Of a stretch of 64,000 nt of DNA, positions 1 through 64,000 are shown one piece after another. Position 1 is the stretch's first letter. Every line of letters starts with the position of its first letter. The notes under the pieces were generated by a model. That model was given only the letters and a program-made list of their open reading frames with translations, was not told where the DNA came from and ran no database searches. Where the stretch lies: the NCBI GenBank assembly GCA_009923445.1, contig RFTN01000001.1, positions 4,523 through 68,522 of the forward strand, written 5' to 3'. This DNA is from a bacterium (GTDB taxonomy: Bacteria > Patescibacteriota > Saccharimonadia > Saccharimonadales > SZUA-47). The translations under genes were made by a program, and so were the position numbers.

Positions 1-133
1 ACAAGCTTCGGTGGTGCAGCCGGGCGTGTCGTCTTTTGGGTAAAAATACACAACAAGCCACTTACCAGCGTAATCGGCTAGGCTATGCATAGTGCCGTTT
101 TGGTCGGGTAGGGTAAAATTGGGTGCTTTCATA

Positions 134-757
134 TCAGTGATTCTCTTCGTTTAAGCGCGCTAGTATCATGGCAAGTATATCACTAGTGACATCTTCTTGT
201 TTTGGCATTGCATCAATCTCGATTAACAAGCCACGGTCTTTGTAAAATTGTATTACTGGCAAAGTCTTATTGCTAAATTCTAAAAATCGATTCTGTAAAA
301 TGTGCAGTTCTTTATCGTCATGTCTACCACGTTCTGCAAGCTGCCACCGTTTTAAAACTTCATTTTCGGATATTTTTAAGTATATAACTACTTTTATCTC
401 ATGTCCCGATAACGACGCGACCTCTAAAATACTTTTTTCTTCACCACTCCAGCGACCAACACTACTTAAAATTAACGGTTTATTGCGGAACGACGCTTGC
501 TGAAAATAGGGCGAAATAATCTGAATGTATTCGTCAGAAGGGGCTAAGTAGCCCTGTGCGCTTCGTTCTTTGATGTGTTTTGGACCAATGTCACTACGCA
601 ATATGTCGCCGCCACTAATCAGAACACCATCGAGCATACTAGCGAGTTCTTTGCCGTGCGTATCTTTGCCAGCAAACGGTAGTCCAAAAATATTTATAGA
701 CCCCGAACCGAGTAAATGTTTTATGCTTGCAACAATTTTTTTATTTGCGGCTTCCAT
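134..757 (-). CDS. P-loop adenylate-kinase-family protein. Start taken at internal Met; the six-frame ORF extends to 865 but would overlap the hrcA promoter/CIRCE region.
   Basis: GLPFAGKDTHGKEL...ISGGDILR resembles the Adk P-loop plus ISTGDMLR motif. The P-loop lies ~60 aa into the long ORF, so the later Met was chosen. Confidence 0.4.
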   Translation of the reverse strand: MEAANKKIVASIKHLLGSGSINIFGLPFAGKDTHGKELASMLDGVLISGGDILRSDIGPKHIKERSAQGYLAPSDEYIQIISPYFQQASFRNKPLILSSVGRWSGEEKSILEVASLSGHEIKVVIYLKISENEVLKRWQLAERGRHDDKELHILQNRFLEFSNKTLPVIQFYKDRGLLIEIDAMPKQEDVTSDILAMILARLNEENH

Positions 758-802
758 TGAATTAGTATACGTAAGATGTACAACTGTTGCAAACAACTCT
801 GC

Positions 803-829
803 TTGGCACTCTTGTCTATTGACTGCTAA
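803..829 (+). promoter_or_regulatory. Degenerate CIRCE-like inverted repeat (TTGGCACTC-N9-GACTGCTAA) upstream of hrcA
   Basis: 7/9 + 7/9 match to the CIRCE consensus TTAGCACTC-N9-GAGTGCTAA, located 22 nt upstream of the hrcA ATG. Confidence 0.35.
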
Positions 830-850
830 AAGTGTTAAGATATTTGCAGT

Positions 851-1558
851 ATGACCGAGCGCCAAAAAGCAATTTTACGAAACGTTGTCGAGCAATATGC
901 CGAAGTAGCAAGTCCGGTTGGTTCTAATTTGTTAGCTAAAGTCTTTGGTGTAAGCAGTGCTACTATTCGGGCCGAAATGGCCGAACTAGAGAGGCTTGGC
1001 TATATCGAGCAGCCACATACCAGCGCTGGCCGTATTCCTACCGACAAAGGGTATCGTTTTTATGTAAACCATGTGAGCGAGGATCAATCAAAACACATAA
1101 CTAGCCCACGCGCCGAACGAGCGCTCAGTGCCAGGGCAAGTGGGGGTGGCGTGCCGGAGCGCGTTATTCGTAATACGGTCGATACGCTTGTAGAGCTTAC
1201 TCATAACCTAGGTTTGGCAACTATAGGCAACCAGCTGTATATGAGCGGGCTAAGTAACTTGTTTGGCCAACCAGAATTTATGCACCCTGGCCAGGTACAA
1301 GAGGTCGCGCGTTTGCTTGACAACCTAGAGCCGTGGCTACGTGAAGCCGCCCCGAACGAGGCGCTAAGTGTATTTATTGGTGCCGAGAACCCTATTGGTC
1401 GCAACAGTGGCTGTAGTTTAATAATCAGTAAGTTCCGCAGCCCATATAGTGATAAAAGCTTTATTGGTGTACTTGGGCCCACTCGCCAAAGTTACCGAGA
1501 TGTCATGAGTTTAGTTGAGCGCGCCGGTAAAACCCTAGAGGAGTCAATGTATGCCTAA
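851..1558 (+). CDS. hrcA: Heat-inducible transcription repressor HrcA (short form, 235 aa)
   Basis: N-terminal winged-helix region LAKVFGVSSATIRAEMAELERLGYIEQPHTSAGRIPTDKGYRFYV typical of HrcA. Sits in an hrcA-grpE-dnaK operon context. Confidence 0.75.
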   Translation: MTERQKAILRNVVEQYAEVASPVGSNLLAKVFGVSSATIRAEMAELERLGYIEQPHTSAGRIPTDKGYRFYVNHVSEDQSKHITSPRAERALSARASGGGVPERVIRNTVDTLVELTHNLGLATIGNQLYMSGLSNLFGQPEFMHPGQVQEVARLLDNLEPWLREAAPNEALSVFIGAENPIGRNSGCSLIISKFRSPYSDKSFIGVLGPTRQSYRDVMSLVERAGKTLEESMYA

Positions 1559-2027
1559 AAAACAACCCGAACCACAAATTCCGAATGCTGAAGCGCTTTT
1601 GCAGCAAGTTTCAGAGCTTACAGAGGCCTTGCAGCGCGAGCGTGCCGATGCTGTGAATGTTCGCAGACGAGCTGACGAAGAAAAAGCTAAGCTTGGTACA
1701 TTTTATAAGTCGCTGGTCGTTAGGGAGCTTTTACCTGTAATCGACAATTTTGAACGTGCACTTAAAAACACGCCCAAAGAGCTTATTGATAATGACTATA
1801 TAAAGGGTGTTACCGGTGTTGTTAAGCAATTTGAAGCGGCTTTAACTAAACTTGGCGTTGAGCGTATTAAAACAGTTGGCGAAGCGTTTAACCCAAACCT
1901 ACACGAAGCTGTTAGTATGGAAGAGGGGAGCGGCACTACAGAGGTAGTAACCGAAGAACTGCAAGCAGGTTATGTGCTACAAGAAGAAGTTTTGCGTCAT
2001 GCAATGGTACGCGTAACATTGAAATAA
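1551..2027 (+). CDS. grpE: Nucleotide exchange factor GrpE
   Basis: Coiled-coil N-terminus and C-terminal GrpE fold motifs (NFERALKN...GVTGVVKQFEAAL). Overlaps the hrcA stop by 8 nt, suggesting translational coupling. Confidence 0.8.
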   Translation: MPKKQPEPQIPNAEALLQQVSELTEALQRERADAVNVRRRADEEKAKLGTFYKSLVVRELLPVIDNFERALKNTPKELIDNDYIKGVTGVVKQFEAALTKLGVERIKTVGEAFNPNLHEAVSMEEGSGTTEVVTEELQAGYVLQEEVLRHAMVRVTLK

Positions 2028-2055
2028 ATTAATTTTAGTTGTATAATATTTTTTT

Positions 2056-2262
2056 ATGTCAGAAAAAAATCCAATAATTTTAAGTAGTCAAATAGATATT
2101 ACTCAAGAAATTTTAGATATTCGCTCAAAATTTCCGCCACGCGCACCGTTATCAGCTCAGCTAGAGCTGGCTTGGTTAAATTGTGATGACGAGACCTTCG
2201 CAGAGTTAAACGCTGGTATTAATCGTATACAAGAAATAACTGGCCGTCACAACATAATCTAA
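2056..2262 (+). CDS. Small hypothetical protein (68 aa)
   Basis: ORF between grpE and the dnaK CIRCE. No recognisable motif. Confidence 0.2.
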   Translation: MSEKNPIILSSQIDITQEILDIRSKFPPRAPLSAQLELAWLNCDDETFAELNAGINRIQEITGRHNII

Positions 2263-2284
2263 AAGCATAGCCAAAAAATTAAAA

Positions 2285-2311
2285 TTAGCACTCTACTAAT
2301 TAGAGTGCTAA
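2285..2311 (+). promoter_or_regulatory. CIRCE operator (TTAGCACTC-tactaatta-GAGTGCTAA), HrcA binding site
   Basis: Perfect 9-N9-9 CIRCE consensus read directly from the sequence, immediately upstream of the dnaK promoter. Confidence 0.85.
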
Positions 2312-2319
2312 TTTTATGC

Positions 2320-2349
2320 TTGCAATGTGTTTTGGCGCTCGTGTATAAT
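2320..2349 (+). promoter_or_regulatory. Putative sigma-70-type promoter of dnaK (-35 TTGCAA, 18-nt spacer, -10 TATAAT)
   Basis: TATAAT at 2344-2349 and TTGCAA at 2320-2325. RBS AAGGGG at 2375-2380 precedes the ATG at 2390. Confidence 0.4.
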
Positions 2350-2389
2350 GAGTGCTAGAAACAAATTACTATATAAGGGGAAACAGTAT

Positions 2390-4300
2390 ATGAGTAAAAT
2401 CATCGGAATCGACCTAGGAACAACTAACAGTGCAATGGCAGTTATGCAGTCTGGCAAGCCAGAAATTATTGCTAACAACGAAGGTGCACGCACTACTCCA
2501 AGTGTTGTCGCGGTTAACAAAAAAGGTGAGCGCCTTGTGGGTGCGCTTGCTCGTCGCCAACAAGTGACCAACCCTAAAAACACTGTTTACGAAGTTAAGC
2601 GCCTTATTGGTCGTAACTTTAACGACAAAGAAGTCCAAAAAGACCTTAAACTTATGGGCTACGAAATTGTTAAATCTGGCAACAGTACCAAAGTCAAAAT
2701 GGACGGCAAAGAATACAGCCCTGAAGAAGTCAGTGCAATGATTTTGAGCAAACTCAAAGCAGACGCCGAAGCCTTTTTGGGCGCCCCAGTTACAGAGGCT
2801 GTTATTACTGTACCGGCTTATTTTGATGACAGTCAACGTCAAGCCACTAAAGATGCTGGTAAAATCGCCGGTCTAGAAGTTAAGCGCATTATAAACGAAC
2901 CAACTGCTGCAGCGCTTGCATACGGTCTCGACAAAGAGAAAAAAGGTGACGAAAAAATCGCCGTATTTGACCTTGGTGGCGGTACTTTTGACGTATCTAT
3001 TCTAGAACTTGGTGACGGTGTATTTGAAGTTAAGAGCACTAATGGCGACACTCACCTGGGTGGCGCAGACTTTGATCGTATATTAGTCAATTACTTTGCC
3101 GACGAATTTAAAAAAGAACACGGCATAGACATCACTAAAGACAACGCAGCCATGCAGCGCTTACGAGACGAAGCCGAAAAAGCAAAAATTGAACTTAGTA
3201 GCAGCCAAGAAGTTGACGTAAATCTACCATTCTTGACCGCCGATGCCGACGGTCCTAAGCACTTCGAGCATAAACTATCACGGGCCAAGCTTGAACAACT
3301 AGTGGGCGAGCTTGTTGACAAAACAGCCGAACCATGCAAAAAGGCCTTAAAAGACGCTGGCCTTACCGCTAAAGACATCGACGCCGTTGTACTTGTAGGT
3401 GGTATGACCCGCATGCCTGCCGTTCAAGAAAAGGTCAAAGAAATCTTTGGCAAAGAGCCCATGAAGGGTGTAAACCCCGACGAAGTTGTAGCAGTTGGTG
3501 CTGCAATTCAGGGCGGTGTATTGCAGGGTGATGTTAAAGATGTGTTATTACTTGATGTTACGCCGCTAAGTCTCGGTATAGAGACTATGGGCGGTGTTAG
3601 CACAAAGCTCATCGAGCGCAACACCACCATTCCTACTAGTAAATCAGAAGTATTTAGTACTGCTGCCGATAATCAAAACCAAGTAGAAATTCATGTACTG
3701 CAGGGCGAGCGCGACTTTGCAGCCGACAACAAGTCGCTTGGCCGCTTTATATTAGATGGCATTGCGCCAGCTCCACGTGGTGTGCCGCAAGTAGAGGTTA
3801 CATTTAACCTAGATGCCAACGGTATTTTGAATGTTACGGCCAAAGACAAGGGTACGGGCAAAGAACAAAACATTACCATTCAGGGTTCAGGCGGTCTAGA
3901 CAAGGCCGAGATTGAAAAAATGCGCAAAGACGCTGAGGCACATGCAGAGGACGATAAAAAGAAGCGCGAAGGTGTTGAAGCTAAAAACCAGCTAGACAGC
4001 GCAATTTACCAAGCTGGCAAACTTAAAGACGAGAACAAAGAAAAGATAACCGAAGATGACATTAAAACGCTGGATGAAGCCGTAGAAGCAGCCAAAAAAG
4101 TACAAAGCGACGAAAGTGCCGACAAAGATGCTTACGAAGCTGCAACCAAAGAACTTACCGACAAAATGATGCCAATTGGTGCTAAGTTGTACGAACAGGC
4201 TGCTAAAGATGAAGCTCCAGCCGAAGGCAGCGAGCCTAAAAAAGACGACAAAGATGTTGTTGAAGGCGAAGTCGTAGACGATAAGAAAGAAGATAAATAG
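2390..4300 (+). CDS. dnaK: Chaperone DnaK (Hsp70)
   Basis: [14 protein letters not shown]..., DLGGGTFD and the full Hsp70 architecture. Start placed at the ATG with RBS rather than the upstream GTG of the ORF track. Confidence 0.95.
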
Positions 4301-4536
4301 TGGAACTCACCATTAAAAATCGTGCTGCCACTGTGTCGGTAGATAGCACCGCAATTGTTACTAAAAAAAATGGTACTGCCGATCTATTGTTTATACAATT
4401 TACGCGTGAGGGCGAAGCGCCCGAAGGTGATGTTGTTGCAGCCGTACGCTTAAATAGTATTGCTGAGCTTGAAGACTTAAAAAAAACCATTGAAGAATCG
4501 ATAAAAAAGCACAAAAACGCCGAACGCGAAATGTAG
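4300..4536 (+). CDS. Small hypothetical protein (78 aa), GTG start overlapping the dnaK stop
   Basis: ORF only. Confidence 0.25.
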   Translation: MELTIKNRAATVSVDSTAIVTKKNGTADLLFIQFTREGEAPEGDVVAAVRLNSIAELEDLKKTIEESIKKHKNAEREM

Positions 4537-4557
4537 CCTTTAGGGTACAATAAGCGT

Positions 4558-4860
4558 ATGCGTGTTCAACTCGATAAAACTGCTTATAAGTTTTTAAAAA
4601 AAGAGCAAACCTCTATAGACCGAATGATGATGCTAGTTGGTTCTTTAACGCCACTGGCGACTATTCCGCAGATTATTACTATTTATAGTGCACAAAGTGT
4701 GGCAAATGTCTCGCTATTAACTTGGATATTGTACGATTTGTCATCAGTTTTATTTTTGTCGTATGCAATATTACATAAACTCCCCCCGCTTATTATTTCG
4801 AGCATATTATGGATTATTGTCGATAGCGCGGTGGTTATAGCTTGGTTCATTTTTCACTAG
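4558..4860 (+). CDS. SemiSWEET / PQ-loop family small sugar transporter-like membrane protein
   Basis: About 100 aa with 3 predicted TM helices and a PQ motif in the first helix (TIPQIITIY), as in bacterial SemiSWEETs. Confidence 0.45.
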   Translation: MRVQLDKTAYKFLKKEQTSIDRMMMLVGSLTPLATIPQIITIYSAQSVANVSLLTWILYDLSSVLFLSYAILHKLPPLIISSILWIIVDSAVVIAWFIFH

Positions 4861-4894
4861 CACTCACGGGGGTACGAGTGCTAAAATATAACAA

Positions 4895-5782
4895 ATGAGT
4901 AAACGAGATTATTACGAAGTATTAGGTGTGCAAAAAGGCGCAAGCGCCGACGAGCTAAAAAAGGCTTTTAGAAGTGCGGCCATACAACACCACCCAGATA
5001 AAGGTGGCGACGAGACTAAGTTTAAAGAAGTAAACGAAGCGTACGAGGTGCTAAGTAACCAAGAAAAACGCCAGCGCTATGACCAATTTGGACATGCTGG
5101 TGTTGGTGGGGCTGCAGGTGGGGGTGGCAACCCATACGGTGGTGGGTTTCAGGGTCAAAACATTAACTTTGATTTTAGCGACCTAGGTGGCTTTGGCGAC
5201 CTGTTTAACACCTTTTTTGGCGGAACACAGCAGCGTCAACGCAGAGGCCGCGACTTACAAACCGTAATAGAGCTAGGCTTTGAAGAGGCAATTTTTGGTA
5301 CAGAAAAAGAAATTAAACTTTCCCATAGTGGCGTCAGCGCTAAAGACAGCGCTGTCAAAATACGCGTACCAGCAGGGGTAGACGACGGCAGTACAATACG
5401 CCTGCGCGAACGCGGTGAACATATACAAAACGGCCCCCCGGGGGATTTATTTGTACAAATTCGAGTACGCCCACATAAACAGTTCACTCGCGAAGGCTCC
5501 TTGATACTAAGCGCAATTCATGTAAACATGATCGATGCAACATTGGGTACAGAAATCGACGTCACGACAATAGACGGTAAAGTACGTATGAAGGTGCCGG
5601 CTGGCACACAAAGCGGTACAGACTTTAAACTTAGCGGTCACGGTGTACCTATTGGTAATGATCGACGTGGGGCACACATTGTTACGGTCATAGTCGACAC
5701 GCCAACCAAACTCAGTAAAAAACAACAAGAGCTATTGCAAGAATTTAAAGACTCAGCAAGTAAGGGCTTTTGGCGCTCATAG
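4895..5782 (+). CDS. dnaJ: J-domain co-chaperone (DnaJ/CbpA class) with G/F-rich region and no CxxCxGxG zinc finger
   Basis: J-domain with HPD (YYEVLGV...HPDK), a Gly/Phe-rich linker and C-terminal substrate-binding domains. No Cys-rich repeat is present. Confidence 0.7.
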
Positions 5783-5915
5783 TAAGCACTTGTAGCGTTT
5801 TGAACAAAACAACTAACTCATAGCGCCATATGGGTGTGTACAAAATTATTTATTACGCTTGTGTCTAAACGCGTAAAGAAGTAAGCTATAGCTAGAACTA
5901 AAGGAGACTAAACAC

Positions 5916-6236
5916 GTGAAAAAAAGAAGTCCGGTAGCAGTTTTATTACTACCATTTGTTACATTTGGTATATACAGTATTTATTGGTTAGTAAAAACAA
6001 AAGGAGAAATGAAAGCATTAGGTGCAGACATTCCTACGGCTTGGCTGATTATTGTGCCGCTCGTAAACTTTTGGTGGTACTGGAAGTATTGTAAGGGCGT
6101 TGAGCAGGTAACTAACTACACCGCCAAGTACCCCACTTGTACAGTAAGTAAAAAACACCGCTTGTGGTTGAATAACGTAAGCGGTGTTTTTATTTTGCCT
6201 AGTTATGAGTACAATGTAGCTAATGACAAAGCATAA
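5916..6236 (+). CDS. DUF4234-like small membrane protein, paralogous to 12671..13123
   Basis: MKKRS...GIYSIYW...KTKGEMKALGADIPTAW motif shared with the 12671..13123 protein. Confidence 0.4.
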   Translation: MKKRSPVAVLLLPFVTFGIYSIYWLVKTKGEMKALGADIPTAWLIIVPLVNFWWYWKYCKGVEQVTNYTAKYPTCTVSKKHRLWLNNVSGVFILPSYEYNVANDKA

Positions 6237-6333
6237 AAACAATCAAGGCTTTATTACTATGATAGTTATAATGATTATAATTGTCGGCACATGTATTGCT
6301 CTAGCATATCTACGCGTAAAAAACGCTTCCCAA

Positions 6334-6362
6334 TAGACAAAATAGATAAAATGTGATATAAT
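6334..6362 (+). promoter_or_regulatory. Putative promoter (-35 TAGACA, 17-nt spacer, -10 TATAAT with a TGTG immediately upstream)
   Basis: TGTG at 6352-6355 sits one nt upstream of TATAAT at 6357-6362, 29 nt upstream of the ATG at 6391. Confidence 0.45.
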
Positions 6363-6390
6363 GTAAGCAATAGCATTAAACAGGGCTAAC

Positions 6391-6870
6391 ATGGCAAAAT
6401 TTCAAATTATTATCGGTCGCGCAGAACAAATAGATATCGTTGGTACGGCTCTTGGTGTGCCGGCACGTATAGATACTGGTGCTTTTAGGTCGTCTATTCA
6501 TGCAACAGATATAAAAGAAATTACTAAAGATGGTGTTAAGCAACTTCAATTTAGTATTTTAGGCCACACTTGTGCCCCGGTTGCGCGTAAGGTAGTAGCA
6601 ACAAAATACAACGTTGTAACAGTTCGTAGCAGCAATGGCGAAGTTAGCGACCGTTATGCAGTAACCTTTAAAGTAAAAATTGGCCCCAAAATTTTTAATA
6701 CTAGCTTTAGTTTGTCGGACCGTAGTCAAAACGTTTTTCCTATACTTGTAGGCCGTGAGGCATTAAACGGCAGGTTTATAGTAGATTCTAATAAAACATC
6801 TGTATCTAAAGTTAGTTTAGTGAAACAGTTTGGCATAGCACTAGATAATCATGAAGGCACGGAGGAATAA
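6391..6870 (+). CDS. RimK-associated retropepsin-like protease-fold protein (PF05618-like, annotated in databases as putative ATP-dependent zinc protease)
   Basis: A 159-aa protein 5 nt upstream of rimK. IDTGAF...ILGREAL-type aspartyl-protease-fold signature (RIDTGAFRSSIH, PILVGREALNGRF). Confidence 0.5.
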   Translation: MAKFQIIIGRAEQIDIVGTALGVPARIDTGAFRSSIHATDIKEITKDGVKQLQFSILGHTCAPVARKVVATKYNVVTVRSSNGEVSDRYAVTFKVKIGPKIFNTSFSLSDRSQNVFPILVGREALNGRFIVDSNKTSVSKVSLVKQFGIALDNHEGTEE

Positions 6871-6875
6871 TAACT

Positions 6876-7787
6876 ATGAAGATTGCTATTTTAAGTAACG
6901 GTCCGGGCAACTACAGCACAAAACGCCTTAAAGAAGAAGCAAAACTGCGAGGCCACGATGTAAAAGTTATAAAATACAAGGAATGCTACGCTAGCATAGA
7001 ACAAAATAAGCCGGTAGTAAGTTATCGCGGTGAAGATTTAATAGGTTTTGATGCAATTATTCCACGTATTGCCAGCAGTATGACACGCTACGGTACTGCT
7101 ATTGTGCGTCAGTTTGAAATGACTGGCGTCTACACACCAAGTAGCAGTATTGCAATTACACGCTCAAGAGATAAGCTACGTACGCTACAATTGCTTGCAC
7201 GCGCAGGTGTTGGTATACCAAAGACCGTGTTTACGCGTAATACAACTGATTTTGACGACCTTATTGATGAAGTTGGTGAGTTGCCGGTTATTATAAAGCT
7301 TGCTCGCGGTACGCATGGTAACGGCGTAGTTTTAGCCGAGACTAAAAAAGCTGCTAAAAGTGTATTGCAAGCGTTCCATGTTATGGACGATGACGGTACA
7401 AACATTTTATTACAAGAATTTGTTAAAGAATCAGCCGGTGTTGATATTCGTGTCTTTGTTGTTGGCGGTAAAGTAATTGCTAGCATGAAGCGCCAAAGTC
7501 TTGACGATGATTTTAGGAGTAACTTACACCAAGGCGGTGCTGGTGAGTCTATTAAGCTTACCGACGAAGAGCGTAAAACCGCGCTTAAAGCTGCTAAAGC
7601 TATGGGCTTATCTATTTGTGGTGTCGATATAATGCGCAGCGATCGCGGACCACTTGTTTTAGAAGTTAATAGTAGTCCAGGTTTTGGCATAGAGAAGGTA
7701 ACTGGTCGTGACGTTGCTGGTCCGATATTGGACTACATTGAGCAAAATGCAAAGCGCAGTAGGCGCCGAGACCGAGTTGGCGCCTAA
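6876..7787 (+). CDS. rimK: RimK-family ATP-grasp alpha-L-glutamate ligase
   Basis: MKIAILS...KLRTLQLLARAGVGIPKT...IIKLARGTHGNGVVLAE... ATP-grasp motifs. Confidence 0.75.
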   Translation: MKIAILSNGPGNYSTKRLKEEAKLRGHDVKVIKYKECYASIEQNKPVVSYRGEDLIGFDAIIPRIASSMTRYGTAIVRQFEMTGVYTPSSSIAITRSRDKLRTLQLLARAGVGIPKTVFTRNTTDFDDLIDEVGELPVIIKLARGTHGNGVVLAETKKAAKSVLQAFHVMDDDGTNILLQEFVKESAGVDIRVFVVGGKVIASMKRQSLDDDFRSNLHQGGAGESIKLTDEERKTALKAAKAMGLSICGVDIMRSDRGPLVLEVNSSPGFGIEKVTGRDVAGPILDYIEQNAKRSRRRDRVGA

Positions 7788-8295
7788 AAATTTGCTTTTG
7801 GTTGGAAGGTATTTTAGAGCACTGCTTATTCTAACAGTCGTGCTGGGCAGTGTTGTATTTGCTCGTAGTATTGGTCAAGACTCGACTGAGTATGCTACAA
7901 ATAATTGCCCAAGCAGTAACATAACTGTTTCAAGAAGTAATGTAGTATTGACGACTCAAAGTAATCAAAGATACGATATTGAAATTGCAGAAACTCCTGC
8001 GCAACAAGAACTTGGTTTATCTAATAGACCGTGCTTTCCGGCAAATGGTGCACTGCTTTTTGCGTTCCAAACAGATGATATGTACGGTATATGGATGAAA
8101 AACATGAGCTTTAACATTGATGTTATTTGGCTTGATAGTAATAAAAAGGCCGTACACATAGAGCATAATATGCAGCCAAGTTCTTATCCAAATGTATTTT
8201 ACTCACAAGCTAAAGCCCGCTATGTTATAGAGCTTAATGCTGGCCAAGTTGACAATATACTGGGCGCTCAACTAGATACGCAGTTTAATTGGTAA
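7747..8295 (+). CDS. DUF192 domain protein with N-terminal signal/TM segment
   Basis: LGLSNR...GALLFAF...GIWMKNMSFNIDVIWLD...RYVIELNAG matches the DUF192 (COG1430) pattern. Start is ambiguous (7708, 7747 or TTG 7792) because it overlaps the rimK end. Confidence 0.45.
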   Translation: MQSAVGAETELAPKNLLLVGRYFRALLILTVVLGSVVFARSIGQDSTEYATNNCPSSNITVSRSNVVLTTQSNQRYDIEIAETPAQQELGLSNRPCFPANGALLFAFQTDDMYGIWMKNMSFNIDVIWLDSNKKAVHIEHNMQPSSYPNVFYSQAKARYVIELNAGQVDNILGAQLDTQFNW

Positions 8296-8317
8296 GTGCT
8301 TATGCTACCATATAGGT

Positions 8318-8797
8318 ATGCAAGGCGATATTATTTCAGCCGCACTACTCGTTATTCCAATTTTTTTGGTTATTTTACTACGTACAAATGCAGCTCTAAT
8401 GTTTTTTGTTTTAGCAGGTGCAATTACTCTACAGAATTATTTAGATAAAGACGTCGAAAGCTTTACGAGCTCACTACTAAACGCAAAAAATAGCAGCATT
8501 GTAGCGCTGCTAATAATAGTTATTCCATTTTTAGTAGCAGCCTATGCTTTTAGGAACACGGTGCCCAAAAAAGGAATTTTTTTTCATTTACTGATAGCCG
8601 TGGGAGTTGGCGGGACGTTATTCATTGTTCTACCGACATATATTACGCCTGGAGTTGCAGGTGCAGTTAGGTATAGTGTTATAGGAGAAGCAGTACTGCC
8701 GTATACCAGCGTTATTTTGGCAGCAACATTTTTAGCAAGCGTTGTCGTGCTGTGGTTTAGTCACCCACGTGAACATCACGGTAAAAAAAGCCACTAA
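8318..8797 (+). CDS. Hypothetical polytopic membrane protein
   Basis: Hydrophobic ORF with 4-5 predicted TM segments. Confidence 0.3.
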   Translation: MQGDIISAALLVIPIFLVILLRTNAALMFFVLAGAITLQNYLDKDVESFTSSLLNAKNSSIVALLIIVIPFLVAAYAFRNTVPKKGIFFHLLIAVGVGGTLFIVLPTYITPGVAGAVRYSVIGEAVLPYTSVILAATFLASVVVLWFSHPREHHGKKSH

Positions 8798-8844
8798 AAT
8801 TTTGTGCGCTTGTATAGGTTAAAAATACTTATTTTCAGCTAATA

Positions 8845-9096
8845 TTATTGTATCTGCATTGCAAGTCTGCGGCTTGCTACTTGGTTCATGACAGTTATGA
8901 CTACAAAGAAAACCACGCCGGTTAAGCAGGTGCGTAGTACGGAAGCATTGTTTATAAAAATCAACAGAACACCCGATGCAAGTGTGCTTGTAGCTAATCC
9001 ATAGCTAATAGTAGATTTTTTTGCACTAGGACTGACTAGATTAAAAGTCGATAAAATCAAACTGGCTACCGCTAATATTACATGTAAAATAATCAT
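8845..9096 (-). CDS. Small hypothetical membrane protein
   Basis: 83-aa hydrophobic ORF. Confidence 0.2.
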   Translation of the reverse strand: MIILHVILAVASLILSTFNLVSPSAKKSTISYGLATSTLASGVLLIFINNASVLRTCLTGVVFFVVITVMNQVASRRLAMQIQ

Positions 9097-9210
9097 AACC
9101 TTATTGTATTGCTTGCGTTAGCATTAAGTCAACTTAAATCACGCACTATGATTAACAAATAAAAAAACTTGGCGGATTAATCGCCAAGTTTTTTGTAATA
9201 CCAAATAGTA

Positions 9211-9804
9211 TTAGCTAGGTAGTAATACGCCACCAATAACATGTACTACACCGTTGTCGGCATTAACATCAGCTGCTTCAACAACAACTTTATTGCCCTT
9301 TGCGTCAGTTAAGTACACCTTACCGCCCATAATCGATACAGTGAGGTTTCCACCCTGTACGGTTGTAATAACTTGACCATCTTTTAGGTCAGACGCAAGT
9401 ATTTTACCTGGTACGACGTGATAGGTAAGAATCGACTTCAGTGTATTGACGTTCTCTGGCTTTAGTAGCGTATCTAGTGTGCCTGCTGGCAATGCCTCAA
9501 AAGCTGCATTTGTTGGTGCAAACACTGTAAACGGACCTTGTCCCTGCAGTGTGTCTACTAGGCTTGCGGCTTTTACGGCCGTAACCAAAGTTGATAGGCT
9601 GGGAGTATTCGATGCCAATACAACTATTGTTCCAGGACTTTTAACTGCTGGTTGCTGTGTTGCTTGTTGAGTTTGGCTTGTTTCGTTAGTAGTCTTTTTG
9701 CTGTCATCTTTCTTTGAACTTACCGCCCAAAGCAAGCCAGCGCCAATTGCAAGTACGGCTACAATTCCTACTATGATTCCTGTTTTATTATTACTTTGTT
9801 CCAT
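9211..9804 (-). CDS. Fasciclin (FAS1) domain surface protein with N-terminal membrane anchor and Thr/Gln-rich linker
   Basis: TVFAPTNAAFEALP...LTYHVVPGK...GGNLTV... FAS1 signature. Confidence 0.6.
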   Translation of the reverse strand: MEQSNNKTGIIVGIVAVLAIGAGLLWAVSSKKDDSKKTTNETSQTQQATQQPAVKSPGTIVVLASNTPSLSTLVTAVKAASLVDTLQGQGPFTVFAPTNAAFEALPAGTLDTLLKPENVNTLKSILTYHVVPGKILASDLKDGQVITTVQGGNLTVSIMGGKVYLTDAKGNKVVVEAADVNADNGVVHVIGGVLLPS

Positions 9805-9865
9805 TTTAGCTCCTTATTAATTACATAATCTATTATGTGCTGGAGCGTGTTTAGAATCTGTATAG

Positions 9866-10879
9866 CTATATTGTTACAGTTACTATTGTGCCCTTGTTAA
9901 CAGAGCTAGTTATTTGTAATGACCCCTTGTATACGTCGACGAATTTGGCGACAATTGACAGTCCGAGACCCGTCCCTTCTAGGCCCGTAGCGTTTTTAGA
10001 TCTATAAAACCTTTTTGTAACACTCGTAACATCATCTTTCGGAATCCCAATCCCATTATCTTTAACTTGCAATACCCACTTGTCTGATTTTTTCTTTAAT
10101 AAAACCTGAATTGTTGGCGTATTTTTGTCGCTAAACTTTATAGCGTTTTCGACTATATTTTTAGCAATATACACAAAATGATGTGGATTAATACCGGTGA
10201 TTAGTCGTTCGGGGGCTTCATAACTAATATGTATTTTTTTATCTTTAATCAAGTGATGCTGTTGCTCTAAGATGTCATTTAACAAAGCCACTATGTCGGT
10301 CGGTTCAGAGCCTGCATATTCTGACCTCTCTAGCAAAAGTAAATCTGTTGTTATGGCGCTTAAGTGTTGTAGCTGTGCATCTATTGAGCTTAAAAACTTG
10401 CGTAGCGGTTCGTCTTTTGGTGGTTTGCGCCTTGCTTGTTGTGTCATAGTTTTCATTGCAGCTAGCGGATTGCGTAGTTCGTGGGCGGCATCTTGCATAA
10501 ATCGTCTCTGTGATAAAAACGAATTTTTTACCGGTACTAACAGTTTACGTGACAAAATCCAGCCGACTGCACCACTTATTATTGCCGCACCCAGTATTAT
10601 TATTGGTAAGTTTCGGGTAATTTGTTTGCTGTTGTCACGCTGTATAGCGGCTGCAATAGTTTCAAAATGTTTATAATATTGTTTTTGCGTTTCTAAATAC
10701 TCGCTAACAGCCGGATCGCCAGATGTGAGTTCACTTATTTTATTAGCATTAATTTGATTGTTAAGGCGACTTTTGGTTAGAGTATATACGCCTACGCCCC
10801 CCAAAACGGAACAAAAAATAGCAAGTGATATTGATAATAGAGTAAATTTTGTGCGTACACTTTTAAGTGATTTGTCCAT
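9866..10879 (-). CDS. Sensor histidine kinase (2 TM, HisKA + HATPase_c)
   Basis: H-box AAHELRNPLAAMK, plus N/G1/G2 boxes (NIVENAIKFS, DNGIGIP, GLGLSIV). Confidence 0.75.
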   Translation of the reverse strand: MDKSLKSVRTKFTLLSISLAIFCSVLGGVGVYTLTKSRLNNQINANKISELTSGDPAVSEYLETQKQYYKHFETIAAAIQRDNSKQITRNLPIIILGAAIISGAVGWILSRKLLVPVKNSFLSQRRFMQDAAHELRNPLAAMKTMTQQARRKPPKDEPLRKFLSSIDAQLQHLSAITTDLLLLERSEYAGSEPTDIVALLNDILEQQHHLIKDKKIHISYEAPERLITGINPHHFVYIAKNIVENAIKFSDKNTPTIQVLLKKKSDKWVLQVKDNGIGIPKDDVTSVTKRFYRSKNATGLEGTGLGLSIVAKFVDVYKGSLQITSSVNKGTIVTVTI

Positions 10880-10881
10880 GA

Positions 10882-11565
10882 TTAATCCTGTAATACATAC
10901 CCTATGCCAGGCACCGTTTGTATGATGGTGAGCTGGTCATCTTTAATTTTACTCCTTAGATTAGAAATGTGTATGCGTAGCGGCGGGCTTGTTGCCGCTG
11001 CATCTTCCCCCCAAGCAAATTCAATTATATCTTGCGTATTAACTACTCCGTGATTGTTTTGCATAAGGCGAAGCATTATTCTGAACTCTACTAAAGTTAG
11101 TTTTACGACTTTATTGTGTATTAAAAAACGATGCGTCTTGGGCACAATTTTAAAATTTTTTGTTGTGATGGTCGCCATATCTTGGTAGGTGCCGCTGTTT
11201 CGTAGCTGTGCTTTAATGCGTGCATCAAGCTCACGCAAGTCAAAGGGCTTAACAATGTAGTCGCTCATACCTATACTCAGACCATTCACTCTATCTTCTA
11301 TACTATCCCGTGCTGTAATACCTATAATGGGCGCAGTGTAGCCCAGGCTTCTAAGCTTATTCGTTAACTCTAACCCAGTAATACCGGGCAGCGATACATC
11401 TGCGAGCGTAATATCTGCCTGGTCTTGTAAATTACCCTCTAGCACTTTTTCGGCATCATCAACTGCAATTACACGATAGCCGTTGTCGTGCAGATACGCT
11501 TTTACCGCTTCACGCATGTCGCGGTTATCTTCAATTAGTAACACCTTAGGCTTTGCCATGTACAT
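10882..11565 (-). CDS. OmpR-family response regulator (REC + winged-helix)
   Basis: VLLIEDN...LADVSLPG...KP REC domain and C-terminal trans_reg_C (LTLVEFRIMLRLM...). Overlaps the downstream HK by a few nt, suggesting an operon. Confidence 0.8.
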   Translation of the reverse strand: MYMAKPKVLLIEDNRDMREAVKAYLHDNGYRVIAVDDAEKVLEGNLQDQADITLADVSLPGITGLELTNKLRSLGYTAPIIGITARDSIEDRVNGLSIGMSDYIVKPFDLRELDARIKAQLRNSGTYQDMATITTKNFKIVPKTHRFLIHNKVVKLTLVEFRIMLRLMQNNHGVVNTQDIIEFAWGEDAAATSPPLRIHISNLRSKIKDDQLTIIQTVPGIGYVLQD

Positions 11566-11727
11566 ATCTTAACAAATGCACGTTAAGTATCTGTATAGCG
11601 TACGTTTATTTATTGCTATTTATAAACCCTGAGCGTACTCCCAGCAATAATACATTTTTTACGAGAATTATGACGTTGACGTAGTGATTAAAAAAACGAA
11701 AAAGGCGAGTGCAAGATTCGACTTCTT

Positions 11728-11760
11728 TCGTGGATGGCCATAGTAGATGCTATTACGACT
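11728..11760 (-). repeat. ~30-nt conserved motif (copy A), TGGATGGCCATAGTAGATGCTATTACGACT. A second copy lies at 50141..50170.
   Basis: 25/30 identity to 50141..50170 read by eye. Both copies lie 30-40 nt downstream of the stop of a small minus-strand membrane-protein gene near a tRNA-Lys. Confidence 0.45.
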
Positions 11761-11800
11761 TTAATAAAATACATCCTGGGCTTTTAGTTTATTTATAGTT

Positions 11801-12148
11801 TTACAACATTGAAGCAAGAAAGAGGATGCCTATACCTGCTTCAACTGCTAGGCCTATTAGATTTTTAGACTGATAGTAACGCTCAATTAATATTGAAGAC
11901 AATCTCGCTACTGCCGCTGAACTCCAAGCTAAACCTGCCACCATAAAAGCATCCTGAGAGTTAATAATTAGGCAAGATATACCAATTCCTAAAAATAATC
12001 CACCGTAGGTTGCTCTAATCTCCGATTTTCCAATTTTTGACTTTTCCTTGATGCCCACCATATTGGCTATCTTGTACGGAAAAAATAATCCCAACACTCC
12101 AAGTGTTATCGTGAACAGTGACGCTATTATTGGTAAATATTCATTCAT
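11801..12148 (-). CDS. Hypothetical small membrane protein (115 aa)
   Basis: Hydrophobic ORF between tRNA-Lys(TTT) and motif A. Confidence 0.3.
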   Translation of the reverse strand: MNEYLPIIASLFTITLGVLGLFFPYKIANMVGIKEKSKIGKSEIRATYGGLFLGIGISCLIINSQDAFMVAGLAWSSAAVARLSSILIERYYQSKNLIGLAVEAGIGILFLASML

Positions 12149-12228
12149 TTTTTATATTACTTATTAGATATTGAATATATTTTAACAGAAAAACTCTCCA
12201 TGATAGGAGAGTCTAAGCATAAACGCTT

Positions 12229-12249
12229 TGGAGGGCCCAGTGAGACTCG
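12229..12249 (-). repeat. Perfect 21-nt direct repeat of the tRNA-Lys(TTT) 3' end (att-like), 188 bp downstream of the tRNA
   Basis: TGGAGGGCCCAGTGAGACTCG occurs at 12229-12249 and again at 12438-12458 (the 3' end of the tRNA). Confidence 0.6.
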
Positions 12250-12437
12250 CCCAAATATAATTTTCATTCTTAAAATTTATTTCGGCATGCCTCAACTCTG
12301 GCGCATTGCAATGCGCTCAGGGTTTCCGGCCTTGCAAAATGCCACTGGCATTTTTCACTCACGAAACCTTTTTAGGGTGTATGTTCAAATCACTAAACGC
12401 TCCAATCAAAAAACGACCACTAGGGTCGTTCTTAGAT

Positions 12438-12514
12438 TGGAGGGCCCAGTGAGACTCGAACTCACGACACCTTGCTTAAAAGGCAAGTGCTCTAACCGGC
12501 TGAGCTATGGGCCC
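12438..12514 (-). tRNA. tRNA-Lys (anticodon TTT), CCA encoded
   Basis: Cloverleaf folded by hand: acceptor GGGCCCA, D-arm GCTC/GAGC, anticodon loop CTTTTAA, T-loop TTCGAGT. Confidence 0.85.
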
Positions 12515-12589
12515 GTCAAAAATTACGTTTTTGTCTTGTTTTGCCTTAACTGCAAAAGCTTCGACCTAAAACTAAATTTTTTCCTTGTT

Positions 12590-12617
12590 CCGTTTCGCGA
12601 ATCCCCTCGCGAAACGG
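12590..12617. terminator. Perfect 11-bp stem-loop (CCGTTTCGCGA-atcccc-TCGCGAAACGG) between a minus-strand gene end and tRNA-Lys. Possible terminator or processing hairpin.
   Basis: Inverted repeat read directly. The flanking U-run is weak on both strands. Confidence 0.35.
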
Positions 12618-12670
12618 GGGAATACATTTTTCGGTAACAGGGGTTATTATCTGTTATTTTGTTGTAAAAG

Positions 12671-13123
12671 TCAAGATGTCGCAGTAACCCCTTGAGGTAC
12701 TTTAACTTTACCTTCAGCAACCTTATTAAAGTAGTCTTGTACAACCAATATATCTATACCGTCTGGCACGGCAAGAAGGATGAGTAATGATAATGCAAAA
12801 CTCATTTTTTCATTGGTTATTACTTCGACTGCCTTGCTGTATTTCCATAACCAAAGTGCATATACTATAAAGCTAGCAAAAATTATAGCGTAAAAAAGTA
12901 ACACTGCGATAGGGTTTGAATTGCCGCTTAAACTCGAGGCAAAAAGTAGTGCAAAGCCAAAAATATAACCAAACACAGGTATAACAAATATCCATGGCGT
13001 GGGTATGTCAACCTTCGCAAGAGCCATCATTTCTTTGCGTGTTTTGATAAACCAATACAATCGGTAAATACCAAGTGTCACAATCTCTAAAATTAGCATT
13101 TTTACTATACTGCGCTTTTTCAT
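12671..13123 (-). CDS. DUF4234-like membrane protein, paralog of 5916..6236
   Basis: MKKRS...LGIYRLYWFIKTRKEMMALAKVDIPTPW shares its N-terminal motif with 5916..6236. Confidence 0.4.
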   Translation of the reverse strand: MKKRSIVKMLILEIVTLGIYRLYWFIKTRKEMMALAKVDIPTPWIFVIPVFGYIFGFALLFASSLSGNSNPIAVLLFYAIIFASFIVYALWLWKYSKAVEVITNEKMSFALSLLILLAVPDGIDILVVQDYFNKVAEGKVKVPQGVTATS

Positions 13124-13186
13124 AAATTCCTTTAATTAACGTTAGCAATTTTTTTACTATTACTCCTAGCATACAATCAGGTTAAT

Positions 13187-14647
13187 ATGCGTGCAATAGC
13201 GTACAACAAAACCTCAAAAATTATTGTCTTTTGTATAGGCATTCTGGCTGGTGTTGGACTGGCTTACTTCGTGAGTGTATCTAGCCTGATTATTGCTGTG
13301 CTATCGAGTGTTGGTTTTTTAGCTTTACTGCTAAGGGTAAAACTAATAAGCCTTATAGCCTTGGGCATAACAGTGGGATTACTACGCGGAGCAGCTTTTA
13401 CAAAACAAATAGATCCACTATATGACGTCATTGGTCAAAAGGTGACTGTGCAAGCAAAAGTAGACTCGCCGTCTAGCTACGGCGATAAAAAGCAGCTTGA
13501 ATTTGATGTCACACACGTTAAACTACTCCAACCCTACCAGGCAGACTTACCAATAAAAATGCAAATAAGTGGTTTTGGAGAAAATACCATATTGCGCGGT
13601 GATGTAATTACAGCCACCGGCAAATTATATAAAAGACGAGGAAGCAAGCAGGCAGGTATTTCTTTTGCTCAAATAGCTGTTGTTTCGCATGATACCTCAC
13701 CCTTACAGCAAGTAAGGCGAAACTTTTTAGCAGGAATGACTACAGCGATTCCAGAGCCGCATGATCAGTTTGCAATAGGCCTATTGGTGGGTCAAAAAAG
13801 TGACCTACCAAAGTATGTAGTTGATACTCTGCAAATAGTTGGCTTAAGTCACATTATTGCGGTGTCTGGTTATAATCTCACTATTTTAGTTGATGTTTCA
13901 AAGAAGCGATTCAGCAAGGGCTCTAAACTAAGAGGAACGCTGCTCAGCTGCACGCTTTTGCTGCTGTTTGTGGCTATGGTGGGGAGTAGTGCATCTATAC
14001 AGCGTGCCGCGTTAGTATCTTTGCTAACTATTGCAGCCGCGCATTACGGCAGGAGCATTAAACCACTCGTTTTAATTACTTTTGCGGCCGCCATAACGGT
14101 TATACTTAACCCGCTAAGTATTTGGTCTGATGTAGGGTGGTACCTGTCGTTTTTAGCTTTTTTTGGTGTGTTAGTTATATCGCCCGTAATGCAAAAAAGA
14201 CTATATAAAGATAAAGAGCCGTCACTACTTTCTAAATTAAGTATCGAAACTTTTTGCGCTCAACTTATGACGCTGCCAATAATGCTTTTGTTATTTTCTC
14301 AGTTATCACTCATATCACTTGTTTCTAATATAATGGTTGTACCATTTGTGCCGCTTGCAATGCTTAGTAGTTTTATTGCGGGCATCGCTGGTATGGTCGT
14401 TCCCTTTTTGGCGCCAATTATTGCGCTCCCAGCGGTTTGGATACTGACGTACATGCTAGATGTTGCTACGCTATTGTCACGCATTCCGCATGCAAGTATT
14501 CAAACTAAAATATCGCTTCCTATTACGGTAGTTATTTATAGCGCAATCATAGCCATGCTTATAGTGATGCAGCGCAGCGTTCATGGTAAAATGAAGGTAA
14601 CTAACAGGGATAATTATGTCGGGACACAGCAAATGGTCAACAATTAA
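13187..14647 (+). CDS. comEC: ComEC/Rec2 DNA internalisation channel (no C-terminal metallo-beta-lactamase domain)
   Basis: Polytopic membrane protein with competence-domain signature LLVGQKSDLP...IVGLSHIIAVSGYNLTIL. Confidence 0.7.
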   Translation: MRAIAYNKTSKIIVFCIGILAGVGLAYFVSVSSLIIAVLSSVGFLALLLRVKLISLIALGITVGLLRGAAFTKQIDPLYDVIGQKVTVQAKVDSPSSYGDKKQLEFDVTHVKLLQPYQADLPIKMQISGFGENTILRGDVITATGKLYKRRGSKQAGISFAQIAVVSHDTSPLQQVRRNFLAGMTTAIPEPHDQFAIGLLVGQKSDLPKYVVDTLQIVGLSHIIAVSGYNLTILVDVSKKRFSKGSKLRGTLLSCTLLLLFVAMVGSSASIQRAALVSLLTIAAAHYGRSIKPLVLITFAAAITVILNPLSIWSDVGWYLSFLAFFGVLVISPVMQKRLYKDKEPSLLSKLSIETFCAQLMTLPIMLLLFSQLSLISLVSNIMVVPFVPLAMLSSFIAGIAGMVVPFLAPIIALPAVWILTYMLDVATLLSRIPHASIQTKISLPITVVIYSAIIAMLIVMQRSVHGKMKVTNRDNYVGTQQMVNN

Positions 14648-15320
14648 AAGACAAAAAGGCGCTAAAGACCAAGCGCGCGGTGCTGTATTTACAAAACTTG
14701 GGAACCTTATAGCAATAGCAGCCCGTAGCGGTCCAGACCCCTCGACTAACTTTAGTTTGCGTTTGGCTATAGACAAAGCAAAAGCTGCTAACATGCCCTT
14801 GGCTAATATTGAGCGGGCAATAAAGCGCGTTAGCGATAAGTCTGCCGCACAAGTTACTGAGGTAATGTACGAAGGTTATGCAAGTGGTGGTGTAGCAATT
14901 TTAGTGGAGTGTGCAACCGACAACCTTAACCGCACCTACCCCGAAGTTAGATTAGCTTTTAGTAAGCATGGTGGTGCAATTGCCGAAAAGGGCAGTGTAG
15001 CGTTTCAGTTTAAGCACGTCGGCTATATTAGGGTACAGGGCAGTAGTGAGGATATATTGTTGCAAGTGTTAGATGCTGGTGCCGATGATGCCAGCGAAGA
15101 AGATGGTGACACGCTGGTGTATACAGACCCAAAGCAACTAGCTGCGGTACGTGATGCAATTGCAGCCGCAGGCCTAACAATTAAAGAAGCAGAGCTTACC
15201 TACGAACCAAACACGACAGTCGAAATTACCGACGAAGCCACCGAGGGTAAAGTGATGCGAGTACTTGAAGCTTTAGAAGATTTAGACGATGTGGTTGCAA
15301 CCCACACCAACTTGGCATGA
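14616..15320 (+). CDS. yebC: YebC/PmpR-family transcriptional regulator
   Basis: MSGHSKWSTIKRQKGAKDQARG... canonical YebC N-terminus. Confidence 0.8.
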   Translation: MSGHSKWSTIKRQKGAKDQARGAVFTKLGNLIAIAARSGPDPSTNFSLRLAIDKAKAANMPLANIERAIKRVSDKSAAQVTEVMYEGYASGGVAILVECATDNLNRTYPEVRLAFSKHGGAIAEKGSVAFQFKHVGYIRVQGSSEDILLQVLDAGADDASEEDGDTLVYTDPKQLAAVRDAIAAAGLTIKEAELTYEPNTTVEITDEATEGKVMRVLEALEDLDDVVATHTNLA

Positions 15321-15802
15321 AGATTTTAGGCATTGACCCCGGTACGGGAATAATTGGTTTTGGTTGCATACAAACGGGTAAGCGCACACCTGAGCTTTTA
15401 GATGCTGGAGTTATACGTACCACAATCGGTGACCAAACGGCGAGTAGACTTGTTGAATTGTACGATTCTATAGTTGAGCTTATAGACGACTGTAAGCCTG
15501 ACGCGGCTGCTGTAGAAAAGCTTTTTTTTGCTCAAAATGTTACTACTGCTATGGCAGTCAGCCAGGCAAGGGGAGTTATTTTACTTGCCTTGCAGCAATC
15601 TGGCGTGCATATTTTTGAATACACGCCTTTGCAGATAAAAATGGCCATAACAGGGTATGGCAAGGCTAAAAAGGCTGATGTACAAGAGATGGTGCGTATT
15701 CAGTTGGGGTTGCGTGACACGCCAAAACCAGACGATTGCGCCGATGCAATAGCTGCAGCCCTGACACATGCATCTTCGGTGGTGTACAATAAAGCTACAT
15801 GA
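15317..15802 (+). CDS. ruvC: Holliday junction resolvase RuvC
   Basis: MKILGIDPGTGIIGFG... RNase H-like fold. Lies in the ruvCAB order. Confidence 0.8.
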   Translation: MKILGIDPGTGIIGFGCIQTGKRTPELLDAGVIRTTIGDQTASRLVELYDSIVELIDDCKPDAAAVEKLFFAQNVTTAMAVSQARGVILLALQQSGVHIFEYTPLQIKMAITGYGKAKKADVQEMVRIQLGLRDTPKPDDCADAIAAALTHASSVVYNKAT

Positions 15803-16374
15803 TAGCCAAACTTACAGGTGTTGCAATTGATCACGAGGGCCCATTGACAGTTATTGACTGTAGTGGAGTTGGGTATGCAGTACGTGTATTGCTAGATGAA
15901 CAAGCAACGATGCGTTTAGGCGAAAAATCCAGCCTATTTATATACGAACATATTAAAGAAGATGCTCACGACCTATATGGTTTTTTAACAAAGTCTCGTA
16001 AAGATTTGTTTGAACGCTTAATTAGTGTAAACGGCGTTGGCCCAAAAGCAGCACTGGCCATTGCAAACCTAGGCAACGAGGGGCAGGTACGGACTGCCAT
16101 AGCAAACGGAGACACAAAATACATTAGCAGTGCCAGCGGCGTTGGTAAAAAAGTGGCCGAGCGCGTAGTAGTAGACTTAAAAAATAAAGTTGGCCTAAGC
16201 GCTAGCAACGACGCAACCGCATTTTTACAAGAAGCCAGCTTAGCCGACAGTGACGAAGCGCTGCAGGCACTTATTGGGCTAGGATATAGCCGCGAAGACG
16301 CCGTTGCGGTACTTGCTAAAATTGATCCCTCCCTTTCTGTCGAAGCACGCATTAAACAGGCTCTAAAAAGGTAG
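15799..16374 (+). CDS. ruvA: Holliday junction branch migration protein RuvA
   Basis: Position between ruvC and ruvB, plus HhH motifs ([15 protein letters not shown]). Confidence 0.8.
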
Positions 16375-16384
16375 GATAGGTTAT

Positions 16385-17419
16385 ATGGCAATAGAACGAA
16401 TTCTTAACACGCAAAGTATTGAAGAAGAAAGCAATGAAGAACTACTAGAAATTAGCTTACGCCCAAAAACATTTAACGACTACATTGGCCAAGAACGCAT
16501 AAAAACAAATCTAAAACTTAGTATCGATGCCGCAAAAGGTCGCGGCGAACCAATGGATCATGTACTGCTTTTTGGTCCACCAGGTTTAGGCAAAACTACA
16601 CTTGCAAGTGTTATAGCAAACGAAATGGGCGCACAGATTCGTGTTACCAGTGGACCGGCTATTGATCGAGCGGCAGACCTAGCGAGCTTGCTTACCAACC
16701 TGCAAGACGGTGATATTTTATTTATTGATGAAATTCACCGCCTAAACCGAAGCGTAGAAGAGGTTTTATATAGCGCCATGGAAGATTACGCCATTGACAT
16801 CATGCTTGGCAAGGGGCCAACTGCTAAAAGCTTACGTCTAGACTTGCCCAAGTTTACGTTAATTGGCGCTACGACGCGTACAGGTGCCCTAGCTGCGCCC
16901 CTGCGAGACAGATTTGGCCATATTCACCGTTTAGAGTTTTATGATCCATCAGAAATAGCACAGGTGGTTGAACGATCAGCTGGAATACTCGGCACAAAAA
17001 TTCACAAAGATGCCGCCGCAAAACTCTCGACACGTTCGCGGCTCACTCCACGTATTGCTAACCGACTTTTAAAGCGAGTACGTGATTATGCAGATGTGAA
17101 TGGTGATGGCATCATAGATGCCGTTACAGCAGATTTGGCGCTTCAATTGTTAGAAATTGACGCAATAGGTCTTGATACCGCTGATAGAATGTTACTCAAT
17201 ACAATTATAGATAATCACCAGGGTGGTCCGGTTGGGCTAAATACTCTTGCTGCAATAATTGGCGATGAGGCAACCACTATCGAAGATTATTATGAGCCAT
17301 ACCTGATGCAGGTAGGTATGCTTGAGCGTACGCCTCGCGGCAGAAAGGTCACACATAAAGCCTATAAACATTTAGGTAAGCAAATAGACCAGCAAACACC
17401 TCAGCAAAAATTAGTTTAG
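16385..17419 (+). CDS. ruvB: Holliday junction ATP-dependent DNA helicase RuvB
   Basis: Walker [12 protein letters not shown], sensor motifs, and the RuvB C-terminal winged-helix. Confidence 0.9.
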
Positions 17420-17436
17420 CTGGTATACTAAGTATA

Positions 17437-18003
17437 ATGAGACAACTTACCCGCGCAGACATGGAGACAATCGATAGTGACGAGGTACTACTGGGTACTA
17501 TCTATAAGCACCCCCTCGGAATTATCATTGTTTATTTACAAGCTGCTTTAGGGCTCGTTTTATCTATAGGCCTCGCTTTTGTTTTATTGCCTACTGTAGT
17601 CACGAACGCAGCTGTTGCCTTTGATATAGCCGTTACTTTTGCGCTGGTGGTACTGGTTTTTGCGGCAACTATTGTTATTGTTTCGACAATAATATATAGA
17701 CAGAGCCACTTAATTATTACAGATAAAAATATTACACAGGTTTTACAGAGCGGGTTATTTAAGCGTAAAATTTCACAACTTACCATGGCAAATGTAGAAG
17801 ACGTGACCAGTGAGCAAAACGGCATATTCCAATCAATTTTCGATTACGGAACACTTAAAATAGAGACTGCCGGTGAGCAAGCAAATTTTCATTTTTCATA
17901 TTGTCCAAAACCAAGTTACTATGCAAAAATAATTCTAGAAGCGCGCGAAAAATATACCGCTAAAGAATACCCATACGCATCGGCGGTAAAGGGTAATTTA
18001 TAA
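17437..18003 (+). CDS. Hypothetical membrane protein, possibly bacterial PH (YdbS/YdbT-like) domain
   Basis: Two TM helices followed by a soluble beta-rich region. Confidence 0.25.
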   Translation: MRQLTRADMETIDSDEVLLGTIYKHPLGIIIVYLQAALGLVLSIGLAFVLLPTVVTNAAVAFDIAVTFALVVLVFAATIVIVSTIIYRQSHLIITDKNITQVLQSGLFKRKISQLTMANVEDVTSEQNGIFQSIFDYGTLKIETAGEQANFHFSYCPKPSYYAKIILEAREKYTAKEYPYASAVKGNL

Positions 18004-18013
18004 TATTTTAAAC

Positions 18014-18346
18014 CTACTCGCTAAAAGGGTTCGTTCGGTTTGGGGCTAGAATAGGTTTGACTGTAACATCAACGTCATTTAAAGCATTTTGTAGCTTGTT
18101 AACTAATTTTTTATCTATTGTACTCACATTATTTGCCGCAGTCGTTTCGTTGTAATGTGCCTCATCGCGCGTTGGGTTTATATAATTCCTTGATCGAAAT
18201 AGTGATATGCCTATAGCAAGTCCTGCAATTAGTACAATTATAAAAACACCGTGTCCAGCTATATTTGTTTGTGTTTTGCGAAAAACACGCAACAATCGCT
18301 CCTTTGGAGTCAAGATTTGTTTTTTTGTTGCTTTATTCTTTTTCAT
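18014..18346 (-). CDS. Hypothetical single-pass membrane protein at the distal end of the pilus locus
   Basis: ORF with one TM helix. Confidence 0.25.
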   Translation of the reverse strand: MKKNKATKKQILTPKERLLRVFRKTQTNIAGHGVFIIVLIAGLAIGISLFRSRNYINPTRDEAHYNETTAANNVSTIDKKLVNKLQNALNDVDVTVKPILAPNRTNPFSE

Positions 18347-18349
18347 AAT

Positions 18350-18928
18350 TTATGGTTGTACGAATGTTTTAAGTGATAAAGATAAGCTTGACAAGTAACC
18401 GGGCTTTGATTTATCAGGGCTAATTTGTACTTGATCTGCTTGTATAATACGCTTATTTTTCTCGATTTCGCTAAAAAGTTGTAGCATTGTATCGTAGCTA
18501 ATATCACGAATCTGAATGCTAAAAGGGTACACAAAAACACCCTGAACATCTTTAGATGCGGTAGTGCCAGATAACGAATCAGGGGAACCTGTGCCGTTAA
18601 AAGTTATAGTCGTTATTTTAGAGTTCGGTATGCCAGCTTGGTTAGTGGCAGTATAAATAATGTCAGCAATTAGGTTCTCTTGCTTTTTCTGTTTTGGAAG
18701 TAGTGCATTAATAATATCGTTTAGCTTTGCGATATCTTGTGGGTTACTTTTTGATTTGTTTAACATCTCTATTTTGTCTGTTTGAGCATCTCGCTCTGCC
18801 ATTAGCCTGGATACAGTAAGCGATTTAGACCTTAATTGTTTGTCCGCCCACAAAAAACCACCAACCGAAAGTACAAATGCCAAAATAATACTTAAAAGCA
18901 ATAATTTGTAGAAATTACGTGCACTCAT
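18350..18928 (-). CDS. pilO: Type IV pilus assembly protein PilO-like
   Basis: Single N-terminal TM, a coiled-coil, and position after pilM-pilN. Confidence 0.5.
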   Translation of the reverse strand: MSARNFYKLLLLSIILAFVLSVGGFLWADKQLRSKSLTVSRLMAERDAQTDKIEMLNKSKSNPQDIAKLNDIINALLPKQKKQENLIADIIYTATNQAGIPNSKITTITFNGTGSPDSLSGTTASKDVQGVFVYPFSIQIRDISYDTMLQLFSEIEKNKRIIQADQVQISPDKSKPGYLSSLSLSLKTFVQP

Positions 18929-19518
18929 TATTTTGTACCGCCAGAACTTTTAGTACTTTTACTACCTTTAAAACTAGCAATTAATGTAGCGCCGTAAGAG
19001 TATGTTTTTTGACCAGGTTTATTTTCCCCAGCCCCTTTAGTGGTAATCGAGCTTATGTCAACCGCCTCAAATAAGTCGGAGTTAACTAGATTTTGTTGCA
19101 TAACTGCTGCTAAATTTTGTTGATCCATATCAATTTCAAGTTGGAGTGGGCTAGATTTTCCACCCGTGAGAGTTAGCGCATTTAACACAACTCCATTAGG
19201 AAGAAGCGATCCTATTGCAGGCACGAGCACAGAGAACTTTACTTCTCCTGAGTATAGCTTATCGATAGTTTTTAATTGACTGGCTATTTTTTCTACGTCT
19301 TTTTGAGATGCTTGCAGCTTAGTAATTTCGACTTCTCGCTCGGACATTTCTTTTTTTAACCTATTTTCGTCTTGATAAACAAATTGCATATTTATTAATG
19401 CTACAGATATAGTTAATATTCCAATACTCAGTAAGCTGATAACGTAGCCTAAAAGACGCGTGTTTCGTCGACCGTAAAAATGTGTTTTTTTAATTTCGTT
19501 TGGCAGCAGGTTAATCAT
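18928..19518 (-). CDS. pilN: Type IV pilus assembly protein PilN
   Basis: MINLLPNEIKK... followed by a TM helix then a coiled-coil. Start overlaps the pilM stop. Confidence 0.6.
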   Translation of the reverse strand: MINLLPNEIKKTHFYGRRNTRLLGYVISLLSIGILTISVALINMQFVYQDENRLKKEMSEREVEITKLQASQKDVEKIASQLKTIDKLYSGEVKFSVLVPAIGSLLPNGVVLNALTLTGGKSSPLQLEIDMDQQNLAAVMQQNLVNSDLFEAVDISSITTKGAGENKPGQKTYSYGATLIASFKGSKSTKSSGGTK

Positions 19519-20582
19519 GTCGATAAGTCCCCTACGGTTACAAGGCCAAGGCCACCGGCGGTAGTGTATAGCGTTGTTTCAAGTTCGTGTGGAGGTTGGA
19601 GCTTGCCAAATGATAAGTTTTTCCATGGAGCACATAGCCTTGTCGGTATACGTGTTTTATCTGTGATATAGCTGTTTAGGCCTGGTAAATTTGCGCCTCC
19701 ACCTAGAATAATAATTTGACCTATAGCTTTATTGCTTTTATTTCTTTCTGAAAAATATCGCACAACCTTACGTATTTCGCTCGTAAGTTTGTTTAATTCT
19801 GGTTCAACGGCATCAAGAATTAATGCCTGCTTTTTACTCATATCAATGCCATAGCGTGTTTTAATACTTTGCGCCTGCTGAACGGTTACATTAAGTTTTT
19901 TTGCTATAAGCTGCGTAATAGTTTCGCCACTGCAATCAACAGTACTGGTAACTCTAATTGTGGTGCCATCAAAAATAGATAAATCACAGGCCGTTGAGCC
20001 AAAATCAACAATGAGCGTAACGATATCGTGTGTTTCGGTATGAGTCACCATTCTTGTTACGGCGTTAATGTTTGATTCTATTAGTGCTACCTCTAAACCA
20101 AGCGCATCAAACACGGTCATATAAGAGTCTATTATAGTTTTAGGACATGCTACTAGCCTTACCTCAACAGTCTCTTCGTTTAAGCTAGCCATAACTTCAT
20201 AATCGTAGTATAAATCATCAAGGGGTAGGGGTATTGATTGACTCGTTTCTAATTCTACTGCCTTAGCTAAATCGGCGTTACTAAGTTTAGGTAGCGTAAG
20301 AATACGATTAAAGCTAAATGCATTTGGTAAGCTAACAGCAACCCGAGAAGTGGTAATTTTACCTATTAGCTGCTCCTCTAGTAAGGTATAGGCAGCTTTT
20401 ATAATTATTTCGGGGTCTGTAATAACACCTTTTTCTATCGCACTTGGGTCAAACGAAATAGTGCCATACCCATCAACGCTCACACCCTTTTTTTTTCTAT
20501 CTAGCTGCATTATCTTCAATGAGGTGTGTCCAATATCAAAACCAAATACTGGTTTGTCTTTGTAATATAGTTGCTTACCCAC
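19515..20582 (-). CDS. pilM: Type IV pilus assembly ATPase-fold protein PilM (actin-like)
   Basis: FGFDIGHTSLKI... ASKH-fold motifs, 355 aa. Confidence 0.75.
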   Translation of the reverse strand: MGKQLYYKDKPVFGFDIGHTSLKIMQLDRKKKGVSVDGYGTISFDPSAIEKGVITDPEIIIKAAYTLLEEQLIGKITTSRVAVSLPNAFSFNRILTLPKLSNADLAKAVELETSQSIPLPLDDLYYDYEVMASLNEETVEVRLVACPKTIIDSYMTVFDALGLEVALIESNINAVTRMVTHTETHDIVTLIVDFGSTACDLSIFDGTTIRVTSTVDCSGETITQLIAKKLNVTVQQAQSIKTRYGIDMSKKQALILDAVEPELNKLTSEIRKVVRYFSERNKSNKAIGQIIILGGGANLPGLNSYITDKTRIPTRLCAPWKNLSFGKLQPPHELETTLYTTAGGLGLVTVGDLST

Positions 20583-20633
20583 CTATGTATCTTTCTATAA
20601 TGCTTTTGTTATAGTGTACCACATAAACTGCTG

Positions 20634-22217
20634 CTACGGAGCAGTAATTACTTCTTGCCAAGATAGAACATTGAATGAACTTGTAATCGGAAATGAAGGC
20701 GGGGGTGCATACAGCAAGTTATAATCATATTGAGTTGTATTGTTAAGAATGCCCGAAACAAAGTAGCCGCTTCCGCTATTAACAGCATTACCACAAGCGC
20801 CACCTATTGCCCATGTCCATGTCCATGATTGTCTAGACGCAACCGAACCATAAAATAAGAAATTCTGATTGGACGAAGCAAAGCCTCTTGTACAGGTTGA
20901 GGTTGCGCTTCTATAAAAAAGCGGCCACAACACACTTCCTGTTTGAGCAATAACTGCTGCATCAATTTCAAAGTTAAAACTACCCGACTGAGGTGGGGCA
21001 TAGGGCGCCACAGTAACATAATCTTCAGCTACTAAACCAATTGCATCTGAACCATTTTTTGTGCTGTATACAACATCGTCTGCTATAACTATTACGGCGT
21101 TAGAAGCTGTAGCTAAACGACCGGCACCTATAGTGACTCTGCCCGAAAAAGTCGAATTTGTGCGAACCCAAACATTATCTTCTGCAAATAGTACCTTACT
21201 ACTCGGAAGAGCAATATTAGAACCAACAATTGTACGGGTAAGTGCTGCCGTGTAGCTGTTTGCGGTGTCTGTCTCGTTGTTTACGTTATACAAATTGTAG
21301 GTACCGTCTGTATTGAGTTCAATTAAGTAACCAGAACTTCTATTGTAACTGCCAGTTGTACTTCGCTGCGGTAAATAAGCGGCTGTTCTTGTTGTTGGGG
21401 TCTGCGTGCATGCGTCAGTAAGTGTTGCTAATGAGCTGGTTGTGCTATCTGCTTCAAAAGCAGTCTTTTTAAGAGTACAAAGGCTACCATTCACCTGATT
21501 AAAATCAACTGAAGGTACTGGGTAGCGCCAATCTGCTTTTGAGCGGGTGTTGCAGTTTACCGGAGTAGTAATAGCCGTGCTACACCAAACTCCGGGCCGA
21601 GAAGTTGACCCATTACCGCCTAGCTGTGAGCTAGGTATATAGGTTGCATTTGCGCTTGTTACGTCACTTGAACTTGGTCCGTCCATTCGTACACCTTGGT
21701 TTGAATGTACAGGGCCACTTGCAGATTCGGTATCACCGAACCAAAGGGCCGTGTCTGATACAACCCCGTAACTCGCAAATGATGGTGAGCCGATTTTAGC
21801 ATCGATTGATCTTTTGATTGAACTACCATTCACTTGGCCGATTGATCGTATGGTTACTACAGTAGATCCGTTACCTTGTGGCTTTAACCAAAGTGTATAC
21901 GTTCCTTGTGTGATTGAGTTGTCGTCTTTGTAAGTATGCACGTAAGGGCCGTATCCCAGATTTGGATCTGGTGTTGTTGGTGTAGTTTGACCATCTTTAA
22001 AATCTGTAGGGCTATGACTAAGGTGCCACAAATAATAATTTATACCTGCTTCTGCTATGTTAAAAGCCTTTTGACTATTTATGTTGTTTGCAACCGCGCG
22101 CGTATTTATATTAATAAGACCCAACACAGCAACCGTGATAATGGCAAACACAGATATCATCATTAACAACATCACCGTCATAAAACCTTTATTTTCACGA
22201 TAATCAACGTGCATCAT
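20634..22217 (-). CDS. Large PilX-like pilus-associated protein (527 aa) with N-terminal TM anchor
   Basis: N-terminus (FMTVMLLMMISVFAIITVAVLGL...NSQKAFNIAEAGINYYLW) resembles the PilX N-terminal domain. The rest is Thr/Ser/Asn-rich. Confidence 0.4.
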   Translation of the reverse strand: MMHVDYRENKGFMTVMLLMMISVFAIITVAVLGLININTRAVANNINSQKAFNIAEAGINYYLWHLSHSPTDFKDGQTTPTTPDPNLGYGPYVHTYKDDNSITQGTYTLWLKPQGNGSTVVTIRSIGQVNGSSIKRSIDAKIGSPSFASYGVVSDTALWFGDTESASGPVHSNQGVRMDGPSSSDVTSANATYIPSSQLGGNGSTSRPGVWCSTAITTPVNCNTRSKADWRYPVPSVDFNQVNGSLCTLKKTAFEADSTTSSLATLTDACTQTPTTRTAAYLPQRSTTGSYNRSSGYLIELNTDGTYNLYNVNNETDTANSYTAALTRTIVGSNIALPSSKVLFAEDNVWVRTNSTFSGRVTIGAGRLATASNAVIVIADDVVYSTKNGSDAIGLVAEDYVTVAPYAPPQSGSFNFEIDAAVIAQTGSVLWPLFYRSATSTCTRGFASSNQNFLFYGSVASRQSWTWTWAIGGACGNAVNSGSGYFVSGILNNTTQYDYNLLYAPPPSFPITSSFNVLSWQEVITAP

Positions 22218-22825
22218 AGGTTCGTCTTTCTGTTTCGTAAACTTACTTGCAAAGTCGTTGTTGTGTACGAGCTACTACTAGTATTTTTGCCAACAACCGT
22301 CGGTACTGCCAGGCTAATACGTATGCCTTTTATAGTATATTGATCTGTTATTGGTGTAGTTAGGTCATCGCCAGCAGCATTCAGGTAGGTAAATAAATTT
22401 ACATTACTAACGCTGTAAAAGTTACTTATTATTGTGTAAGTTTTTTTATTGGCAGTTATTAATGATCCGTTAGGAGGGTTTGCGGTCATGGGCGTAACGT
22501 CTGCGTATACTACTGTTCCCTCTGAATTTTTATAGTACCGAATGAGAGATACATACGTATCGACTGGCGAAAAATATGCATACACACTTAATTCATTAGT
22601 AGACGACGCATCACTAATGTCGGTTAAGCCTCTTAAAACGCGCGCAATACGTTGTGTTTGGCCGGCAACTTCACTTAGGTTTGTGCTGTCTTTACTTAAT
22701 TTAATGTAGTTATTAAACGAAGAACTAAAAAATTCGATTGATACAATACTTAACACCGCAGCTAATGTGAGCGCAATAAGTACCTCAATAATTGTAAAAC
22801 CGTGGTTATTTTTATGCTGCTTCAT
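22214..22825 (-). CDS. Minor (pseudo)pilin with prepilin-type N-terminal cleavage/methylation motif
   Basis: HGFTIIEVLIALTLAAV class-III signal (G/FTxxE). Confidence 0.6.
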   Translation of the reverse strand: MKQHKNNHGFTIIEVLIALTLAAVLSIVSIEFFSSSFNNYIKLSKDSTNLSEVAGQTQRIARVLRGLTDISDASSTNELSVYAYFSPVDTYVSLIRYYKNSEGTVVYADVTPMTANPPNGSLITANKKTYTIISNFYSVSNVNLFTYLNAAGDDLTTPITDQYTIKGIRISLAVPTVVGKNTSSSSYTTTTLQVSLRNRKTNL

Positions 22826-24411
22826 GGAGTAATCACCAATCCGCCAATTAAGGGTGTTGTTGGTAGTGTAAGTGTATTACCCCCTGATGTGACTACGAGT
22901 TGTGTATTTCCTATCCCAACAGAGCTTATATTAACCGTGCAATTTAATGCATTACCGCTACTATCTCCGGTACAGCTAGCTGTATAGGTATTTGTTGATT
23001 GCACGATTTGTACTGTTGTGGCGCAGCTGCTTGCCACGGCGCTACAGGGAAGATTAACTCCTGTAATCGAAAAACTAAAATTAGCTAAATCCGTAGCGCC
23101 AGTACTAACTTGTGCTGGGGTAATAGAACTAAGCCTTGGAAAGTTTTGGTTAGTTGTTAGAACTAAGCGCACTTTTTGAATGTAGTTATTGCCTCCAAAT
23201 CCAAAAGTAACAGAAGGAGGGTTAGCGGCTACATATGTTGGTACGTTTATTGGGCTTAACGTGCTGAGTCCGCTGTAAGGTACAGCAGCAGCTAAATAAT
23301 AGGTAGTTCCACCTACGCTGCAACTTGTGGCGCCACTATCTCCGCAAAAGTAGTAACCGCCCGGCACAAGATTGCTTAGTGCAAACTGACCGCTTGCATC
23401 GCTTGTTGGCCTTGTGTCGGTCGGACTCATAGTGTCAAAGTAGTAGCCTGTATCACTACTGCTCGTATATTTTTTATAGCCACCTTTTATGTATATTTTA
23501 GCGTTATTAATAGGTGTGTTTGATGTAGTATAAGCCTCGCCCACTAGGCTATAAACTGCTTGAGGCAAAAGTGTTAACGTCACAGAGCTAGATTGCTGTA
23601 CTAACAATTGAGCACTCGTATAATTTGGCTGTAGTGAGCCGCTTGGTGCAATAGTAGTTAGGCTTGAGTAATCAGTTAGGCTCGCCGTCACAACATAATC
23701 ATAGCCAGCTGTATCTGGTGGTAGTCCATAAAAAATAGCTACCCCATTACTATCCGTGGAATCTGAAACAGATACCGTTGGCGAGAGTGTTGTGTTTGTC
23801 ACGGACACATTGGCTCCCGCTAAAGGGTTACCGCTACCATCAATAACTTTTATAAACAACGCTCCAGTGTTACTTGCGGTTTCGGCAACACGGGCAGAAA
23901 TTTTAGTATCTACCTCAGCAATCTTTACCGTGTTGCGTACAAATACTGAAACATTCACACTTTTGTAATCTGCTGGGTTTGTATCTGTTGAAGGAGCGCC
24001 TGTTGGAGGGGGGTAGTTTGCGCAGTATTGTTCTTTTAATGCTTGCGAGGGGTAGCTGCCGCAGCCGTCGTAGGCTTCGTCAACATAGTTAATGCTGGTT
24101 TTAACAGTGTAGCTAATACCATCAACTACTTTTGTAGAAGAAGCTGGCAGCGGGGTTGTCGTTATAATACTACCTCCTGCAACCGCCAAAGAATTGTAGG
24201 GTAGCGATTTTAAATATTCCATTTGATTTGTTGCGAGGCTGACGGCCGCAGCTTTACGTTTTGCTATAAATGTTGACTGAACCATAGCAGTATAAAAACC
24301 AATTGTGGCAGTACTTATTACTGCTAAAACAAAAAGTGCAACCAGTAGTTCGACTATAGAGAATCCTAACTGGCTTTTTGTACGTCTAACAGTAATCAAT
24401 TCATTCGACAT
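22822..24411 (-). CDS. Large minor pilin / candidate pilus tip adhesin (529 aa) with prepilin N-terminus
   Basis: QLGFSIVELLVALFVLAV prepilin motif, then a long beta-rich Thr/Ser/Gly region with carboxypeptidase-regulatory-like stretches. Confidence 0.5.
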   Translation of the reverse strand: MSNELITVRRTKSQLGFSIVELLVALFVLAVISTATIGFYTAMVQSTFIAKRKAAAVSLATNQMEYLKSLPYNSLAVAGGSIITTTPLPASSTKVVDGISYTVKTSINYVDEAYDGCGSYPSQALKEQYCANYPPPTGAPSTDTNPADYKSVNVSVFVRNTVKIAEVDTKISARVAETASNTGALFIKVIDGSGNPLAGANVSVTNTTLSPTVSVSDSTDSNGVAIFYGLPPDTAGYDYVVTASLTDYSSLTTIAPSGSLQPNYTSAQLLVQQSSSVTLTLLPQAVYSLVGEAYTTSNTPINNAKIYIKGGYKKYTSSSDTGYYFDTMSPTDTRPTSDASGQFALSNLVPGGYYFCGDSGATSCSVGGTTYYLAAAVPYSGLSTLSPINVPTYVAANPPSVTFGFGGNNYIQKVRLVLTTNQNFPRLSSITPAQVSTGATDLANFSFSITGVNLPCSAVASSCATTVQIVQSTNTYTASCTGDSSGNALNCTVNISSVGIGNTQLVVTSGGNTLTLPTTPLIGGLVITP

Positions 24412-24471
24412 GAACGCTGCACCCTACACTTAGTATATAATCACTATTTTTTGGTCGCTAAGCTTAAGCAT

Positions 24472-24509
24472 ATAATAACAAAAACAACCCCAGTTATACT
24501 AGGGTTGTT
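24472..24509 (-). terminator. Rho-independent terminator after pilA (8-bp stem AACAACCC/GGGTTGTT plus U-run on the minus strand)
   Basis: Inverted repeat at 24483-24509, followed in minus sense by TTTTGTTATTAT. Lies 18 nt downstream of the pilA stop. Confidence 0.55.
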
Positions 24510-24526
24510 TTGCTGACGAGCTTTTT

Positions 24527-25018
24527 CTAGTTTAGGCTATTCTTAGTGAATTGATTTCCTGTTTCTTTTTCTAGGTAAGTCTTTAGTATATATTTAGTAC
24601 AGGTTGCACCAACTGTTGTTTGTGCGCCAGCTGTAGTACAGCCATAGGCTGCGTATACATACTGTGAGGTATTAGATACAGCAGGGTTTGGAGCAGTTGC
24701 GCTGGTGATAAAGCCACCCGTATAGGCAATAGCGTTACCCTGAGTGTCTTTTAATGCTTCTGCGTCTATACCAGCAAGAAGCGTTGTTGAAAGGTTACCA
24801 TCTGGATAACCATTGTTAGTATTGTAGTATTCTTCGAGTTTGCCATGAATAGCGTTTACGTCTGCTCTTCTTTGTACGTCTCGTGCTTTTGCTTGTGCTC
24901 CCTGGAAGTTATTAAGTACTAAACCTGCCAAGATGCCAATTATCGCAATTACTATCAAAAGTTCGATGATAGTAAAACCTTGTTGTGCTTTTTTTATAGT
25001 TTTGAGCATTGTGCCCAC
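24527..25018 (-). CDS. pilA: Major type IVa pilin PilA
   Basis: KKAQQGFTIIELLIVIAIIGILAGLV canonical prepilin leader with Gly-1/Phe+1/Glu+5, 163 aa. Has its own terminator. Confidence 0.75.
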   Translation of the reverse strand: MGTMLKTIKKAQQGFTIIELLIVIAIIGILAGLVLNNFQGAQAKARDVQRRADVNAIHGKLEEYYNTNNGYPDGNLSTTLLAGIDAEALKDTQGNAIAYTGGFITSATAPNPAVSNTSQYVYAAYGCTTAGAQTTVGATCTKYILKTYLEKETGNQFTKNSLN

Positions 25019-25120
25019 CCTTCTAATTTGATTTTAATAAAAGCGAGATGCGCTTTTTGCGCTCATGCTTATGATACAAGTATCTGCTATTGGTGTTTGT
25101 ATGTCAACAGTAGTATCGCT

Positions 25121-26332
25121 CTAAATTTGATTAGATAAATTACTTATAGGTCCAATCACACTGACCGCAATAAGCCCCACCATACCACCCATGATTACAA
25201 TTAAAAGTGGCTCAAGTATGGAGCTTAGGCTATCGACAGCCACATCTACCTCGTCTTCGTAAAATTCTGCAACTTTTATTAATACCGAGTCAGTTTTACC
25301 CGTTTCTTCTCCGACCGCTAACATTTGACTGACTATTGGTGGAAAATATTTACTTTTAGATAACGGTACCGAAAACTGCTCACCGTTTGCTACATCTTTA
25401 GCCGCACTCATCAGTTCGGCTTCAATTACCTTGTTGCCGATTGCTTTTGATGTGATTTCAATAGACTCAATAACGCCCACCCCTGCAGTCATTAAGCTTG
25501 CAAAAATACGCGAAAATCGTGCTACGGTCATTTTTATAACTATAATTTTGATTGCTGGAATACTTAGCAGTAATTTGTCTCTAGTTAGCCTACCCTTATC
25601 TGTTTGCAGGGCTCGGCCTATAAAAATAGTGCCCCCAACCAGAATAATTACGTGTATGTACCAATAATTTATTATTACCGAACTAATGTTTTGCATGGCT
25701 TGTGTGAGCGGTGGCAGTTTTCCGCCCGAAAGGTCGGCAACTATTTTACTTATTTTAGGCACGACAATTGTCATTAGTCCAACAAACACGGCTGCGGTAA
25801 TTCCCACTAACACGGCAGGGTACGTCATGGCGCTCTTAAACTTGCCCCTTATTCGGGCGTCTTTTTCTTGCTGCAAAGCGAGTTTCTTTAAAATATCATC
25901 GAGTATACCACCTGCTTCTCCTGCACGTACCATGTTAATGTATATTGGCGAGAATACTTTGCTGTGCTTTTCGAGTGCATCTGCAAAACTCGTGCCGCTT
26001 TCAATGTCCTTACTTATTTCTTGTAAATGTTTTTTGAAAACTGGGTTTTCTGATTGATTTTGTAGCGTTGCAAGGCTTTTAACAATTGGCACACCTGCAT
26101 CAATCATTGTTGCAAGTTGGCGAGTAAATATAACTATATCTTTAAGTTTAACTTTTTGACGTTTTGTAAAAAAAGCGAGTACATCATTACCTTGAGAAGC
26201 TTTTTTTATTATTATAGGACGTAGACCTTGTTTGGTAAGAACTTGCGATACTCCACCGACATTGTCTGCATCTAAGGTGCCTTCGTGGCGTTTGCCATTT
26301 GTATCTACGGCTGTGTAACTAAACTGTGACAT
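25121..26332 (-). CDS. pilC: Type IV pilus platform protein PilC (GspF family)
   Basis: Two GspF repeats and 3 TM helices. Position after pilB. Confidence 0.8.
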   Translation of the reverse strand: MSQFSYTAVDTNGKRHEGTLDADNVGGVSQVLTKQGLRPIIIKKASQGNDVLAFFTKRQKVKLKDIVIFTRQLATMIDAGVPIVKSLATLQNQSENPVFKKHLQEISKDIESGTSFADALEKHSKVFSPIYINMVRAGEAGGILDDILKKLALQQEKDARIRGKFKSAMTYPAVLVGITAAVFVGLMTIVVPKISKIVADLSGGKLPPLTQAMQNISSVIINYWYIHVIILVGGTIFIGRALQTDKGRLTRDKLLLSIPAIKIIVIKMTVARFSRIFASLMTAGVGVIESIEITSKAIGNKVIEAELMSAAKDVANGEQFSVPLSKSKYFPPIVSQMLAVGEETGKTDSVLIKVAEFYEDEVDVAVDSLSSILEPLLIVIMGGMVGLIAVSVIGPISNLSNQI

Positions 26333-26342
26333 AACTACTACT

Positions 26343-28106
26343 TTATTCTCTGGTTACTCTTAATATCTCTTCGATGCTAGTCATGCCCAACATTGCTTTT
26401 ATAAGTCCGTCTAACTGCATCGTTACCATACCTTCTTCGACTGCTTTTTTTTGAATTTCTTCACTTGTGCTGTTAGTAACAATCATCTTTTGAACATCTG
26501 TAGTGTTTGCAAGCACCTCATAAATACCCATACGACCTTTATACCCCGTTCGCTCTTTGGGCAGGTTTTTTTTAGGCCTATACAATAGAATACCGTTTGT
26601 TTTAGGTCGCTCAAATTGTTGTTGTGCTACTTCAACAAGCGACAAAATTCGGTACCAGTCCTGCTTAGAGTTGATGTTAAATGCACGTTCTATTTCTTTT
26701 TTTTCAGCTGCATTTGGTTCGTATGCTTCGCTATCTTCGGGAACGAGTCGTCTCACGAGTCGTTGACCTATGACTACGCGCACGACACTCGCAATCAAAA
26801 ATGGTTCTATACCCATATCAAGCAAACGCGGAAGACACGTAGCCGCGTTATTGGTGTGTAATGTGCTAAATACAAGATGTCCTGTTAGCGCAGCCTGCAC
26901 TCCTAGTCCGGCAGTTTCGCTGTCACGGATTTCTCCTACCATTATAATGTTTGGGTCTTGCCTAAGTAAGGCACGCAGACCAGCGACAAAACTCATGCCT
27001 GCTACCGGGTTTACTTGCGTTTGATTGACCCCCTCTAGCTTGTATTCTATAGGGTCCTCGATGGTTGATATATTAACGTCTGGTTTGTTTAAAATGTGGA
27101 GTACACTATGTAGCGTCGTACTTTTACCCGAACCTGTCGGTCCGGTCACTAGCAGCATGCCGTGGGGTTCTACGCTTGCTTCTTGAATATCTTGCAGGGC
27201 CTTACCCCAAAAGCCGAGTTTAAGTAGAGGTAGGGGTTCACTGGATTCGTCGAGCACACGCATGACAACTTTTTCACCTTCGCTAATAGGTAGCGTAGAG
27301 ACACGAAAGGCAAAAACACGACCATTCATAGTAATTTTAAATCGACCGTCTTGCGGTGCACGGCGTTCATCGATTTTTAGGTTGCTTAATATTTTAATAC
27401 GCGAAACAAGTGCGCTTAGGGTTCGCTTTGGTAGCCTATTGGCCTCACGTAACACGCCGTCTATTCGGTAGCGAATTATTACATTTTTATCACGAGGTTC
27501 AATATGTATGTCGCTAGCACCAGATTTAATCGCGTACTCTATAATTAAATTAACTGTTTGTGCAATTGGTGAGTCTTCGGCTATCTCATCTTCACTTACA
27601 GCAAGCTCCTCGTCGTCTGCGTCGCCACTTTCAGTGATAACCTTGTTTATTTCGCTGCCAATATTGCCTCGATACTGATCGAGCGCACTCAGTATAGTAA
27701 ATTTAGTTGCTAAAAATATCTTAATATTTTGTCCAAACAATTTATGCAAAACATCTATGGCCTGCAAATCATCGGCGTCTTCCATTGCAATTTGTCGTAC
27801 TTCTTTAGGATTATCGATGCTGCCTGCAAATACAACCATGTTGTATAGCTTGGCAATTTTTTCAGGTATTTGTTTAAGTATCTCGCGGTCTAACTCTTTC
27901 ACGTTTATGTCAACAAACGGTATGCCAATACTCTCGGCGTATAATTTTGTAAGTGTAGCCTCGTCTAATATATTGGAGCGTAGCACGAGTTCTTGCAGGG
28001 GTAGTTTTTCGTTATCGGCCTGTTCGATTAATGCTTTTAATTTATCCACGCTCAGCACGCTGCTTTTTTTTAAAAGCTCCTCAACTGTTATATCTGGTAT
28101 ACGCAT
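26343..28106 (-). CDS. pilB: Type IV pilus assembly ATPase PilB (GspE family)
   Basis: Walker [11 protein letters not shown], Asp box, His box. 587 aa. Confidence 0.85.
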
Positions 28107-28297
28107 GTTATAAATTAAAAAATTGTATTACTAAATATTTTAAGCGATACTTGATTATTTCGTGTTTTAAACATTACTCTTATGCTAACAGAAACGACGT
28201 AGTTTTTACAGCTGTACTTGCAAACTCTACTACGAAAGCTATACTAGCTAGTACAAACCTAAACGATATAATTCGTATAAGAAAAGAGGATACTACT

Positions 28298-29338
28298 ATG
28301 GCAGCAAAAGCTGACCCAAAACAAGTAATGAGCCGAGACAGCAATAAGGGCGATGCCGATGGCAAAACCAAAGCACTCGGTTTAGCAATGGATCAAATAG
28401 AGAAGCAGTTTGGCAAAGGTGCCATTATGCATCTTGACGGTCAACAAAAAATTGACGTCGAGACAATACCGACAGGAAGTCTTAGCCTCGACATAGCATT
28501 AGGTGGTGGTGTGCCAAAAGGCCGTATTATTGAAATTTACGGCCCAGAAAGTTCTGGTAAAACAACGCTCACACTACACGTCGTGGCAGAAGTACAAAAA
28601 GCCGGTGGTGTGGCTGCATTTATCGATGCCGAGCACGCACTTGACCCAGCATATGCAAAACGTATTGGTGTTGACACCGAAAAACTGCTTGTTAGCCAGC
28701 CAGATAGTGGCGAACAAGCGCTAGAAATTGTCGAAACACTGGTCCGCAGTAACGCGGTAGATATTGTAGTAATTGACTCGGTTGCAGCACTTGTGCCTCA
28801 GGCTGAAATAGAAGGCGACATGGGTGATAGCCATATGGGCTTGCAGGCAAGGTTAATGAGCCAAGCTCTGCGTAAGTTAACGGCGATTGTTAGCCGTAGT
28901 AAATGTACGGTCGTGTTTATTAACCAGTTACGTATGAAAATTGGTGTTATGTTTGGCAACCCAGAGACAACCACTGGTGGTAATGCCCTAAAATTTTATG
29001 CAAGTGTACGTATGGATATACGCCGAACCAGCCAAATTAAAAGCGCCGAAGAGGTACTTGGTAACCGTGTACGCGTAAAAGTTGTCAAAAACAAAATTGC
29101 ACCGCCGTTCCGCGAGGCCGAGTTTGACATTATGTTTAACCAAGGTATTAGTCGCGAAGGTGACGTGCTAGACCTTGCAATAAACAAAGGTATTATGACT
29201 AAAGCAGGCGCCTGGATTGCGTATGGCGGCGAAAACATAGCCCAGGGTCGTGAAGCGGGCAAGCAGTATCTAAAAGACAACCCTAAAGTTCTCGAAAAAA
29301 TCGCCAAAGAAGTAAAAGACGCTTACAAAGCACTCTAA
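28298..29338 (+). CDS. recA: Recombinase RecA
   Basis: [10 protein letters not shown] Walker A, L1/L2 loops. RBS AAAAGAGGA sits 8 nt upstream of the ATG. The ORF-track upstream extension was rejected. Confidence 0.95.
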
Positions 29339-29365
29339 AATAGCCTAACGAGACACGATTAGTGT

Positions 29366-29974
29366 ATGAAAATTACTGCCCTAAAAGCTCAAGTTAAAAA
29401 CAGTGAACGAGTAAGTGTATTTGTAGATAGCAAATATACTTTCTCGCTGACAATAAATGAAGTATTAGCCTACAAATTAAAAAAAGATCTTGAGTTGAGC
29501 GCGATTGATGTTGAGACATATAAAAAGCTCTCGGCAGACGGTAAGCTACGGGCAATGACGTACGAGTGGTTAATGGGTAGACCGCACAGCACAAAAGAAC
29601 TCAAAGATTATTTGTACAAAAAAAAGACCGATAGCGATTTGCAAGCAAAACTAATTGCAGAATTTACTCAAAAAGGTGTTTTAAACGATGAGCACTTTGC
29701 GCAATGGGCTAATGAGCGCTATGCCCGTAAGAATAAAAGTAAACAAGCTAATAAACGCGAGCTGCAATTAAAGGGTATAGACGGTAGTACTATTCAAGCT
29801 GTTTTAGAGCAAGATAATACAAGCGACAAAGACCATCTCGATGCTTTAATTATTAAGTTACAGGGTAGGTCACGGTATGCCGATCCGCAAAAGCTTACCG
29901 CGTATCTGGTTTCGAAGGGCTTTTACTATGATGATATTAAAACTGCACTTGCAGCTATGCGTTCACAGGCATAG
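29366..29974 (+). CDS. recX: RecA regulator RecX
   Basis: Immediately downstream of recA. Three-helix-repeat composition typical of RecX. Confidence 0.6.
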   Translation: MKITALKAQVKNSERVSVFVDSKYTFSLTINEVLAYKLKKDLELSAIDVETYKKLSADGKLRAMTYEWLMGRPHSTKELKDYLYKKKTDSDLQAKLIAEFTQKGVLNDEHFAQWANERYARKNKSKQANKRELQLKGIDGSTIQAVLEQDNTSDKDHLDALIIKLQGRSRYADPQKLTAYLVSKGFYYDDIKTALAAMRSQA

Positions 29975-30488
29975 GCGCGCTCGCAGATAGTTTTTGAGTG
30001 ACTTCAATGTCTTTTACGATTATTTTCTTGTCTGTAATCTCGACTATTTGTAGTCTATTCACCGTCAGCGGCTGATTAGTAAACGACTTTATCGAACGAC
30101 GAGCTACATATAAATTAACAATATACATACTATCTATATCTACAGCGTAATCTTCTACTTTGCCAAGTTTTTGGCCAGATTCAGTTATTACCGACTTACC
30201 AATGGGGTCAAACTGAATAGATGCCACTTGTTTTAGGCGTATTAAATCATCTGGTTCAGTAAGTGAGTCTTGATCGTTTACGGCAACTCCAATTTTAGAG
30301 ATCTCACGTATATCCTCAGCTGGCAATAAAAGAGTGTTTTTTGTAAAAACAGAGTTACAGTACCAGGCTTCAATTTTTAGGTTGTTAGGATTTATTAACG
30401 GTTGCAGTGTTTTTCCTATAGTTCCACCAGTTCGCAGTGAGATTATGGGGAGCGATAGCAGTGCACGATACAGCTTAAGCATATACAT
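29955..30488 (-). CDS. PRC-barrel domain protein (two repeats)
   Basis: GxxIGKVxD-type motifs (SGQKLGKVEDYAVDID). Convergent with recX, overlapping it by 20 nt. Confidence 0.35.
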   Translation of the reverse strand: MYMLKLYRALLSLPIISLRTGGTIGKTLQPLINPNNLKIEAWYCNSVFTKNTLLLPAEDIREISKIGVAVNDQDSLTEPDDLIRLKQVASIQFDPIGKSVITESGQKLGKVEDYAVDIDSMYIVNLYVARRSIKSFTNQPLTVNRLQIVEITDKKIIVKDIEVTQKLSASAPMPVNA

Positions 30489-30553
30489 ACTATAACAAAA
30501 AAATCTTCATGCTCATGCTTGCAGTAAAACATTTTGTAAATATAATCAAAAAT

Positions 30554-31867
30554 ATGAAAAGACTAGCTGGAGTGATCTTTGTTGTATTATTGTTAGCGCA
30601 AAGCGCAACTTTGTATGCTCTGAGCCCACTTAATGTTGTTATAAGCGAAATACAAACAGAATCTGCCTCAAGTGCATCAGAGGAATTTATAACTATACAT
30701 AACAATAGTGCAGAGGTTGTAGATATAACTGGTTGGCGGCTGCAATACTTTTCAGCCACATCAAAGTCATTTACTTCACCGACGCGAACGATTACTCTTA
30801 TGGGAACAATGAGTGCGGGCTCTGACTTAGCAGTTAGTTCAACAGGTTACACGGCAAAAAACTCTACAATATTTTTTAGTCCAACACTCGCAGCAGCTGG
30901 TGGTCATGTGCGCCTAATTAGTGGCAAAGCACCTAACGAGATTGTGCACGATTTAGTTGGGTGGGGCACGGCCTTGCTACCAGAACAAGAGGCAGCTACC
31001 GGCGTTGATAAAGGATCAATTTATAAACGGGCTGCTATGAACGGCACGCGCATTGATACCGACAACAATAAGGCTGACTTTGCGGTGGTTGCAGAAACTA
31101 ATGTGCCGCCTGTGCAACAACCAACAATAGGTACGGGTACGACCGAGTCGCCAAACCAGAGTACTGCTCAAACGTATGAGGGTTTGATAATAAACGAATT
31201 ATTACCTAACCCAGCTGCTCCAAAGACCGATGCCAACGACGAATTTATTGAGCTATATAATGACTCCGACCAAGCAATAGACATGATTGGGCTAACCCTA
31301 CAAACGGGCACCTCAAATTCTTATAGCTATAAGCTTACGGGAAGTATTGGGCCGCGAATGTATATGGTTTTATATGCAACACAAACTAAACTTACACTCA
31401 GCAATTCTGCAGGTAAGGCACGGGTTATTGACACTCAAGGTGCGATATTAAACGAAACAGCGGCCTATGGTAGCGCCCCTTCGGGTTCAAGCTGGCAGCT
31501 GCATAACGATACCTGGTCTTGGTCACTTAGCCAGACGCCGGGAGCAGTTAATAGCGTACCCAAAACAGATGTTGCAACATCACCGAACGTAAAAGCTGCT
31601 ACGACAACAAAAGCTGTAGTGGGCTCTAGTACAACAAAAGCTTCTACATCAAAGGCCGCAAAGGCTACAAAGCAAAATGCCGCAACTCAAACTAACAAAA
31701 CTCAGGTCAGCGCCGCCGCTCAGCCGGGCGGCTTAAACAAATATGTACTTGTAGGTGTTGGAATACTAGCGCTAAGTTATGTAGTATACGAGTATAGATA
31801 TGATATTGCGCAAAAACTTAGACAATTTAAAAGCAACAGAACGATTAGCCAAAATAATCGCAAGTAA
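30554..31867 (+). CDS. Secreted/cell-surface protein with two lamin-tail (LTD) domains, a Ser/Thr/Ala/Lys-rich linker and a C-terminal TM anchor
   Basis: Signal peptide MKRLAGVIFVVLLLAQSATLYA. LTD signatures VVISEIQ...EFITIHNNS...ITGWRL and LIINELLPNP...EFIELYNDSD...IGLTL. Confidence 0.55.
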   Translation: MKRLAGVIFVVLLLAQSATLYALSPLNVVISEIQTESASSASEEFITIHNNSAEVVDITGWRLQYFSATSKSFTSPTRTITLMGTMSAGSDLAVSSTGYTAKNSTIFFSPTLAAAGGHVRLISGKAPNEIVHDLVGWGTALLPEQEAATGVDKGSIYKRAAMNGTRIDTDNNKADFAVVAETNVPPVQQPTIGTGTTESPNQSTAQTYEGLIINELLPNPAAPKTDANDEFIELYNDSDQAIDMIGLTLQTGTSNSYSYKLTGSIGPRMYMVLYATQTKLTLSNSAGKARVIDTQGAILNETAAYGSAPSGSSWQLHNDTWSWSLSQTPGAVNSVPKTDVATSPNVKAATTTKAVVGSSTTKASTSKAAKATKQNAATQTNKTQVSAAAQPGGLNKYVLVGVGILALSYVVYEYRYDIAQKLRQFKSNRTISQNNRK

Positions 31868-32261
31868 TATTAGGGGCGGCGAAGTTATCGAGCTTGTAAG
31901 CGATGTTGGTGGCGGCAAAACAACTTTTACTAAATTTTTAGTAAAAGCACTGGGGTCTGACGACAACGTAAACAGTCCTACTTTTACTGTAAGTAGGGTA
32001 TATAGTACGCCAACAAAAACAATACATCATTATGATTTTTATAGGCTTACAGATCCGCAGTATGTACTACAGGCACTACAAGAACAAACACAAGATTCTT
32101 CCTCGGTTACGATTATAGAATGGGGGGGTATCGTCAAAAATGTGTTACCTACCGACCGACTAATTATAAAAATTAACAAACATCCCACTAAAGAGACCGC
32201 AAGAATTATGATATTTGAAGTAAGCGCAGTGCATGATTATTTATTGAAGGGAATCGAATGA
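31800..32261 (+). CDS. tsaE: tRNA t6A37 biosynthesis ATPase TsaE (YjeE)
   Basis: GDVGGGKTTFTK P-loop and SPTFT motif. The 5' end overlaps the preceding gene, so the true start may be later. Confidence 0.65.
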   Translation: MILRKNLDNLKATERLAKIIASNIRGGEVIELVSDVGGGKTTFTKFLVKALGSDDNVNSPTFTVSRVYSTPTKTIHHYDFYRLTDPQYVLQALQEQTQDSSSVTIIEWGGIVKNVLPTDRLIIKINKHPTKETARIMIFEVSAVHDYLLKGIE

Positions 32262-32644
32262 TTATAGCTATAAAAACCGATGTCGAATTGGCAGAAATAT
32301 ACATTATTATTGAATCAATAATTGTAAAAAAGCAGTGGCAAGCACACAGGCAGTTACTTAAAACAATTCATTTATCAATTAATGAGTTGCTAATGACAAA
32401 CGGGCTACAACTTGATCAGCTTAGTGGTGTAATTTTTTTTGAAGGTCCAGGTTCGTTTACTGGGCTGCGTATTGGCTGTAGTGTTACGAACGCACTCGCT
32501 CAATCATATAAAACTCCAATAGTAGCTACAAATGGAGAAGACTGGTTAAAAAAAGGCCTGAAACTACTAAGTCAAAACAAAGGCTTACCCATAATTCAAC
32601 CCAACTATGGCGCAGATATACATTACAATCTAGCCATGACTTAA
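32258..32644 (+). CDS. tsaB: TsaB (YeaZ)-like protein, short 128-aa form
   Basis: GPGSFTGLRIGCSVTNALAQSYKTPIV Kae1/TsaB-fold motif. Start overlaps the tsaE stop. Confidence 0.5.
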   Translation: MIIAIKTDVELAEIYIIIESIIVKKQWQAHRQLLKTIHLSINELLMTNGLQLDQLSGVIFFEGPGSFTGLRIGCSVTNALAQSYKTPIVATNGEDWLKKGLKLLSQNKGLPIIQPNYGADIHYNLAMT

Positions 32645-32927
32645 CCAAACTTATATCTCCAGAAAAAAACGTGTAACACAACCTTAAAATATTAACCACA
32701 GGCGGCATGTACGACAAAGTTGGCGGTCAGGGTAAGGAATGAATAGTCGTATACGCTACAGCGATTTAGTTTGCAATTTACACAGGTAAAGCCGTATTAT
32801 ATAAATAGGTTTCGTGCTTGTTATTTGAAACCAAATTATACAATTTTGATTTTCTATAGTTTATAAGCAGCTAATGAAGTGATAGTGATGTTGCCGAACA
32901 CTATAGTCATAGAAGTACAGGAATAAA

Positions 32928-34442
32928 ATGGATATATTAGCTGTTATACTCACAGTTGCTGGGTTAGGTGTTGGCTATGGGGCCAGTACGTACACTACTA
33001 AAAAGAAACTAGGTAGCGCTGAACTTATAGCGACAAAAGAACTAGAAAAAGCCCGTAAAGATGCAAGCAAGATCGTGGACAATGCTAAAAATGAAGCAAA
33101 CGAAATAGCCGACGACGCGCGCCGCGACGAACAAAAACGCCGAAATGAAGTGAAAGATATAGAAAAGCGCTTACTTGCACGCGAAGAAACTCTAGACGGT
33201 AAGCTTGATTCAATTGACAAGCGTAGCGAAAAGTTGCGCGTAGCCGAAGATGAAATCGAAGAACTTAAAACAGAAATTCGCAGTATTCGTACCAAGCAAC
33301 AAGAAAAACTAGAAAAAATTGCCAAGCTAAAACAAACAGAAGCTGCCGAAAAACTCATGCAAATGACCGAGCGAGATATTAAAAATGATCTCAAAGGTTT
33401 AATAAACAAACTTCAAAACGAGGCAAAAGATAACGCCGAAGAGCTAGCTAGCCTGGTGATTGTGCAGGCTATGGAGCGTATGGCAAGTGAAGTTACGGCA
33501 GAACGAACCGTAACAGCACTTAAACTTACCGACGAAGAAATGAAAGGTCGTATTATTGGCAAAGAAGGCCGTAACATTCAGGCTATTCAACGCGCTACTG
33601 GTGTAGACATAATGGTTGACGACACCCCGGGTATGGTAATTTTAAGTTCGTTCGACCCAATTAGGCGCGAAATTGCACGCGTCACTATGGAGATGCTTAT
33701 GAAAGATGGCCGTATTCATCCGGGACGTATCGAAGAGGTTGTTGAAAAAGCCCAAAAACAAGTTCAAAAAGAAGTCATGCATGCAGCCGAAGATGCGGCT
33801 CGTGAAGTTGGTATTGTCGGTATACCTAAAGAAGTATTGCAGTTATTGGGTGAGTTGAAGTTTCGTACTAGCTACGGACAAAACGTTCTTAAGCACAGCA
33901 CCGAAATGGCGCATATGGCAGGTATTATTGCCGAACAATTAGGTGCTAATGTTAAAACTGCAAAATATGCTGCTCTTATTCACGACATGGGTAAGGCACT
34001 TACTCATAAAATGGAAGGTAAGCACCACCATATTAGTGGCGAAATGGCACGAAAATATGGCGTACCAGAAGAAGTTTGTTTGGCAGCCGAGCAACACCAT
34101 GACGACGTAGAAGCAACTTCTGTAGAAGCCATCATCATACGCGTCGTAGACGCCATTAGCGCTGCACGGCCAGGTGCACGTAACATTAGCGCCGAAAACT
34201 TTGCAGAGCGTATGCGTGACCTCGAAAACGTCGCCGTGCAGTTTAAGGGTGTAGACAAGGCATATGCAATTAGTGCAGGACGTGAAGTACGTATTTTTGT
34301 ACGGCCTACCGAAATGGACGACCTCGGTGCAATTAAGCTTGCCCGTGATGTTGCGACCAAAATCGAAAGCACCATGCAGTACCCAGGTACTATTAAGGTA
34401 AATGTTATTCGCGAGACCCGCGCAATCGAGTTCGCTAAATAG
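32928..34442 (+). CDS. rny: Ribonuclease Y
   Basis: N-terminal TM, coiled-coil, KH domain (GRIIGKEGRNIQAIQRATGVDIMVDD) and HD domain (HSTEMAHMAG...IHDMGKA). Confidence 0.85.
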   Translation: MDILAVILTVAGLGVGYGASTYTTKKKLGSAELIATKELEKARKDASKIVDNAKNEANEIADDARRDEQKRRNEVKDIEKRLLAREETLDGKLDSIDKRSEKLRVAEDEIEELKTEIRSIRTKQQEKLEKIAKLKQTEAAEKLMQMTERDIKNDLKGLINKLQNEAKDNAEELASLVIVQAMERMASEVTAERTVTALKLTDEEMKGRIIGKEGRNIQAIQRATGVDIMVDDTPGMVILSSFDPIRREIARVTMEMLMKDGRIHPGRIEEVVEKAQKQVQKEVMHAAEDAAREVGIVGIPKEVLQLLGELKFRTSYGQNVLKHSTEMAHMAGIIAEQLGANVKTAKYAALIHDMGKALTHKMEGKHHHISGEMARKYGVPEEVCLAAEQHHDDVEATSVEAIIIRVVDAISAARPGARNISAENFAERMRDLENVAVQFKGVDKAYAISAGREVRIFVRPTEMDDLGAIKLARDVATKIESTMQYPGTIKVNVIRETRAIEFAK

Positions 34443-34583
34443 TTATCTGTATTTTGCACTCTTTCGGCGTAAAGCTGTGGTCTGCACTTTACCGTATAAA
34501 AATACGGCTCGCTACCGGTCCTCACTTTCCATCCCAAATCGTACTAAAATACAAATAAACTAACTAGCCCTTACGTAAACATA

Positions 34584-34610
34584 AAAAGCTCTTAGTAAAA
34601 GGAGCTTTTT
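34584..34610 (+). terminator. Putative rho-independent terminator (AAAAGCTC...GAGCTTTTT)
   Basis: Stem plus T5 read directly, downstream of rny. Confidence 0.4.
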
Positions 34611-34613
34611 AGT

Positions 34614-34641
34614 TGGTCTGGGATTAAGGACTCGAACCTTC
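34614..34641 (-). other. Orphan tRNA 3'-end fragment (T-arm + acceptor + CCA: GAAGGTTCGAGTCCTTAATCCCAGACCA) with no 5' half
   Basis: T-arm identical to the tRNA-Pro T-arm 550 bp away, but the acceptor differs and no matching 5' acceptor strand is present. Confidence 0.4.
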
Positions 34642-34780
34642 AAATATATACTCGATACTTTTTTATGGATCAAAATAGATTTTAGTTAAAGACATATATT
34701 ATTTCTCTATATTCGAATGATAGCAGGTCTCCAAATAAACATCTTGTCTCGCGTTAGCTGACGCGTGCTATTATATCGCT

Positions 34781-35191
34781 ATGGATAAAGATATATTACG
34801 TGTCGTAGGTGCGGTTTTATGGTGGGCTGAGGGGTCTAAATCTATTAGGGATAAGCGCTGGAAGAATGCCGTTAGTTACCCTATAGAGATAACTAACACT
34901 AATACTGATATTATTAAGATTTTTTTAAGATATATAGTCGAAGTAGTTGGGATACCAAAAGATAGATTAAAAGTTCAGCTACAAATACATGAAAATGATG
35001 ATAAAATTGAGCTCGAGCAGTACTGGTCGCAAGTCACTGGTATAGGCAAAGATATGTTTAATAAAACTATAATTAGACCTATTGGAAACAAACCGGGTAA
35101 AAGCAAAGGTACGTGTAAAATAAGGTGTTATGATAAGGAATTTTATGGTAAAATATATCAAGATTTGCAAAATGTAATTAGCAGTTTGTAG
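34781..35191 (+). CDS. Hypothetical protein in an AT-rich patch, weak LAGLIDADG-homing-endonuclease-like pattern
   Basis: VVGAVLWWAEGSKS followed by FLRYIVEVVGIPKDR resembles the LAGLIDADG helix and following strands. Spacing is atypical and the stop abuts tRNA-Pro (2-nt gap). Confidence 0.25.
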   Translation: MDKDILRVVGAVLWWAEGSKSIRDKRWKNAVSYPIEITNTNTDIIKIFLRYIVEVVGIPKDRLKVQLQIHENDDKIELEQYWSQVTGIGKDMFNKTIIRPIGNKPGKSKGTCKIRCYDKEFYGKIYQDLQNVISSL

Positions 35192-35193
35192 TC

Positions 35194-35270
35194 CGGGGTG
35201 TGGCGCAGTTGGCTAGCGCGTGCGGTTTGGGACCGCAAGGTCGAAGGTTCGAGTCCTTTCACCCCGACCA
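35194..35270 (+). tRNA. tRNA-Pro (anticodon TGG), CCA encoded
   Basis: Hand-folded cloverleaf: perfect 7-bp acceptor CGGGGTG/CACCCCG, anticodon loop TTTGGGA. Confidence 0.85.
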
Positions 35271-35337
35271 TAGTAAGAAGTCGAGTTTATACTCGGCTTT
35301 TTTCTTTGTTTTATAACCTACAGTAATATGCGTTACA

Positions 35338-35994
35338 ATGCTAAGTATGTACTTTGCATTTCTTGCACTTATAATTGTCGGCATTTTATTACTTGTTTCT
35401 GAAGTATTGTGGCGCAAAAAAATAATTTCAGGTGAGTTTGGCCGCAAGTATGTGCATATGTCTATAGGCATATTTATTGCAACATGGCCTTTTTTTATGT
35501 TACTAGAGATTATTCAGCTCATAGGCTGTGCTGCAATAGTTGTACTTTTTTTGTCACGTAAATTTAATATATTCCATGCCATACACGACGTTAAACGTAC
35601 GACGTACGGCGATATACTATACCCACTTAGTATTGTACTAATTTCGCTACTTGCTCAAACCGACTGGATATTTTCATTAGCCGTACTGTTTTTGGCCGTG
35701 CCAGATGGAATGGCTGCCATAGCCGGCAAGAAGTTGGGTAACAAGCACGGTAACATCAACGTGTGGAACAGTAAAAAGACAATAGTTGGCACCTGTACTT
35801 ATGTACTATTTGCTTACATAGTAATTGGAGTTGGTTTGCTTATTGGGGGCAAAAATACATTAGTTTCAAATGCTGGCATTGTAGTGTTATTGCCGCTAGT
35901 GACTGCAATTTTAGAGGTTATATCACCCTACGGTTTAGATAATTTTACCGTACCGCTAGTTGTCGTTTTGACGCTTAATGCTTTAACTGCGTAA
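35338..35994 (+). CDS. CdsA-superfamily membrane protein, dolichol/phytol-kinase-like (CTP-dependent polyprenol kinase candidate)
   Basis: RKYVHMSIG and C-terminal GLDNFTVPL motifs characteristic of the CTP-transferase-1 / polyprenol kinase family. About 6 TM helices. Confidence 0.4.
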   Translation: MLSMYFAFLALIIVGILLLVSEVLWRKKIISGEFGRKYVHMSIGIFIATWPFFMLLEIIQLIGCAAIVVLFLSRKFNIFHAIHDVKRTTYGDILYPLSIVLISLLAQTDWIFSLAVLFLAVPDGMAAIAGKKLGNKHGNINVWNSKKTIVGTCTYVLFAYIVIGVGLLIGGKNTLVSNAGIVVLLPLVTAILEVISPYGLDNFTVPLVVVLTLNALTA

Positions 35995-37821
35995 TTTGCC
36001 CCTATGTGCACGTAGGGCATTTATAATAACTGCTACGTCTACAAGCTCTTGAACAGCAGCACCAGTTGCTGGCTTAAATCTACCAGTTGCAAACACAAGC
36101 ATTAAACCAAGGCTCATTAAAATACCAATCCATATACTTTGTCTAGCTATAAACATTGTACGCTTAGAAATATCTACTGCATCTGCAACGCGTGAAATAT
36201 CGTCTTGCATAATAACAATATCAGCAGTTTCGCTTGCAGCAGTAGATCCTCGGGCGCCAAGTGCAATACCAACGTTTGCTGCGGTTAGTACGGGTGCATC
36301 GTTAACACCATCACCCACAAAGGCAACTGGCTTATGTTCAAGATCCTGAATAGCTATAATTTTATCTGCAGGCAAACATTCTGCCCTGACATCGGTTATA
36401 CCTAATTTTGATGCGATTTTATTTGCTGTTTTTGAGTTATCCCCAGTTACCATTAACAAGTGTTTAACACCTAGCGACTTTAGTCGTTCAAGCGTAGATT
36501 TTGAATTGCTGCGTTGTTCGTCAACAAATGTGATTGCACCTATAACCAACTCGTCAATTGCTAAGTATGAAGCAGTGTGTTCGGTACTGGCTACATCTTT
36601 TGAAAATACTACACCTTGTTCGGTTAAAAAGCGCTGTGTACCAATTCGTACCACACCTTGTCTTGCCGTTGCTTCTAGGCCTCCGCCAGCGAATTCTTTT
36701 ACATGCTTGATTTTAGGTACAGTAACTTTTTTAGTTGTTGCTGCACTTGTTATAGCTACGGCTAGAACATGATTTGAATTTTGTTCTAGGGCTGCAGCTA
36801 GCGCCAATACATCATCTTTTTTGTAGCCATTAAGTGCAATAATATTTTCGACTACTGGCTTGCCCTGCGTGAGTGTTCCGGTTTTGTCAAAAGCAATAGT
36901 TTTGCTAGCAGCTAGTTTTTCGAGAGCAGCACCATTTTTGACAATAACACCATTTTTTGCTGCTCGGCTCATGCCGCTAATCATAGCTATTGGCGCACCA
37001 AGTAATAGCGGACAAGGTGTTGCTACAACTAATACTTGCAAAAAGCGTAAGCTATCACCACTTAATCCCCATGCTAGGCCTGCAATTGTAAATGACAGTA
37101 CTGTAAATGGAATCGCATAACGATCAGCCATACGAACAAAAGGCGCCTGTGAATGTATGGCGCTTTGGACGAGCTTTACTATTTGTTGGTATTGACTGTC
37201 TTGTGCACTGTGCAACACTTTTAAGGTTATTGAACTGCTTAAATTAACACTACCACTTAATACTTTGTCGCCGGATTGTTTGGCGATTGGTAGGCTTTCA
37301 CCAGTAATCGAAGATTCATCTACGCTAGTAATACCGTTTTCAATAATTTCTCCATCGACAGGTATAACTTCACCAGGTTTTACAAGTATCTTATCGCCAA
37401 TTTGAACGGTTTTAATAGCGACATCGCTAATTGTTTTGCCCTTTACAAGGTGAGCTTTTTTTGGCTGGTTATCTAGTAGGGTGCTAAGTTCTTTTTTTGC
37501 GCGGCCCTCAGCGTAATCTTCGAGCGCTTCACCACCGGTGAGCATGAGCACAATGATCATTGCTGTCCAATATTCTTTAAATAAAAGCGCAGAAACTATT
37601 GCTGTAATTGCCAAAATATCTAGACCGTAATTACCGTCACGAAATGATTGCCACATGCCTGTTAATAGTGGTATTAGTGACCCAATTGCCGTAATGCTTA
37701 GTAATAGGTGCGCGTACTTATCTTGGTTAGCGAGGTCTAGCCCTAAACTTACAAGCATAGCGACAACAACTAACGCAAAATGCTTGTATTCTTTAACAAA
37801 TGATTGTAATTTTTTAATCAT
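35983..37821 (-). CDS. P-type cation-transporting ATPase (P1B-like, TPCP transmembrane motif, no N-terminal metal-binding domain)
   Basis: DKTGTLT phosphorylation motif, TGDN, GDGVNDAP hinge. TM6 carries TPCP. Confidence 0.8.
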   Translation of the reverse strand: MIKKLQSFVKEYKHFALVVVAMLVSLGLDLANQDKYAHLLLSITAIGSLIPLLTGMWQSFRDGNYGLDILAITAIVSALLFKEYWTAMIIVLMLTGGEALEDYAEGRAKKELSTLLDNQPKKAHLVKGKTISDVAIKTVQIGDKILVKPGEVIPVDGEIIENGITSVDESSITGESLPIAKQSGDKVLSGSVNLSSSITLKVLHSAQDSQYQQIVKLVQSAIHSQAPFVRMADRYAIPFTVLSFTIAGLAWGLSGDSLRFLQVLVVATPCPLLLGAPIAMISGMSRAAKNGVIVKNGAALEKLAASKTIAFDKTGTLTQGKPVVENIIALNGYKKDDVLALAAALEQNSNHVLAVAITSAATTKKVTVPKIKHVKEFAGGGLEATARQGVVRIGTQRFLTEQGVVFSKDVASTEHTASYLAIDELVIGAITFVDEQRSNSKSTLERLKSLGVKHLLMVTGDNSKTANKIASKLGITDVRAECLPADKIIAIQDLEHKPVAFVGDGVNDAPVLTAANVGIALGARGSTAASETADIVIMQDDISRVADAVDISKRTMFIARQSIWIGILMSLGLMLVFATGRFKPATGAAVQELVDVAVIINALRAHRGKLRS

Positions 37822-37865
37822 AAAAACTCCAGTTCTTATCTGTTATTGTATCAGCTAGTAGGCTT

Positions 37866-37892
37866 ATAAAAAAGCCCCACAAGTGTGAGGCT
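37866..37892 (-). terminator. Rho-independent terminator downstream of the minus-strand tRNA cluster
   Basis: Hairpin AGCCCCAC-aagt-GTGAGGCT (8-bp stem with one internal C-A mismatch) followed in minus sense by TTTTTTAT. Confidence 0.5.
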
Positions 37893-37899
37893 GTTTATT

Positions 37900-37977
37900 T
37901 GGGGCGAGCTATGGGGATCGAACCCACGACCTTCGGAACCACAACCCGACGCTCTAACCAACTGAGCTAAGCCCGCC
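37900..37977 (-). tRNA. tRNA-His (anticodon GTG) with encoded G-1 and discriminator C
   Basis: Hand-folded: extra 5' G pairing with C73, anticodon loop TTGTGGT. Confidence 0.8.
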
Positions 37978-38039
37978 ATAAACAGGGGTAATTATATCGT
38001 ACTATACGTAAAAAATCTAGACCTTAGGCATTGATAAGG

Positions 38040-38320
38040 TTATATATACACTAAGAATGGATTTGACCTGCGTTCTACGGGCCCAAAACTACTTCACCCC
38101 CCAGTATTCTTCACCCCGACCTTTTTGGTCGGGCGTTCGAACCCCCGATTTTCCAAATAAAAAGCCCGCCTTGCAGACGGACTCTTTATTTGGCACACCA
38201 AGGAGGGATTCGCCTTGCCGGCAAATCAAAAAATAGATTTGCCCACGGCAACCCTTGGGGCTAAAGGGGCGGGGTTAGTCCACTGGACTAACCCGTTCGA
38301 ATCCCAACAAATAAACCAAT
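38040..38320 (-). other. ~280-bp non-coding region packed with short hairpins and degenerate tRNA-like (T-arm/acceptor) fragments. No canonical cloverleaf found.
   Basis: Fragments such as GGCGAATCCCTCCTTGGTGTGCCA (diverged copy of the tRNA-Arg 3' end) and TTCGAACCCCCGA. Perfect hairpins GGTTAGTCC/GGACTAACC and CCCGACC-ttttt-GGTCGGG. Confidence 0.3.
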
Positions 38321-38345
38321 TTAAAAAGCGGTGACAAGCACCGCT
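38321..38345 (-). terminator. Rho-independent terminator immediately after tRNA-Arg(TCT)
   Basis: AGCGGTG-acaag-CACCGCT 7-bp stem followed in minus sense by TTTTTAA. Confidence 0.5.
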
Positions 38346-38353
38346 CCTTAAAT

Positions 38354-38430
38354 TGGTACACCCGGAGGGATTCGAACCCCCGACCTGTGGGATAGAAGCC
38401 CATTGCTCTGTCCAGCTGAGCTACGGGTGC
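38354..38430 (-). tRNA. tRNA-Arg (anticodon TCT), CCA encoded
   Basis: Hand-folded: acceptor GCACCCG/CGGGTGT, anticodon loop CTTCTAT. Confidence 0.85.
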
Positions 38431-38532
38431 ATACCTAGAATAAGATTATAACAGATTATCAAACTGCTACAGTAGTGGCACATCATCAACTACAAAGTAA
38501 AAGACCATGTACGAATACATGGTCTTTTACTA

Positions 38533-38607
38533 TGGTGCGGGTAGAGGGAATCGAACCCACGTCTCAAGTTTGGAAAACTTGCATACTAACCGTTGTACTA
38601 CACCCGC
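38533..38607 (-). tRNA. tRNA-Trp (anticodon CCA), CCA encoded
   Basis: Hand-folded: anticodon loop TTTCCAA, 4-nt variable loop, one U-U mismatch in the T-stem. Confidence 0.7.
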
Positions 38608-38658
38608 AGTATATTTTAGCTTAGCAGACATGTGATTATCAGTAAAATTTTTTAAATA

Positions 38659-40188
38659 TTATACATCGTGTAATACAGCAATTTTTGCGCCAAGCTTATT
38701 TAAGCGCTCAGCAATATCTTCATAGCCCCTATTAATAGTGTATACATTGCGTAAAATAGATGTGCCTTTAGCAGCAAGCATTCCAATAAGTAGCAAGCTC
38801 GCTGGCCGTAATGCAGGAGGGCACACGACCTCGGCAGCGATGAATTTTGTCGGCCCCTGTATATACAAACGATGCGGATCGGCCAACTCCACTTGCATTC
38901 CTACCTTGGACATTTCGGTATAGTAAATTGCACGGTTTTCAAACATCCAGTCATGTATAAGCGTTCGACCGTTAATAGCTGCTGCAATGGGAACAAAATA
39001 AGGTAAATTATCTGGGTTAAGACCTGGCCATACATTAGGGTGAATCTTATCCTCGAGAGCCTGAAGCGGTTTTGACCTTTTTAACACAGTAATATCTACG
39101 AGATCAATTAAGCCATTACGCGCTTTGTATGGTTCACTAATATGTAGTTTTACGCCCATTTTATCAAGTTTTAGTAACTCAAGCGCAATCCAGTCAATAG
39201 GTACTCTGCTAATAGTTATTTTAGAATTTGTCGTAATAGCCGTACTTAAAAAGAACATAGCCTCAATTGGGTCTTCTGTGGGAGCATACGTGATGTTCTT
39301 TTTGATGTGCTGTACGCCACTAATACGTAATTGCGTGGTACCAAATCCTTCGATTTTTACACCAAGCTTCATTAAAAAGCCGCATAGGTCTTGCACCATA
39401 TAATCGGCGCTGGCAGATTGAATAACTGTTTGTCCTTGTGTTTTTGCTGCGGCCATAAGAGCATTATTCGTAACGGTATTTCCTTGTTCATACAACACGA
39501 CGCGGTTCGGGTTTTTACGCTTTACATGAATGTCGTAATGACCACGCGGTGATTTAATAGTTACGCCAAACGACTCAAGCACATACATGTGTGGAGCTAC
39601 TGTTCGCTCGCCTAACTTACATCCACCAGCATAAGGTATTTTAAACGCATTTAATTCGTGCATGAGTGGCCCGATTAGCATTAGTACGCTGCGGGTCTTT
39701 CGGGCGGCATCGGCATTTAACGAGTTTATTTTAAGCACTGCTGGTCGTCGTATCTCAAGATCGTTGTTCTCAAGCCATTTAACTTTAACACCTATGCTTT
39801 CGAGCACCTCTATAATTCGGTACACTTCTTCAATTCGCGGAAAAGATACAAACCTTGTAACGCCTAGGTTCAGCAAGCTAGCGCATAACAGCGCAACAGC
39901 CGCATTTTTACTTGTTTTAAGTTCGACTGTTCCCTTAAGTTCATGGCCGCCTTCGATTCGTAAATTTAAACCATCTGAACCTACTTTAATAAGCTGTTTT
40001 TGTAACACCTCGCTTATGCGAGCGAGAGTTTCAAGACTTAGGTTTTGTTTACCTTTTTCGATACGATTAACCGCTGATTGACTTGTGCGTAATTTTGTGG
40101 CGAATTCTGACTGTGTGAGTCCGCGCTCTTGACGAATTTGCTGAATTAAAAGACCAATTTTTTCATTTGAATTTGACATATCGTGCAT
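38659..40188 (-). CDS. murA: XRE-family HTH domain fused to UDP-N-acetylglucosamine 1-carboxyvinyltransferase (MurA)
   Basis: N-terminal ~65 aa LTQSEFATKLRTSQSAVNRIEKGKQNLSLETL (Cro/C1 HTH) followed by a full EPT fold (GTVELKTSKNAAVALLCASLL..., active-site region PYAGGCKLGERTV with conserved Cys). Confidence 0.65.
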   Translation of the reverse strand: MHDMSNSNEKIGLLIQQIRQERGLTQSEFATKLRTSQSAVNRIEKGKQNLSLETLARISEVLQKQLIKVGSDGLNLRIEGGHELKGTVELKTSKNAAVALLCASLLNLGVTRFVSFPRIEEVYRIIEVLESIGVKVKWLENNDLEIRRPAVLKINSLNADAARKTRSVLMLIGPLMHELNAFKIPYAGGCKLGERTVAPHMYVLESFGVTIKSPRGHYDIHVKRKNPNRVVLYEQGNTVTNNALMAAAKTQGQTVIQSASADYMVQDLCGFLMKLGVKIEGFGTTQLRISGVQHIKKNITYAPTEDPIEAMFFLSTAITTNSKITISRVPIDWIALELLKLDKMGVKLHISEPYKARNGLIDLVDITVLKRSKPLQALEDKIHPNVWPGLNPDNLPYFVPIAAAINGRTLIHDWMFENRAIYYTEMSKVGMQVELADPHRLYIQGPTKFIAAEVVCPPALRPASLLLIGMLAAKGTSILRNVYTINRGYEDIAERLNKLGAKIAVLHDV

Positions 40189-40326
40189 TTAATATACCAC
40201 ACCTGGTATATAGTGTTCAAAATTTATTTTAACCTTGTTTGTAATAAGCGCTTAGTTGTATTATTTATGTATGATTTAAATTATTACTGCATCACCTACA
40301 GAAAATAATGATACGAGAGGAATGGT

Positions 40327-41607
40327 ATGCACACTGACGATGCAGTTATAAAACTAATAAAAGCAGAAGAAAAAAGACAACGAGAAGGCCTTGAGCTGAT
40401 ACCAAGTGAAAATTATGTGAGCAGAGCAGTGCTCGATGCTATGGGTAGTGTATTCACAAATAAATATTCTGAAGGCTATATTGGTAAGCGTTATTACGGT
40501 GGCCAAGAAAATACCGATAAAATTGAGCAATTGGCTATTGACCGTGCAAAGGCATTATTTAATTGTGATCATGCCAATGTCCAGCCGCTAGGTGGAGCGA
40601 CGGCAAATGAAATTATGTATAATAGCTGGCTCGAGCCCGGCGACACGGTTATGGCTATGCGTCTTGACCACGGCGGGCACCTTACGCATGGACACCCTGT
40701 TACTTATTTAGCTAAACAGTATAATTTTGTACGTTATGGTATAAAAAATATTGAAACAGGCGAAATTGATTTTGAGGCCTTACGCGCGACCGCTTTAAAA
40801 GAAAAACCAAAGATGCTGCTTGTAGGCTTTTCGGCGTACCCACGTGAGCTGGATTACGCTAAATTTGCAGAAATAGGTAACGAAGTTGGTGCGGTATTGG
40901 TAGCTGACATGGCACATATATCAGGACTTATAGCCGGCAAAGCTCTTAAAAATCCATTTGACTATGGGTTTCATATAATGACTAGCACAACACATAAAAC
41001 CCTTCGTGGTCCTAGGTCGGGAATGATTTTGAGCATGGGAACGGTAAGCAATCCACTAAAAGCACCAGACAAAACTGTAGAAAATTTACCTACACTTATT
41101 GACCGAATGACGTTTCCGGGCATGCAGGGTGGTCCACATATGCACACTATTGCGGCAAAGGCAGTTTGTTTTTACGAAGCAATGCAGCCCGAATACCAAA
41201 ATTACGCACAACAAGTTATTAAAAACGCTAAAAAACTAGCTGATAGCTTAATGGAGCGTGGTTTTAAGCTTATTACAAACGGTACCGACAATCACCTTTT
41301 GCTGTGTGACATTAAAACTAGTTTTGGTATTCACGGAGGAGTAGCAGAAGAAGCCCTTGATGCGATTGGGCTGACTATGAACAAAAATTCCATACCTAAC
41401 GATACCGAGCCGCCGTTTAGACCGAGTGGTCTGCGTTTAGGCACGCCAGCTATGACCACAAGAGGTTTAACTGAAGATCACATGGAGCAAATTGCTGAAT
41501 GGATGCTGCAGGGTATAGTGCACCGTAGTGATGCAAAAAAAATGGCCTCTCTTCGTGCTGAAACAAAAGAATTTGCACTGAAGTTTCCAATGCCAAGTGA
41601 CGTTTAA
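40327..41607 (+). CDS. glyA: Serine hydroxymethyltransferase
   Basis: GGHLTHGHPV and the PLP-lysine region TSTTHKTLRGPR. Confidence 0.9.
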   Translation: MHTDDAVIKLIKAEEKRQREGLELIPSENYVSRAVLDAMGSVFTNKYSEGYIGKRYYGGQENTDKIEQLAIDRAKALFNCDHANVQPLGGATANEIMYNSWLEPGDTVMAMRLDHGGHLTHGHPVTYLAKQYNFVRYGIKNIETGEIDFEALRATALKEKPKMLLVGFSAYPRELDYAKFAEIGNEVGAVLVADMAHISGLIAGKALKNPFDYGFHIMTSTTHKTLRGPRSGMILSMGTVSNPLKAPDKTVENLPTLIDRMTFPGMQGGPHMHTIAAKAVCFYEAMQPEYQNYAQQVIKNAKKLADSLMERGFKLITNGTDNHLLLCDIKTSFGIHGGVAEEALDAIGLTMNKNSIPNDTEPPFRPSGLRLGTPAMTTRGLTEDHMEQIAEWMLQGIVHRSDAKKMASLRAETKEFALKFPMPSDV

Positions 41608-42650
41608 GGCAGCAGTTCGGGTTCTTGTTCTAATGTAACATCAAAAAGTTCTTTTACTTTATCTACAATTTTTTTCTTAAAAGTAATTAGTTGATGTGTT
41701 GACGTTGCATTTTCATTTACTATTACCAGATTTTGGCCGGGCCAAGTTGCCATTCCAGTTTCAGAATCATGAATGCCGCTAAAGCCGGCCTTTTCTATGA
41801 GCCATCCAGCTGCTAATTTGTAAGAACCGTCTGGTAGTTCCCATGATTTTATATCAGGGTATTTAGCTATTAGATTATCGTATTGTTTTTTGGGCACAAT
41901 TGGGTTTGCAAAAAATGATCCGTTGTTTGCGGTTTGACTAGGGTCGGGCAGCTTACTGCTTCTTATTGCAATCACTGCATTACGTAGCGTTGTTGGTGTG
42001 TATTCAGTAATACTATTTTTATCAAGGTATGCTTGTAAAGATTCGTAAAAAGGTGGAGTAGGGGCTTGCTGCGATAGTTTAAATGTGACACTTGTTATGA
42101 TAAATCTACCAGCGTCTGTTGTTTTGAATCTACTTGTTCTGTACCCAAACTGACAGTCACTGCCGGGTATATTTACAAATTCTTTTGTTTGAGTGTCGTA
42201 TGCACGTAGTTCGGTTATAACATTTGCTATTTCTTGGCCGTACGCACCAACATTTTGTACTGGCGTTGCACCAACTGTACCTGGTATGAGACTTAGCGTC
42301 TCTAGACCACTTAGGTTTTTATCTGTAGTTATGAGTACAGCTTCGTCCCAAGAATGACCCGACCCAAATGTTACTGTCGTATCATCATGAAACGTAACGC
42401 TTGCGATATTGTTTACGATCACAAGTCCTTCAAATCCCTTGTCACTCCAAATGATATTACTTCCCGACCCAATAATGCGGTGAGGAATGTTATTTTTTGT
42501 AGCAAATTCTAGTGCTTCTAATAAATCCTCTTCGCTTGTAACTGAGCACACATATCGCGCTGTACCGCCAAGCCGCATAGTACTGTAAAGCTTCAAACTA
42601 ACATTTTCTTGTATGTTCATTGTGTTCAGTATAGCGTGCCGAGTATGCAA
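41604..42650 (-). CDS. murB: UDP-N-acetylenolpyruvoylglucosamine reductase MurB
   Basis: FAD-binding N-terminus (TMRLGGTARY..., IIGSGSNII) and MurB C-terminal domain. Confidence 0.8.
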   Translation of the reverse strand: MHTRHAILNTMNIQENVSLKLYSTMRLGGTARYVCSVTSEEDLLEALEFATKNNIPHRIIGSGSNIIWSDKGFEGLVIVNNIASVTFHDDTTVTFGSGHSWDEAVLITTDKNLSGLETLSLIPGTVGATPVQNVGAYGQEIANVITELRAYDTQTKEFVNIPGSDCQFGYRTSRFKTTDAGRFIITSVTFKLSQQAPTPPFYESLQAYLDKNSITEYTPTTLRNAVIAIRSSKLPDPSQTANNGSFFANPIVPKKQYDNLIAKYPDIKSWELPDGSYKLAAGWLIEKAGFSGIHDSETGMATWPGQNLVIVNENATSTHQLITFKKKIVDKVKELFDVTLEQEPELLP

Positions 42651-42711
42651 TAGTAAAAACCAACCCGCTGCTGCTTGTTAAAAACAGATAAAAAATGTAT
42701 TATTTAGACCA

Positions 42712-43248
42712 ATGGGAAATGTACACAATACACCTTTTGCAGGCTTAGGTAGCGCACTACGTGCTATAAGATTACGACAAAAAGAATCATTGCTAGAAGC
42801 CTCTGGGGCAATCGAAGTGAGCGGTGAGCGTTTAGCGCGATTTGAAAATGGCGAACTTCGACCTAGCGACGATATCTTGGAGCTAATAATTTCGCACTAC
42901 AATATGAGTGAGTACGAAGCAGATAAGTTGTGGGACCTGGCTGGTTATAAAAAACAAGAAGATTTTCAGCAGCCAGTTAACCAAGTGCAGACATTTATGC
43001 TAGGACTAGTGCCGCAGCATATAGTGTTTAGCGACGCCGTAGAGGTATCTTTTAACGATTACGGTGTAACTCTTAATTTTATGCAACAATCTTTTCAGCA
43101 AGATCAACAAGTGCCCGTTTCTCGTGTTGGCATGAGCCAGCAGCATGCACAAAAGTTGTTAAACATTCTAACGCAGGCATTACAAGATTCTACACTTAAC
43201 TCTAAAAATCAAAAACAACTCAATCCACCTAAAGATCAGGAAAACTAA
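42712..43248 (+). CDS. XRE-family helix-turn-helix protein
   Basis: LRAIRLRQKESLLEASGAIEVSGERLARFENGE HTH_3-like region. Confidence 0.45.
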   Translation: MGNVHNTPFAGLGSALRAIRLRQKESLLEASGAIEVSGERLARFENGELRPSDDILELIISHYNMSEYEADKLWDLAGYKKQEDFQQPVNQVQTFMLGLVPQHIVFSDAVEVSFNDYGVTLNFMQQSFQQDQQVPVSRVGMSQQHAQKLLNILTQALQDSTLNSKNQKQLNPPKDQEN

Positions 43249-43253
43249 TAACA

Positions 43254-44699
43254 ATGCAATGGAACTATATTGTTGGTGCGGTACTGATTTTTGAATGGAT
43301 ATTGCGTTTTTTAATGTTTTTTATTGTGCCAAAAAATCGCAAGCCGTCTAGCTCAACCGCGTGGTTAATGTTAATTATGATTGAACCAATCATAGGTTCT
43401 ATTATTTTTTATGTTTTTGGGTCGCCATCACTACCTAGGCATCGTCGTGATTATTACAAAAAAGCAAACGAATTTATAAAAAAAGAAATGCATGGGCTTC
43501 AAGAGGTATATGCAAATGCCGAAGTTAAAGACGAAGAAATAACATCAACAGAAGAAAAGTTTGTAAAATTAAATCGCAACCTGGGCGGGTTCCCGATTTA
43601 TAACGGAAACAAAGTTAAGTTTTATGACGACTACAACGAAACTATAAAAATCCTAATTAAAGATATTGATTCTGCCAAAGAGCGCATACTTTTTGAATAT
43701 TTTATTATGGCGCTTGATTCTACAAGCGAGCCAATTTTTGAAGCTCTTGAGCGCGCTCATAATAGGGGAGTTAAAGTATACGTGCTTTTTGATGCTTTAG
43801 CATGTAGGGTCTACCCAAATTACAAAAAAATGAAAAAGCGGCTAAGTGACAGCGGTATTGCGTGGCGAGCTATGTTACCGCTTTATGTTGTGCCAGGTAA
43901 AAAATTTACAAGGCCAGATTTGCGCAACCACAGAAAAATCGTTGTCATTGACGGCAAAATAGGCTACACGGGTTCACAAAACATAATTCAAAAAAATTAT
44001 CATCGTAAGGATGAGCTTTATTACGAAGAATTAGTAGCGCGCATAGAGGGTCCGACAGTATGGCAACTTTCTGCTGTATTTAGGAGTGACTGGTATTCAG
44101 AAACACAAGAATTTATACCAGCTCTTTCGCTGCCTATTGCTGTTGGTAGTGCGAAAGCACAGGTATTACCCAGTGGACCTAGTTACGTAGAAAGCAGTAA
44201 CCTAAAACTTTATACCGCACTTATGCACGGTGCCCACAAAAAGATAGTAATAATCACGCCATATTTTGTACCAGACGATGCAATTATGACTGCACTTACA
44301 AGTGCCGCTCAAAGAGGCGTTGAAGTAACTATGATTAACTCAGAAATAATAGATAAAGTTTTTGTAGGACATGCACAGCGCTCTTACTACGAAGAGCTTT
44401 TGCGTGCCGGTGTTAATATTCTTTTGTATAAAAAACCAGTCTTTTTACACACTAAGCACTTAAGCGTAGATGATTCTATTGCTGTAATAGGGTCAAGCAA
44501 CTTAGATATGCGCTCATTTGAGCTAGATCTTGAAGTTTCAATGGTCTTATACGACAAACAGTCTGTTCAAAAACTGCGTAAAATCGAAGAGCGAATCATT
44601 AACGGATCTAAAAAAGTTTCTTATAATGCGTGGCAAAAACGTAGCATTAAACATCAATTGCTAGATAATTTAGCGCGACTTACTGCTTCATTACAGTAG
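43254..44699 (+). CDS. cls: Cardiolipin synthase (PLD superfamily, two HKD motifs)
   Basis: HRKIVVIDGKIGYTGSQN and HTKHLSVDDSIAVIGSSNLD HxK(x4)D motifs. N-terminal TM helices. Confidence 0.8.
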   Translation: MQWNYIVGAVLIFEWILRFLMFFIVPKNRKPSSSTAWLMLIMIEPIIGSIIFYVFGSPSLPRHRRDYYKKANEFIKKEMHGLQEVYANAEVKDEEITSTEEKFVKLNRNLGGFPIYNGNKVKFYDDYNETIKILIKDIDSAKERILFEYFIMALDSTSEPIFEALERAHNRGVKVYVLFDALACRVYPNYKKMKKRLSDSGIAWRAMLPLYVVPGKKFTRPDLRNHRKIVVIDGKIGYTGSQNIIQKNYHRKDELYYEELVARIEGPTVWQLSAVFRSDWYSETQEFIPALSLPIAVGSAKAQVLPSGPSYVESSNLKLYTALMHGAHKKIVIITPYFVPDDAIMTALTSAAQRGVEVTMINSEIIDKVFVGHAQRSYYEELLRAGVNILLYKKPVFLHTKHLSVDDSIAVIGSSNLDMRSFELDLEVSMVLYDKQSVQKLRKIEERIINGSKKVSYNAWQKRSIKHQLLDNLARLTASLQ

Positions 44700-44716
44700 A
44701 TTATATGCTAAGATTC

Positions 44717-45235
44717 CTAATTTGCTGCTAGGTAGTTTTTTAGTAATAGTATTGTATCTTTAAGGTTAATTTTTGTAGGGTGACCAGCATCGATTTTACT
44801 AATAATTTCATCAGGCATAAGCCACTCTGCGCTTACGAAATCGTTTGGGTTAAATGTTGGCGTATCATCACTGCGGAATAGATAAATAGATCTAATATAT
44901 TTTATATCATTAGAAACGTCTTTACCGATTAGCTCTATTTCTTGCTCATTTATATCTAAATTTAGCTCTTCTTGAGCTTCGCGAATTATAGTTTGTATGT
45001 AATTATCGCCTGCGCTCACATGACCGCCCACTGAATAGTCAAAGCCGTTGGGTGCAATTGTTTTATGTGCCGTACGAATAGGTATGTATAGCTGACCTTT
45101 AGAATTCATAATAAATAAATCGGACGCCCTAATATATCCGATGTTGTCAGCAAGCATTTGTTTGTAATCTTTACGATTAACAGTACCAATAACTTCGTCG
45201 TTTTTGTTTACTAGGTCTAGAAGTTCATCATCCAT
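44717..45235 (-). CDS. NUDIX hydrolase
   Basis: Nudix box GGHVSAGDNYIQTIIREAQEELNL. Confidence 0.7.
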   Translation of the reverse strand: MDDELLDLVNKNDEVIGTVNRKDYKQMLADNIGYIRASDLFIMNSKGQLYIPIRTAHKTIAPNGFDYSVGGHVSAGDNYIQTIIREAQEELNLDINEQEIELIGKDVSNDIKYIRSIYLFRSDDTPTFNPNDFVSAEWLMPDEIISKIDAGHPTKINLKDTILLLKNYLAAN

Positions 45236-45306
45236 AATTAGCTAGAAGTATAAACTAACATCTGTGCAATTAGCAAAAAATAAAACCTCAACTATTGAGG
45301 TTTTAT

Positions 45307-45383
45307 TGGTACACCCGGACGGATTCGAACCGCCGACCTCTTGTTCCGAAGACAAGCGCTCTATCCAGCTGAGCTACGGGTGC
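45307..45383 (-). tRNA. tRNA-Arg (anticodon TCG), CCA encoded
   Basis: Hand-folded: anticodon loop CTTCGGA. Acceptor and D-arm nearly identical to tRNA-Arg(TCT). Confidence 0.85.
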
Positions 45384-45510
45384 ATATAAAGCAAAATTAT
45401 TTAGGTTCGAATCTGGATTCGACCTACCTTTGGCAGGCCCGAAACTTTCATACTACAAACAAGTTTGTAATCTGAAAGGTCTCCTTGCGGCATGCTCCCA
45501 GCATGCCGCA

Positions 45511-45567
45511 CACCGACCTCTTGTTTCGAAGACAAGCGCGCTTGTCCTGCGAAGCTACGGGTGTGTA
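45511..45567 (-). pseudogene. Degenerate partial copy (acceptor-5'/D-arm/anticodon-arm, no T-arm) of tRNA-Arg(TCG)
   Basis: CACCGACCTCTTGTTTCGAAGACAAGCGCGCTTGTCCTGCGAAGCTACGGGTGTG aligns to tRNA positions 1-48 with substitutions. Preceded by a perfect 9-bp GC hairpin CGGCATGCT-ccc-AGCATGCCG. Confidence 0.45.
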
Positions 45568-45609
45568 GGCTGTATTGTACCAGTTATCTAGGCTTTTTAA
45601 CAGAGGTTA

Positions 45610-46233
45610 TTACGTGTTACTTATTATGGGTGCTTGCTGAATAAAGCTATTTTTTTCAAGAATTTCAATAATTGCTGCTGCAACGTCGAATCTTGAAACG
45701 TATGGTTTTGTTGGTCCATTGCTTCTAAGTATAAAAGGGCTTGGAGCTGTATTTTGTAGCTTTAGAACACGCAATATAGTCCAATTTGTATCACTCTTTT
45801 TTATTAGCTCAACATGTTTTTTGCCATCGGCTATGCGCTTTGGATCAATAAACCCAATAGATAAATTTAATATATGGTCTATTATGGTGATTTTGTCGCC
45901 CTCAAAACGCACGCCCGTACCAGTGAGGCTTACTAAACGCTTTATGCCTAGTGTATGCATAGCTCGCAGTGCGGTAGCTATAGCGTCGGTCTGTACGGTA
46001 GCACTAGATTTTTTTGTGTGACCAATAAGGCTTACAACGGCGTTGCAATCCTTAAACAATCGTAAGACTTGTTCGTAGTTTGTGGCGTCGCACTCAAACA
46101 CAGCTAGGTTATCGTTCTTTAAAAAGGGACTCGTGCCGTATACGCCAGCGTTAATTTTATGACCGGCCCCTAAGGCTGCTTCTACAAAAATTTTACCCGA
46201 TCTTCCGTTAGCTGCTAGTACCGCTATACGCAT
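45610..46233 (-). CDS. NAD(P)H-binding Rossmann-fold protein (NmrA/SDR-like)
   Basis: MRIAVLAANGRSGKIFVEAAL glycine-rich dinucleotide motif. Confidence 0.5.
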   Translation of the reverse strand: MRIAVLAANGRSGKIFVEAALGAGHKINAGVYGTSPFLKNDNLAVFECDATNYEQVLRLFKDCNAVVSLIGHTKKSSATVQTDAIATALRAMHTLGIKRLVSLTGTGVRFEGDKITIIDHILNLSIGFIDPKRIADGKKHVELIKKSDTNWTILRVLKLQNTAPSPFILRSNGPTKPYVSRFDVAAAIIEILEKNSFIQQAPIISNT

Positions 46234-46236
46234 ATA

Positions 46237-47118
46237 CTACACAAACACTTCTTCGAGTGACTTTGGCTTTATTTCAGGGAATAGTTCTGACGATACATTA
46301 TTAGTAACTAACATGGGGTTCGAAAGTGACTCAACCATGATTCTGCCAACTTTGGCATGTATGCGCGGGGTAAAAAGATTTAACCACCACGCAGCAACAC
46401 TAACAGGTATAACGTGGAGCTTAACTATTAACATTTTTTTGTTTCTCCAGGCAGCGTAGCGTTTCATTAAATCTCCATAAGATAGCTGCTCGGGGCCTCC
46501 AATTTCAACAATTTGATGCTTAGATGTCTTTAGGTCTATGGCTGCAATTAAGTAACTTAGTGCATCATTTAAGCCAATAGGTTGTGTGAGTGTTTTGGCC
46601 CATTTAGGAAGTGTTAATATAGGTAATTTATGAATTAAATTAACAATTATATCGTACGAAATACTACCGTCACCTATAACCATAGAAGCTCTAAATTCAA
46701 TCACCAATGGCAGGCCATTTTTTAGAATTTGGCCTGTTTTATGCCTGCTGGCTAGATGCTTGGAGAGTTTTTCATTATCATTTCCGAGCCCGCCTAAAAA
46801 TATTACTCGCTTTAATGCTGAGCCTTCGGCAGCAGTACAGAAACTTTTTGCTGCTAATGATTCTGCTTCAGCAAAATCTAACTTATTTTGAGCCATCATA
46901 TGTATTAAGTAATACGCGGCGTCACAGTTTTTTAAGTATACTCGTAACTGTTCGGTATCGAATACGTCTACATTGTGCTTTGATAATCTCGTATCATTAA
47001 GCGGCATCGATTCGGCTTGCATCGAAAGAGCCACGATAGAATGATTGGTTTCAGCTAAAAGTTGTTTTATTAAGTTATGCCCAATGTAGCCATTGGCACC
47101 CAATACGGCAATAATCAT
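46237..47118 (-). CDS. NAD-dependent epimerase/dehydratase / NmrA-family protein
   Basis: MIIAVLGANGYIGHNLIKQLL dinucleotide motif. Tandem with the previous gene. Confidence 0.5.
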   Translation of the reverse strand: MIIAVLGANGYIGHNLIKQLLAETNHSIVALSMQAESMPLNDTRLSKHNVDVFDTEQLRVYLKNCDAAYYLIHMMAQNKLDFAEAESLAAKSFCTAAEGSALKRVIFLGGLGNDNEKLSKHLASRHKTGQILKNGLPLVIEFRASMVIGDGSISYDIIVNLIHKLPILTLPKWAKTLTQPIGLNDALSYLIAAIDLKTSKHQIVEIGGPEQLSYGDLMKRYAAWRNKKMLIVKLHVIPVSVAAWWLNLFTPRIHAKVGRIMVESLSNPMLVTNNVSSELFPEIKPKSLEEVFV

Positions 47119-47208
47119 AAGCTTATTGTAACACTTATGGCTTTTAAAGTAATAACCCTATGCATGTAAATTATCATGCATAGGGTTAGGTACTATTTTA
47201 GATAGTAT

Positions 47209-47937
47209 TTATTTTGAAGCAGCTTCGACTGTTGATTCGCCAGCTTTTGGCTTGACGCTTTCAGATAGTGACTTAATACCAGCAAGCAATACTAATCCAA
47301 AGACTGCTTTTGCTGTTACATCAAGTACTGCATATACTGCGTTTTCTGTTTCGAATGATAATGTTCCGACACCGCTACCTGCTAGATACCAAACTACAGG
47401 GTAAGCAATCCATAGTACCGACAAGAACATAGCAAGTGACATGTACAGCTTAGTTACCTTAGGGCCTGCAACTTTTTTAGACTCATTAAGAACAACTACG
47501 TACAGCATGTATACAATCAGGAAGAGTGCTACACAGCTAAACACATACCATGGCCATTTTTGTTCAGTTAAAGTAGCGAATACTCCAGTTATAATCATGT
47601 ATACATCAAGGCCAATTACGCCTGTTAGTATAGACCCGCGTTCTTTACTTTTATTTTTTGGAATTGCTACTGTCACCAAACTTGCAAGTAATAGTGGCGT
47701 AGTTATAAGCCAGTCTGCGTAACGTGCAAGCTGTACTTCTTGACCATTAATTACAAAGGTACCAAAGCCAATTGTTAGAGCATAGTACGATGTAGCTGCA
47801 ATGAGCGTAATCCAGCCAGCTAGAAACACATGGTGCCTGTCTTCTTTACGTAATGTTGATCCTAAAAAACCTATGGCTAGAGTACCGATTATCATACCCC
47901 ATAATCCGAACTGGAGCCAACTTATATCTGCGTTCAT
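47209..47937 (-). CDS. Type-1 microbial rhodopsin (7TM, retinal-binding Lys present)
   Basis: Helix C RYADWLITTPLLLASL, helix F WIAYPVVWYLAGSG, helix G LDVTAKAVFG with the Schiff-base lysine. D-T-S at the bR 85/89/96 positions by alignment. Confidence 0.8.
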   Translation of the reverse strand: MNADISWLQFGLWGMIIGTLAIGFLGSTLRKEDRHHVFLAGWITLIAATSYYALTIGFGTFVINGQEVQLARYADWLITTPLLLASLVTVAIPKNKSKERGSILTGVIGLDVYMIITGVFATLTEQKWPWYVFSCVALFLIVYMLYVVVLNESKKVAGPKVTKLYMSLAMFLSVLWIAYPVVWYLAGSGVGTLSFETENAVYAVLDVTAKAVFGLVLLAGIKSLSESVKPKAGESTVEAASK

Positions 47938-48009
47938 ATATAACCCTTATGTTAATTTATGACATAAGTATACATCGATTTTATTTTTTACAAAAACTTT
48001 TTTGTAAGT

Positions 48010-48462
48010 TTATTTATTAAGTTCTGTAATATAGTTTTTTAATCGCTTTAAAGTTGTTTTAAGGCCTATTAAGGCAATAGGTTTTACTATAAACCAACCA
48101 ATTTCGCCCATAAACCCAAACGGAACCTCTACGTATTCTGTCCATGTAAACTGTGTCGCTGTTCCTTTTTTTGAAGTTTCAAACACGCCCCTGCCTTTAA
48201 CTATGTTGCCCGTATGCGACACCTCGCATCTTGTTCCATAACTCCAGGCTGTAATTACCATAGTATCGTTAAACCCAAAACTACCAATACCCGTAAAGGC
48301 TTCGATTGTGCCACCTGCTTTCTTTGAATTTGTACTTGTCGCTCTCACTTTGGTCAGCAGCACCCAATTACTTTGTTTATTCCAGTCGGTTACGACATCA
48401 AATACTGTATGAAGAGGGGCGTCTATTATTATGCTTGCCTGAATGCGCTTAGTATTACTCAT
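48010..48462 (-). CDS. SRPBCC (START/polyketide-cyclase-like) fold protein
   Basis: Size and beta-grip pattern (IIIDAPLHTVFDVVTDWNKQSNW...). Confidence 0.35.
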   Translation of the reverse strand: MSNTKRIQASIIIDAPLHTVFDVVTDWNKQSNWVLLTKVRATSTNSKKAGGTIEAFTGIGSFGFNDTMVITAWSYGTRCEVSHTGNIVKGRGVFETSKKGTATQFTWTEYVEVPFGFMGEIGWFIVKPIALIGLKTTLKRLKNYITELNK

Positions 48463-48534
48463 GTTTTACTTATCATTTTAACCTTACTGCATGCAAAGCA
48501 CACTATTTTATGTTTAGTGTTTTAAAATAGTTAT

Positions 48535-49389
48535 GTGAAACCTGCAAAAAACATGTTTAACGACAGATTGGCCGCCCTAGGGACTATGCATCAAAAGCAA
48601 AGCGTAATTGCTCCATTGTTCAAAAAAGAACTTGGTATAGTCGTACGTGTTCCTGACGATTTAAATACTAATGCATTTGGCACGTTTACTTTAGACAAAA
48701 AGAGGTTGGGCACTCAAAAAGAGGCCGCAATTAGTAAAGCCAAAGCCGCTATGGAATTGCTAGGCTTAGACATTGGCATTGCCAGCGAGGGAAGTTTTGG
48801 GCCGCACCCCTCGGTACCTTTTGGGGTAGCAAATGTTGAACTGGTAGTCTTTATTGATAAGAAATTAGATTTAGAGATTTTTGGTGGCTATATTCAAATT
48901 GTAAATTTTGCTTATAACATGAGCGTTAGCACAATTGAAGAGGTACTGACATTTGCTCAAAAAATCGATTTTCCAAAGCACGGCGTGGTAATTAGGCGTT
49001 CTGAAAAAGACTATGGTGAAATGGTCAAAGGCATAGTAGACAAAGACGAGCTTGTGCAAATAGCGACGAGACTTTTAATCAAACACAAATCGATTTGGCT
49101 CGAAACAGATCTAAGGGCCCACAAAAACCAGTCTAGAATGAAAAATATTGAACTTGCCACAATAGACTTAATCGAGAACATTAAAAGGCAGTGCCCAAAG
49201 TGTTGTAGCCCTGGCTTTCATAAAATTTCACCAAAACCGGGACTACCATGTCAGCAGTGCGGTAGACCTACAGATCTTCCTCTATTTGATGTGTACGAGT
49301 GTGACAAATGCAGGTTTACTAAAGATATAATCTTTCCTAATCAAAAACAAACAGCCTACGCCGGCTATTGTGACTACTGCAATCCTTAG
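48535..49389 (+). CDS. Hypothetical protein with C-terminal multi-Cys zinc-ribbon cluster
   Basis: CPKCCSPG...CQQCGRP...CDKCRF...CDYCNP near the C-terminus. Confidence 0.3.
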   Translation: MKPAKNMFNDRLAALGTMHQKQSVIAPLFKKELGIVVRVPDDLNTNAFGTFTLDKKRLGTQKEAAISKAKAAMELLGLDIGIASEGSFGPHPSVPFGVANVELVVFIDKKLDLEIFGGYIQIVNFAYNMSVSTIEEVLTFAQKIDFPKHGVVIRRSEKDYGEMVKGIVDKDELVQIATRLLIKHKSIWLETDLRAHKNQSRMKNIELATIDLIENIKRQCPKCCSPGFHKISPKPGLPCQQCGRPTDLPLFDVYECDKCRFTKDIIFPNQKQTAYAGYCDYCNP

Positions 49390-49474
49390 TTTGTAATGTC
49401 AGATAGCCGTTTATGACTCAGTACGCGCTTTTTTACAAATATGACGCTATGTATGAATTCTAAATCACAATAGC

Positions 49475-50026
49475 TTATTGTTTATCAATTTGTGACAAAG
49501 CGTTATTTCTAATTTCGCGCAATTTTTTTAAAAATGACTCATTTCCAGAAATAGAATCACCAAAATCAAACTCAACTTTTTTGACTGCTTTTCCGTCGGT
49601 TATTTCTATCCATTCAGCACCACCATCTGCACAGTCAGGACAACCGATTCTCTCGGGTAGCAGATTAAATTCTTTAGTATCGATAGTGTCGATAAGACTT
49701 TGCCATTCATCAGATGAAAACGAGATTTCTTTTTTAATTTCAGGGTACGATTCGTCCCCCCACCCGCGCGCATTGTATGCTATTTTTGTAGAGCTAATGG
49801 TAAATTCTCTATAACAATAGCCCCCGCACATACCAAACGAAGTTCCTGTTTTTATTTGTGAAATTGTCTTTTTACTTGGACTATTTGGGGCTACTGGTTG
49901 TTGTGCTAATGGCTTATTGCTAGCAGAAGAATTTTTAGAGATTACAAAATATCCGCTAATGGCTACAATTGCAACCAATACAGTTATTAGAAGTATGTTT
50001 ACAAATCCTTTTTGGTTTATACTCAT
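49475..50026 (-). CDS. Hypothetical membrane-anchored Cys-containing protein
   Basis: N-terminal TM, GMCGGYCY and GCPDCADGG motifs. Confidence 0.3.
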   Translation of the reverse strand: MSINQKGFVNILLITVLVAIVAISGYFVISKNSSASNKPLAQQPVAPNSPSKKTISQIKTGTSFGMCGGYCYREFTISSTKIAYNARGWGDESYPEIKKEISFSSDEWQSLIDTIDTKEFNLLPERIGCPDCADGGAEWIEITDGKAVKKVEFDFGDSISGNESFLKKLREIRNNALSQIDKQ

Positions 50027-50140
50027 AAGTTTATAACTAAACTATAGCAGAAATGATTTGTAGTTTTTAACTAGTAAGATAAAAGTTTCTCAATTTAGAC
50101 GGTATACGCGCTAATCAAATCACCTCATATATTTGTATTT

Positions 50141-50170
50141 TGGAGGGCCATCGTGGATGCTATTGCAACT
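50141..50170 (-). repeat. ~30-nt conserved motif (copy B), TGGAGGGCCATCGTGGATGCTATTGCAACT. In minus sense it ends in ...GATGGCCCTCCA, matching the tRNA-Lys(CTT) 3' end.
   Basis: 11-12 nt identical to the 3' end of tRNA-Lys(CTT) located 650 bp away. 25/30 identical to copy A at 11731..11760. Confidence 0.45.
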
Positions 50171-50198
50171 ATTATTATGATTTGTAATTCTGCTGAGA

Positions 50199-50702
50199 CT
50201 ACGCTTTTACCTTAGATGTTGTGTTTTTGGGTTCGTGCACTCTGACAAAACGATGATATCCAAGATACAGCACAGTGGCTAAGCCCACAGTGACTACAAC
50301 GAATACGTACTTACTGTTCTCCGAAGCGAAACCGCGACCTAGGCTGTAGAGCAAGACGAATAAACCACCCAGCATAACTCCGTCTGCCATTACTTTGATT
50401 TTATTCTCGTATACCAAACTTGCCGCAAGAAGAACAACCGCAGCAATTAAAGCTATTAGTGATACATTTCGGTTGTATGGCTTCATGAGATTGTTATGTT
50501 GTTCCATGGTCTTGTCCCACTGCTTCTGCGTTTTTAATTCGTCAGCATTCAGCTCTTTGCCGTATGTATTAAGCTCTATTGGAAATACTGGAGCTTTTGG
50601 ACCCGGATAAAAAGTATTTATCCCTACACCTATAAAAATCGCCATTAGCAAGCCCAGGAAGAAAGTGTAAACCAGCTTAAGAATTTTATTGTCTTCTTTC
50701 AT
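50199..50702 (-). CDS. Hypothetical membrane protein (167 aa) bracketed by tRNA-Lys(CTT) and motif B
   Basis: Four hydrophobic segments. Confidence 0.3.
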   Translation of the reverse strand: MKEDNKILKLVYTFFLGLLMAIFIGVGINTFYPGPKAPVFPIELNTYGKELNADELKTQKQWDKTMEQHNNLMKPYNRNVSLIALIAAVVLLAASLVYENKIKVMADGVMLGGLFVLLYSLGRGFASENSKYVFVVVTVGLATVLYLGYHRFVRVHEPKNTTSKVKA

Positions 50703-50802
50703 AAAACCTCCGGGTTATGTTTCTTATATTATACTCCCCTCGTTCCAGCAATAGATATAAATGAATACCCTTATAAAGGGACATTGAAGCATAACCGGGA
50801 TT

Positions 50803-50879
50803 GGAGGGCCAGCCGGGACTTGAACCCGGGACACCCTGCTTAAGAGGCAGGTGCTCTAACCAGCTGAGCTACTGGCCCA
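50803..50879 (-). tRNA. tRNA-Lys (anticodon CTT), CCA encoded
   Basis: Hand-folded: acceptor GGGCCAG/CTGGCCC, anticodon loop CTCTTAA. Confidence 0.85.
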
Positions 50880-50973
50880 TAGTTGTCTTGTAACGCATAG
50901 CTGCTATATTGCTTACAAAACTTTGGCTATAATACCAAATTACCTCTGTTTTTGCAAGGTTACCTGCTACAAT

Positions 50974-51795
50974 ATGATGGCAATGAAAGAGCTAAACGGC
51001 CGAGAATTGGCAGGATACATTAAAGAACGACAGGCAAAGGCCGTGCGAGGTTTAAGGCAGGCTCATAACGTTATACCTAAGCTGGCTATTATACGTACTA
51101 ACCCAGACCCGGTCGTCGATAGCTACATGCGCATTAAGCAAAGCTACGGCGACGATGTACTAGTTGACGTAGATGTACATACAATTAAGCAAAGTGATGC
51201 ACTGGCAACTATTGAACGGTTGAATAATGATACTCAAGTGCACGGCATAATTGTTCAAATTCCGCTACCAGACCCAACTCAAACACAACAAATTTTAGAT
51301 GCTGTCGCGCCCAATAAAGATGTAGATGGCCTTGCCTCAAACACATTATTTGACCCAGCAACTCCTATGGCTATACAGTGGTTATTGGCAGGCTACGGCG
51401 TAGAGCTTGCAAGCAAAAATATTGTTATTGTTGGTGTAGGTAGGCTTGTAGGCAAGCCCCTGGCGCGCATATGGAAGGCGAGTAAGCTGCACGTAACGAC
51501 TGTAGATAAATCTAGCGCTAATGTAGCAGCTATAACTAAAGCAGCCGATGTATTGGTGTGTGCGACGGGTGTTGCAGGTTTGGTAACTGCCGACATGGTA
51601 TCACCACATGCGGTCATAGTTGATGCGGGTGTTGCCACCGATAATAACGGCCTAGTGGGTGATGTTGCTCAAAGTGTACGCGATATTGAGACAATAACCA
51701 TTACGCCTGAAAAGGGCGGGGTAGGGCCACTAACAGTCAGTGCGTTGTTTGAAAATGTTATTACTGCGGCTCGTGCTACTGTGACGGTTCGCTAG
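50974..51795 (+). CDS. folD: Bifunctional methylenetetrahydrofolate dehydrogenase/cyclohydrolase FolD
   Basis: NGRELAGYIKERQA..., PDP/IIVQIPLP and GVGRLVGKPLA motifs. Start chosen at the ATG cluster 50974-50985. Confidence 0.8.
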   Translation: MMAMKELNGRELAGYIKERQAKAVRGLRQAHNVIPKLAIIRTNPDPVVDSYMRIKQSYGDDVLVDVDVHTIKQSDALATIERLNNDTQVHGIIVQIPLPDPTQTQQILDAVAPNKDVDGLASNTLFDPATPMAIQWLLAGYGVELASKNIVIVGVGRLVGKPLARIWKASKLHVTTVDKSSANVAAITKAADVLVCATGVAGLVTADMVSPHAVIVDAGVATDNNGLVGDVAQSVRDIETITITPEKGGVGPLTVSALFENVITAARATVTVR

Positions 51796-51808
51796 TTTTG
51801 TTTTAAGA

Positions 51809-53062
51809 TTAAGGCAAGTCAAGAACTGCTTTTTGAAACAAATCACCTTTTTCTTCAAAATCTTTCCAAATACTGTAGCTGGGGGCAGCGGTCGAAAGTA
51901 AACACACGCTGCCAGATGGGCATTTTGACGCGGCCCATTCTACAGCTTGCTCCATGTCATTGGTTTCGAAAAATTCAGCGTTGTAACCGCTTGGTATTAA
52001 TGTTTTAAACTTTGCTCCTGCTTCAGAAAACAACACTATATAGGGTATTGCCAGTCTAGAAACTAGTTGCATGAGTGGCCAGTAGTCATAATTACGGTCT
52101 TGGCCACCAATGAACAAACAACCAATCGGACCTATTTCTTTAACAACAGTTGTAATGCCAGCTATCGTAGCATCAGGGTTTACTCCTATAGCATCATCGA
52201 TATAAGTAACATGATTTTTAACCGCAACTATTTGAAGGCGGTGCGGTACGGGTTCAAAGTTTTGTATAACGCTCAGGCACGCTTGTTCTGATACGCCTTG
52301 GAGTTTCGCGGCGGCCATAGCCATGGCGGCATTTATACCGTTGTGTTCACCTATAAGCTTTGCACCACTAATATCTACTGCTTGCTTGGCGCCAACAGTA
52401 ATAGTTTTACATGCGCTTTGCTTGACCCAGTCCGATGCAGCGAAATCCGGGTTATAAATCAAGGTGTCTTGTTCGCTCATATAGCGCATAATATTTCGCT
52501 TTGCATCCCAATATGCTTCTATGCTGCCATGATAATCAACATGATCGTTATACAAATTAGTTACTATGGCTGTATGCGGGCTTACCTCTAAATCGGCTAG
52601 TTGATAGCTCGATAGTTCTATAACAAATAAGGTTTGAGCCGTAGCGCCCTCAAGCATATCGAGCATCGGTACGCCCATGTTTCCGCAAACTCTTACATCA
52701 CGACCAGTGGTTTTGAGCATTTCTCCTAGTAGTAGAGTCGTAGTCGTTTTGCCCTTTGTGCCAGTAACACCTATGACCTCGGCGCCTAACTGAGAAACGC
52801 AATCAAAAAAAACTTTGGTTGGAGTGGTATAAGCGTTTGGTACGAGTCGACCCGGCCATCCTGCTGTTTTTACAATTACCGTTTTTGTTACGTCAATAGA
52901 ACGAATGCTATCATACGAGGCCTGGTCGTCTTGTAAAAATACCGATAAAAATGAAGATGGCGCTGCATACGTTTTGATAAATTTTTCAAAACTTACGGCT
53001 TCACGACCACGACCAATAAAAATTATTGATTTACCTTTAAATTCTGGCAATTCAAATTTCAA
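51809..53062 (-). CDS. murD: Mur ligase, MurD-like (UDP-MurNAc-L-Ala:glutamate ligase)
   Basis: N-terminal Rossmann region KGKSIIFIGRGREAVSF, P-loop GVTGTKGKTTTT, Mur ligase C-terminal domain. Confidence 0.6.
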   Translation of the reverse strand: MKFELPEFKGKSIIFIGRGREAVSFEKFIKTYAAPSSFLSVFLQDDQASYDSIRSIDVTKTVIVKTAGWPGRLVPNAYTTPTKVFFDCVSQLGAEVIGVTGTKGKTTTTLLLGEMLKTTGRDVRVCGNMGVPMLDMLEGATAQTLFVIELSSYQLADLEVSPHTAIVTNLYNDHVDYHGSIEAYWDAKRNIMRYMSEQDTLIYNPDFAASDWVKQSACKTITVGAKQAVDISGAKLIGEHNGINAAMAMAAAKLQGVSEQACLSVIQNFEPVPHRLQIVAVKNHVTYIDDAIGVNPDATIAGITTVVKEIGPIGCLFIGGQDRNYDYWPLMQLVSRLAIPYIVLFSEAGAKFKTLIPSGYNAEFFETNDMEQAVEWAASKCPSGSVCLLSTAAPSYSIWKDFEEKGDLFQKAVLDLP

Positions 53063-54411
53063 GATAGTTCCTCTGCGATCTTAGCTTGTAATACGTTTGA
53101 TATGGTTTGCGGAAATGCTTGCTCGGTACTCAGCGTCAATAGGGGCTCAACTAAATCACTAGTGTTGCCTATAATACCTTGTTCTTTTGCAAGTTTCATA
53201 AGATACGAGTTTGTTATATCTCCGCCCAATTCGTAGGCCCGATTAAGGCTGGCCGTAAGTTCTTGCGGTGTACCTACGCAGTCAAGTGGCTGCTGCCCAG
53301 CTTTACCCATTAAGCTCAAAAACAGCGCTTGTAGACTTGGTTTGTTTAAAAAATCTTCGCCAAAAATTTCTAATAATTGGTTTTGTTGTAACCAGGCTGC
53401 CAGTAAAATATAGCTACTAAGTGTTTTTGGACTTTCTTCACTCCAGCGCTGCGATGGTCGCTTAGATGCCTCAATACGGAATCCAAAGTTATCACTCGTA
53501 AACACGTTAAAATATTGCTTGTACTTACTAAACATTTTAGCAACTGCAACAGATGACATGGGTCGTATTGCACTAAAATAGGTAAGATCGTCATGAATAT
53601 ATTCTTTAAAATAGCCTTGTATGAGTGTTTCGGCCTCGAACGATTTGCTCCACTGGTGATTTACTGCACTACCATTGTGCTGCACACGTGGAATACTAGC
53701 ACTTGATTCATTAGCCACAATTACATAGCTACTTGATTGGCAAATGGCTACAAGCGCGCCGGTAATTGCAAAAAGGAGCGAAACTGGTATGTGGCCCTTG
53801 TAAGTATCGTTGCGTGACTGAAGTTGTATTAAAAGTGGGTCAATTGTACGCTGCACAATATGCGTTGGCACATGCATTGTTTTACCGACTAAAGCCGCCT
53901 GTGCAGTGGCATTGCCCGTTGCTAAAATAAAGCCTTCAAGCGGTACACCAATTAACTTTATTAACTCCCCGGCAACTATAGAATCTTTGCCGCCGCCTAT
54001 ACCAAGCACGGCACGGGGCGTAAGCGTTATTCGCTCAGTATTTTGGTCCGCTCGCCCCTCTTGTGGGCCAAACGTAGCAAGTACTTCGGCAGACAAGTTG
54101 TTTACGTACATAAACTCACCAAGCCCATTTAAAAATACGCTGTTCCAAAACGTCGACTCTTTGGTCGACATTGCATAGGGGTGCTCGATATCTGCGTTAA
54201 AAAAAAGTTTGTAATAACTTATACCGCTGGCTATGTGCAACATGCGCAGCAAACGATGCGTCTGCAGACACTCGGGTAATTTACTATTAAATATATATGT
54301 TTCTGTAAAGCTAAAAGATTCGCTATTTTTTATTGTTGTATAGATAAAATCTACTTGCAGTCGATTTGCGTGTAGCTTGTAGCTCTCATATACAAACGTC
54401 GATTGATCCAT
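53059..54411 (-). CDS. Hypothetical 450-aa protein with PP-loop-like SGGKDS-type motif, 4-nt overlap with murD
   Basis: LGIGGGKDSIVAGELI resembles an N-type ATP-pyrophosphatase PP-loop. No other recognisable domain. Confidence 0.3.
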   Translation of the reverse strand: MDQSTFVYESYKLHANRLQVDFIYTTIKNSESFSFTETYIFNSKLPECLQTHRLLRMLHIASGISYYKLFFNADIEHPYAMSTKESTFWNSVFLNGLGEFMYVNNLSAEVLATFGPQEGRADQNTERITLTPRAVLGIGGGKDSIVAGELIKLIGVPLEGFILATGNATAQAALVGKTMHVPTHIVQRTIDPLLIQLQSRNDTYKGHIPVSLLFAITGALVAICQSSSYVIVANESSASIPRVQHNGSAVNHQWSKSFEAETLIQGYFKEYIHDDLTYFSAIRPMSSVAVAKMFSKYKQYFNVFTSDNFGFRIEASKRPSQRWSEESPKTLSSYILLAAWLQQNQLLEIFGEDFLNKPSLQALFLSLMGKAGQQPLDCVGTPQELTASLNRAYELGGDITNSYLMKLAKEQGIIGNTSDLVEPLLTLSTEQAFPQTISNVLQAKIAEELS

Positions 54412-54445
54412 AGTTGCTAGTATACAGGTTACAAATGCGATTCTG

Positions 54446-54814
54446 CTACGAGGTCAAATGTTTTTTTACTAGGTCAGCGACCTGCCGCGGTGTCATATTA
54501 GCCTTCACTATGAAGGCTAAAACACCAAGCTCTTTAATAATTGCTGGCGCTTCTGATTCGCCCATATTGGTTAAAATTATAACTTTAACATTGCTACCAA
54601 AAGCTGTTTTGCGCAGTTTTTGCAACATTTCATCACCGTTCATCTCTGGCATCATCAAGTCTAGTAGTACCATGTCTGGCCTCATTTTATCTATAAGCTC
54701 TAGGCCTAGTTTGCCATTTTCGGCGGTGTCTACGTCGTAGCCTTCGGTCTCGAATTTTATTCGGTACATTTGGCTTATTGCTGCGTCGTCTTCAACTATT
54801 GCTATTTTGCTCAT
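54446..54814 (-). CDS. Stand-alone receiver-domain protein (CheY-like), paralog of 59331..59705
   Basis: KIAIVEDD...D...LLDLMMPEMNG...KV...TN...KA REC motifs with phospho-accepting Asp. No output domain. Confidence 0.7.
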   Translation of the reverse strand: MSKIAIVEDDAAISQMYRIKFETEGYDVDTAENGKLGLELIDKMRPDMVLLDLMMPEMNGDEMLQKLRKTAFGSNVKVIILTNMGESEAPAIIKELGVLAFIVKANMTPRQVADLVKKHLTS

Positions 54815-54908
54815 GTTTCTATAATACACGTTTTTATATTATGATTGCATACTATTATTTTAATACTACAAAATATGCAAGAAGATAAGACGCCTCAATT
54901 ATTGCGAG

Positions 54909-55541
54909 CTATTCTTGGTCGGGTACTTGTTCGACAGAAACAGCAAAGGCTGCTTCGTTTGGTCCTTCAGTCTTTTGGTAACCGTAAATGCCGCCAGCTA
55001 AAGCCGTAGCAGCAATACCGGCTAAAATTATAGGGTTCTTCGTAAGATATTCAAAACTTTCAGAAGCTGCAGAAAACGCTTTGTTACCAGGTTCAGATGC
55101 CCACGCACCAACTATACTTCCATAAAGACCTGCATGTGTAAGTCGTCTGCGTGATGTAACTTCGCTGCCGTTTAGAGCATCAAGATATACGCCTGATGCC
55201 GCTCCACGCCACGCCGTTGTAATAAGAGGTATCTTTTGAGATATCTTTTTAACAAATGAAGTCACTTTTCGTTTTGGTTCCCAGGTCATATCTATGTCAC
55301 CAGATGTTGCAAGATATGTCATGCCATACTCAGTTGCGGTTGTCCCTATAGCAAATCCAATAGCTGGTAAAAGGGTTGGTATATCGTTATGGACTGCAAT
55401 ACGGTTAAATGCGATTGCTGAAGCCCATGTCGCATTACTTATCCAGCCAGATGCAAATACTAAGGCGCCTCTACCAACCATTCTTTTTTTATGATTAGCG
55501 TCAGACTGATTTTGTTCAAGTTGCGGTAATTGTTCACTCAT
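54909..55541 (-). CDS. Hypothetical membrane protein
   Basis: ORF with several hydrophobic segments. Confidence 0.3.
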   Translation of the reverse strand: MSEQLPQLEQNQSDANHKKRMVGRGALVFASGWISNATWASAIAFNRIAVHNDIPTLLPAIGFAIGTTATEYGMTYLATSGDIDMTWEPKRKVTSFVKKISQKIPLITTAWRGAASGVYLDALNGSEVTSRRRLTHAGLYGSIVGAWASEPGNKAFSAASESFEYLTKNPIILAGIAATALAGGIYGYQKTEGPNEAAFAVSVEQVPDQE

Positions 55542-55868
55542 ATTAATTATTATAACAGAAAACTGTTAATTATGCAATATCTTTTTAGGGCAATTATACC
55601 CTCAAGCCATAGTGACTAAATAGTTCTTCTCTTTCGTTATATACTTGGGTTATGAAATCGAAAAAATCCCAAAAGCCGTCAAAGCAAGATATAGCTTGGC
55701 AGAAAAGAGTTGAAGAGAAAACTAAAGTTGAGAAAGTACAGTTAGGTCGCATAGATGGTAAAGAAAAATTTAATCAAATTATAAAAAAAGTACTAAAAAA
55801 TTAAATCCTAAGTGGGATAAACTCTTAAAAGTTACTTTTTCAGCTGTACAAGTACAAATGAATGAGTA

Positions 55869-56303
55869 TTAAGCACGTTGGCTAGAGTAAGTAGTTCGAT
55901 TGAGAGCTATCTTTGCAAGACTAATACCACGAGATACGTCCATTAACTCCTCAGCTGAGGCAGCAGTTTGATCTGGAATAAAGTGTTCAAAAACAACCTG
56001 ATCAGTTGCAGCAGAAGCAGATCTTGCACCTAGCTCCACTACTCGTTCCTCTGACATTTCAGCTCTTGTATTAAAATAGCTCGTCATTGCACGGGCTACC
56101 AGTGAATCGTCATCTACGTCCGCCGGTAAATCAAACGTTCTAGCTCGATCAATATGCTCACGCGTTACAAGAGCTGTACCAGTAGACGGCCCATGTTCTT
56201 GCTTCCAGTCTTTTCGCAGAGTCTGTGCAAGTCTGCCAGGCTTAAGGCGATCTGAACGCTTGTGTGGTGGCCTCGGTTGTTTCGAGAATTGACGCTTAGA
56301 CAT
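55869..56303 (-). CDS. Hypothetical protein (higher-GC island)
   Basis: 144-aa ORF with a basic N-terminus. Local composition is visibly more GC-rich than the flanks. Confidence 0.3.
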   Translation of the reverse strand: MSKRQFSKQPRPPHKRSDRLKPGRLAQTLRKDWKQEHGPSTGTALVTREHIDRARTFDLPADVDDDSLVARAMTSYFNTRAEMSEERVVELGARSASAATDQVVFEHFIPDQTAASAEELMDVSRGISLAKIALNRTTYSSQRA

Positions 56304-56345
56304 AATTATATATTATAAAGTAATTGTCGTTATCTGTCAAAAATA

Positions 56346-56552
56346 CTATCTATCTAGGTATCTGTTTCGGCCACTAAGCGAGATAATGGCCACCAGCACG
56401 AAACCTACGCCGCAGCCCATTAACAGATACGGCTGAACATTATCTTTTAGTATGCCGACTGCTAAGCCCACAAACACCGCACCTAGAAAAGCCATTCCAC
56501 TAGGGTACTGTGTGCTGAGTATGTTATTAGTTTTCTTCTTTGCCATTTTCAT
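56346..56552 (-). CDS. Small membrane protein (68 aa)
   Basis: Two TM segments. Confidence 0.25.
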   Translation of the reverse strand: MKMAKKKTNNILSTQYPSGMAFLGAVFVGLAVGILKDNVQPYLLMGCGVGFVLVAIISLSGRNRYLDR

Positions 56553-56591
56553 AATTCCTTCGTTATATATTAACCATAAGTGTAATACCAG

Positions 56592-56903
56592 TTAGGTATT
56601 TCTACCAGTATCTTGACTGACAATTTGTCGCAGCATTTCTACGTGACTATCGAAGGCCTTCCGACCTGCTACCGTAATGGCTAACCATGTCTTCGGCCGT
56701 CTGCCAACAAAAGCCTTCCGTACTTTGATATAGCCTGCTTCTTCGAGCGTCGAAGTGTATCTTGAAAGAAGCGAATCACTTATCTCAATTGTGTCTCGCA
56801 TAGTGCTGAACTCAACTTCTTTAGTGGCGGCCAGGGCGGCCATAATAGACAGTCGTGCCGGTTGGTGGATTAGCGAGTCAAGCTGTTGGTAAGCAAAGCT
56901 CAT
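56592..56903 (-). CDS. Winged-helix transcriptional regulator (ArsR/MarR-like)
   Basis: LSIMAALAATKEVEFSTMRDTIEISDSLLSRYTSTLEEAGYIKVRK wHTH pattern. Abuts the upstream membrane-protein gene. Confidence 0.45.
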   Translation of the reverse strand: MSFAYQQLDSLIHQPARLSIMAALAATKEVEFSTMRDTIEISDSLLSRYTSTLEEAGYIKVRKAFVGRRPKTWLAITVAGRKAFDSHVEMLRQIVSQDTGRNT

Positions 56904-57365
56904 TTACCTAGCCTCGGCTTTTACTTTCAGGCCATAGCCTATATAGAACAACGAAAGCAGAACGCCGGAGATTGTCCAAGCATAGTGATACTTAGAGTGA
57001 AAACCTTCGGCCAGAGCTACCGCTAAACTTGTAGCCGCAACTAGAGCGACCCAAACAAACCATGGGGTAGATGTAAAGATGTGCACCCTAGCGGACTTGT
57101 CTCTGAAATAACGAAAAGTTAATATCATGCCAACAATCCAAACTACAGAAATAATTGGTCCCCAGATGTTACCATTCAGAAAATCAAATGGCGGATAACC
57201 GAGTAGTACAAAGAGTCCCCAGCCTATAAAAGGCACGTACTCTTTAGGCCCTTGGGCTTTTACCTGACGTTGTGTGGCATTGATATTACCCAATGCCTGT
57301 TTAGCTTCGGATGTGGATAGTTCTTTCATACTTGTATTATACTTTACATATAGTAAAGTTGTCAA
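56904..57365 (-). CDS. Membrane protein co-transcribed with the wHTH regulator
   Basis: Four TM segments, with a 0-nt gap to 56592..56903. Confidence 0.35.
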   Translation of the reverse strand: MTTLLYVKYNTSMKELSTSEAKQALGNINATQRQVKAQGPKEYVPFIGWGLFVLLGYPPFDFLNGNIWGPIISVVWIVGMILTFRYFRDKSARVHIFTSTPWFVWVALVAATSLAVALAEGFHSKYHYAWTISGVLLSLFYIGYGLKVKAEAR

Positions 57366-57657
57366 GTACTATACTTGTGTACCGGAAGTTTTATCCCGTC
57401 AGGAACACTGCGCATAGACACCACTACGCTTCTTCCCATATCTCCTCAGTAAGCACCCCTCGCTCTTTTAGATTCTCAACGGTCGTAAACCGTATATGTG
57501 GTCTATCTTCGTCGTCATACTCCCAGATCTCAGCCATCAGTCCCCTGGTTCTGCGTTTTGCGTATATGAGGTCTGTGAGGCTAGCGCAGACTAGTAGCAT
57601 GGTAGGCCTGGGATCGTCGTACGTCTGCTCGTCCCATTCATTTAGCTCTTCATCTAG

Positions 57658-58286
57658 TTACTGCACGTACTTCTTCAGTTTGTTGCGTAACCGGTACCGA
57701 GGCAAGGTAGGATCAAAAATCTCTAGTAAATAGCTTGCTACAGTGGTGTCTGGATCACCAATGCTGTCATCCGTATCATCCTCAGACTGGGCGATACAGA
57801 GATCGGGGTGGATTAGCTCGTTTTCACTCAAAAAATGGTAACGCATCTCACTGCGGTTGTCAGCCTCAGTTTCGTAGTAGTAACAGGTTGTAGTGTAGTA
57901 AGTGCCGTTCCGTTCGTTGTCAAGCTCTAGGCAGACATCTGCCAGTAGAAGACTATGGTCAATGAAGGTCTGGCTACGTTCGTGTTCTCGGTAGCGTTTT
58001 CTCAGTTCTTCGTCTGGGTGGAAATCCATATTCTGCATATGTCGTATGCCGTTAATACCAAGGTAGTAGATTGCTGGTTTCATTTGTTAATAAAGTCATC
58101 TTTATCGTAGATCCAGTTAATATAGTCTTTAGCTCGTAAGTCTTTAAGCCATAGGTTAATAGTTTTCTTATCTTTGTGTTTCATTAATGTTTGTATTTGT
58201 ATTCTGGTAAGGAATCTATGGGTATAAAGTAGATCTAGTATTGTTCTTTGTTTATAGGTTATTTTTGGTACTTGAATTAGTTTCAT
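57658..58286 (-). pseudogene. Replication-relaxation (Replic_Relax)-family gene split by a frameshift into 58080..58286 (wHTH N-part) and 57658..58083
   Basis: N-part KQRTILDLLYTHRFLTRIQIQTLMKH...INLWLKDLRAKDYI and continuation MKPAIYYLGINGI match the family pattern (ILxxLyxhRxLTxxQI...vYyLgxxG). The two ORFs overlap at ATGA. Confidence 0.35.
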
Positions 58287-58379
58287 TTTGCCAAACCCTC
58301 CTACTCCCAGTTATATATAAAGGTAGGTACCACTATATTCCTGATTTAACAGATTGACACATGCGCTATCCTGCCCTCG

Positions 58380-59330
58380 CCCGTGGGGGCAGAAACACAG
58401 TGCGTTTTCTACTTGGTTTGAGGAATTGGTGAGCTGAGTAGTTTGCCTAATATGAGCTCAAACATGGGTGTATCGCTCTTGCGATTTGAGTAACGAAAAG
58501 CGTATTCATTAGCATAGTGCTGTAAGTAGATTGGATCACAGTGGCGATAGACGCCGTAGATGCCACGCTTGAATTGGCTCCAAAAGTTCTCGACGTTTTG
58601 GGTGTGTACCCAGCCTACAACGTATTGTTGCTTGCCATGGTTGACCGTCTCATGCAAGTAACCACGTTTCTTAAGCAAACGGTACGAGCCATATTCATCG
58701 CTATAGATCGTTGCGTTCTGATCTATGTTCTTTTGGATTTCAGGTACTAATACCCGAGTACCTGAGCTTTTAACATGCTTGATTCTGGCGCGTCCACCTC
58801 GTTCTACCATACCGAATAAAACTTGGCTATTATGTGGTTTAGCTGAACTGCGCTTTTGAGGGTTAGGGTGCATGTAGGCTTCATCAACTTCAACATCTGT
58901 ATTGAGTTGAGTATTGTCGTAGGCCATCATAAGGCGAACTTGTTTGAAGATACGCCAGGCAGTTTTATAGGTTACGCCGGAGATTCGTTGGAATTGTAGG
59001 GCTGACATACCCGAACGAGTATTGGTCATAAAGAAGATCGCCAAAAACCATGTTCTCAGGTCAGTCGTAGACTTATGAAATGGCGTACCAGCTAGAGGGT
59101 AAAGTTGGCAACCACATTGGCATTGGTAGGCTGGACGGTTAGGCAGTTTATGGAAGCCGTCGTACAACCCACAGGCAGTACAGGGCTTGTCTGCGAAGTG
59201 CATTTTCCAGAGGTAATCTAAGCAGGAGTCACTAGTAGGAAACTTCTGCTTAAACTCTTGGATTGTGAACTTCATATCTGTTAATAGTATACTCCAGAGA
59301 TGTTATGGCGTCAAGGGATAATTGCCCTTT
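58380..59330 (-). mobile_element. IS1595-family insertion sequence (approximate boundaries; terminal inverted repeats not resolved by eye)
   Basis: Single transposase ORF of IS1595 type. A GC-rich palindrome CTGCCC...GGGCAG sits at the 3' side. Confidence 0.4.
58409..59275 (-). CDS. IS1595-family DDE transposase
   Basis: N-terminal zinc-ribbon (CTACG...CQCGCQ), and a DDE core with D in VEVDEAYM, D in IYSDEYGSY, E in NVENFWSQFKR. Confidence 0.8.
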   Translation of the reverse strand: MKFTIQEFKQKFPTSDSCLDYLWKMHFADKPCTACGLYDGFHKLPNRPAYQCQCGCQLYPLAGTPFHKSTTDLRTWFLAIFFMTNTRSGMSALQFQRISGVTYKTAWRIFKQVRLMMAYDNTQLNTDVEVDEAYMHPNPQKRSSAKPHNSQVLFGMVERGGRARIKHVKSSGTRVLVPEIQKNIDQNATIYSDEYGSYRLLKKRGYLHETVNHGKQQYVVGWVHTQNVENFWSQFKRGIYGVYRHCDPIYLQHYANEYAFRYSNRKSDTPMFELILGKLLSSPIPQTK

Positions 59331-59705
59331 TTAGCTTTGTTTTGCTAGAATAGCACGTATTGTTTCAACAAGTTCACCAGGTGTTGTATGTGCTTTAACA
59401 ATATAGTCTTCGATATCATGATGCCAAAGTGTTTTAGGTGCTTCTGAGCTGTTGATATTTGTCAGTACTATAATAGGTGCGGTAAGTGTGCTGTAGTTTT
59501 TGCGGTATAGTTCTAAAAATTGTTCACCGTCCATCACGGGCATTTTAAGGTCTAATAATATTAAATCGGGTACATTATTTTCGAGTAGTTTTAATGCCTC
59601 TAAACCGTTGTATGCCTGTAAGCATGTGTAACCGCTATGCTCTAATTTAATTTTGTACAGCGTTGAAATGTTGAAATCGTCTTCGACAAGTAGTACTTTT
59701 GACAT
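59331..59705 (-). CDS. Stand-alone receiver-domain protein (CheY-like), paralog of 54446..54814
   Basis: KVLLVEDD...LLDLKMPVMDG...TN..SEAP...KA. Shares the SEAP region and overall pattern with the other orphan REC. Confidence 0.7.
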   Translation of the reverse strand: MSKVLLVEDDFNISTLYKIKLEHSGYTCLQAYNGLEALKLLENNVPDLILLDLKMPVMDGEQFLELYRKNYSTLTAPIIVLTNINSSEAPKTLWHHDIEDYIVKAHTTPGELVETIRAILAKQS

Positions 59706-59858
59706 TTGTTTGTAAAATAAAAAACTTGATTTATTAATATAATTATGCTAATATATTTCTAGGTTTAAAACCATTGCACTTTTGAAACATAACACACCGA
59801 CGCCTTAATTACTAAGGTTTGGTGTGTTTTTTTGTTTTTAAAGTCGCTAGAAATTTTT

Positions 59859-60713
59859 ATGATTACACAAGAATTAGGTTCGGTAGAATATAATCCAGGT
59901 TATAAGCAGGTTGAGGTTTATGACGAGTTTAATGCACCTTATGGGGGTCATAAAGTTGTTGTATTAGGTTCTTGCGACTGGAGAGCAAAAGCTGCTTTTG
60001 ACATTGAGCTTTTTAATATGATGATGTTGGGCGATCCTGAAGAGCTTGCTAGGCAAGATTTGATAAATGGTTTTGAAAATGCCAAATTCTTAGCTTTATA
60101 TAATAATGACGAATATCCTGCGGACTATAATATGCTTGGTGTTGTTCGTATAACAGATGCAGATCCTAAAACAGGTGAAATTGGTACGATTCATGAAATA
60201 GCAAAAGTTACCGGTGATTCTTATGACGATGTGTTTAAGCACTTCGTGGCTCAGACTGGACAAACTGACCCTACGAAAGTTTTTGATATAACTACGTACG
60301 GCATGTCTCCGTTAGTATGGGAACGTGCAAATGAAGACAAAGAATTGTTTCAAAATACAAAATACAATTTAATGTATGCAATGTCTTATGAGGGCGTTAA
60401 GCAGTATCAGCAAGAAGGTAAGTCCACCGCATTAGCTTATTTTAACGCATTTTCTAAAAATTATTTTGTTAACAAAGGCTACGATTGGAAGGATTTGAAC
60501 GGCTATCTGCCTAAAAACGACGTGTTCATTAACGATAATGGTATTGAGGTAGTAGGTCAGTTGGTAGTGCCTACAGTTTTAGACATAAAAGAACACATTG
60601 ATCGTATGAATAATGGGTTAACTTTACACCTAGGTGAAATTGCGACGTTTATGTTTTCGAAGGGCGTTACTTTACCGAAGCCGCAAGCTATGCATACAAG
60701 ACGGGCAAGTTAA
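59859..60713 (+). CDS. Hypothetical soluble protein (about 285 aa) between the orphan REC and the multi-TM histidine kinase
   Basis: ORF only. Start chosen at ATG 59859 rather than TTG 59832. Confidence 0.3.
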   Translation: MITQELGSVEYNPGYKQVEVYDEFNAPYGGHKVVVLGSCDWRAKAAFDIELFNMMMLGDPEELARQDLINGFENAKFLALYNNDEYPADYNMLGVVRITDADPKTGEIGTIHEIAKVTGDSYDDVFKHFVAQTGQTDPTKVFDITTYGMSPLVWERANEDKELFQNTKYNLMYAMSYEGVKQYQQEGKSTALAYFNAFSKNYFVNKGYDWKDLNGYLPKNDVFINDNGIEVVGQLVVPTVLDIKEHIDRMNNGLTLHLGEIATFMFSKGVTLPKPQAMHTRRAS

Positions 60714-60750
60714 ACTTGCTCGAACTTAACTTATTAAGCATAATTACATT

Positions 60751-62916
60751 GTGAGTGTTACCCTATCAATTGCAGTTATTTCTGCAGCACTTAATATTTT
60801 AATTGCTACCCTAATTGCTGCAAGGGGGCTTAAAAACAGTATAAATATTACATTTTTTTCCCTTAGTCTTATTATAGCTATTTGGTCTGTAGCTATTGGT
60901 ATCTCTACGGACACTGGCAGCGTAAAAATATCAGAAATTACATCACAAATCACGTATGGTTTAAGCGGCGTAGTTGTTGCGTTATCGTTATTATTTATAG
61001 TACTTTTAGGCGCAAGATCAAGGCAGTATCAAAAAAAATTAATTAATAGAATTGGCTTCTTAAGTCTATTTTTGTTGCCGTTCTTTTTTACGCGACTAGT
61101 TTACTATGCAATCGGTATTGATGAGTTTGGATACGGCATATTAGCGCCGGTATATGTCGTATATCTTCTAGGCGGCCTTGTATTAATGGCAAGAGAAATA
61201 TTTTTTACATTAAATAATGGTAGTCAAACACAAAAACAACAAACAAAAATAGTTGCCAATGGATTATTGATAACTATAGCTAGTGTGGGTATTTTGAATG
61301 TACTTATACCTACCATAACCGGCAATGAGTCAGTTACTGCAATTAGTCCTATAATGTCGGTATTTTTTGTATCTGTAACTGGTTACGCAATAATTAAGCA
61401 CAAGTTTTTTGACTTTAAGGCGGTTGTGGCTCGTGCTGCAGCATACTTGTTAACGACAGTCATTTTAGTCGTGACATATGTGGGCTTGGCTTTTATGGCT
61501 AAAAAAATACTATTCCCCGAGACTATAGTTACTACGCTACAGCTAATATCTAACATCGCTCTATCTATACTTTTAGTTGTTAGTTACCCCTATATTAAGC
61601 GTGGCTTTAATAGGTTTACAAACAGGTACTTTTTTAGAGACGCTTATGACCCCCAGCTATTTTTAGACGAGCTTAATAAAACGCTTGTGTCGAGCCTTGA
61701 TATCAGTGAACTTTTACAAAAAAGTTCACTGATTATTGATGCAAACCTAAAGTCACAATCATGCAGCTTTTATATACGCGATACTTCCTACTTTAGTAGC
61801 CGTTTGCTAGGAGATAATCAAGCAAAAATTACAGAATTAGAAATGCGCACCATTCAGGATTTGTTAGTACGAGTGCATAAAAAAGTTATTACGACTGCAC
61901 TTGATGGCGATACGCCAGAAGAAGCAGAGATAATTGAGATACTTAAAAAACATAACATCGAAATTTTGGCGCGCTTGGAAAGTAAGCCAAACTTAGATTC
62001 TGTAGGCATAGGCTATTTTGTATTGGGTAGCAAGCGCAGCGGTAATATGTATAGCTCACAAGACGTTAAAATCATTGAAATTGTGGCTAACGAGCTTGTT
62101 ATAGCCGTCGAAAACTCGATGCGGTTTGAAGAAATCGAGCAGTTTAACGTAACACTTCAAAAAAAGATCGACAACGCCACAACAGCACTTAAAAGGAGCA
62201 ATACAAAGCTTGTTGCCCTTGACGAGGCTAAAGATGAATTTATTAGTATGGCCAGCCACCAATTGCGCACCCCGCTTACAAGCGTTAAGGGGTATTTAAG
62301 CATGCTTGCAGAAGGTGATGCGGGAAATTTGAATGAAACCCAAAAGAAGTTTATTGACCAGGCCTTTATAAGCAGCCAGCGCATGGTGTATTTAATTGCC
62401 GATCTGCTTAATGTGTCACGACTCAAAACTGGTAAATTTGTTATTGAAGCAACAGAAGTGTATTTACCCGATGTTATAGAGTCAGAAATTGCCCAGCTTA
62501 GCGAAACAGTTAAGTCGCGCGAGCTGACAATGGTGTTTAATAAACCGGAAACGTTCCCCAAAATGCAGCTAGATGAGACAAAGATACGTCAAGTAATTAT
62601 GAACTTTGCCGACAACGCTATTTACTACACCCCAGCTGGCGGCAAAATAGTCATAAATCTAGAGGAAGTTAAAGGTGTTGCGGAGTTCACCGTAACAGAT
62701 ACTGGTTTAGGCGTGCCTAAGGCCGAACAACATCATTTGTTTACCAAGTTTTACAGGGCCGGTAACGCCCGCAAAGCTCGCCCTGATGGCACAGGTTTGG
62801 GGCTATTTATGGCCAAAAAAGTGATAGTGGCCAGCGGTGGCGCAATTATATTTAAAAGCGTGCTAGGCAAGGGAAGCACCTTTGGCTTTAGGTTCAATAT
62901 TCCTAAGACTAAGTAA
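60751..62916 (+). CDS. Sensor histidine kinase with large N-terminal polytopic (about 7 TM) sensor domain
   Basis: H-box SHQLRTPLTSVKGY, N/G boxes (NFADNAIYYT, DTGLGVP, GLGLFMAK), and a coiled-coil linker. Confidence 0.75.
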   Translation: MSVTLSIAVISAALNILIATLIAARGLKNSINITFFSLSLIIAIWSVAIGISTDTGSVKISEITSQITYGLSGVVVALSLLFIVLLGARSRQYQKKLINRIGFLSLFLLPFFFTRLVYYAIGIDEFGYGILAPVYVVYLLGGLVLMAREIFFTLNNGSQTQKQQTKIVANGLLITIASVGILNVLIPTITGNESVTAISPIMSVFFVSVTGYAIIKHKFFDFKAVVARAAAYLLTTVILVVTYVGLAFMAKKILFPETIVTTLQLISNIALSILLVVSYPYIKRGFNRFTNRYFFRDAYDPQLFLDELNKTLVSSLDISELLQKSSLIIDANLKSQSCSFYIRDTSYFSSRLLGDNQAKITELEMRTIQDLLVRVHKKVITTALDGDTPEEAEIIEILKKHNIEILARLESKPNLDSVGIGYFVLGSKRSGNMYSSQDVKIIEIVANELVIAVENSMRFEEIEQFNVTLQKKIDNATTALKRSNTKLVALDEAKDEFISMASHQLRTPLTSVKGYLSMLAEGDAGNLNETQKKFIDQAFISSQRMVYLIADLLNVSRLKTGKFVIEATEVYLPDVIESEIAQLSETVKSRELTMVFNKPETFPKMQLDETKIRQVIMNFADNAIYYTPAGGKIVINLEEVKGVAEFTVTDTGLGVPKAEQHHLFTKFYRAGNARKARPDGTGLGLFMAKKVIVASGGAIIFKSVLGKGSTFGFRFNIPKTK

Positions 62917-62985
62917 ACTCACCCAAGAACCATTAGCATAACTTTATTGACAAATTAGCATAACTATGTTAATATTTGTGAAGTT

Positions 62986-63978
62986 ATGAATGCGGCGCAA
63001 CAATCAATTGTAGAGTCATTGCCACATTTGCCCATAGGTGTTGAACATCCTCAGGCATTGGGCTTATTTGCTGTTGGTGCAGCTGCATACATGGGCATGC
63101 GAGCAATGTATGACAATAAAGATAGTGCTGCATATGTTGATTTTGCAAATCCAGCAGTACTCAACGAAGTAGTACACCCATCACCAAACAAAGCCCGTAG
63201 ATCAACACTACGAGATACTGCATGTGCAGTGGTTGGTTTTACGGCTTTAGGCATTGGTCTCATTGGTCAACCGTTTAGTGAACAAACGACAGTTACAGAT
63301 AAAGCCGCAACAGTTGTTATACTGGACGAATCATTCTCGATGTCTAATACGTTAGATATTGGCGTTAGCTCGCGATTAGACGCAGCCCGCATAGCGTTAC
63401 AATCAACAACATTACAAAATAGTCAGCTGGCCCTTGTAGAGGCTGGTGCCACTAGCGTAGTCGCTATGCCAATGACAGATGTATGGACACGGCAATCGCT
63501 TACAGATACATTAGCAGTTAAAAATAGGGTCGACCCAAATGGTACACAATTAGTTGATTCTATTAAGTTAAGCTCATCGCTATTGCCTGCAGACGCCGAA
63601 AAAAAGACAATCGTAATCGTATCTGATGGAACCATTCAAGATGAACTAACAGATTTACAAGCTGCATCTGAAAAACTAAAATCTAATGCTATTGGCGTTA
63701 AAGTAATTGCTGTCGGTACGCCTAATGCCAACTACCAACTATCTGCAAGTTCACCGGTTGTACAGTCTGGCGTTAAGACCGACAAGCTGCAAGTACTAGA
63801 CGATAACATACAAGTAGTAGCTACCTCTGCAGATGTTAATAAAGCGGTTGACGATGTATTAAACAGCGCTAACAAAGTGCCTGTTAGACAACGTTGGTTT
63901 GGTTTAGAAGTAGCTGGCGGTATATTGGCAGTTTTTGGAGTAACTAAATTAGGTAAAAAAGGCCTTTTAGGTCGTTAA
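62986..63978 (+). CDS. von Willebrand factor type A (vWA) domain membrane protein (BatA-like)
   Basis: MIDAS DxSxS motif (VVILDESFSMS), N-terminal TM and C-terminal TM anchor. Confidence 0.55.
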   Translation: MNAAQQSIVESLPHLPIGVEHPQALGLFAVGAAAYMGMRAMYDNKDSAAYVDFANPAVLNEVVHPSPNKARRSTLRDTACAVVGFTALGIGLIGQPFSEQTTVTDKAATVVILDESFSMSNTLDIGVSSRLDAARIALQSTTLQNSQLALVEAGATSVVAMPMTDVWTRQSLTDTLAVKNRVDPNGTQLVDSIKLSSSLLPADAEKKTIVIVSDGTIQDELTDLQAASEKLKSNAIGVKVIAVGTPNANYQLSASSPVVQSGVKTDKLQVLDDNIQVVATSADVNKAVDDVLNSANKVPVRQRWFGLEVAGGILAVFGVTKLGKKGLLGR

Positions 63979-64000
63979 GGAGATTATTATGAGCGATTCA

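Follow-up and report, generated by a model that had tools for sequence, protein, structure and literature searches.

What does a DNA-binding domain do on MurA? This enzyme, the target of fosfomycin, catalyses an essential reaction, the first committed one in peptidoglycan synthesis, and the control known for it is post-translational. The question is raised by a locus in a 64-kb stretch of bacterial DNA (the window, that is, the whole stretch that was analysed), where an uninterrupted open reading frame (ORF) on the minus strand, at positions 38659..40188 and 509 aa long when counted from the first ATG, encodes an XRE/Cro-type helix-turn-helix (HTH), then a variable tether of about 10 residues, and then a complete MurA. 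A preliminary description, made from sequence alone, had claimed an HTH fused in-frame to a complete enolpyruvyl transferase (EPT) with the active-site Cys retained, and had suggested that the HTH makes MurA a DNA-binding autoregulator. The first claim held, on the evidence of the ORF, the Pfam matches and the catalytic residues. The fusion gene comprises the following features:

38659..40179, minus strand: HTH-MurA coding sequence, 506 aa plus stop, start ATG at 40179..40177
39994..40164, minus strand: XRE/Cro-C1-type HTH domain, residues ~6-62 of the 506-aa protein, Pfam HTH_3
40057..40086, minus strand: predicted recognition helix T32-S-Q-S-A-V-N-R-I-E41, assigned by invariance and operator covariation
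39964..40002, minus strand: variable flexible tether between HTH and enzyme, residues ~60-72, assigned by low pLDDT and low identity
38662..39963, minus strand: MurA (enolpyruvyl transferase) domain, residues 73-506, Pfam PF00275 and NCBIfam PRK09369

The originally described extent of the gene, 38659-40188, was only partly confirmed: the ORF is real, and its start was moved to 40179. In all likelihood the second ATG (MSNSNEK..., 506 aa) is the true start rather than the one at 40188, because it is the sole in-frame start in most of 80 related loci and because the first ATG lies only 2 nt past the predicted -10 element; the 509-aa start was dropped on the former ground. A protein 100% identical to that of the window (P0001) is 506 aa long.

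The HTH was matched by Pfam HTH_3 (PF01381) at residues 15-65 of the 509-aa numbering (E 1.3e-14, 54.3 bits with a cutoff of 23) and also by PF13560 (38.6 bits, cutoff 27). Its AlphaFold model, with helices at residues 2-18, 23-29, 34-41 and 49-59 and a pLDDT of 83-91, meets the XRE HTH fold criterion, and its nearest solved relatives are C.Esp1396I and HipB. In the recognition helix, T32, S33, Q34, S35, A36, R39 and E41 are invariant across 72 sequences from two phyla, and the motif is identical in Streptomyces. The mean identity of the HTH is 79% within Saccharibacteria and 58% to Actinomycetota, and is at least as high as the conservation of the enzyme domain. The tether has a pLDDT of about 55 (below 50 at residues 65-68) and is only 39% identical within Saccharibacteria and 20% to Actinomycetota, as compared to 76-79% and 55-58% for the flanking domains. 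A weak match of the HTH to NCBIfam PRK08154 (BzdR-type) was also seen. An identity as a type II antitoxin (HipB/Y4mF/HigA-like) was considered and rejected: the NCBIfam antitoxin matches are weak and below their cutoffs (TIGR03070, 47.4 bits vs. 71.65), this HTH is part of a MurA protein, and there is no adjoining toxin gene.

The remainder of the protein looks like a true MurA. Pfam EPSP_synthase (PF00275) matched residues 79-496 (509-aa numbering) with an E of 1.2e-39, over profile positions 2-417 of 417; the NCBIfam MurA subfamily PRK09369 gave 317.5 bits, above its cutoff of 297, and the equivalog TIGR01072 gave 300.8, below its cutoff of 392.7. The top PDB matches are MurA enzymes (5ujs, E 1e-54). 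The AlphaFold model (pLDDT 88.9) meets the EPT fold criterion, and in Foldseek the target-normalised TM was 0.87-0.93 to MurA structures, as compared to 0.83 for NikO and about 0.75 for AroA. The active-site Cys is kept as Cys187 (Cys190 in the 509-aa numbering; codon 39619..39621), and the counterparts of E. coli K22, N23, R91, C115, R120, D305, R331, R371 and R397 are all present and do not vary among 72 fusion sequences; in 79/80 metagenome loci, the nine catalytic positions that were checked are likewise all intact. The one exception is the counterpart of E. coli D369, which is Pro in the window protein. Pro occupies this position throughout the MurA clade to which the protein belongs, including the unfused members P0122, P0124, P0125 and P0133; it marks the clade and does not result from the fusion. 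This clade is separate and divergent (100% bootstrap), carries an insertion of about 11 residues relative to canonical enzymes, and the window protein is about 25-33% identical to those. A tblastn search found no second murA/EPT gene in the 64-kb window, which says little about the rest of the genome, and none was found within 5 kb in 79/80 metagenome loci. We conclude that the window protein is probably a working MurA, and probably the only one of the cell; its activity is inferred from the sequence, without an assay.

The fusion is no rarity. Genomes of 80 Saccharibacteria species carry it, as do another 79 metagenome loci, and seven actinobacterial genera have a version with 53-55% identity. 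All 120 best protein matches contain both domains, and the fusion is the standard MurA of Saccharibacteria. It also occurs, together with the operator described below, in other uncultured low-GC lineages. Southlakia epibionticum, a Saccharibacterium in culture, has SEML1_0687, which matches the window gene in architecture and synteny (PMC10633639 Tables S1 and S2), is the only annotated 'carboxyvinyltransferase' in the genome table (PMC10633639) and is essential by Tn-seq (PMC10633639 Table S1). The sister relationship of the Saccharibacteria and Actinomycetota sequences has only 58% neighbour-joining bootstrap support, so no direction of transfer between the phyla is claimed. The proximity of aconitase in two loci (L081 and L092) suggested that the actinobacterial fusion might be the Streptomyces 'murA2' (SCO5998 / vnz_28735; PMC12161575), and this identity is not claimed: the published SCO5998 promoter was absent from the loci examined, and the N-termini of the fusions do not resemble the MPTPTAS... 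encoded by the cloning primer for S. venezuelae murA2.

The surroundings of the gene in the window are as follows:

40327..41607, plus strand: glyA (serine hydroxymethyltransferase), Pfam SHMT, E 2e-151, divergent from the fusion gene
41604..42650, minus strand: murB, the next enzyme of the pathway, Pfam FAD_binding_4 and MurB_C, 1.4 kb from the fusion gene
42712..43248, adjoining murB and glyA: second XRE-type protein (XRE-DUF3467), HTH_31 26.7 bits and DUF3467 23.3 bits, each slightly short of its Pfam cutoff

The fusion gene shares a 147-nt intergenic region with glyA, which is divergent from it in 78/78 Saccharibacteria loci and in Southlakia as well. Synteny extends to murB in 68 Saccharibacteria loci and to the XRE-DUF3467 gene in 61. 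The neighbourhood is different in every actinobacterial genus. Within the intergenic region we identified a putative operator and promoter:

40194..40209, no strand assigned: predicted operator palindrome ATACCA-cacc-TGGTAT, with perfect 8-nt arms at 40192-40199 and 40204-40211
40191..40196, minus strand: -10-like hexamer TATATT preceded by TG (extended -10), from a promoter scan, overlapping the right operator arm
40215..40220, minus strand: -35-like hexamer TTGAAC with an 18-nt spacer, from a promoter scan, supported by consensus match only
40180..40190, minus strand: 11-nt gap between -10 and ATG without a conserved Shine-Dalgarno, from the sequence

The Saccharibacteria consensus of the operator, ATAYCA-N4-TGRTAT, spans 16 bp and is two-fold symmetric, with half-site centres 10 bp apart, that is, one helical turn. 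With up to two mismatches allowed, the site at 40194..40209 was its sole match in the 64-kb window. Equivalent sites were found in 76/79 Saccharibacteria loci, in 7/7 actinobacterial genera and in 63/78 metagenome loci. In 71 of the 79 Saccharibacteria loci the palindrome has a 4-nt spacer and begins 27-31 nt ahead of the ATG, and across the family it ends 11-15 nt ahead of it. The short gap in front of the ATG would suggest a leaderless or near-leaderless mRNA, an inference from sequence without transcription start site data. No clear proximal site was seen in about 15/78 metagenome loci and 3/79 Saccharibacteria loci, in some of which a site lies about 140 nt upstream; the degenerate fusion L096, which lies inside an operon, is without an operator.

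In Saccharibacteria the right arm of the palindrome is fully explained as an extended -10 element, the family position frequencies being TGnTATAaT, and covariation of the Y/R mirror pair is absent (p 0.64) and was not used as evidence; the Saccharibacteria case consequently rests on the left arm. This arm has no promoter role, and its conservation in Saccharibacteria is high (A 100%, T 83%, A 89%, Y 100%, C 89%). It accompanies 46/57 TGRTAT sites of murA promoters, as compared to 23/969 elsewhere (odds ratio 172, p 8e-52). The seven actinobacterial genera, at 70-77% GC, have ATCTCA-N4-TGAGAT at -26 to -28; there the operator abuts a TAnnnT hexamer, and 6-7 nt separate this hexamer from the start codon. 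Since the neighbourhoods differ in every one of these genera, the fusion gene is the only constant partner of the operator. The pattern is also nearly exclusive to this gene: in 1.49 Mb of loci, 83 of the 88 perfect ATnnCA-N4-TGnnAT palindromes lie upstream of a fusion gene. Finally, a change of TSQS to TTQS in the recognition helix tracks a change of the operator from ATATCA to ATAGCA, the latter being found with 11/11 TTQS and 0/106 TSQS proteins. This covariation possibly represents a single evolutionary event.

A wider regulon is not supported, as no extra consensus sites near murB or glyA were seen in the 1.49 Mb of loci. The window has just one other site, a weak one with one mismatch at 177..192, which lies inside an ORF and is no more than chance would give. 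The second XRE protein beside murB and glyA, which the preliminary description had pointed out, held as a real, separate and conserved gene, and nothing ties it to the murA operator. As for the main suggestion of that description, autoregulation is supported by the comparative evidence, because the palindrome, with its helical-turn spacing, overlies the promoter of the gene, keeps its position and sequence across lineages, is nearly exclusive to the gene and covaries with the recognition helix, and because the HTH is as conserved as the enzyme; binding itself is inferred. The domain search proposed there found both HTH_3 and EPT, and the fusion proved to be conserved in relatives among Saccharibacteria, metagenome loci and Actinomycetota. 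Of a second murA, there is none in the window, and the Southlakia table lists one carboxyvinyltransferase. Missing catalytic residues would have refuted the idea, which was not borne out, all being present except the D369 counterpart (Pro, clade-wide).

Relatives that have lost catalysis are informative in this respect. Degenerate HTH-EPT proteins are known (P0127, P0128, P0137 and L100), and a few relatives lost C115, R120 and other catalytic residues, yet keep the HTH and the operator, which argues that the DNA-binding role is selected even without catalysis. Such genes lie divergently from a canonical murA that is accompanied by murB or Mur-ligase genes, and the operator is placed between the divergent murA-murB and fusion-ddl/mur operons; in L097 the palindrome is mid-way in a 60-nt shared control region.

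The mechanism that we consider likely is that of a bifunctional MurA enzyme-repressor which regulates its own synthesis negatively and possibly senses a ligand; its DNA binding is inferred, without binding data. In this mechanism the C-terminal 434 residues would work as MurA, the first committed peptidoglycan enzyme, and the N-terminal XRE HTH would bind the 16-bp operator, presumably as a dimer. Since the operator covers the spacer and the extended -10 of the predicted promoter of the fusion gene, its occupancy should block RNA polymerase, and MurA would thus repress its own synthesis. A further, plausible layer is that the enzyme body acts as a sensor, with ligand occupancy tuning DNA binding, which would give direct pathway feedback. 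MurA makes large open/closed movements and locks onto UDP-MurNAc, and the PDB has MurA entries holding UDP-MurNAc and the PEP-Cys adduct (3su9, 3swd, 8d84 and others); such structures make ligand sensing plausible, as pure inference. MurA enzymes are usually monomers, which speaks against binding as a dimer, and the AlphaFold model is uninformative on dimerisation. The fusion, the intact catalytic residues and the conservation, specificity and covariation of the operator are shown here, and single-copy essentiality in a cultured relative comes from the literature. DNA binding, repression rather than activation, dimerisation, leaderless transcription and ligand control are only inferred: the evidence for autoregulation is all comparative, and for no member are there experimental data on DNA binding, transcription start or expression.

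Several other explanations may be weighed against the enzyme-repressor. The fusion protein might bind the palindrome as an activator or as a neutral architectural factor: a conserved operator shows constraint on a binding site and no sign of regulation, and some XRE proteins activate from sites near -35. We regard this as unlikely, because activators usually have their site centred on -35 or further upstream, whereas the present site covers the spacer and the -10 in Saccharibacteria and abuts the TAnnnT in Actinomycetota, positions that normally exclude RNA polymerase. It also seems improbable that another regulator reads the palindrome, such as the XRE-DUF3467 protein at 42712..43248, leaving the fused HTH for protein-protein contacts, dimerisation or non-specific tethering to the nucleoid. 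In favour of this view are the synteny of the XRE-DUF3467 gene in 61 Saccharibacteria loci and the fact that no binding experiment assigns the palindrome to the fused HTH. Against it, the actinobacterial loci retain the palindrome, though their neighbourhoods have no other gene in common; the change from ATATCA to ATAGCA follows the recognition helix of the fused HTH itself; and the invariance of TSQSA..R.E across phyla fits sequence-specific readout.

That the window protein is chiefly a transcription factor, with a MurA-like domain serving as a ligand-sensor pseudoenzyme and catalysis supplied by another gene, can be given very little credit. The existence of degenerate HTH-EPT relatives, the TIGR01072 score below cutoff and the Pro at the D369 position speak for it. 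However, the other catalytic residues are all intact here and in 79/80 metagenome relatives, unfused clade members have the same Pro, no second EPT gene was found in the window or within 5 kb in 79/80 metagenome loci, the single such gene of Southlakia is essential, and murB adjoins in the window. Also remote is the possibility that the palindrome acts as RNA, through a 5' hairpin that affects stability or translation. Its arms, if transcribed, could pair over 6-8 bp, but the fold is unexceptional (z -0.93; 30/200 shuffles fold at least as well), the Y/R pair is a C-A mismatch in 20/76 loci, and the site overlaps the predicted -10, so that transcription from that promoter would not include it. 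An artefact of assembly or sequencing that joined a small HTH gene to murA, the frameshift that the preliminary description had named as a possible refutation, is to all intents and purposes ruled out: nothing was found in its favour, and more than 170 independent loci, taken from different assemblies, have the two domains fused in frame in the same way. Among them are the closed Southlakia genome and genomes of Streptomyces and Nonomuraea isolates.

The enzyme-repressor reading has parallels among known systems. BirA (biotin ligase/repressor), PutA (proline dehydrogenase with RHH) and NadR (HTH with NMN adenylyltransferase) likewise combine a metabolic enzyme and a DNA-binding domain in one polypeptide; these 'trigger enzymes' act on promoters of their own pathway, and the enzyme domain senses the state of that pathway. 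HTH-MurA differs from them in its EPT/MurA fold, its peptidoglycan pathway and its XRE-type domain, and in that ligand dependence and DNA binding have not been shown. With canonical MurA (of E. coli and E. cloacae, and MurAA/MurAB of Firmicutes) it has in common the fold, the catalytic residues and an adjacent murB, whereas the HTH, the separate clade, the Pro at D369 and the ~11-residue insertion set it apart. In Firmicutes, control of MurA is post-translational (ClpCP proteolysis via ReoM/PrkA) and involves no built-in DNA-binding domain. The XRE autoregulators, namely lambda and 434 Cro and cI, restriction-modification controller (C) proteins such as C.Esp1396I, and HipB, have an HTH_3 domain and a two-fold symmetric operator over their own promoter with half-sites one helical turn apart, as predicted for HTH-MurA. 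Cro, cI, the C proteins and HipB are small dedicated regulators of 70-100 aa which dimerise via the HTH or a short extension; HTH-MurA, unlike these, has its HTH attached through a tether to an essential enzyme of 434 residues, and neither a toxin gene nor a restriction-modification partner accompanies it. BzdR-type proteins (XRE HTH with a shikimate-kinase-like sensor; NCBIfam PRK08154) also carry an XRE HTH on an enzyme-derived domain. The enzyme-like domain of BzdR is only a ligand sensor, whereas the window protein has the full catalytic set; it is to the degenerate HTH-pseudo-MurA relatives that BzdR offers the closest analogy.

To our knowledge there is no earlier case of a bifunctional enzyme-repressor involving MurA, and no description of HTH-MurA or its operator was found in the full-text literature searched. 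What is new here is the 16-bp palindrome on the gene's own promoter. The HTH-MurA fusion as such is already visible in public annotation.

A bolder reading joins several claims, and taken together we think it more probable that they fail than that they all hold. In it, this MurA clade would be a metabolite-sensing transcription factor: UDP-GlcNAc, PEP or UDP-MurNAc in the active site would toggle the open and closed states and so control operator binding, making a one-protein feedback loop on the first committed cell-wall step. The family would also form an evolutionary series, from the plain enzyme to the enzyme-repressor of Saccharibacteria, other uncultured lineages and Actinomycetota, and from this to HTH-pseudo-MurA, which would arise, catalytically dead, once a canonical murA is present and would regulate entire mur/ddl operons. 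Exchange of the whole module, enzyme and operator together, would then account for the 53-55% identity that Saccharibacteria share with the actinobacterial host phylum.

The autoregulation hypothesis is directly testable, since natural transformation works in Southlakia and the module is also present in Actinomycetota that can be cultivated and are open to genetics; as a defined probe, the 16 bp of the predicted operator are available. The catalytically dead relatives beside a canonical murA constitute a natural experiment on the change from enzyme to regulator, and that Saccharibacteria have the module in common with the phylum of their hosts is relevant to gene flow within this symbiosis. 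If the proposed mechanism is true, a MurA equipped with a repressor domain and an operator of its own would set the flux of cell-wall precursors in a new and very compact way, and the enzyme-repressor form of MurA would be the normal arrangement in Saccharibacteria, reduced-genome epibionts that have few regulators.

The reverse-strand sequence at 38659..40188 of the window is a single uninterrupted ORF of 509 codons. Pfam recognises two domains in it (509-aa numbering): a helix-turn-helix of the XRE type (residues 15-65; HTH_3, E 1.3e-14), followed by an EPSP_synthase/EPT domain of full length (residues 79-496, E 1.2e-39). Since the second ATG (40179) is the sole possible in-frame start in most of 80 related loci, we take it as the true start, which gives a protein of 506 aa. 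The enzyme part passes the MurA subfamily model PRK09369 (NCBIfam, 317.5 bits vs. a cutoff of 297) and does not reach the cutoff of the more stringent equivalog TIGR01072 (300.8 vs. 392.7). The closest solved structures are MurA enzymes (5ujs, E 1e-54), and a confident AlphaFold model built with 72 homologues as input (pLDDT 88.9, pTM 0.81) gave higher target-normalised TM scores with MurA structures (0.87-0.93) than with NikO (0.83) or AroA (about 0.75). In this model the HTH is predicted to consist of four helices (2-18, 23-29, 34-41 and 49-59), joined to the enzyme by a low-confidence tether (residues ~60-69). Catalytic residues were compared with an E. coli MurA reference sequence, in which each named residue fell on the expected letter. 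The counterparts of K22, N23, R91, C115, R120, D305, R331, R371 and R397 are all kept, and the sole replacement among the residues checked is a Pro at D369, which also occurs in the unfused sequences of this MurA clade. The protein is therefore an XRE HTH family member, and it satisfies MurA membership by fold, subfamily score and catalytic residues, but not by the equivalog threshold and D369. The preliminary description had claimed an HTH fused in one ORF to a MurA with intact catalytic residues, active-site Cys included; both claims held, with the start moved from 40188 to 40179 and with D369 as the only exception.

The best 120 matches among 5.8 billion proteins are all of about 506 aa with both domains, and the named sequences among them are from Saccharimonadales/Saccharibacteria. 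A one-genome-per-species scan gave 80 loci, almost all carrying a Saccharibacteria label, and every one encodes the full-length fusion (69-88% identity); conservation in related genomes, which the preliminary description had left to be checked, is thus confirmed. Within Saccharibacteria the HTH is conserved no less than the enzyme (79% vs. 76% identity), and the tether is variable (39%). Wang et al. 2023 (PMC10633639, supplementary tables) list SEML1_0687 (1524 nt) of Southlakia epibionticum, a cultured Saccharibacterium, with PF01381 at 14-65 and PF00275 at 79-494; like the fusion gene in the window, it is flanked by the same tRNA genes and by a divergent SHMT gene. It is the only 'carboxyvinyltransferase' in the genome-wide table, so that by this annotation Southlakia has no second murA, and by Tn-seq it was essential in all three analyses. 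Its single-copy essentiality comes from this literature, although the main text of that paper does not discuss the gene.

Gene order close to the fusion is fixed in Saccharibacteria, with a divergent glyA in 78 loci, then murB in 68, then an XRE-DUF3467 gene in 61. In the window the flanking features are:

37900..38607, reverse strand: tRNA genes Gly-TCC, Arg-TCT and His-GTG, directly downstream of the fusion
38496..38531: hairpin with a 16-bp stem, between tRNA-Gly and tRNA-Arg
42712..43248, forward strand: second XRE-type protein, separated from the divergent murB by 61 nt of intergenic DNA

The second XRE protein had already been noted near murB, and this held, though HTH_31 (26.7 bits) and DUF3467 (23.3 bits) both score just below the Pfam cutoffs. 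Its kept position makes it a conserved neighbour of the murB-glyA-murA block. It might regulate murB; no murA-type operator-like palindrome was found in the region between the two genes. The same tRNA set adjoins the Southlakia murA. No terminator-like site was found between the fusion murA and tRNA-Gly, and the two may therefore be co-transcribed.

The fusion start is immediately preceded by a perfect palindrome with 8-nt arms, ATACCA-cacc-TGGTAT (40194..40209). When the upstream regions of the 80 Saccharibacteria loci were aligned on the start codon, 71 of 79 had their best ATAYCA-N4-TGRTAT site, with a 4-nt spacer, beginning 27-31 nt before the ATG. The right arm and the three following bases read TGnTATAaT, an extended -10 promoter element, and for this reason conservation of the right arm alone is weak evidence. 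The left arm is strongly conserved (A 100%, T 83%, A 89%, C/T 100%, C 89%), although its place, the promoter spacer, is not expected to be constrained in sequence. As a control, all TGRTAT sequences in 737 kb from these genomes were considered: the left arm is present at 46 of the 57 in murA promoters, as compared to 23 of the other 969 (odds ratio 172, p 8e-52). Covariation is absent at the Y/R mirror positions, which were therefore left out of the evidence. Between the end of the palindrome and the ATG there are 11-15 nt, and the aligned regions contain no conserved Shine-Dalgarno, from which we infer that the mRNA probably has no leader or almost none. In L061:3870 and L070:1708, and also in L137, L175 and L176, the proximal site is absent and a perfect palindrome lies ~140-170 nt upstream of the fusion; these genes may have a longer leader, or their start may be wrongly assigned. 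Elsewhere in the window only ATATCACTAGTGACAT (177..192, forward strand, one mismatch) resembles the operator; it lies inside ORF 134..865, and one such site is within chance (0.8 expected).

A metagenome scan added 80 further loci of at least 395 relatives (29-57% GC, taxonomy undetermined), in 79 of which the fusion is intact at all nine catalytic positions checked. An AT..CA-N4-TG..AT palindrome lies upstream in 63 of the 78 with enough upstream sequence, 45 of these 63 having a perfect ATATCA/TGATAT. All 1.49 Mb of fetched loci contain 88 perfect palindromes of this form: 80 are no more than 80 nt upstream of a fusion start, 3 more are at 138-167 nt, and 5 are elsewhere, 4 of them with off-consensus inner bases. 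ATAGCA half-sites occur in both arms with all 11 proteins having a TTQS recognition helix (four helix variants) and with none of the 106 TSQS proteins. This matched change in the reading head and both half-sites is as expected from direct readout, itself inferred, though it may reflect a single ancestral event.

Actinomycetota, the host phylum of Saccharibacteria, contain the same module. When 1.84 billion representative proteins were searched exhaustively, a 509-aa fusion with 55% identity to the window protein came up in Nonomuraea; a follow-up search added Streptomyces, Streptacidiphilus, Actinacidiphila, Peterkaempfera, Marinactinospora and Thermoactinospora. The RefSeq name of the fusion is 'helix-turn-helix domain-containing protein' or MurA. 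Its recognition helix, TSQSAVNRIE, is identical to that of the window protein. In loci sampled from seven genera (70-77% GC), an AT-rich palindrome (ATCTCA-N4-TGAGAT) lies at -26 to -28 of the start codon, followed by a TAnnnT hexamer, 6-7 nt and ATG or GTG; the geometry is that of the Saccharibacteria operator, and the half-site differs at one base. The neighbouring genes differ in every genus, and the fusion gene is thus the palindrome's only constant partner. Fusion and operator occur together in L081-L093 (Streptomyces, Nonomuraea, Marinactinospora, Thermoactinospora, Peterkaempfera, Streptacidiphilus; 53-55% identity). Just downstream of the fusion, L084 (Nonomuraea) and L087 (Thermoactinospora) carry genes for a phage-type integrase and a small HTH protein, which with the differing contexts hints at horizontal spread, its direction unresolved (58% bootstrap for the sister grouping of the two phyla). 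The actinobacterial fusion might be the 'murA2' of Streptomyces developmental studies, as aconitase synteny suggests, but an S. venezuelae murA2 primer encodes an unlike N-terminus, and the identity is not established.

In a neighbor-joining tree, all fusions and a few unfused sequences form a clade apart from canonical MurA (100% bootstrap); Saccharibacteria and Actinomycetota each form a monophyletic group (100%) and are sisters at only 58%. A minority of fusions (proteins P0127, P0128, P0137, P0140, P0142, P0157, P0159 and that of L100) have lost C115 and R120, often also K22, R91 and R371, and keep the HTH; four of them group together on long branches (89%). Five could be placed in their genomes: that of L096 is inside an operon, and four, relatives outside the window, are divergent from an operon with an unfused murA:

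L095:4001-5530, degenerate HTH-EPT fusion; murB next after the unfused murA
L097:5001-6503, degenerate HTH-EPT fusion; murB next after the unfused murA
L099:3498-5003, degenerate HTH-EPT fusion; operon also with a Mur-ligase gene
L100:1615-3138, degenerate HTH-EPT fusion

The unfused L095 murA falls among canonical MurA enzymes. Genes for ddl or Mur ligases follow the fusions of L095, L097 and L099, and all four keep an ATATCA-type palindrome, in L097 a perfect ATATCA-tata-TGATAT mid-way in the 60-nt divergent control region. Retention of HTH and operator without catalysis suggests that DNA binding, itself inferred, is held by selection, and the divergent placement points to peptidoglycan-precursor genes as targets. 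These proteins have the appearance of enzyme-derived dedicated regulators of such operons. Elsewhere in the fusion clade, the catalytically intact P0130 (529 aa, representative search) has an HTH-like N-terminus of ~75 residues (GSVIRQARIKSGLTLEEIS...) without a Pfam match, possibly a decaying DNA-binding domain. Several close relatives (P0122, P0124 and P0125) have no HTH at all; the domain was therefore lost, or never gained, in some lineages.

The window protein is likely to serve the cell as its MurA and also to repress its own gene. The autoregulator reading of the preliminary description is supported by the architecture and by the conservation, specificity and covariation of the site, all of which are shown, as are the intact catalytic residues; DNA binding and repression are inferred. 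Two HTH domains, by an inferred dimerisation, would bind half-sites one helical turn apart, and their occupancy over the spacer and -10 would exclude RNA polymerase. The enzyme body may also serve as sensor, ligand control being likewise inferred. MurA opens and closes upon substrate binding, and it traps UDP-MurNAc with the PEP-Cys adduct (PDB entries).

Activation rather than repression by the fusion protein is unlikely, as the operator position argues against it. Use of the palindrome by a different regulator is also improbable, since gene neighbourhoods vary and operator and helix covary. The intact residues and the Southlakia data contradict a pseudoenzyme reading of the window protein, and a role of the palindrome as an RNA hairpin has no support from folding (z -0.93) and meets a C-A mismatch in 20 of 76 loci; we consider both very unlikely. 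An artefact, such as the separate small gene joined by a frameshift that would have refuted the preliminary description, is excluded.

The HTH and MurA combination is already visible in public annotation, and our search of the full-text literature found no paper discussing HTH-MurA, its operator or its dead relatives. The functionally closest known systems are the enzyme-repressors BirA, PutA and NadR, and the dead relatives are closest to BzdR-type XRE regulators with enzyme-derived sensor domains. As an enzyme-repressor, HTH-MurA satisfies the architecture; the function is inferred. The finding concerns an essential antibiotic target in two phyla living together, and it is immediately testable. 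By autorepression MurA would be kept at a set level; if true, this would be a useful economy for a genome with few regulators.

Follow-up and report, generated by a model that had tools for sequence, protein, structure and literature searches.

DTS rhodopsins have been noted in Saccharibacteria of lakes and in the glacier-ice genomes of Zeng et al. 2020 (Jaffe et al., 2021; PMC8406219). Three members of the SacR clade, SacR_NC315, SacR_NC335 and SacR_LP818, have been expressed; in the light they acidified the medium, and CCCP abolished this effect (Jaffe et al., 2022; PMC9296517). The three proteins absorbed near 550 nm, formed a blue-shifted M intermediate and rebound retinal within 30 s, and the genomes with SacRs were found to have H+-type ATP synthases and to lack blh (PMC9296517). 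Outward H+ pumping has also been described for KaDTS of Kushneria aurantia and HsDTS of Halomonas (PMC9296517).

The gene described here lies in a 64-kb stretch of DNA (hereafter the window), and comparative analysis makes it very probable that it encodes a further SacR, which is a retinal-binding, light-driven outward proton pump with an external chromophore. Like the three tested SacRs, its product has the DTS motif, the Schiff-base lysine, an Ala at the position of T46 of bacteriorhodopsin (BR) and the loop RKEDRHH, and it shares with them a Saccharibacterial host, a sunlit cold freshwater or ice habitat and the lack of a blh gene nearby. It is not one of the three tested sequences, and its gene order differs from that of the three published SacR loci, although a gene of 293 aa downstream of the rhodopsin is common to the window and the NC315 locus. 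The rhodopsin is only about 40% identical to that of L014, a locus likened to that of SacR_NC335 by gene order alone (gene sizes and a downstream glycosyltransferase). KaDTS and HsDTS have the DTS motif and the Ala at BR T46 in common with the protein (PMC9296517), but they are about 34-36% identical to it and their hosts are free-living proteobacteria.

The rhodopsin gene and its clade

The gene is located as follows.

47209..47937, minus strand: SacR-type microbial rhodopsin of 242 aa, with the DTS motif D75/T79/S86, the Schiff-base lysine K210 and the counterions D75 and D206

The ORF starts with ATG, and its range takes in the stop codon. The original prediction had described it as a type-1 rhodopsin with all hallmark helices, and this description holds. 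In the HMM search, the Pfam family Bac_rhodopsin (PF01036) matches residues 4-222 at E=1.6e-47 (162 bits against a cutoff of 24.6). An AlphaFold (AF2) model built on 22 relatives has seven helices (pLDDT 90.9, pTM 0.87) and superposes on cyanorhodopsin, SpaR, BR and archaerhodopsin with TM-scores of 0.8-0.9, so that family match, model and superposition all give the seven-helix bacteriorhodopsin fold of a type-1 rhodopsin. Among PDB sequences, the protein matches 179 distinct rhodopsins, headed by SpaR (8anq, E=1.9e-34) and followed by the 6kfq rhodopsin and Acetabularia rhodopsin II. An identical protein is deposited at NCBI as NBX97691.1 (assembly GCA_010027835.1) under the name "DUF1422 family protein". 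This name is a misannotation, since it rests on sub-threshold matches (Pfam DUF1422, 22.7 bits against a cutoff of 23.2; NCBIfam YijD, 29 against 127), whereas Bac_rhodopsin scores 162 bits.

Twenty-one further protein clusters, several of them named Candidatus Saccharibacteria, are 46-82% identical to the window rhodopsin, and beyond these 22 clusters the protein-database matches reach at most 40%. The rhodopsin of the SacR_NC315 locus is 57% identical, and loci outside the SacR groups do not exceed 42%; the NC315 locus (L006) was recognised by its contig coordinate, 18680, which agrees with Table S2 of PMC9296517. In a neighbour-joining tree, which is distance-based and carries no support values, the window protein is nested among the SacRs, together with SacR_NC315, which supplies the phylogenetic placement that had been proposed as a check. 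L014 branches apart with L104 beside a Thermoleophilia sequence, the gammaproteobacterial DTS pumps form the clade neighbouring the SacRs, and sequences with a His at BR T46, a SpaR-like feature, fall elsewhere. Both the grouping with characterised SacRs and the DTS motif at BR 85/89/96 thus mark the protein as a member of this clade. The occurrence of such rhodopsins in Saccharibacteria had been mentioned in the original prediction, and the literature bears it out (PMC9296517, PMC8406219).

The lineage-named relatives of the RecA encoded in the window (82-88% identity) all belong to Candidatus Saccharibacteria or Saccharimonadales, so the window comes from a Saccharibacterium; the same holds for those relatives of the rhodopsin and the 293-aa gene that carry a lineage name. 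An ENA contig with the identical rhodopsin gene bears the sample tag ZENG19-1, and the window genome is probably among the glacier-ice genomes surveyed earlier.

Conserved residues and the predicted proton pump

The window protein and 21 relatives were aligned with BR by MAFFT; in the BR sequence used, 27 of 27 landmark residues stood at their expected numbers. The positions of functional weight correspond as follows.

BR R82: R72, counterion complex
BR D85: D75, proton acceptor
BR T89: T79, second motif position
BR D96: S86, donor position, non-carboxylate in the window rhodopsin
BR D212: D206, counterion
BR K216: K210, Schiff-base lysine
BR T46: A40, partner of D96 in BR
BR E194: S188, proton release group
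BR E204: E198, proton release group
BR W138: Y131, retinal pocket, beta-ionone side
BR M145: L138, retinal pocket, beta-ionone side

The residues of outward pumps at BR 85, 89, 82 and 212 are all present (D75, T79, R72 and D206). In BR numbering, R82, D85, T89, D212 and K216 are invariant in the 22 clade members, as are the pocket residues W86, L93, M118, G122, S141, W182, Y185, P186, W189 and A215. An invariant lysine and retinal pocket throughout the clade argue for selection on retinal binding. The original prediction had pointed to the lysine of a DVTAK motif and to the stretch RYADWLITTPLLL, and had made its case depend on a retinal-binding Lys in a proper alignment. Both elements are found in the ORF, and K210, within D206-V-T-A-K210, aligns with K216. 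The Asp/Thr/Ser reading at BR 85/89/96 is also borne out (D75/T79/S86), giving a pump-type acceptor with a non-carboxylate donor; among the 22 clade members the motif is DTS in 19, DTG in 2 and DTT in 1.

With BR, a DTD rhodopsin, the protein has in common the fold, the counterion complex, the retinal pocket and E204, and it differs from BR at D96 (Ser), T46 (Ala), E194 (Ser), W138 (Tyr) and M145 (Leu). As E194 is replaced by Ser188, the proton release path differs from that of BR. The unchanged L93 and A215 would fit green absorption, and the smaller side chains of Y131 and L138 would fit the retinal-entry opening that has been reported for the model of SacR_NC335. Two further stretches are kept across the whole SacR clade: the cytoplasmic loop R30-x-E32-D33-R34-x-H36 (RKEDRHH, residues 30-36), which takes the position of the SpaR His pair and of the carboxylates of MpR-like pumps, and the C-terminal tail KPKxGESTVEA (residues 229-242).

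In the proposed mechanism, all-trans-retinal would form a protonated Schiff base with K210, and upon illumination the proton would pass to D75 inside the counterion complex R72/D75/D206. Ser86 stands in place of BR D96 and Ala40 in place of BR T46, which leaves the protein with no carboxylate as internal donor, and reprotonation of the Schiff base would take place from the cytoplasm. The ATP synthase of the cell, the genes of which were not found in the 64-kb window, would then draw on the proton gradient. Because every key residue, including the RKEDRHH loop, is common to the tested SacRs, outward proton pumping is the best explanation, and we infer that the window protein pumps as its tested relatives do and takes its retinal from outside. 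An identity of 57% to a tested relative is good support for predicted pumping, short of proof. Lacking a carboxylate donor, the predicted pump may turn over slowly or in a pH-dependent manner, as SpaR does (PMC10154332); SacRs are not known for the acid-only pumping of the SpaR-like type.

The chromophore would be taken up from outside, possibly from a host cell, because no retinal-synthesis gene lies nearby. As the original prediction had claimed for blh and crt genes, the Pfam search of all non-nested ORFs of at least 90 aa in the 64 kb (shorter ORFs nested inside longer ones being left out) detected no Brp/Blh, phytoene synthase, phytoene desaturase, lycopene cyclase or RPE65-type enzyme. 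A relaxed Pfam scan (E up to 1) for a blh hidden among the unannotated membrane proteins also gave none. The search covered the 64-kb window, and a blh gene may lie elsewhere in the genome. The content of the window is mainly housekeeping, with the DnaK, DnaJ and GrpE chaperones, the HrcA repressor, RuvABC and RecA of recombination and repair, a cluster for type IV pili, cell-wall enzymes of the Mur series, and GlyA and FolD of one-carbon metabolism. A NUDIX protein at 44717-45235 weakly resembles YfcD and type-1 IPP isomerase, in both cases below threshold; in other bacteria an idi gene often accompanies rhodopsin-carotenoid clusters. Another protein, of 218 aa and multi-pass in the membrane (35338-35994), has no Pfam or NCBIfam match even at E=1, and by eye it resembles proteins of the polyprenol/dolichol kinase type.

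Transcription signals and neighbouring genes

The rhodopsin gene is surrounded by the following features.

45610..46233, minus strand: 207-aa NAD_binding_10 protein, starting 3 nt after the 293-aa gene
46237..47118, minus strand: 293-aa NDUFA9-like or YbjT-like atypical SDR (Pfam NAD_binding_10 and Epimerase)
47153..47188, minus strand: terminator-like hairpin from a terminator scan, directly 3' of the rhodopsin stop, with a 14-bp stem, 6 G-C pairs and a T-rich tail
47938..48009, minus strand: 72-bp spacer 5' of the rhodopsin, in which a Shine-Dalgarno-like site (AAGGG) and a possible promoter (TTGTAA / TATACT) were seen by eye
48010..48462, minus strand: 150-aa SRPBCC protein (Polyketide_cyc2, E=4e-8), upstream of the rhodopsin

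The 90-nt spacer after the rhodopsin folds at -25.5 kcal/mol (z = -4.6). Hairpins with a U-run between the rhodopsin and the 293-aa gene also occur in the loci L006, L090, L008, L103 and L010, and in all three clades with this arrangement the spacer hairpins have z-values of -2.8 to -6.1 and a T-rich or U-run tail. For this reason the rhodopsin looks monocistronic, and the idea that it forms an operon with the 293-aa gene was rejected. With the spacer upstream and the terminator hairpin downstream, the rhodopsin looks to be its own transcription unit. The AAGGG site and the TTGTAA / TATACT pair are possible initiation signals; the spacing of the latter is about 15 nt, for which reason a consensus scan did not report the promoter. 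The 207-aa gene is probably co-transcribed with the 293-aa gene.

The original prediction had named an SRPBCC protein and two NAD(P)-binding proteins as neighbours of the rhodopsin, and Pfam agrees (Polyketide_cyc2; NAD_binding_10 in both of the others). Its further guess, that these neighbours act on retinoids or carotenoids, is not supported by the comparison of 28 SacR-clade loci from GTDB genomes and JGI metagenomes. The SRPBCC gene recurs near a SacR in one other lineage only (L013, 40% identity, 1.5 kb off), the 207-aa NAD_binding_10 gene recurs in none of the 28 loci, and the 293-aa gene stands behind a terminator. The NUDIX, DUF6671 and PLD genes also show no recurrence among these loci, and the 207-aa protein has only 26% identity to a paralogue in L083. 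On a second contig with the identical rhodopsin, the SRPBCC gene is split across two frames (L002, 1-385; 94% and 83% identity), owing either to a frameshift or to an assembly error.

The 293-aa gene alone recurs widely. In the window it follows the rhodopsin at a distance of 60-95 bp, and so it does at 15 other SacR loci, which belong to three clades and differ in their outer flanks; the NC315 locus is one of them, and the published table lists the gene there as unannotated (PMC9296517). This arrangement speaks for a functional module, in which the SDR would convert retinol to retinal and the SRPBCC protein would perhaps serve as retinal carrier. SRPBCC proteins in general bind hydrophobic ligands, and the second occurrence of such a gene in L013 points the same way. 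Several lines of evidence nevertheless make such a module unlikely. Strong terminator-type hairpins separate the rhodopsin from the 293-aa gene in every clade, and five SacR lineages have no 293-aa gene adjoining the rhodopsin. With 1704 homologues at E<1e-10, the 293-aa family is also far larger than the clade; over 120 of its clusters reach at least 60% identity, whereas the SacRs amount to 22 clusters, and on all three of three long contigs with close orthologues (62-74% identity) no rhodopsin lies within 5 kb. In L004, where the rhodopsin is intact and 71% identical to that of the window, the gene survives as a frame-broken remnant (9534-9696, corresponding to residues 2-24 and 61-88) located 6.4 kb further downstream. 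The SRPBCC gene, for its part, is near a SacR in two lineages only.

The nature of the 293-aa protein also argues against such a module. Its best PDB sequence match is chain P of 9g83, which the fold search describes as an alphaproteobacterial respiratory supercomplex, and its model (pLDDT 90) has a TM-score of 0.85 to 9g83 and to the NDUFA9 subunits of mitochondrial complex I. The Tyr and Lys of the SDR motif YxxxK are replaced by the invariant H121 and R125. NDUFA9 binds its nucleotide non-catalytically.

The 293-aa gene was therefore rejected as a rhodopsin-specific partner, given its wider spread, the three of three contigs without a rhodopsin and its decay in L004, and the simplest reading of the adjacency is a leftover gene order around a common gene of Saccharibacteria. 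There is only a slim chance that the rhodopsin/SDR pair of three SacR lineages reflects a real partnership, in which the SDR would be a membrane-peripheral NAD(P)H binder involved in the supply or processing of the chromophore or in coupling to the pump; if true, this would be the first handle on how episymbionts that make no retinal acquire their chromophore.

Distant homologues of the 293-aa protein (31-35% identity) occur 7-9 kb from related actinobacterial rhodopsins in L031, L036 and L043, where the simple ORF caller is unreliable because of the high GC content; with this distance and the opposite strand, the link to these rhodopsins is weak. The small genes that precede the rhodopsin in other SacR lineages do not encode SRPBCC proteins, as judged by BLAST with the window SRPBCC and by reading of the sequences; by eye they look like a soluble protein or a small membrane protein. 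In a further SacR lineage, the genes directly downstream of the rhodopsin in L007 (791-1276) and L009 (10846-11487) look by eye to be of the Crp/FNR type and not NDUFA9-like. L009 also has a small membrane protein directly upstream of the rhodopsin, with a 49%-identical homologue 9 kb away in L004.

Other functional readings and significance

An opsin may also work mainly without a chromophore, for example as a phospholipid scramblase, given that lipid scrambling independent of retinal and of light has been described for opsins of bacterial, archaeal and bovine origin (bioRxiv 10.1101/2025.08.17.670764), and the lack of blh in the 64-kb window would suit such a role. Against it, all 22 clade members, at 46-82% identity to the window protein, retain the lysine and the complete retinal pocket, and the tested SacRs bind retinal fast and pump protons (PMC9296517). 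This makes a mainly chromophore-free function highly improbable; lipid scrambling could be a side activity of the opsin rather than an alternative to pumping.

That the protein is a sensory rhodopsin, an inward pump, an acid-activated mirror proteorhodopsin or a Na+/Li+ pump, and not a plain outward H+ pump, has hardly any probability left, although some DTS or DTG proteins belong to these types, the DTS motif by itself does not predict function (PMC10154332) and one published tree set the clade between SRI and SRII (PMC9166423). Sensory rhodopsins I and II have an adjacent Htr-type transducer, and no MCP or HAMP protein was detected by Pfam beside the rhodopsin or elsewhere in the 64-kb window (ORFs of at least 90 aa); Chiriac et al. 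likewise found no transducer gene for the SacR clade (PMC9166423). Acidic E32 and D33 lie near the carboxylate sites of MpR-like pumps, but NC315, with the same RKEDRHH loop, is an outward, CCCP-sensitive H+ pump (PMC9296517).

The inward-pump and xenorhodopsin types were set aside by the residue at BR D212. Inward pumps/xenorhodopsins, some of which are DTS, and Anabaena sensory rhodopsin have a Pro at this position, whereas the window protein retains D206, and an Asp here would fit outward pumping. SpaR is the best match among solved structures (8anq; 35% identity, TM-score 0.82-0.88), and it resembles the protein in having no carboxylate donor and a cytoplasmic His-His pair, H35 and H36 in the window protein. 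However, the proposed donor of SpaR, His37 at BR T46, is Ala40 here, which places the protein outside the definition of mirror proteorhodopsins; it also belongs to a separate clade, outside the His-bearing sequences of the tree, and its match to SpaR falls far below the 1e-65 clustering threshold of PMC10154332.

A tRNA-Arg(tcg) at 45307-45383 and a tRNA-Lys(ctt) at 50802-50878 bracket a block of 5.4 kb that contains the rhodopsin, both NAD-binding genes, the SRPBCC and DUF6671 genes and two unknown genes. The GC content of the block is 0.38-0.39, against about 0.41 elsewhere, and together with the flanking tRNAs this is suggestive of an island or of horizontal transfer. Farther along, the region 54909-60713 may be a mobile element; it encodes a Replic_Relax protein (57658-58083), an IS1595-type transposase (58409-59275), a winged-helix HTH_34 protein and several unknown genes. 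A 450-aa protein at 53059-54411 matches the NCBIfam model of MurL (UDP-MurNAc-L-Ala-L-Glu epimerase) at E=3.6e-73, below the curated cutoff, and the Mur ligase beside it hints at the MurD2/MurL route to D-Glu in peptidoglycan.

The protein, its motif, the host group, the function in close relatives and the missing retinal pathway have all been published already. To this the window adds one more member of the SacR clade and a corrected annotation, together with a check of the individual residues, evidence that signals of its own set the gene apart, and a test of the neighbouring genes with a largely negative outcome. For the organism, light-driven outward proton pumping by a SacR would depend on retinal from other organisms, and this dependence, as published for the SacR clade, points to a chemical link with the host.
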